Position numbers and translations under genes: made by a program. From positions 11,966,001 to 12,030,000 of the forward strand of contig OZ004608.1 of assembly GCA_963924565.1 (NCBI GenBank): a stretch of DNA of 64,000 nucleotides, read 5' to 3'. This DNA is from Ascidiella aspersa (lineage: Eukaryota). The notes beneath the pieces were generated by a model. It was given only the letters and a program-made list of their open reading frames with translations. It made no database searches and was not told the origin of the DNA. Position 1 is the stretch's first letter. Every line of letters starts with the position of its first letter. Positions 1-64,000 of this stretch are shown here, piece by piece.

Positions 1-14572: not shown

Positions 14573-15396
14573 CCAAAATTACGACAGCTTGACAAAATGT
14601 GGACTTTTTGTTGAATTTTTGTTTGAAACAGTGTGAATAAAACTTAGTTAATCATACAGACAAATGGATATGTTTGTTTGTCGTTGCGTTAAATTAAATT
14701 ATAAAGCCGGATACACAACATTTTTTTCTCGTAGTATATAGTTATCGGGCATTAAACTTTTCTATTGTACTTTTGGTTTGGTTTACGAACTTAACTGTTT
14801 CGCCCCACAGAGCACTACTGTCTATATTTGGTCAAAACCAAAGAGATTATTATCTCTTTGGTCAAAACGAAGCAAGAGAAGCGGCTGTTTAGCTTTTTTT
14901 TTAGAAATTTATATTGCTTCATCTATTATTATTAAACTGAAATATTTTTGCAGGATTTAAAGTGCTTTATATAAAATATAATTTTGATCGTTGATACCGT
15001 TGTTTAGTATGCTTTATTACAAATAGTGCCAGCAAACATGAGAAAAAGAATACAAGAAACAAGAATTTATATAATTTTATATGTAACTTACTCCTTTTAA
15101 ACCACAATACGTTTTTTCTTGAGTTACGTTGACACGATTTGATCAATTTATCCAGAAGTAAAACGAGAAAATAGCATCGGAATTTAGTTTGACAACGATT
15201 GATGAAGCCTTTATTTATCATAATGACGTTGGTTTACGAACGTTAGCTGGTAGCGACAAATGCAAAGTTAGGGGTGAGGTTCAGGTTTTGGGTTAGCAGC
15301 TTAAGCGAGCAAAATGCAGCGTTTGTAAATAAAGGCATTAATTTATGAATTATAGGTCTAGCGTGACATATTCTATGGATATATGTGTGCGATGAT

Positions 15397-42400
<27,004 letters not shown>

Positions 42401-43272
42401 TAACAACCGCCTTAACGCTCCATTAATCCGTCTTGCGCACGTAACGAGGCCCCTAAACAGTGGGCGGCGTCATTTTCGCTCGCCCTTTAAAATGAAAGCG
42501 CATTCGCCGAATCGTCCTTTTCTTATTTCGGACTCTGGTGCTCTTTCTTTCCATCCCTTTTCTCTGCGCTATGCGGCAGCAGAGGTAAACGCTTAACCGA
42601 CATCAGACCATAGACCTTAGTGTGTACGTGTGTGTGTATGTGAAGAATGCACGCCCTCTCGTCGCCCTGCGATTTGCTACCGGCTTTCAACTCTTTACTT
42701 TTCGCTATTTGTTTTTTTTTTGCTTTTATTGTGAAGTGTGACTTTTACTTTGCCGCCTCTGTGTTGTTTCATTACTTTCATTCTTTTGCATTGCGCGCCC
42801 CCGCCCTCTCTTAAATGAACAGAAGAACGCAGGCGCCTCCCCCCACCACGTAACTTAAGCTTGTGTGTGCGCGAGTGCGTTCAGCATACGTTTGCAGCCG
42901 AAATCCCGCATGTGCGTGCGTGTGTGTTTGCGTGTTTATTAGTTTCGCTGGACAAGCCTCGGAAATCCTCTCGCAGGGTTTCGGCTTTTGTATGCTCGGC
43001 ATCTTCGTATAACTTCACCTCTGCGTTCAAAAGAGCCGAAAGCGCATCCTGTCGTCGCATTTTCTCCCCTTCTACCTAGTCGTAGCCGTATGCCGTAGAT
43101 GCCCCTCCATCTCCTATTTTCGCCACCCCTTCTTTCTGGGTCCCTGCACGTTTCTATTTGTTCGATATCAGTTGATGTAAGCGCTGTGTGTCGAGATGGC
43201 CGCGATGTGGACAGTAATAACAATAATAACGATAGGAGTAAAGTTATAATATATGAGCTATACGAAACAGGC

Positions 43273-43278
43273 AATAAA
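43273..43278 (+). terminator. Candidate polyadenylation signal of the FAM193 gene (3' UTR ~0.9 kb)
   Basis: AATAAA followed by GU-rich TGTTGTTGCTGTT, downstream of a U/UG-rich UTR-like segment at 42401-43270. Confidence 0.5.
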
Positions 43279-43679
43279 TGTTGTTGCTGTTACCCGAGTG
43301 CTTTTTTGATCGAAAATCTTAGAAATTTAAGAACGTCAAATTTGAAGTACATAAGGTGCTTTTATCAAAAATGCTCCAGCAGGTCTAGATTTAGTTTAAC
43401 AACTTGTACAGCAGCTTTTAGTCCAAATTCAAAGCTTTACCGTCCAGCGCATACACAATACAGATTAAGCATTAGATGAGTTGCAAACTTGCAGAAATAT
43501 GTGCAAGTGAATAATCGACATTCCACTCAACTGCACAAAATAGATAGACGAGTCATCAATTTAGAACTCCGAATTTAGTGATAAAGCGACAATTGAATTC
43601 GTGGGGATAATGGTTAGTTTTAATGTCGTCAGTGAAAACAGAGTTTGATTGCGCGATTCTTGCACAACCGGCATCGCTT

Positions 43680-43720
43680 CAATCCGATTGGTGGAGCACA
43701 AGTGACGTAACAGCTGCTGA
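43680..43720 (+). promoter_or_regulatory. Candidate RIOK3 proximal promoter (inverted CCAAT box plus CRE/ATF-like site)
   Basis: GATTGG at 43686-43691 and GTGACGTAA at 43702-43710, in a CpG-retaining patch ~350 nt upstream of the RIOK3 ATG. Confidence 0.4.
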
Positions 43721-44056
43721 CGATCAGCTCAAAGTTGTTTTACTAGCAGTTGCAGCCAGCTGACTAAACGACTAAACGTGTTTCAACGAGTTGTAAGCTA
43801 AGACTAAACAGCTTTGCCTGTTTGCCATATTTTGTACGAGTAGAGTGAATTGGAAAATGGAAATTGCAGCAGTTTTTTATGTGTTTAACTTATAAAATTA
43901 CTTCCATATGTTACATTAAGAAATATATAGTACATAACCTAATAATAACGTGTAAAGGGATTTGTATATTGGCATTTGTAGTAGGTGTAGGGATAAAAGA
44001 AACAAGCTGACTTTAGATTAGTCAATGTAAGACGGGCATAAGATAACGCACCTTCA

Positions 44057-47000
44057 ATGGCATCACACTCTGGAACAATGGTAGATGTGCCAGTTAGTTC
44101 AAGTGAGCACATTCCTATACCACCAACTAATGATACCAAGATTAAAATTGGATCTTTTGGAATAAAAACTCCCCCCAACAGTCCCTGGATGCCCACAAGT
44201 CCATGGGGGCTAAAAGACAATGGAGCCGTGCCCCATAACAACACCTCGTTTGAAGAAGTAATGAGTGAACAGTTAGCAAACCAACTGCACTTGGCTGAAA
44301 ATCGGATTGTATCTCAAGAAAACCTACAAGAAACTGGTTGGAAATTAAATATTTTTCTTGTGTTAGCTATGAAAGTTCCGCATTTAAAATAGAATTTAGC
44401 TCATATTCGTCATATTTAAATTAAATTTATATTCTTTCTACTAATTGTAATATCTGTTTACCCTAAATTATTTATATATAAACCCAGTATTAGGAATATA
44501 TCATACATTTTATTCCGATACAATAACTGATATTTTGAAAACAAAGTATCGCGATCTGATCCGATACCAAATGACTTTTTTTCAATTAGGCCAAAACTTA
44601 CTTTAGCGTTAAGAAGTTTAGTTATATCCAGTTGCTAACTTAAATTCTTTTAAAGTTTAAATTTGACATTATAATTGCTAAATTGTATTGAAAATAATGC
44701 CTGAAATTCTTGTAATAATTTGGTATCAAATTGGTGCCTATACTATCACTTGGCATCGATTATCGGATCCGAGCCAAAAATGTCTAACTAGATTATATAT
44801 ATAGATAGTTCATAATATTATAGATGTTTTAGGTGAAAATTTGGATGATGAACTTGTGTTACCTGTTATTGATGGCACCGACACCTCAAATGACTTTATA
44901 ATTGCCCAAATGCTCCAGTCCAAAATGGACAAGGAATACAATGATCATTTGACAAAACAGGAAAAGCAAGTGAACCAAAACTCCAAGGTGTGTAGTTGTT
45001 ACAACTCTGCTATTGACTAATTATAACTTGCATTCAAATAAAATTGAGGCTGGATACCAAAACATGTTATATGTTAGATCTAACGAATTGATAAATTAAC
45101 CCGTTTTAGGAAATTACCCACAGGTTAAAAACCACCGTCTTAAATAGTTAAATCTAGTATTCCACAAATATCAATATTTTATCTGCAGATTAGCACTGGG
45201 TTCACTGTTGTAAATCATCCAGAGAATTACAAAAAAATTGTACACTTATGTAAAACTTTTGTTTGGCAAGTAGTTTGGGTGTTTTTGAATAATACAAAGG
45301 CTGAAACATATGTTTCTGAGACAGCAATGTCAATTAATGGGCTGTTTTGCATTTATAACAACTAAATAACTTTTTCTGCAGGTCAAACTCTTATTTTCAA
45401 AATATCGTACAGATGAAACTTTTCAGTCTGAGGATGAAGAAGATAATGATAAGAAAAATGAAGATCACTATGCAAATTTTTCTAATGAAGATCCAAGTTC
45501 GAATATGCTGCAATTTAAAAATGAAAAAGGTTTGTAAAAAGGAAATCGATTTTCAGTCACTGCCAACCTCAATCTTTTCAATCTTTGGTAAATTAAAATA
45601 GGTTCTTCTGGCAAAACTTTTATTAAAACCACTGATTTTTGATTACCTATTCAAGTCAACTTTTTTAGGGGCAACTAAAGATCGACCATCTTGAAAAAAG
45701 TTCTACCAAACGAACCATTTTTGATTTATACAATGCCCGACAGCAACAGTATATTTATGCTAGTTTTCAAGCTTAAGATAGAAGGCTATTGCTTTAATTT
45801 TTTAAAGGGTATGTTAAGTTTGGAAAAGAACTAGTAACTAAACACGACTTGGAAATCAACGGTAGAAAGAATACAGCCAAGTTGGAGGATTCCTTTCCTG
45901 TGGGATTTAACACGGGAGATGCAAGAGGAATGGATTTACAACTGTCAAACAAAATATATAACAGCTTGAAGAAGTATGCCTACTCTGAAGACAGAAGGTA
46001 AACATTTTTTGGCCTTCTTGTTTAAGGTAAAACATATCTAAAATAAAAGTAAAATTTTATTTTATTTTTATTTAGGTAAAACAATATTAAAATTATCTAG
46101 ATTTCACAGAAATGTGCCCTACAGAGATTCTAAAATATTGTAAATCAGTGTAGTATATATATTATATTAAGGGAATATGAACATTACATGAAATATACCA
46201 TTATAAATAAACATGTTTATGCAATGATTTCCAGGGGTCAAAGGTTACATGAAGGAAAGGAGCATTACACAGCGGAGCATGCTGTCGATGAAAAGACCCG
46301 TTTGATTCTTCATCGTCTGGTTGATCGGGGCATCATCTCGTCCGTTAATGGGGTTATTAGTATTGGCAAAGAGGCAGTTGTTATACATGCTGATGGTGGT
46401 GACATCGTCGCAACAGAAGAAACCAACAAAACACCACAGAATAAACATGACCTTGATGTCTTAAATGTGCCAAAGGAGTGTGTCATAAAGGTCATTAGTG
46501 CAACACGAAACATACTATTTTTGAAAATTTTCGTTGGCTAATTAACTCCCATAAAAAAACAGCATATAGGGCCAGGGTTGAACAGAAAAAACTTTCTTAT
46601 CCAGGTGAAGAATTGCATCATAATCATAATAACATTAAAAGTAGATAATGTTTTACTGGCTGTGTTGAAAATAAACAGGGTGTAATTATTGCATTGTAGG
46701 TTTTTAAGACTACTCTAAATGAATTCAAAGCCAGAGATAAGTACATCAAGGATGACTACAGGTTCAAAGATCGCTTTAAGAAACTGAATCCAAGAAAAAT
46801 TATTCACATGTGGGCCGAAAAGGAGATGCACAACCTGAACCGGATGACAGAAGCCGGAATCGCTTGTCCCGAGGTGGTTTTATTGCGTAAACATCTTCTT
46901 GTCATGTCATTTATTGGACATGACCAGCAGCCAGCGCCAAAACTGAAGGATGCAATTTTGTCAAGCTCACAGAAAAAGTCTGCGTTCGAACAGGTTGGTA

Positions 47001-47851
47001 AAAAGTGTGCATCTACCTTTTGTTGATATCCGTTACTGTTTGATTCCAACTTTTACTGTGTTTGCAAATTGATAAGTCAAACAACAATTTTAAAAACGCC
47101 AATACTGCCAGAGGCTGTAATCCCACCTTTATTTTAATTAATTAAAACAACTATCAGCTTAACAACTCTATTCTGCAGGTATTATCTATGATGAAAACAC
47201 TGTACCACGACTGTAAACTTGTTCATGCTGATCTCAGCGAATTTAATCTTCTTTGGCATGAACATCGGGTAATGGCATACTTACATAAATAACAATAAGA
47301 TTATTTCTATTAACATTTAAGTTATCGTATCCTATTGTTGAAGATATAATAAGGGAAAATTGAGAAGTCATTGATTTGTAGTTCTTCAAATAAACAGTAA
47401 CCACACACACTTATAAAAACTCGTTTTTAATATTTTCAACCTAAGGTAAATATCTTTGCACTGAAATTAAAATATAACTTTATATCCAGGTTTGGATGAT
47501 AGATGTAAGCCAGTCAGTTGAACCTTCCCACCCCAATGCTTTGGAGTTCCTTCTAAGGGATTGCCATAACATATCAAAGTTTTTTACTAACTTAGGCTGT
47601 AAAGATGTTGCCAGTCCTATGGAGTTATTTAATGAAGTATCTGGGTAAGGCTTAGTAAATATGTGATATATTATTGTTTTTTACAAAAACAAAATTACCT
47701 GTATGCTTATTTCCACAGATTGGACATACCAATTACAGACGAAACTGCCTTTCGGTCTGCAATCAGCGTTTTACAAAATTCTGCGGAGGAACATGCTCAC
47801 CAAGGAAGAAGAAAAGCAAGCCAGATTTTGGACCAAGCGGAAAGCGATTAG
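44057..47851 (+). CDS. RIOK3: Serine/threonine-protein kinase RIO3, 9 exons, ~569 aa
   Basis: Exons: 44057-44336, 44824-44987, 45382-45529, 45808-45997, 46235-46490, 46700-46993, 47179-47268, 47490-47644, 47719-47851 (1710 nt). RIO3-type N-terminus (SPW..SFEEVMSEQLANQL, DFIIAQMLQ, VTKHD..GRKN) and RIO kinase motifs ISIGKEAVVIHA, KVFKTTLNEFKARDKYIKDDYRF, WAEKEMHNL, LVHADLSEFNLLW, IDVSQSVE. Confidence 0.95.
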
Positions 47852-48899
47852 CATTAATAGCAATTTGAGTGGTACTTGTTTACATTTTTTTTAAATGCGC
47901 AAAGTTTATGAAACAGAGTCTTACTGCATTTTTACATCGCAAAACGCAATACAAAAGTTTTAGCAACAGCTTGGTATTCTTCAACTGCTAGTGTTGTGAC
48001 CGGAGGATCAATGGTCCTAAGGTGGTGTAGAGCAGTGCTTCTTAAACTCTTTTAGTTTTGTTCACCCTAGCATATATCTCCAAATTTCATTTACCCTGGT
48101 CTTATGATATGATAAAACTATCTTGTTTATCATTTTTATATATGGCCGTATTTGTTGTTTATATTTCACTGAACAGGTTGAACTCCCGGAATATCCACTC
48201 TGCTCGCAAGCTATTATCCATTTCCCATGGTTCACCCTTATTCCACTCCTTTTGGTTGGTTCACCCCTGCAAAAAAAATTATTCACCCTGGGGTGAACCA
48301 TTCACCTCATTAAAATACGTGGTAGAGCATTACAAACCTAGTTAGCCCCGCAGTAGCATGTATGAATGTGCTATGTATGAATACTGAATTCATCAATATT
48401 TAAAAATTTGTAATCAAAACAAAGGAATCCTTTATGTAAATCAAAAACAAGTTACTAGGCTTTAAAGTTTAAAACTTTGTACATAACTAAAAAGTTGTGC
48501 TGGGTCGAAGACCGCAAACTTTGAGAATTAACTACAATGCTATAATTTCCAATTAAATTGATATAGGTTTTAAAATAAGTACAACCATTATTGATTACTA
48601 TGAAATATAAAAAGTTAAAATAATTGTTAGATCAGGGCATAGTTTCTTCACCTTTTTTCTCCCATAACATTTGACCAATTAGTTGTTGTGCAATAAAGAG
48701 ACTTACTAAAACTCGTTTAATGCTAAAATTGAATAACATTGCACAATTTGAGATGTATGTAATATGACAGTCTTGTTGGGGTAAATTTAATTTTAGGAAA
48801 TCACATATCTGGTCTTATTTGATAGGAAACACTTAGCCAGATCTATAACCTAAAGTAAAGTCCACAACAAAAGCAACTCAGATTTTAGAGCACTGTATA

Positions 48900-48905
48900 T
48901 TTATT
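48900..48905 (-). terminator. Candidate polyadenylation signal for WDR4 (and probably for FAM204A)
   Basis: AATAAA on the minus strand ~30 nt after the WDR4 stop codon. Confidence 0.55.
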
Positions 48906-48936
48906 ACCGCTAAACAAATCACGCAGGTATAAGAGA

Positions 48937-50171
48937 TCAGCCCTCCAGTTTAATTTTTTTGGTGGTTGTGCCCTTACTAAAAACTTTTCCTTCCTCTTTT
49001 TTCTTATAGAAGGCAAGGTATTTTTTGCCCCCCATTTGAGGTTTATACAGTGGAATGTATGATTTTATGACAAAATCTTCACAGGGCATTTCTTTAAGAA
49101 TGTCACTTAGACTTTCAATTCGTAATTCCTTTTGGCTTTCAGGAGAACATTCAAAGCAGGTTACGCAGGGCAGTGATTGATTTTTGTATAATGTATAAAT
49201 TGTGGGTAATATTCCCTCATTTTTCAAAAAATCAAAATCCATTAATTCACTATCTTTAGGAAGTTGTAAAGCATACATGAAATGCAATTGATTGTCTTTT
49301 AGTTTATACAAATTTGTGTGAGACTGCTTTAAACAACCAATTGCAACCATATTCATCGATTTTGCCACAATAGATGGGATTTGTTTTTCTGTTGGTTCTT
49401 CTGAGTTTTCAGCTTTCCCTGATTGCTGGTCAATTTTTATAATTTGTAAAGATGTCCCGGTGTTAATCTCCCATAACCTTGCAGTTCCATCTCCAGACAA
49501 GGACAGCAGCAACTTATCAGAGAGAAGACACAGACGGGAAACAAAATCTGTGTGGCCAAAACAAAACAACTCAATGATAAACGGATTTTGGCGATTGGAA
49601 ACGCGTATCTTTTCATCTCTGTCAGCGGTAATAATGTACTGATCAGTGCAGACAACATCCAGCAACATTGATACATGCCCAAGAATTGCCCCCTCATCTT
49701 CACTGGTGTCCTCACTATTAGCAACTTCAACACCAGAACCTAAAAATATGTTTAAATGATTAGAGATATTATGTGGTTTACTTTTACACACTGAGGGTAA
49801 ACAATAATTCTTTTGATACCTTGCAAGTTAAAGGAATACAGGTCTCCAGATTTGTCCGCCACCAATATTTCTTTTTCATCAGTGGAAAATGAAAGTGATG
49901 TAGATCTTCTGCTTACTTCAATTATTTTATGTTCCTCAAAACCAGAGTCTATATCCTTAACTTTCCAAATTACAACAGTTTTGTCAGAGTAGAGTGCAGC
50001 AAAATGAGAAAAACTTGGCGAAAACAAGGCATAGTCCAGGCGTTCTTCCTCAGATTTACTTTTGTACTCATGGATATAGCTGAACTTGTTGCTTGTGCCC
50101 TTGGCAATCACTTGAATACCCTTGCGATTCCCAAGCACAACAAAATGAGGTGATATCCGAATGATGGCCAT
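48937..50171 (-). CDS. WDR4: tRNA (guanine-N7)-methyltransferase non-catalytic WD40 subunit WDR4/Trm82, 2 exons, 384 aa
   Basis: Exons 50171-49820 and 49739-48937, separated by an 80-nt GT-AG phase-1 intron. Diagnostic motifs LVADKSGDLYSF, LGHVSMLLDV, IITADRDEKIRVS, FCFGHTDFVS, LLSLSGDGTARLW. N-terminal length is consistent with ATG 50171 as the start. Confidence 0.93.
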
Positions 50172-50172
50172 T

Positions 50173-51349
50173 TTACATGTTACTCTTGGTCTCCCACTTT
50201 TTCTTGCTTTCAAATCTAAAAGAATAAAAATGATTTACAAAACAATATTGCACTTAAGTTTTAGTGACTTGAATCTGAAGGTTAAACTTTTAAAATTATT
50301 ATGCAAAACAATAAATGTGTAAAATAAGAAGATATCTCCTCGCCCTTACACGTAAATGACCACAATGGCTTCAAATGGATCAAATATTCTTTAGACTTTC
50401 CTGTCTTAATCAGAGTCAGTCATTTGAGAAAATATGAATAAGAGAAATATCTTTCACCACAAAATAGGGCATCATCCGTCTCTTAATTCAAATGATTCAT
50501 TCAAATTACAACTTATAAATGACTAAATTTGATTAGGACAGGAAATTCTAAAGAATTTTGGAATATGTAACTGGTTATATTTGTTTTAAAATCCAGCCCC
50601 AGTACAACATACTTCATAAAGTTTAAACAACTTACGTCCAAGAAAGCTTCTTTCTTTTTCTGTTGATTTTCTTTTGTTCCTTTGCTTCCTTGCGTTTATT
50701 ATACTTTTGGACTTCTGCAACTTTTTCTGCTTGTTCAGTTAAATCGTGTTGGCAGAGGTTAGAGGTTATTGAAACAGCCTTTTCAACGTCTCCCTTTTTT
50801 AATGCTTCCTTTAGTTTTCTTTCTTCCTTAAATTCCAATAAAACTACAATCTTGAAAAATTATATTAAACAAAAACATTTAAATATATAATATACCAATA
50901 TTTTGGAAATCCGAACATCAACTTTTTGAGATAATTTTCCTTGGTTGTTTGATGTCTTATATTGCTTTCTTGTGCTAAAATTAAATTTTAAATGGTAAGG
51001 TTGCCCATCAAACCCTACTGCCATTTGATTGTGCATTTTTTACCTTTGAACTGAAGTTTCTGATTTATTTAAGTTGTCTTTGGAGCTGGGAAGTCTTGCC
51101 TTTTGGTTTGAAGTTAGATCTAAATTTCTTTCTGCATCAATTTTCTGTAAAGTAGGTAAGTGCATCTTCCTTTTGGTTTATTGTGTGATAAAAAAAGCAT
51201 TTTTAAAACACAATTAATTGCCAATAAAATACCCTTACCTCAAGCACAGAAGATAACAATATTTTCGAATCATTTACGGATTTGCCAGTTTCTTCTTCAC
51301 TGCTATCAGATGTTGAATCAAACTCCTCGTTTAAGAGACCTTTAAACAT
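50173..51349 (-). CDS. FAM204A: Protein FAM204A (C10orf84) homolog, 5 exons, ~182 aa
   Basis: Exons 51349-51239, 51144-51044, 50974-50896, 50850-50636, 50215-50173 (549 nt). The N-terminus MFKGLLNEEFDSTSDSSEEE and the spliced C-terminus ALKKGDVEKAVSITSNL...RKRKKLSWTFESKKKWETKSNM* match the FAM204A pattern as recalled ([20 protein letters not shown]). Boundaries of the 45-nt third intron are less certain. Confidence 0.88.
50386..50556. repeat. Inverted repeat / MITE-like insert in the last FAM204A intron
   Basis: ATTCTTTAGACTTTCCTGTCTTAATCA is reverse-complementary (25/27) to TGATTAGGACAGGAAATTCTAAAGAAT, with inner arms AGTCATTT / AAATGACT. Confidence 0.75.
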
Positions 51350-52638
51350 TCATTTGACAACCAAGAATCTTGAAAAGAACAGTTTATAATTTTGTAATTA
51401 CGAGTATGACTACTTCAACAATACTCATCAGCAAACGTAATGCATTTTACTTTAACGTTGAAAGTTGGCCAATGTGTTGTGCTTGGTTCGTTACGCATGA
51501 TTTACCACCGTGGTGCGAAGGGATGATTATTATTTTTTTTGTCGAATATTAGGAATAAGTATAATAAAAACTGAATTGATGGACCCCCAGGCCCAACAAA
51601 AAATAGGCCTACTGCGACCTTTGTAATAAAACACTGTAAAAGTTCGCGAGATACTTTTATTGTCTAAAAAGTTTAAGTATATAGCGAGTTTGTTTCGAAT
51701 AAAAAATAAGCATGTCGTGACTTATAACAAAGAGATAATAATCTATTTGCTTATAAGTAGGGCGAATATTTTTTGACAAAAAAAATGGGAAACTTTGACC
51801 TAAATAATTAAAATTTTGACAAATTTTGACCTGAAAATAATTTATTTTGACAAAATTTTGACCAATACGGTTAAAATTACTTTGAACTTATATCAAAATC
51901 AATTTTTATTTTCAAAGGGAATTTTTTCAGCGCCTCGTAGTATTGTCACATTTCTATCCACAGCATGGTCGGATGCTGCCCGCCAATGTAACCAACCAAC
52001 CCTTCTCTTTTACAAACTGGCAGCGGGCCAATGTAAAAATTTCTCCCTTTGGGCTAAACTCGTTTATACTTCTGGTTCTGGCATGTTTGAGCTTTGACTG
52101 AATCTTTTCAGCCTACACAGGCATCGTACATTCCCTACAATCCACAACTATAAAATTGAGGTTTTTCTATTGGTAGCCTATATTTGAACGATTTTTCGCT
52201 TTGCACAAGTCTATTCCACGTTTTTTAAATAGCAGTCATGTAACATGGAAAATTTATCGGCCCTATTTAAATTACAGCATAAACTAAAAGTTTTTTAATA
52301 GTAATATACCTTTTCAATGTGATATGATAATATATATCTCCATATAGAGATCAGAATACATTTAGTCCTATATTTAATAGCACATTCGCGCGAGAAGGTG
52401 ACTGGTAATAACAGGCCTTAATCCATTCACAATGTATTTGGTATTTTTATTGAAATTACTCAAAACCCGTGTATTGTGTTCCAAGGCGTTTTAAGTTACA
52501 TTGTGACGTCGCATTTGAATGACTACAAAAAAGCTGTGTCTGGTTAGTGTTCGGAAGCATCTTAATTTTAACCAAACAAATATGGTACCAAATATGGTAC
52601 GCATGTATATTCTGAAACTTGTAAGAATGGCATTAAAC

Positions 52639-53283
52639 CAGGGGTTGTCGAACTGATGTGCATTGTGATTTGTTAGTTTATCCAACGACATATAAAGAGC
52701 TACATTTCTATGTCGTTGGTTTATCACAAGAAAAAAATTGAAAATAGCCTATACCTTATGTACTTATTTCGGGCACTATAGCGTCATATTTTAAGTTGTC
52801 AAGCCCAACCTGACAACATGATGATCCACCAAATTCGAATATTAAACATACTGGACACGCTTTAAGTTTTATGGTGCTTTATTTATGTAAACGCGATAAG
52901 TTTAATAGTTAATCTTGTTTAGTGTTTGTTAAGCGAAACTTTTAGGTATACCGGCATTTCTTTTAAATTTCTTGCAAGTTTTTACTACATTACCGAAAAT
53001 ACAAAATGTTAAAAAATTCATGTACAACATTTTTTAATGCGTTTTCCATTAACGGTAACGATCGAAGCGCTAATCTAGTTTAAAAGACCGCATCAAAACG
53101 TAAACAAGCCGGACACAGAAAGATGATTCGCGCAAAGCGGGAAAATTTTTCGCACATATGAGTTAAAATAGTCAAAAAGTATTTGAAATGGACTCGTATC
53201 TAGTTTGTCTAAGAGGCGGCGGACCGAATGAATTACATAGGCGGGGCGCATCCGGCCCGCGGGCCGTAGGTTGCCGACCCCTG
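52639..53283. mobile_element. hAT (Charlie-like) non-autonomous element
   Basis: Right end CGGCCCGCGGGCCGTAGGTTGCCGACCCCTG, left end CAGGGGTTGTCGAAC, imperfect TSD CATTAAAC / TTTTAAAC. Confidence 0.6.
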
Positions 53284-53300
53284 TTTTAAACTTTATGTCT

Positions 53301-53450
53301 TACAATAGCATCGAATTGGGGCTTTCTGTCGCTGACTGATATCCTCAAACGCTCACAAAGATTAGCATTTAGGAGTCTCGTTCTTATGCTTGATTTTTTA
53401 CAAAATTCATAAACACTGACAATTTGTATTCACATGAAAACACTGTAGAA
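53301..53450 (-). pseudogene. Decayed hAT transposase C-terminal (dimerisation region) fragment
   Basis: With one frameshift it reads STVFSCEYKLSVFMNFVKN/SIRTRLLNANLCERLRISVSDRKPQFDAIV, resembling the STYxCExxFSxMxxxKxxxRxRLxxxxLxxxLRIxxSxxxPxFDxIV end of Charlie/SPIN-type transposases. Confidence 0.55.
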
Positions 53451-53565
53451 AGTTTATTTTTTTAAGACGAAATTAGAAGATCCGCACAAAACGCTGAAAA
53501 GATCCGGAACCGAATCGCGATCCAATATTTGAATATGACCGCTATAGCCTATGACAACGTTAGAG

Positions 53566-54641
53566 CAGACCTGGGCAACATACGGCCCGCGGCTTAGTTT
53601 TCTTAAAATGCATAAGCCGAGCGAAAACAAGGGGGAATTTCTACGTTTGGTTTTATCGTCACACTATTTCTAGGGACGGATCCAAACTCTATTTTAAGCC
53701 AGTTTTAAAGACTAAAATGATTTTTTTCGCGCTTCGCGAATCTTTTTTGTCTATTTCCTATCTTCCACAAATTATTTGGCCATATTTACAGATTAAAAGC
53801 GTCCTCTTCACTGTGGCACTCTCTCCAACAAAAGTTTAACAAACTTAGCCCTAATATATATAGATATATTGCGCTGCTTTCGAATGTATTCCGACTTTAA
53901 AATATGGACCAAAATACATGCCGTTTTCTAAACTCTGAAACACAGATTCACGTTTGTCAGCCTAATTTAGTTAATGCCATGTTGTGTATTTCTCCCGATT
54001 TATACCTACCAAAGTATGTATCAAGCAATGTATATTTTTATCTGTGCTCAATGCTTAACGTTCAGGTAATCTATAATACCATAGTACTAAGTTCACCGAC
54101 ATAATAACGCCATACTCGCAGTAATAAACACGACAGAATAAGATCTAAAATAGTCTAAATAAGACCTAAACACGAAATAAGTCCAAAATTAATCGGAACA
54201 AGACTTAAATGGACAAAATAAGGTTTTTAGTCTTAAAAGCTGGAGTCCCTTTAAAGATATGCAACTATATAAAACCTATATAATAAAAAAATGCAGGCAA
54301 TTTAAGAGAAATACCGGTACACCTAAAAAAAATCGCGCTCGCTTCGCTTGCAAGGTGCGCCACCCTGTTTGCATATGTCTCTAGGTGCGCCCCAAGTAAA
54401 AAAGGTTAAGAAACACTGAAATAGCCTATAGTCACATTTTTTCCTTTGTGTTAAATTCGACGTAAATTGAACATTTGCGTACAACTCCTAACGTAATAAC
54501 AAGTTCGTTAGCTAATTTATTTTTAGCCTCGTAGTATGACGTCATATTACATGCATTTGAGATCCTCTTTTTTGACCCGGCTCGCGACAACATTTTAAGT
54601 TTCTCATGTGGCCCGCGGTTAAAAATAATTGCCCACTCCCG
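53566..54641. mobile_element. hAT non-autonomous element, probably with nested fragments
   Basis: Left end CAGACCTGGGCAACATACGGCCCGCGG, right end GTGGCCCGCGG..TTGCCCACTCCCG. Both flanks end in TTAGAG. Confidence 0.55.
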
Positions 54642-56716
54642 TCTTAGAGTATGCTTAAATAGCATAATTTTGCGTTAACTGTCATTACTTAAAAATGGAG
54701 GCTTTGAAACGCGCACGACAGTCACCATCATACCTCCTTTTAAGAATCTGCTTCAGTTAAACAAATGTCGATGTTACACCAACATCGGATATTATAGCGC
54801 AGAGACCGAACAGCGAGCAACATACTGCGTATAACTCGACGTTTTTTAGCGAGTATAAAAGAAAGAAGGTTTGACTTAGCGTTGTGAATTGTCGAATACA
54901 CACTTGCTAATCAGTCAACCTAAACCTAAACAAATACCGGTAATGAAAGAGAAAAACTATCCAGCGTTTATGGTCGACCAAACTAAAGACGAAAAACGGC
55001 GTTTTGCGCTCAATTTTGGTTTCGCATTAGATTAATACGCGTGACCCAATTACTTAAAAAGCACGCCGCTTCGAACAGTTTGTTAAACCATGACAAAAAC
55101 GAACAAAAAGGATAATATCACTTACAAAAAGGGGGTAAAGAACTTCCGCCCCCCTGGATACGCCACTGAGGTCAATGGATAGTGTATAATATTTTTAACA
55201 TTTATAAGTAATTTTTAACCTATAATAAAAAATACTCATAATCGCATTTTGAAATTCCAGGGGGGGAAGTTCCTCCCCTTGCGGGCGCCCATGTGTCGAG
55301 ACAATGGCAAAGGAGCCATAATTGACCTCGAAAACTAATTGATGCTAAAGCGTGACTGGAAATTCTCTGTTACGTTCTTAACAGTGGTGTATCGAGGTTA
55401 TTCATAAAAACATGCAGAGTTTCGTCGCTATTAAGAAAATTACGGTTGAACCAGCTTCAAACAGACGTGTTTTGACAGCCTCTGGAAAATATCGTGAATC
55501 GATTCTCATACCGTCAATAAAGTTTACAGAAATTTAAACTTGTCATACCTCTACTGCTGTGATAAGTTGGAACTAAATTCCCACGCTTATAACTAAGAGA
55601 GCGAAATTTATTAGACATAAAAAACTTTTTTAGGTTTATTGCACAAAGGCTCATTTTGGTTAAAATGGCTTCAAGTGCAAGGCACCGATTAGGTGTAAAA
55701 TGGAACATAAATAGATTTGACACTTTTTGTATACAGAGGTATGAAAAACATACAAGAATGAGTACCACGCCGAAAATATGACGTTAAAGATCAGTAAAAC
55801 ATATGAAACTAGATCGGAGTAGATAGCTGTAAAGAACGAAAACAATGACGCTTCCCCCAATGAAAGGTCCCTAACGGACGGTGCAGACGCATAAACCTAT
55901 TGTATGCACCAACATACCACTCTACACCATGTTTGGAAATTTAAAACGTCTACGATGCATACTTTTTCTATAAAGCTTTGGACAAAAATCGGTCTGAAAT
56001 ACGCAAAGCAAACCATAGCAAACCAAAAAAGATAAAGCGGCAAAAACAAGATATGACGAACTTTTTGGTCCATGAATAATACAATGCTTTGCTCAATTGC
56101 AATAGGTTTGTAGATTTTGCTTGACTGGACTAATAGCTCATTCACCAATGACCCTTTTTAAACTTTACCCTATAAAAGTAAATAAAATGATTCGATAACG
56201 CCCCAATTTTTGTTTAGGGCACTAGATCTGGTTGCACAAGGCAGCAAACCAAGACCAATTACGTGCTTTGTAACTCATTAAAGCATGGCTTCGTTACTGA
56301 TTGCTTTAAATTACGTGATGTAGATAATATAGAAAGGCGAATATAAAAAACTTGGGTATTGGCGTAAAAAAATATATGAGTCTACCCAATTTAAAAACTT
56401 AAAATAAAATAAATCCCCAAAACATACGATAAATTTATGGCAACATATACAAAATATACAGGCTGTATAGGAACGACACTTGTTCAATAACGTTTAAAAC
56501 TAACATAAAACACAAACGATTGTAAGGAAATAGTATAACGCTATTGATAGCTGCTTGCAGCAGTCAGGTGGATAATTATTTACATGCGATTGCACATTTC
56601 TGGTTAGAGCTGTTTGTTGCAGCAATGTATTTTATGATTTTGAAAAACAATTCTCGCGTTCCCTTGAGTAACGGATTGTTGTGTAAATAAGGTCGGCTAT
56701 TTTAAATTTAAATCAT

Positions 56717-59700
56717 TCACTTGTCAGAGATAGAAAACATTGGCGGGGATGTCGGGTTTGAAATGGGCGATTCGGGATTGACAGTAATTCCACTGCCTTG
56801 ACTTGCAACGGTCATTTTCAACTCGTTAATAAATACACCTGAACTACTGTTCGATATGCTTCGCTGTAGTCTTTTATCCCACTGAAGTATTATGCTTCCT
56901 TGTAGGACATCCCTGTTGTCAACCTGAGCCACATATTGCAGCGAATATGAACATATTGGACTTGTCTTTTCGAGGAAAAATTGGGGCTTTCTATACACTT
57001 GATTGCTTGAAATATCCAAGGTGATATTTTGTGGTAGGACTATCAAACCTCCAGATAAAATCTTCAGTGTAACAACACTGTTGTGACTGCAAGAAAAAAC
57101 AAGATTACTTTGATGTGAAATTAAAAAATATATAACTAATTTATAGTAGTAGCAAAATTTTAAACCCCTTAAAGCAGGGGTCGGCAACCTTTTTAACACA
57201 AGGGCCAGTTAGGAAATATAATGATTACAGAAGGGCCGCACATCAAATAAGCACTAATCCATATTTTCAGCTTTTACTAAAACACAAATACAAGCGGATA
57301 AGAAATGTCATAGCAGACACACATGTTGGAAATAACTTTTCCTGCAATTCCAATGACGCCTTTCTCGTACGGATCGGCTCAGTACAATTTAATTAACAGC
57401 CTTAATTCAAAACCAGCTGATAAATATAGCATCTCAGTCAATATGCGTGGCAAAAGTCAGTTACACCTTGACCGTACCAGACAAGTGTAATTGTTGCAAA
57501 ACAATTCTTTATCATAATAACGTGACACAAGGAAAACTTTATGAATGAAGATTGTTTTGTAATAGATGCTTCCCATTCGAGTTCAATTGCATTAGTGTAG
57601 TAGCGGTGTCGCCTATGGGTCACATCGCACTTCAAATAGGAAACTAAAAGAGCAAAAGTCTCAAGATGGTGCACACTCAAATAGCCTTAATTACGGAAAA
57701 ATAGCAGAAGGAAGGTGAAGGGCCGCACAAAAAATGGAAAAGGGTCGCATGCGGCCCGCGGGCCGCACGTTGCCCACCCCTGCCTTAAAGCAAGTAATTT
57801 TTACTAAATTTTCGCTTTTAAAATAGTGTACTTATTTTAATACAATCTAGCACATTATTTGAATAAGTAGTATCTGCTGGGTAGGTTCTTACGGAGCGGA
57901 GAACAATTCAGAATGAATAATGCAGTCGTTGCAATAACAATCACAGTTTTCCATGTCTGTTTTGACTCTTGATGACAGTGGACTAGTATCATCATGAACG
58001 CACCAAATTAGGATATATTGGTTTGGATTGTGATTTGTCCAACTGCGGCGGAGGTACACAGTGGACACCATGGTTTTATTGGGAATAGATACACCTCGGA
58101 ATCTACATTGGGTTAAACAAATAAACAAGTGAGAAAAAAATAATTTACCCTGAAAGTATTAAAATTTAATTCCTGAGAAAAAATAAATCTAGTTAAATAT
58201 TTATGGCCCGAAAAGTCTTAAATGTTCCTTTAAATATAAGCAAATTGATACCAAGCATAAACACACCTGGAAAAATGAAGGGATTCAAATTGTAAACTCC
58301 GTTGGTCTTTTGTAACTTGGGTGGTTTTCAGTGGGTGCCAGTTTAAGTGATCTAAACTTTCCTCGATCTGCTTAAAGCAAGAATCGTTTACAAATCAAAT
58401 TTACTGGTTTACATATCACACGTACCCTGATATAGGCAGGATCGAGTTCAGGGTGATATGAAATAGGAAGTGTGATTTGAATGGGAGAGTTGAAAAATAG
58501 GCCACACGGAGTGCACTGAATAGTTGGGGTCACAGCAAAATTTCCATCCGGCAGTTTCTAAAAAGTTATTTCACACTTTAAACATTTTTAGAAATAATCT
58601 TCAAGTTTGGCTAGTAGCAAATATAGTGTAGGTATAGCAAAATTTTGGTGACATTGAAAGGAGCCTACAATAATTAAAATATCCTTTTTTTACATAAAGC
58701 GTCTAGCACCGCGGTGGCAGTTTCAGAAGGTACGCACGGGGATTTAGTCTTTATGTTTTTAAAGATTTTTTTTAAAGCTTAAGTGAATGTTTCTAAACAT
58801 TAGTGTATGTTTTAAACATTATCTGTCATCAATATAAGTCTTTAGTTATGCTTTATTATTTGATTATCTAGCGTGTTTTTATATGTCTCTTGTAGCGTCA
58901 TAAAGCATCTATTATGCTGTACTACCTGCTATCAGCGAATCGTTCGCATTAGTTAGAAAGTTGTTACATTATAAATAATCGTGACTACACTAGTGTACTA
59001 CAAGAAACATGGGTCAACTGACCCTTCAATTTGTATAGAGCCGCGAAATATTAAATAATTGCAAAGGGTCCACAAGGCAAAACTTTTTAGACAAGTTCTA
59101 GAACACTTTTTAGAAAACAGCTGGTATAGCATAAACTTGAGTTCTCAGGCCCCCCTAAACAATATCCAATCTTCAAATAAATTACTGTATTACGATTTGG
59201 GACCCCATTTTCGCAAAAATTACGACTGTTAGTAAACCAACTATTACGTTTTATTAACTATGGCGAGCGCCGACAACAGAAACCTTTGTCCCCCCAAAAA
59301 TTTCTCGGCCATATTTATACAGTTTACTTACTATTAAAAAAATCCTACGGGATTTTTACGAAGTCCGTCGACTGTGTTTGAAGTATCCACAAAATCAAGG
59401 GGGGTCCCGAAATTCCAACTTAAGGAATTCCCCTATTTTCCGTCTGACTTAAATGAATAATGTCGCCATAAAGCAGTGGCTGGGTGACGTGATAAAATAG
59501 TGATTGTAATGACGTCATAAAAAAATATTCAGAAACAGCCAATTAACGTCCAGCAAAACCGAACACAAAGCAAACACCTGCGTCGAAACCGCTCAGTATG
59601 CAATTGTTAACTGCAGGCGAAAAACTAAACTAAGGCAGTGAAGTATGTGTGATTGACTTTAGCAGAATTGTATTTTTCGTGTATGGGATCACGCTTAATT

Positions 59701-61977
59701 ATAAGCACGTTTTTCGCAACCTGCATTACTAAACGAAGATCCACAATTAGCGTAACACGTGCGCCAAGCAGTGTGCCAAGTCAGCTAAAATACAAAATGC
59801 GGTTGAGAGAAAATAAGTCGTGTCAATTGACCGCGGCCCAAATTACTCTTTTCAAAGCTATTGGAGGCCCACTACGAAAACAGTGACGGATTCAGGATAT
59901 TTGTTTTATGGTGACACTGCCCCTCGATGGCCAAAACACTGTCATGCCATAATGTAAAACATAGTCTGAAACGAAGAATATACGCACAAAGCGAGAAAAA
60001 ATTTACCGTTACATATAGTTAAAGTTAAATAAAATAGTTTAACGAAAACATATATTTCGTGATTATGTTAACATGTAAATGACAGAAAAGTTGTGTAAGA
60101 ATTTTATCCAACGCAAGTGGCAAAAAAGCCCATACGCACATAGTATGATAATTACCCAACGTTGTTTTTATAACTTCTTACTACTTCAGTAGTTGCGATA
60201 GTTAAAAATGGAAGTTTACAAAGATACCTTTAAAGCCATTCTTTGTTAAAACGATACCGATCGGGACATTAAGGGGCATTCCCTAATATGCAAAAAATTC
60301 CCAATTTGTTGCATATTAAAAGGTAAGTACATCTTAATCCGCATATGAAATGACCTTTTCAGTGAGAATTATCTGACGCCATATTTACAACAAATTAAAA
60401 AAACAAACAGTCGGCCTCTATGGCAAAAACTAAATTCGTAATAATCTGTTATTGACTTACAAGGGATAAAGCGTGCAGGTATGATAATATTGCCCTTACC
60501 TCATGCCTTTGCCAGTGTCTGAGTTGGATTTGCTGTACAGATGTTACAGCACCAGCTGGAATTTGCATTTTGCAACCCCAGTGTTCTAGTTCATGACAAC
60601 CATCGTCAATAGTCACCTCCCTATAAGTTGCATTTTCGGGTGGATCAACAAACGGCATGCTACCACTGGTTGGAAATGGTGGATTTCTGCGGTTGCCAGA
60701 TTGGCGTCTCCCTAATTTTTTTCTAGACAGTGGTGATTGCAAAGAAAGTTTTCTTGGACTTGTTCTCTGTATTTTTGTATAAAATTTAGGCACATCTAAT
60801 AAATCAATAAAAATGCTAAATGATATAGTTATACCAAACTAACCTTTGCCAGTTCTCTGTTGTCTTTTCTGTTCTTTCGCAAACGAACTTTTGCTTCAAC
60901 CTATAAAAGCGCTTATATTTCATGACAATACCACAAAAATATCACCTTTGTATTTTACCTTTGCAATATAACAAAAAAGACCAGCAGAAACAATAGCTTT
61001 AAAATTGAAAAGTTGGGCGGCATTTTTTCTGATATAAAATCCATTTACATACTGTTGTACCTTTACATAAGTTTATTATTTGACCAATGTAATTTACTAA
61101 ACAAATAACAAGTGGCAAAACAACACTTACATATTGTTGAAAAACTAACAAACTGTCAGAGAGCAAGATATAAATAATTTTTGTTACAATTTTAATAGAT
61201 TCCTTTTGAATGCAAAAAATGTTAAAGTTTTGGTTTTTAAGTTTGGTTTGTGCATTTAAGCTACTGCATTTTTGTATCTAAATTATTTGTACAAATAATA
61301 ACAAAAACATCTTACAGGAATCCATCCTTCATCTGACTCATCATATTCACTAGCATGATCGGAGTATTCTGAAACAAATATTTACATTATGTTTGTGTAG
61401 ATAAAAACAAATTAATTGTTAAACTTTTATAATGGATTTTAGCTAAATAAGGTAAAAAACCTGTTCCAGAATTGTTGACATTTTCTTTACTTCTCGCTCT
61501 CTTCTTTCTTTTAATACTTTTTGCATCATGATGTTTAGCTGGTTTTTGATTTACCTCTATGAAAAATGAATAGCCAGTTAACCAATATACTTCCAGTTGT
61601 TGATTAATGTCTACTGACGTTTATAGTTTTAAGAGGTATCCTAGTTTATTGATCACCACAAAGATTTGTATTTGTTTTCTTATTTAAAGTGACTATTTAC
61701 TTTAAATCATTATTTCACAAGTTTTCCAAAGCGTTATTTTTTTCTAATATTTCAAAAAATGAACCACTTCTCATTCTACCTTTTTTAGGATTTTTAGGTT
61801 GCTTTTGTCTCCTTGGTAGAGACTTAGTAACTCCATTGATTTTCAGTTCCTTCTGCAATAATGGTTGGATTTTAATGAAAAAAGATAGATTGAAGAAATA
61901 GAAAGTTTTTACGAACAGATAAATACCTCTTGGGTGTTTGGTTTTGTTTTTCTCACAAATAAGCTGACAACTTTCAT
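56717..61977 (-). CDS. ZU5 domain (plus UPA-like region) protein, UNC5CL/PIDD-like, ~10 exons, ~469 aa
   Basis: Exons 61977-61927, 61852-61780, 61556-61461, 61368-61316, 60900-60844, 60766-60500, 58557-58426, 58367-58267, 58102-57893, 57086-56717 (1410 nt, phase-consistent). ZU5 pattern: GCHELEHWGCKMQIPAGAV...VTPTIQCTPCGLFFNSPIQITLPISY...W...FESLHFSRF. Start and 3' end are uncertain (possible donor at 56720). Confidence 0.75.
57175..57782. mobile_element. Non-autonomous hAT (Charlie-like) element in an intron of the ZU5 gene
   Basis: TIRs CAGGGGTCGGCAAC / GTTGCCCACCCCTG, subterminal GGGCCGCA motifs, and a perfect 8-bp TSD CCTTAAAG (57167-57174, 57783-57790). Confidence 0.92.
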
Positions 61978-62189
61978 GATGCACAGCACGATAAACACAA
62001 TAAATACCACAAAACACAAAATATTTACATAATTATAAGTGGACTGCATTATATCAACCCTAATTGACTCCTAATTGAGTTGAAGAGATAGCTAACATTA
62101 GAAACAATAGGGTGTATCTTTATAGAATCGAAAACCATCGGCGGCAGGTTTTAGCCAGTCGATCACTGCTCCGCTGACGCGTATATTAA

Positions 62190-62323
62190 CAAGTAAAACT
62201 CATAGTTAAAAACATGAGTAAAAACAGGATCAGACGTTTTGTTTAAAGGAAAATATATTTCATCCTTTAAACAAAACGTCTGATCCTGTTTTTACTCATG
62301 TTTTTAACTATGATTTTTACTTG
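62190..62323. repeat. Near-perfect long palindrome (61-bp arms, 12-nt spacer)
   Basis: 62200-62250 is perfectly complementary to 62263-62313, extended 9 bp after one mismatch. Confidence 0.95.
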
Positions 62324-64000
62324 CTAACATTAGAAACTAACTCATTTTTTTTACAATCAGACAATAGCATTGTTCGGGAAAATATTACACGAAAAGCATA
62401 AACAAGTAATATCAAACATGAGTAAATATTTGCACACTGCACAAGCCTCCTACATGTCAATAGCGTTATTTTTCTTGTAGTCCATTTATAACAAATGAAC
62501 TGGTTTGCAGCCGTTGCAGCAGTTTTTTAATTGCAAAATATTTTTAGGTTTCGGCTCTGGAATTCTAAAACCGGTATATACAAAAAAAGTTGTGCCCCAG
62601 GCGCAATATTCACGTAAAGGGACGCCACCGTAATTTAAATCGGTACTTTTATGATGTAAGTGATGCTAGGCAACAAACGCTGCCCCGCGGTTGTGAAACT
62701 ACTAAAAGAGAACAACGTCAGTAAAAATTGTTAGAAAAACAAATCTACGAAAAAAACAAACATACGGGAAAGACCCTTTGGGAAAAATTTGTTTACAAAA
62801 GTGAGACGTGTAAGGAGTACAACACAAAACAAAAACTTTTGATTTTTCAGTGTAATATGAGAGATGTCTGCTAGGTTTGTGTATTTAGAAATTATTTTTA
62901 TTTGTAGATTTTGCATATGTATTAAAAAAAAGTGCTTATACAAATAAAAAAATATATAAAAATATAAATGCAGACATAAAATGTCGTCTATTTTTGTTCT
63001 TCGTGTAATAACTAATAACAGATTGTTTTTATTTTGACCAAATAACTAAAACCGATTTTGCCTATGGATGCTTAACTAATTACTAATAAGTGAGTATTAG
63101 CTTGTTGTCTTCAACTACTTCCATTTGCTTCCATGATGAAACCAAAAAAGCCTCCAGGTTTGTTTATCGTATTGCAGTTGAATGACACGCTTAATTGATA
63201 TACTAGCCGTTTAAAAAGTATGTTTTAGAATTTAGATTGTTGTTAGTGTTTCCAAAATAAATTTGCTTAATATTGGTTTAACGTTACCGTTTTTAGAAGC
63301 AATTCATTTAAAGTGGCACAGACTTTACAATAATTGATATTTCAACAATGCGAATTTAAATTTAACGCATTTCAGCCACCCTATTTTAGGCTGCTTAAAC
63401 ATCTCCATCTCGGGATATCCAAAGTTTCCTATCTGGCAGGCAAATAGCGACTTCCTTTTTTTAATTGAAGGTTTTTTATCATGACATTAACCGCGGAGGC
63501 TGTGTGAACTTCGTCATTGTTTTTCTAATAAATTGATTTCAAAATCTATGTCAAATAACATGACTCGAATCATTTTTGTTGGTTTTTAAGTAACATTTCA
63601 ATTCACTTTTTTCTAATACTTTTAAGTTGCTTGGTGTCATTAATTTTTATTGTTTTTGTTTCATGCTAAATTTGTTCAACATAAGCTAATAGACTGGCTT
63701 ATATTTTAAGTTGTCAATCACTTGACTTGCCCTATTAATTTATTTTTCTTTGAATTTTGACTAAATCAACAACAGTTCTGTTTGGGAAAGATGTTTTTAC
63801 TTGAAATACCATTATTGTGCGGCTACAATTCATCTATTTTATTTATTTTCTATTGGAATATTTGACTCTCTCTTGGTGGTTTATTTTGGAACAAAGGTTT
63901 ACCAACCTTGCTTTATAGGGATATCCTTTCGCCAGTATTTCACCCAAGAATTAACTCATGGATATTTTATGGATGAAAATAATGAGAGATATACGGAAAG

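Follow-up and report, generated by a model that had tools for sequence, protein, structure and literature searches.

FAM204A and WDR4 of this ascidian, a sister of Phallusia, are carried by a genuine dicistronic mRNA, a tunicate operon in an extreme variant, with the first gene's stop codon and the start codon of the second lying a single base apart. The dicistronic RNA is the dominant species at the locus and, since the spacing is one base and both genes reside on one spliced mRNA, WDR4 probably needs an unusual mode of translation. With about even confidence, we propose that FAM204A–WDR4 is one tunicate-conserved transcription unit, from whose dicistronic mRNA WDR4 would be translated mainly through leaky scanning. 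The tunicate operon context makes this stop–start arrangement less exotic than first thought.

Sequence of the junction and the shared exon

The locus lies on the minus strand of the 64,000-nt stretch of DNA analysed here (the window), in a region with no stretch of N. The shared exon (49820–50215, minus strand) holds the last 13 codons of FAM204A with their TAA (50215–50173), a spacer base and WDR4 codons 1–117, as delimited by the sequence, a cis-splice joint, flat coverage and alignment of the WDR4 N-terminus. It is immediately preceded by ttttAG, with the acceptor AG at 50217–50216 of the minus strand, and it opens with A TTT GAA AGC, continues through AAG AAA AAG, TGG GAG ACC and AAG AGT AAC, and passes via ATG TAA A into ATG GCC ATC. 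The exon can be written as FESKKKWETKSNM, TAA, A, ATG, with the FAM204A stop at 50175–50173, the single A at 50172 and the WDR4 start at 50171–50169. The resulting junction core AUG UAA A AUG (50169–50178, minus strand, from the sequence) combines FAM204A's last codon, a Met, with the stop, a single base and the WDR4 initiator. The junction sequence has no AG separating stop from start, and ACATGTAAAATGG is found identically at the junction in the distant tunicate L004. As judged by alignment, 50171 is the native WDR4 initiator, because the N-terminus of WDR4 aligns from Met1 with the WDR4 proteins of Phallusia, Ciona and Clavelina. An earlier note had placed the stop and start 1 nt apart within one exon, with no UTR space between the two ORFs; the sequence, the RNA joint and indel-free DNA and RNA confirmed the spacing, and the exon was confirmed as common to both genes and as having no space for UTRs.

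Gene models and protein identities

All FAM204A exons are on the minus strand. Exon 1 (51239–51487) comprises the 5′ leader and the first 37 codons, with the initiator ATG at 51349–51347, and was defined by RNA coverage, an RNA contig reaching ~51487 and the donor joint 51144→51239 (13 reads). Exon 2 (51044–51144) was defined by that same joint, the joint 50973/4→51044 (23 reads) and the frame, exon 3 (50896–50974) by RNA joints and the frame, and exon 4 (50636–50826, KKGDVEKA ... KRKKLSW) by the joint 50825→50895 (9 reads) and a donor to 50215 (16 reads). Exon 4 can be extended in frame by 24 nt through a minor alternative acceptor at 50850 (joint 50850→50896, 4 reads). The frame closes over four introns, all confirmed by RNA reads, and the coding exon lengths of 111+101+79+191+43 = 525 nt give a protein of 174 aa. 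FAM204A and WDR4 were searched exon by exon, with full-length FAM204A searches using an intronless orthologue from L005. The earlier identification of FAM204A was upheld by matches to the family profile and to named members (turtles, Phallusia), exon 4 being 53% identical to Phallusia FAM204A. The motif L-x-W-x-F-E-x-K-x-R/K-W-E-x-K-[SG]-N-M was present at or near the C-terminus together with a basic KRKK run, and the shared exon encodes this family-wide C-terminus, ending NM. FAM204A has no Pfam family, and tblastn with Ciona FAM204A exons gave no usable matches.

WDR4 exon 2 (48937–49739, minus strand) contributes 266 codons and the TGA (48939–48937), as supported by the joint 49737→49818 (9 reads) and by human WDR4 structures. 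The protein matched the solved human WDR4 chains 8h0n, 8d58 and 7u20 (E ~6e-23, WD40 propeller) and its best database relatives were tunicate WDR4 proteins, findings that also sustained the identity first assigned to this gene; Pfam searches of single exons gave generic WD40 and propeller matches only, below cut-off. WDR4 is single-copy, with no second copy in the genome. It is a tRNA-methylation gene, the partner of the tRNA m7G46 methyltransferase. Gene-caller errors were also seen at FAM204A–WDR4 loci, with a call of 119 aa in Ciona and, in L003, a start at GTG.

That the arrangement is an artefact, produced by an assembly deletion, a wrong FAM204A terminal exon or a wrong WDR4 start, we regard as exceedingly improbable. 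No specific support for it was found, though automated gene callers mis-model such loci. Two DNA runs gave continuous contigs over 48300–50341 with no insertion or deletion, and RNA reads from an independent study, having fixed SNPs versus the reference, showed the same junction, in agreement with the reference and against the assembly deletion that the earlier note had named as a possible refutation. The other two errors that it had named likewise found no counterpart: the sole joint leaving FAM204A exon 4 leads to 50215, the exon encodes the C-terminus typical of the family, and WDR4 aligns from its first Met. The same stop–start geometry recurs in L004.

Transcripts of the locus

The RNA data were stranded RNA-seq of the same species at low depth (12–18×, ~6% of one run), and reads over the locus came from the minus strand only. 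Sixteen reads from 14 start positions joined 50636 to 50215, linking FAM204A exon 4 to the shared exon at a local depth of ~18, and nearly all reads touching the boundary of the shared exon were cis-spliced to exon 4. Depth was ~16–18 in FAM204A exon 4, 18 at 50196, 12–15 in WDR4 exon 1 and 0 in introns, with neither a coverage step nor an intron signal at the FAM204A/WDR4 junction. One spliced RNA contig (50827–50636/50215–49818/49737–48907) extended from FAM204A exon 4 through the entire WDR4. With this contig reaching ~48907, equal depth and the 16 junction reads, the earlier prediction that FAM204A mRNAs include the WDR4 coding sequence was borne out.

No cluster of RNA ends or fall in coverage was seen at or after the FAM204A stop, contrary to what polyadenylation of the upstream mRNA at a downstream acceptor would give. 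The signal scan agreed with the previous reading that the first AATAAA past the FAM204A stop lies after WDR4: the first such signal after either stop is at 48900–48905 (minus strand), with a depth of 0.5 below 48905 and the RNA contig ending at 48907. AATAAA was absent from the FAM204A stop to 48905, the only signal there being an ATTAAA at 48954, within the coding sequence of WDR4; FAM204A exons further upstream do contain AATAAA, at 51069 and 50700.

The earlier note had offered, as one of two routes to WDR4, a second mRNA reusing the FAM204A terminal exon as its 5′ UTR, and none of the reads listed supported this. There was also no leader-like end among the loose read ends listed at the locus, at the low depth given. 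A minor second WDR4 mRNA may nevertheless account for ~25% or less of transcripts, because the RNA depth is low and the loose ends considered are those listed. An internal promoter in FAM204A intron 4 was considered and rejected, sense coverage being zero there.

Conservation in tunicates and the spliced leader

The FAM204A–WDR4 pair was kept in all nine tunicate species read, a set that excludes Phallusia, the closest named relative, with stop–start spacers of 1, 1, 2, 11, 14, 19, 22, 26 and 34 nt. The earlier note had asked whether stop–start adjacency is conserved; the pair is, with a spacing of 1 to 34 nt. This species and L004 have a 1-nt spacer and L005 one of 2 nt, with UAA-A-AUG being identical in two far-apart tunicate lineages. 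All five relatives with spacers of at least 14 nt have an AG located 0–3 nt 5′ of the WDR4 ATG, likely a trans-splice acceptor, as in the orthologous Ciona pair with a 26-nt spacer and an AG directly abutting the ATG. The four short-spacer species, including this one, have no AG in the spacer. Spliced dicistronic contigs were found in four other tunicate species, and these contigs held no leader remnants.

Tunicate operons are normally resolved via trans-splicing (PMC1488885, PMC2760879), and in Ciona they lack both intercistronic DNA and an upstream AATAAA, and each transcript may yield one mRNA or the other (PMC1488885). Scanning the genome for the spliced leader gave 884 matches (0–2 mismatches) versus 55 for the reversed control, with hundreds of exact Ciona-type leader-plus-GT copies within 584-bp tandem arrays; exact copies of the spliced-leader gene number more than 800. 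An Rfam scan of the window gave no match, WDR4 and FAM204A were absent from the supplement of a Ciona trans-splicing paper, and literature searches on tunicate dicistronic translation gave operon papers only.

These data bear on the reading of the locus as an extreme but classical operon, in which the dicistronic RNA would be the FAM204A mRNA with WDR4 as its 3′ UTR, and WDR4 would be made from a minor spliced-leader mRNA using either the acceptor at 50216, in competition with cis-splicing, or the conserved AGs of the AAG-AGT codons (50185/50183). The exact leader copies in tandem arrays, the Ciona operons devoid of intercistronic DNA or upstream AATAAA (PMC1488885) and the AG in five of five long-spacer relatives argue for it. 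RNA-seq under-samples spliced-leader 5′ ends. Leader-bearing reads are scarce even in Ciona, at ~0.2% (PMC7986045), and a trans-spliced WDR4 mRNA of up to about a quarter of transcripts could supply most of the WDR4 protein. Against these points, here and in three other species no AG separates stop and start, the acceptor at 50216 has a paired donor to which 16 of 16 crossing reads were cis-spliced at a depth of ~18, and the internal AGs are preceded by purine-rich sequence with no pyrimidine tract. Coverage did not rise 3′ of any candidate acceptor, and the loose ends listed held nothing leader-like. Such an mRNA would furthermore carry an AUG-UAA start–stop right before the WDR4 AUG, and the clade-wide depletion of AUGs in FAM204A (see below) would be left unexplained. 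Altogether we consider this reading rather unlikely.

AUG content of FAM204A and start codon contexts

The initiator of FAM204A is in a weak context (tgaATGt) and that of WDR4 in a strong one (aaaATGg), a contrast seen also in L003, L005, L014 and Clavelina, with the WDR4 ATG having A at −3 in every species. Internal Met residues were absent from 10 of 10 tunicate FAM204A proteins, versus 17 of 117 other family members, and tunicate FAM204A coding sequences hold 1–3 out-of-frame ATGs each, where codon-order shuffles expect 5–9 ATGs in the three relatives tested (P = 0.001–0.015). The density of ATGs per 100 nt was 0.17–0.57 in FAM204A versus 0.85–2.8 in the adjacent WDR4, and of the 15 ATGs in the FAM204A region 14 had weak contexts, versus 45% of 152 inside WDR4 (Fisher p = 2.5e-4), these count and context statistics ignoring shared ancestry among species. 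FAM204A of this species had 5 ATGs versus 6.8 expected, not significant by count (P = 0.26), and all three of its internal ATGs were in weak context. When the shuffles were synonymous, relatives showed a weak depletion, which therefore resides at the level of the protein sequence and may stem from composition. The AUG-poverty of tunicate FAM204A is a new observation here, and an AUG-poor upstream ORF of weak contexts followed by a WDR4 ATG with A at −3 is a leaky-scanning signature.

In the proposed mechanism, the transcription unit gives rise to a mature, fully spliced and polyadenylated dicistronic mRNA, from which we infer that single-copy WDR4 is translated alongside FAM204A. As the main route, 40S subunits would scan past the weak FAM204A initiator and the few weak AUGs of the AUG-depleted ORF, and would then initiate at the strong-context WDR4 AUG. 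The leader contains up to three upstream AUGs, and the terminal FAM204A AUG, having A at −3 and lying 7 nt before the WDR4 AUG, speaks against leaky scanning in that it would capture some of the scanning subunits. Local reinitiation may add to the WDR4 yield, because ribosomes terminating at the UAA, or starting at the terminal AUG-UAA, would sit 1–7 nt from the WDR4 AUG. In longer-spacer relatives, the AG 0–3 nt before the ATG probably also permits classical spliced-leader resolution.

Pure termination–reinitiation, the other route offered in the earlier note, whereby ribosomes would finish FAM204A at the UAA and some 40S subunits would restart one base on, is known for calicivirus VP2 and influenza B BM2 (PMC3035654, PMC2793014) and from a cellular case (PMC3923131). 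Spacers of 1 nt here and in L004, of 2 nt in L005 and of at most 34 nt throughout the nine species are consistent with it, as are the dominance of the dicistronic mRNA and a UGGGA found 16 nt ahead of the stop in every species, this being the core of the viral motif 1 whose pairing partner is 18S rRNA helix 26. Reinitiation after a long ORF, such as the 174 codons here, is usually inefficient. The UGGGA (50196–50192) encodes Trp-Glu, a dipeptide present almost throughout the FAM204A family, also in vertebrates without a known downstream WDR4; since the dipeptide forces the motif, we rejected it as evidence for a viral-type signal. Its spacing also differs from that of viral motif 1, which is placed close to the 5′ edge of an element of 45–87 nt (PMC3035654). 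No motif 2/2* stem and no significant RNA structure was found on folding the shared exon alone (MFE −19 kcal/mol versus −19.9 on average for shuffles; z = 0.32), and neither the AUG depletion nor the weak upstream contexts would be predicted. We thus hold pure reinitiation to be quite improbable, and the start contexts and AUG content suggest that the evidence favours leaky scanning at least as much as reinitiation.

Discussion

Tunicate operons are thought to work by trans-splicing that gives each downstream cistron its own capped mRNA. FAM204A–WDR4 has no room for this, its unresolved RNA predominates, and the first ORF appears shaped to pass ribosomes. A stronger version of our proposal, which we put forward tentatively, as conceivable but short of probable, is that of a truly polycistronic chordate mRNA kept since before the major tunicate lineages diverged and being the only source of WDR4. 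Ribosomes would then leak past the AUG-purged ORF, restart a single base beyond the FAM204A stop, or do both, and the shrinking of the spacer to 1–2 nt may be an adaptation neutralising the unavoidable terminal AUG-UAA of FAM204A. If true, this would be natural and conserved polycistronic translation in a chordate, with the expression ratio of the uncharacterised FAM204A fixed to that of a tRNA-modification subunit, which would also hint at a functional link. The nine spacers, of 1–34 nt and with or without an acceptor AG, offer a natural series in which an operon shifts between trans-splicing and translational coupling. A practical point is that gene callers mis-model FAM204A–WDR4 loci.

Among known systems, the operons of Ciona (PMC1488885, PMC2760879) are from the same animal group, with the same 16-nt leader in the genome, and resemble the present locus in having co-transcribed, abutting genes on one strand, an upstream gene without AATAAA and dicistronic cDNAs; the model fits Ciona's own FAM204A–WDR4 pair, with its 26-nt spacer ending in AG. 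In those operons, however, it is the mRNAs that abut, each with its own UTR, whereas here the coding sequences abut with 1 nt between them, so that an acceptor or poly(A) site between the ORFs would destroy the FAM204A stop; also unlike in Ciona, the dicistronic RNA is dominant rather than a rare precursor, with no trans-spliced form seen. Viral and cellular termination–reinitiation (PMC3035654, PMC2793014, PMC3923131) shares the adjacent stop and start, an upstream UGGGA and a dicistronic mRNA, but here protein conservation accounts for the UGGGA, which has another spacing and is accompanied by no motif 2 stem or other significant structure. Green-algal polycistronic mRNAs that use leaky scanning (PMC11291117), together with numerous viral ones, are alike in having two ORFs on one capped mRNA, a weak upstream start, few and weak AUGs in the upstream ORF and a strong downstream start. 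FAM204A–WDR4 differs from these in its long (174 codons) and conserved upstream ORF, in the unavoidable in-frame FAM204A AUG with A at −3 placed 7 nt before the downstream AUG, and in that its host is an animal with trans-splicing, the likeness here being one read from sequence.

RESULTS

Structure of the shared exon and identity of the two genes

On the minus strand, the shared exon reads A TTT GAA AGC AAG AAA AAG TGG GAG ACC AAG AGT AAC ATG TAA A ATG GCC ATC after the acceptor ttttAG, having the FAM204A stop codon at 50175-50173, a single A as spacer at 50172 and the WDR4 ATG at 50171-50169. The one-nucleotide gap between stop and start claimed in the earlier note was thereby confirmed. The FAM204A frame enters from an exon ending in ...AAG CTT TCT TGG AC/gt, so that the codon across the splice junction is ACA and the protein ends in ...KRKKLSWTFESKKKWETKSNM. 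Within this exon, the minus-strand codon TGG (50196-50194) carried a plus-strand A>G change (U>C in the mRNA) at 50196 in 4 of 18 RNA reads, replacing by Arg the Trp of KKWETK, a residue invariant throughout the family. The RNA donor is probably heterozygous for this variant, which does not occur in the DNA contigs from other individuals; on the minus strand the change is not of the A-to-I editing type.

Both genes were searched exon by exon. WDR4 is a 384-residue product of two minus-strand exons (coding parts 50171-49820 and 49739-48937), matching the solved human WDR4 chains 8h0n, 8d58 and 7u20 with E about 1e-6 for exon 1 and about 6e-23 for exon 2, and it is found once in the 308.6-Mb assembly. 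Its closest database relatives were the tunicate WDR4 proteins of Phallusia (44%), then Clavelina and Ciona, and the alignment with these begins at Met1, which identifies 50171 as the native initiator and argues against another WDR4 start, for which the earlier note had allowed.

FAM204A (174 residues, five exons) was identified using a profile of tunicate orthologues that matched 220 proteins, the named ones including a turtle 'protein FAM204A' and the Phallusia 'Protein FAM204A', with exon 4 being 53% identical to the Phallusia protein. Nearly every family member ends in L-x-W-x-F-E-x-K-x-R-W-E-x-K-[SG]-N-M, to which vertebrate members add GYM. An alternative 3' splice site of exon 4 (50827-50850, minus strand), used in 4 reads compared to 9 for the main acceptor, adds 24 nt in frame (eight codons, IVVLLEFK). 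The leader (51353-51445, minus strand) holds up to three upstream ATGs, at 51445, 51428 and 51353, with the last overlapping the FAM204A initiator as ATGAATG; the 5' end of the transcript could be placed only roughly, at about 51420-51487. Automated calls were wrong in the Ciona locus (L001, 4518-5645), giving a FAM204A of 119 residues where the real protein has 175 and ends in WETKSNM, and in another tunicate contig (L003, 661) the WDR4 call begins at a GTG overlapping the FAM204A stop.

A dominant mature mRNA carries both reading frames

One stranded RNA-seq run of Ascidiella aspersa (X5), produced in a study other than that of the DNA runs, was mapped on 48300-51900 using about 6% of the run, and gave sense signal from the minus strand only. 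RNA joints backed every intron, and the joint 50636->50215 was found in 16 reads with 14 start positions. With a single base between stop and start, any such read reaching 45 nt into the exon physically ties the splice junction of FAM204A to the ATG of WDR4. A spliced Logan RNA contig from another run (X3) spans 50827-50636, 50215-49818 and 49737-48907. With exon depths corrected for the intron content of bins, X5 depth over FAM204A began at about 9-12 near the 5' end, rose to 20-29 in exons 2-3 and came to 16-18 in exon 4 and 18 at 50196; over WDR4 it was 12-15 in exon 1 and, in exon 2, 10-15 followed by 30, before falling to 0.5 beyond 48905; no sense reads were found in FAM204A intron 4. 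These data show that one mature mRNA bears both the FAM204A and WDR4 open reading frames, as the earlier note had expected of any FAM204A mRNA, that it is the dominant form, and that FAM204A enters the shared exon instead of using another terminal exon.

An artefact, such as an assembly deletion at the junction, is extremely improbable, as unspliced contigs from two DNA runs cross the junction with no indel and X5, an independent individual judging from its fixed SNPs relative to the reference, has the identical junction. Another terminal exon, another WDR4 start and an assembly deletion, the three grounds for refutation given in the earlier note, were thus all checked and did not hold. High-copy repeats lie at 50236-50477, within FAM204A intron 4, where plus-strand transcripts run out into other copies, and at 51688-51900, upstream of FAM204A, where the summed DNA word depth in Logan contigs reaches about 117,000.

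A minor, leader-capped WDR4 mRNA made by trans-splicing could be the real source of WDR4, a serious rival that we consider possible, on the doubtful side. The Ciona 16-nt leader, in the form matching that of PMC1488885, followed by GT gave 884 genome matches, against 55 for a reversed control, with exact copies in 584-bp tandem arrays, so that trans-splicing is available to Ascidiella aspersa. The arrays form long blocks on both strands at about 5.21-5.45 Mb of G000:C3 (L012, L013), and further spliced-leader RNA gene copies are scattered over other contigs. Among the loose ends listed for X5, at the low depth given by about 6% of its reads, none resembled a leader or a poly(A) tail; reads bearing the leader are scarce in RNA-seq.

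The gene pair is kept across tunicates with spacers of graded length

All tunicate loci and transcript contigs retrieved had the FAM204A-WDR4 pair in the same order and on the same strand, with both frames on spliced contigs in L003, L007, L014 and L015. The one-nucleotide spacing is found in the window and in L004 (identical junction, ACATGTAAAATGG), with other spacers of 2-34 nt. These measure 2 nt in L005/L006 (TAA TA ATG) and 11 nt in L015, with no AG in any spacer up to that length, and 14 nt in L003, 19 nt in L007, 22 nt in L014, 26 nt in Ciona and 34 nt in Clavelina, where an AG lies 1, 3, 3, 0 and 3 nt before the ATG, respectively. An AG so placed would look like a leader acceptor just ahead of a start codon, the chance of its occurrence being roughly estimated at about 0.2 per lineage. 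None of the nine spacers (1, 1, 2, 11, 14, 19, 22, 26 and 34 nt) is a multiple of three (chance about 0.03-0.04), so that stop-codon readthrough would never fuse both proteins in frame.

In a WDR4 tree the window was sister to Phallusia (support 97/97), in a clade also holding Ciona, Clavelina and two further groups (95/95). L004, on a long branch, and the pair L005 and L015 fell outside this clade, which points to either an ancestral 1-nt junction or more than one origin of it. The window, Ciona, Clavelina and L004 have in common a phase-2 intron preceding the last, very short FAM204A exon, indicating that the shared exon is old. A RIO1-domain kinase gene (46188-47900, plus strand; Pfam PF01163, E = 5e-17 for one exon) lies downstream of and convergent with WDR4 in the window, and likewise in Ciona (L001) and Clavelina (L002), giving a conserved three-gene synteny. 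In an apparently non-tunicate Logan contig of SRR13076520 (L016, 324-1603), an adenylate kinase gene follows FAM204A after 243 nt, which may be another operon-like pairing.

The upstream reading frame is poor in ATGs and those present are mostly weak

Internal Met was absent in 10 of 10 tunicate FAM204A proteins, compared to 17 of 117 other family members (mean 2.8 internal Met). Three full coding sequences of relatives held 1, 2 and 1 out-of-frame ATGs where codon-order shuffles expect 5-9 (P = 0.001-0.015); the window has 3, and its ATG count alone was not significant (P = 0.26). The depletion was weak under synonymous shuffles, and thus lies in the protein sequence. The adjacent WDR4 coding sequences showed no depletion, with an ATG density 5-10 times that of FAM204A.

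At every FAM204A initiator examined, position -3 was a pyrimidine and position +4 a T. A further 11 ATGs were counted in the region, one from the leader of L014 and the rest internal, and 10 of the 11 were weak. Weak ATGs made up 14 of 15 in the FAM204A region versus 45% of 152 within WDR4 (Fisher p = 2.5e-4, uncorrected for shared ancestry). In all species, A stood at -3 of the WDR4 initiator, with G at +4 where the spacer was at most 11 nt. L016, the single non-tunicate-like control, had seven ATGs in mostly adequate context. Eight ATGs precede that of WDR4 in the mature RNA of the window, with a purine at -3 only at 51445, in the leader, and at 50178, the terminal Met codon of FAM204A immediately followed by the stop.

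DISCUSSION

With modest confidence, we favor translation of WDR4 from the dicistronic RNA, mainly by leaky scanning and with reinitiation as a possible helper. Scanning subunits would pass the FAM204A frame and initiate at WDR4, leaky scanning being the best explanation because the upstream frame is AUG-poor with weak contexts and the downstream start is strong. Judging from what is known of closely spaced initiation codons, a spacer of 1-2 nt may bring the AUG of WDR4 close enough for use by subunits stopping at, or starting on, the unavoidable AUG-UAA. Reinitiation of the viral type is possible, with a UGGGA motif being present, but this motif is a by-product of Trp-Glu conservation, its spacing is unlike that of viral signals (PMC3035654), and the exon has no special structure. 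The locus is directly testable, with the translation route as a candidate mechanism.

In Ciona operons, intercistronic DNA is typically absent, the poly(A) site of the first gene directly adjoins the acceptor of the second, most lack AATAAA, rare cDNAs are dicistronic and a given transcript may yield just one of the two mRNAs (PMC1488885; PMC2760879; PMC7986045). The Ciona orthologue of the pair is consistent with this classical model, whereas the window is incompatible with it, because no acceptor follows the stop, and polyadenylation at an acceptor within the coding sequence would delete the FAM204A stop codon. Trans-splicing favors acceptors without an upstream donor (PMC1488885), whereas that at 50216 is paired with a donor and spliced in cis. 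Operons of tunicates and dicistronic mRNAs of eukaryotes are a known kind of system, of which the present variant is new within the literature searched: coding sequences that abut without a UTR on a dominant, unresolved RNA, a gene pair preserved across tunicates whose spacers form a graded series, and an upstream reading frame bearing a leaky-scanning signature.

What the first reader, a model, noticed from the sequence alone, without database searches (positions are those of the whole stretch)
50173..50230. One acceptor, two uses: a cis 3' splice site for FAM204A that may double as the 5' entry (trans-splice) site for WDR4, leaving an AUG-UAA start-stop uORF
Seen: if an mRNA begins at 50215, its first AUG is the last Met codon of FAM204A, immediately followed by UAA, 7 nt upstream of the WDR4 AUG. 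The WDR4 AUG has the strong context AAAAUGG. Inference: a choice between cis- and trans-splicing at this single AG would switch between FAM204A and WDR4 output, and the minimal start-stop uORF could tune WDR4 translation. SL trans-splicing in this organism is assumed, not shown.
Basis: inference. Interest (0 to 1): 0.75.

Follow-up and report, generated by a model that had tools for sequence, protein, structure and literature searches.

The report
Two-gene FAM204A–WDR4 messenger RNA in sea squirt
In this sea-squirt genome two unrelated housekeeping genes, FAM204A and WDR4, share one exon and are read out mainly as a single two-gene RNA, so how the second protein gets made is an open and testable question.

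Summary
The sequence observation is correct. On the minus strand an exon starts at 50215 behind an AG. It carries the last 14 codons of FAM204A (ATG 50178-50176, TAA 50175-50173). One base later comes the WDR4 start (ATG 50171-50169, context AAAATGG).

The organism is an ascidian. Its genome holds hundreds of tandem copies of the 16-nt Ciona spliced leader followed by GT, so the assumed trans-splicing machinery exists.

Stranded RNA reads show the acceptor used in cis: 16 reads join 50636 to 50215. Depth is the same on FAM204A-only exons (15.5) and WDR4 exons (16.5). The WDR4 intron junction has fewer reads (9) than the FAM204A junctions (13, 23, 16). A spliced contig from a second study runs from FAM204A exon 4 to the WDR4 3' end.

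No leader-bearing ends at 50215 appear among the rows shown. The data are shallow and 374 rows were hidden.

WDR4 is single-copy here. The main RNA is therefore a mature bicistronic mRNA. Neither route is shown.

The scan noted this same stretch before (s1-788228), and a similar shared-exon pair elsewhere in this genome (s1-801631).

The parts
51239..51487 (-). FAM204A exon 1: 5' leader from about 51487 with three upstream ATGs, then coding from ATG 51349 (37 codons)
   Evidence: X3 spliced contig record 19 covers 51239-51487. The joint 51144/51239 has 13 reads in X4. Sequence, phases.
51044..51144 (-). FAM204A exon 2 (101 nt)
   Evidence: Joints 51144/51239 (13 reads) and 50973/51044 (23 reads, one letter between, which I read as a SNP at 50974). 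Phase.
50896..50974 (-). FAM204A exon 3 (79 nt)
   Evidence: X3 record 18 covers 50895-50974. The frame is kept. Its 3' border, a 45-nt intron at 50895-50851, is inferred from frame and GT..AG; no joint for it was among the rows shown.
50636..50850 (-). FAM204A exon 4 (215 nt), ending ...KRKKLSW plus 2 nt
   Evidence: 51% identical to Phallusia FAM204A residues 104-168. X3 contig record 16 covers 50636-50827.
50216..50635 (-). Last FAM204A intron (420 nt). Donor gac|GTAAGT, acceptor TTTTTATTCTTTTAG. Longest intron of the unit.
   Evidence: 16 junction reads from 14 starts in X4, and X3 contig record 16. Splice signals.
50380..50562 (.). Inverted-repeat (MITE-like) multi-copy element inside that intron
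   Evidence: Arms of 46 nt, 85% complementary. Word depth reaches 12,720-20,142 against 52-110 for single-copy flanks, and RNA reads lie on both strands.
50173..50215 (-). FAM204A last coding piece in the shared exon: (T)FESKKKWETKSNM plus TAA.
   Evidence: Same C-terminus as Phallusia FAM204A. Vertebrate proteins run three residues further.
49820..50171 (-). WDR4 coding exon 1 in the same shared exon (ATG 50171-50169; 117 codons plus 1 nt)
   Evidence: N-terminus matches Phallusia, Clavelina and Ciona WDR4. PDB WDR4 hits. Depth 12.7-14.3.
49740..49819 (-). The only WDR4 intron (80 nt)
   Evidence: 9 junction reads in X4 and X3 contig record 16. GT..AG with the cut shifted by 2.
48885..49739 (-). 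WDR4 exon 2: coding to TGA 48939-48937, AATAAA at 48905-48900, RNA 3' end near 48907-48885
   Evidence: The X3 contig ends at 48907, and X4 depth falls to 3.2 in bin 48836-48969 and to 0 below it.

Best explanation
This is one promoter-driven two-gene unit of an ascidian, running on the minus strand from about 51490 to about 48885. Its predominant mature RNA is a cis-spliced bicistronic FAM204A-WDR4 mRNA.

The acceptor at 50217-50216 is the acceptor of FAM204A's last intron. The exon behind it encodes the deeply conserved FAM204A C-terminus. WDR4 has come to lie directly behind a FAM204A that is three residues shorter than in vertebrates, leaving ATG TAA A ATG.

Shown:
- the layout;
- the cis junction;
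- equal RNA depth over both genes;
- one spliced contig across both genes from a second study;
- WDR4 being single-copy.

Inferred: because nearly all WDR4-containing RNA also carries the full 182-codon FAM204A frame upstream, WDR4 is most likely translated from this bicistronic mRNA. A fraction of ribosomes, or their 40S subunits, that terminate at UAA would restart at the AUG one base downstream, which has a strong AAAAUGG context. This is termination-coupled reinitiation without a calicivirus-type rRNA tether. A rare SL trans-spliced WDR4 mRNA using the same AG may add to this.
For: -, X4 (stranded RNA): all exonic reads are on one strand. Junction reads are 13 (51144/51239), 23 (50973/51044), 16 (50215/50636) and 9 (49737/49818). 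No depth step occurs between the genes.
- mean depth is 15.5 over 644 nt of FAM204A-only exons and 16.5 over 1229 nt of the shared exon plus WDR4 exon 2. About 16.4 per base over 50176-50215 matches the 16 junction reads.
-, X3 (another study): a 1421-nt spliced contig covers 50827-50636, 50215-49818 and 49737-48907.
- zero depth beyond 51516-51649 and below 48835, so this is a unit of two genes only.
- the WDR4 DNA and protein match only this place in the 308.6-Mb genome (1 match each; 5 candidates were scored).
- FAM204A ends at ...WETKSNM in Phallusia and here. In the 4 vertebrate proteins fetched it ends ...WETKSNMG[FY]M.
- the stop and the start are 1 nt apart, and the stop tetranucleotide is UAAA.
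- Reinitiation after long ORFs at closely spaced stop-start sites is known in viruses and was reported for some human mRNAs (PMC10275272, passages; PMC3923131, abstract).
Against: - No translation data exist, so the reinitiation step is pure inference.
- Reinitiation after a 182-codon ORF is normally inefficient. Yeast does not normally translate the second cistron (section heading of PMC11952965).
- The calicivirus/influenza B type tether is not available. UGGGA is present at 50196-50192, but it is just the conserved Trp-Glu codons, and this animal's 18S helix-26 region has no UCCCA.
- There is no unusual RNA structure around the site (z = -0.79).
- In Ciona, 72% of downstream operon genes have SL 5' ESTs (PMC2760879, passage), so the prior for SL use is high.
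- The RNA sample is one run of unknown tissue read to 6%, and a minor SL form is not excluded.
- A contig across two genes does not prove a single molecule.
Confidence: 0.42

Rival explanations
1. The AG at 50217-50216 is used both in cis (giving FAM204A mRNA) and in trans by the 16-nt spliced leader. The trans product is a capped monocistronic WDR4 mRNA starting at 50215, whose leader holds the AUG-UAA start-stop. This minor mRNA, not the bicistronic one, would be the template for WDR4.
For: - SL RNA genes with the exact Ciona leader plus GT lie in 584-bp tandem arrays in this genome.
- Ciona operon genes abut without spacer, and most downstream genes are SL trans-spliced (PMC1488885, passages; PMC2760879, passages).
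- Competition of cis- and trans-splicing for one acceptor is documented in Ciona (PMC11155486, section 12) and in Schistosoma, where long introns favour it (PMC5832876, passages).
- This intron is the longest of the unit at 420 nt, against 45-94 nt for the others.
- It is the only good acceptor upstream of the WDR4 AUG.
Against: - No loose end or cluster of ends at 50215 among the rows shown.
- 16 cis-junction reads explain the depth there.
- WDR4 exons are not deeper than FAM204A exons, and the WDR4 junction has fewer reads (9) than the FAM204A junctions. A WDR4-only mRNA is therefore at most a small share in this sample.
- The paired donor is a consensus GTAAGT and the acceptor is the fourth of the unit, unlike the typical Ciona dual-use sites.
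Confidence: 0.35
2. WDR4 has its own promoter inside the 420-nt intron, for instance in or near the inverted-repeat element. It would give a short primary transcript without the FAM204A donor, which is then trans-spliced at 50216 or used as it is.
For: The intron is unusually long for this locus and holds a multi-copy element with RNA reads on both strands. Intronic promoters feeding internal SL sites are discussed for C. elegans and Schistosoma (PMC5832876, passages).
Against: Depth in the unique part of the intron is 0.2 and 0.67 (bin 50444-50577). The reads over 50310-50443 carry the repeat family's variants and loose ends, so they come from other copies. WDR4 shows no excess depth.
Confidence: 0.08
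3. The bicistronic RNA is a by-product or precursor, and the working mRNAs differ. Examples are a FAM204A mRNA polyadenylated inside WDR4 exon 1, or WDR4 translated by internal ribosome entry.
For: Unresolved dicistronic cDNAs exist for ordinary Ciona operons (PMC1488885, passage). The WDR4 junction count (9) is somewhat lower than those of FAM204A.
Against: There is no depth step after the FAM204A stop and no AATAAA close behind it. The RNA is fully spliced and reaches the AATAAA at 48905-48900. No structured element is present and no Rfam family matches.
Confidence: 0.1

Closest known systems
Ciona-type SL-resolved operons without intercistronic DNA (Satou et al. 2006, PMC1488885; 2008, PMC2760879)
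   Same: Ascidian; two unrelated housekeeping genes on one strand with no spacer; one promoter; a dicistronic transcript exists; the downstream gene is intron-poor; the same 16-nt leader gene is present in the genome.
   Different: In Ciona the upstream mRNA's poly(A) site abuts the downstream gene's acceptor, and monocistronic mRNAs dominate. Here the upstream reading frame runs 43 nt past the only acceptor into a shared exon, no 3' end forms between the genes, and the dicistronic RNA is the dominant form seen.
Acceptors used both in cis and in SL trans-splicing (Ciona, PMC11155486; Schistosoma mansoni, PMC5832876)
   Same: A canonical intron acceptor that could in principle take the leader; a long upstream intron.
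   Different: Trans use is not observed here. The site is the fourth acceptor and has a strong paired donor. A trans event here would switch between two different genes rather than two isoforms of one gene.
Termination-reinitiation at overlapping or adjacent stop-start sites (influenza B M1/BM2, calicivirus VP1/VP2 with TURBS; PMC3035654, PMC10275272) and human overlapping-ORF mRNAs (PMC3923131)
   Same: A long first ORF whose stop lies within a few bases of the second ORF's AUG; two functional proteins would come from one mRNA.
   Different: This is a cellular chordate locus with two conserved housekeeping genes. The UGGGA core is present, but its 18S helix-26 partner is absent in this species. 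No stable structure is present, and translation was not tested.
Minimal start-stop uORFs (AUG directly followed by a stop; the plant NIP5;1 AUGUAA case is recalled and comes from no call)
   Same: AUG-UAA directly upstream of a main AUG.
   Different: It would be a uORF only on a hypothetical leader-capped mRNA. In the RNA seen, it is the last sense codon and the stop of a 182-codon ORF.

Membership tests
SL-resolved ascidian operon (Ciona type) | Same-strand genes with no, or under 100 bp of, intergenic DNA, transcribed as one unit | tested here: met
   1 nt lies between stop and start. One spliced contig and continuous equal depth cover both genes.
SL-resolved ascidian operon (Ciona type) | The organism has the SL RNA | tested here: met
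   The leader from Table 1 of PMC1488885 plus GT matches 356 times forward and 528 reverse, against control 36 and 19. Exact copies sit every 584 bp on contig C3.
SL-resolved ascidian operon (Ciona type) | The downstream mRNA starts with the leader at an acceptor at the gene boundary | tested here: inconclusive
   No loose end or end cluster at 50215 in the rows shown. 374 rows were hidden, depth is about 16 and 6% of the run was read.
SL-resolved ascidian operon (Ciona type) | The upstream mRNA is cleaved and polyadenylated at the boundary, and monocistronic mRNAs dominate | tested here: not met
   No depth step occurs after 50173. Mean depth is 15.5 against 16.5. The FAM204A frame extends 43 nt past the acceptor.
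Dual-use cis/trans acceptor | Cis junction reads at the AG | tested here: met
   16 reads from 14 starts, plus the X3 contig.
Dual-use cis/trans acceptor | Leader-bearing reads at the same AG | tested here: inconclusive
   None in the rows shown. I estimate an upper bound of roughly 10-25% of molecules at the junction.
Dual-use cis/trans acceptor | First functional acceptor with a weak paired donor (the Ciona tendency, PMC11155486) | tested here: not met
   It is the fourth acceptor of the unit and its donor is GTAAGT. This is a tendency, not a strict rule.
TURBS-type termination-reinitiation | Stop and restart codons within a few nucleotides | tested here: met
   UAA, then A, then AUG.
TURBS-type termination-reinitiation | Motif 1 (UGGGA core) upstream, complementary to the 18S helix-26 loop | tested here: not met
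   UGGGA sits at 50196-50192, but it is the conserved Trp-Glu codons. In this genome's 18S the only TCCCA is at position 1588. The helix-26 region after position 1033 has none.
TURBS-type termination-reinitiation | Second protein made only when the first ORF is translated to its stop | not testable with these tools
   Needs reporters or ribosome profiling.
WDR4/Trm82 | Sequence similarity to solved WDR4/Trm82 and to annotated orthologues over the whole length | tested here: met
   PDB 8h0n_A, 8d58_B, 7u20_B and yeast 2vdu_B. 395 proteins at E<=0.001 of 1159 candidates, the best named WDR4. The Pfam WD40-type hits are all below their cut-offs.
FAM204A | The conserved C-terminal motif ...W.FE.KK.WETKSNM, and the same length as an annotated orthologue | tested here: met
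   Phallusia FAM204A is 182 aa and the model here has 182 codons. Four vertebrate FAM204A proteins share the motif. No Pfam family matches. Only 3 proteins reach E<=0.001 in 1.84 billion.

The most novel reading that the evidence does not exclude
A single-copy, conserved tRNA-modification gene of a chordate (WDR4, partner of METTL1) is routinely translated as the second cistron of a mature bicistronic mRNA. Ribosomes that have just finished the 182-codon FAM204A frame would restart one base further on, without a virus-type rRNA tether. Together with other shared-exon pairs noted in this genome, it would define a class of translationally coupled gene pairs in ascidians, distinct from their SL-resolved operons.
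Probability: 0.35. Interest if true: 0.8.

Novelty: new variant of a known kind. Interest (0 to 1): 0.55.

Why it matters
Reinitiation after a long ORF that yields two functional proteins has so far been seen mainly in viruses (PMC10275272, passage). Tunicate operons are thought to be resolved into monocistronic mRNAs by the spliced leader.

Here a natural chordate locus carries its only WDR4 gene directly behind another gene's stop codon, on an RNA that is mostly bicistronic. That gives a clean system for asking two questions: whether animal ribosomes can couple termination to restart on cellular mRNAs, and how a rare trans-splicing event competes with cis-splicing at one acceptor.

It also matters for annotation. 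Standard pipelines will report only one of the two genes, or fuse them.

Tried and rejected
TURBS tether. The UGGGA 20 nt upstream of the restart looked like calicivirus motif 1. It is the Trp-Glu of the conserved FAM204A end, and the animal's own 18S has no complementary UCCCA in the helix-26 region. Rejected as an adaptation.

RNA structure. Folding 50215-50100 gave -25.5 kcal/mol against -23.0 +/- 3.2 for shuffles, and 42 of 200 shuffles folded at least as well. No signal.

Ribozyme or other known RNA in the intron, which could cut the donor from the acceptor. The Rfam search of 48800-52300 gave only two chance-level matches (E 0.28 and 0.57), both far below gathering score. Rejected.

Fossil evidence from a processed, leader-capped WDR4 retrocopy. 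The WDR4 DNA matches only itself in the genome. Nothing found.

A second WDR4 gene that would make this one dispensable. None at E<=0.001.

The same junction in other ascidians:
- A metagenome scan with P0004 found no relative.
- A degenerate junction pattern found 0 matches.
- Conservation of the layout beyond the shared protein ends in Phallusia is therefore untested.

These include the operon lists of PMC1488885 (Table S6) and PMC2760879, and the acceptor lists of PMC11155486. They may say whether the Ciona orthologues form an operon or take the leader.

Two-term paper search 'FAM204A' plus 'WDR4'. It returned 5 papers, all human or mouse expression lists judging by title and abstract. None is about this layout, and I did not open them.

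Spliced models were never joined. Every search used single exons, and frames were checked by arithmetic on exon lengths.

Full report
1. Observation

On the minus strand the intron ends TTTTTATTCTTTTAG, with AG at 50217-50216, and an exon begins at 50215.
- Between 50215 and 50160 there are two ATGs.
- ATG 50178-50176 is followed at once by TAA (50175-50173).
- After one base comes ATG 50171-50169, in the context TAAAATGG.

2. Gene identities

WDR4:
- The frame opening at 50171 reads MAIIRISPHF...
- Exon 1 alone matches solved human WDR4 chains (8h0n_A, E 7.3e-07; 8d58_B, 7.7e-07) and yeast Trm82.
- Exon 2 alone finds 395 proteins at E<=0.001 among 1159 candidates. The best are WDR4 of Phallusia mammillata (44% identity), Clavelina and Ciona.
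- The Phallusia protein begins MAIIKSSPQF, so the start codon is right.

FAM204A:
- Exon 4 alone finds 3 proteins at E<=0.001 in a library of 1.84 billion.
- The best, P0121, is named FAM204A of Phallusia. It is 182 aa long and ends ...[18 protein letters not shown].
- The model here also has 182 codons and ends ...KLSW / (T)FESKKKWETKSNM.
- The four vertebrate FAM204A proteins found with P0121 end ...[16 protein letters not shown][FY]M.
- The shared exon therefore carries the ancestral FAM204A end.

Exons were searched one by one and never joined. Frames were checked by exon-length arithmetic.

3. Organism and leader

- The best relatives are ascidians.
- I took the 16-nt Ciona leader from Table 1 of PMC1488885 and searched it, with GT added, in the window's own 308.6-Mb genome.
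- It matched 356 times forward and 528 times reverse at up to 2 mismatches, against 36 and 19 for the reversed control.
- Exact copies lie every 584 bp in long arrays on contig C3. One copy reads leader, then GTAAC....
Earlier notes of this scan say the same (s1-801561 and others).

4. RNA

One call laid four runs on 48300-52300.

Run X4 is a stranded paired RNA-seq run. About 6% of it was read and 325 reads were laid.
- All exonic reads lie in one direction.
- Junction reads: 51144/51239, 13; 50973/51044, 23 (with one letter between, which I read as a SNP at the exon's first base); 50215/50636, 16 from 14 start places; 49737/49818, 9.
- From the binned depths, mean depth is 15.5 over the 644 nt of FAM204A-only exons and 16.5 over the 1229 nt of the shared exon plus WDR4 exon 2.
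- The 40 exonic bases at 50176-50215 carry about 16.4, which is what the 16 junction reads supply.
- Depth is 0 in 51516-51649 and below 48835, so the unit holds just these two genes.

Run X3 comes from another study. Its kind is not on record, but its contigs lack the introns. A 1421-nt contig covers 50827-50636, 50215-49818 and 49737-48907.

The tool warns that a contig across two genes shows no single transcript. The equal depth and the junction counts in raw reads point the same way, however.

5. What was not seen

- No loose end at 50215 is among the 24 rows shown. The six X4 rows, with 8-28 reads each, all sit on the multi-copy elements at 50314-50408 and 51794-51863.
- No cluster of molecule ends is listed at 50215.
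- 374 loose-end rows were hidden, a 16-nt overhang is short, and 5' ends are poorly covered in such libraries.
- My estimate is that a leader-capped WDR4 mRNA is at most a small share in this sample. That means roughly under 10% from body depth and junction counts, and under about 25% from the end-cluster threshold.
- Zero cannot be claimed.

6. Fit to what is known of ascidian trans-splicing

- Ciona operons abut without spacer, and the upstream poly(A) site touches the downstream acceptor (PMC1488885, passages).
- About a fifth of Ciona genes lie in operons, and 72% of downstream genes have SL 5' ESTs (PMC2760879, passages).
- Trans-splice acceptors in Ciona lie mostly in the 5' UTR or at the first cis acceptor, and their paired donors are weak (PMC11155486, abstract and section 12).
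- Here the AG is the fourth acceptor of the unit and its donor is the only perfect GTAAGT of the five introns.
- In Schistosoma, competition at internal acceptors is real and is favoured by long introns (PMC5832876, passages). This intron is 420 nt, against 45-94 nt for the others.
- The idea is therefore known in kind and remains possible as a minor route.

7. How WDR4 gets made

WDR4 is single-copy. Its DNA and its exon-2 protein match only this place in the genome. It must therefore be expressed from this layout.

- Leaky scanning through a 182-codon frame is not credible.
- There is no internal start site in the unique part of the intron, where depth is 0.2 and 0.67.
- There is no structured element (z = -0.79) and no Rfam family.

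Two routes remain:
- restart of terminating ribosomes at the AUG one base after UAA;
- a rare leader-capped mRNA.

I slightly favour restart (0.42 against 0.35), because nearly all WDR4-coding RNA seen is bicistronic and the stop-start spacing is minimal. Nothing here measures translation.

The virus-type tether was tested and fails. The UGGGA at 50196-50192 is just the Trp-Glu codons, and the 18S of this genome has no UCCCA in the helix-26 region (motif definition from PMC3035654, passages).

One further inference rests on the vertebrate exon-junction model of nonsense-mediated decay, which I recall and which comes from no call. The FAM204A stop lies 352 nt upstream of an exon junction. Such an mRNA might be unstable unless ribosomes go on through WDR4.

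8. Comparison and novelty

- The locus works like an operon at the level of transcription, but it fails one defining feature of Ciona operons: no 3' end forms between the genes.
- It resembles viral stop-start coupling in geometry, but it is not a TURBS member.
- It is a new variant of known kinds (tunicate operons, and animal bicistronic mRNAs).
- The paper search 'FAM204A' plus 'WDR4' returned only human and mouse expression studies, judging by title and abstract.
- The search 'Ciona' plus 'bicistronic' plus 'reinitiation' returned four papers, none on such a locus by title and abstract.
- These two searches are the only basis for saying I found it nowhere in print.
- This scan flagged the same stretch before (s1-788228; its follow-up is withheld). 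It also flagged a similar shared-exon pair, LAGE3/MALSU1, elsewhere in this genome (s1-801631). I did not test that one.

9. Limits

- There is one counted read-laying run, one raw-read RNA run of unknown tissue, and hidden rows.
- Two metagenome scans were empty.
- Supplements of the Ciona papers were closed.
- The 45-nt intron at 50895-50851 is inferred, not shown by a listed joint.

Noticed in passing
window 50380-50562 (and 50314-50430): A MITE-like element sits inside the last FAM204A intron. It has 46-nt inverted arms that are 85% complementary. DNA word depth reaches 12,720-20,142, against 52-110 for single-copy flanks. RNA reads lie on both strands, with loose ends that run into other copies.
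   Followed up: partly
window 51758-51863: A very high-copy short repeat lies about 270 bp upstream of the FAM204A transcript start. Word depth is 50,145-105,558 in the two DNA-like runs, with RNA reads on both strands. Its family was not identified.
   Followed up: no
window 51350-51487, minus strand: The FAM204A 5' leader has three upstream ATGs and a good acceptor-like site, ttcttttcaag|att, near 51372/51371. X4 depth drops from 11.4 (51248-51381) to about 4.8 per exonic base upstream. The whole unit may itself take the spliced leader there. This was not testable after the single read call.
   Followed up: no
G000:C3:5.22-5.45 Mb (loci L005-L008): Spliced-leader RNA genes lie in head-to-tail arrays with a 584-bp period, in two blocks of opposite orientation. 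The arrays are interrupted every few units by gaps of about 7.7-8.4 kb.
   Followed up: partly
window 50851-50895, minus strand: A candidate 45-nt intron with 11% G+C (GTATAT...CAAG) is needed to keep the FAM204A frame. No joint for it was among the rows shown.
   Followed up: partly
window 49924, 50004, 50040, 50974: The RNA run's animal differs from the reference at these exonic places in all of its reads (15 of 15, 12 of 12 and 13 of 13 for the first three). The change at 50974, the first base of exon 3, is synonymous. No difference is listed in 50169-50217 in any of the four runs.
   Followed up: no
window 49740-49819: WDR4 here has a single 80-nt intron and a 3' UTR of only about 35-55 nt. 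This fits the intron-poor downstream genes described for Ciona operons (PMC2760879).
   Followed up: no
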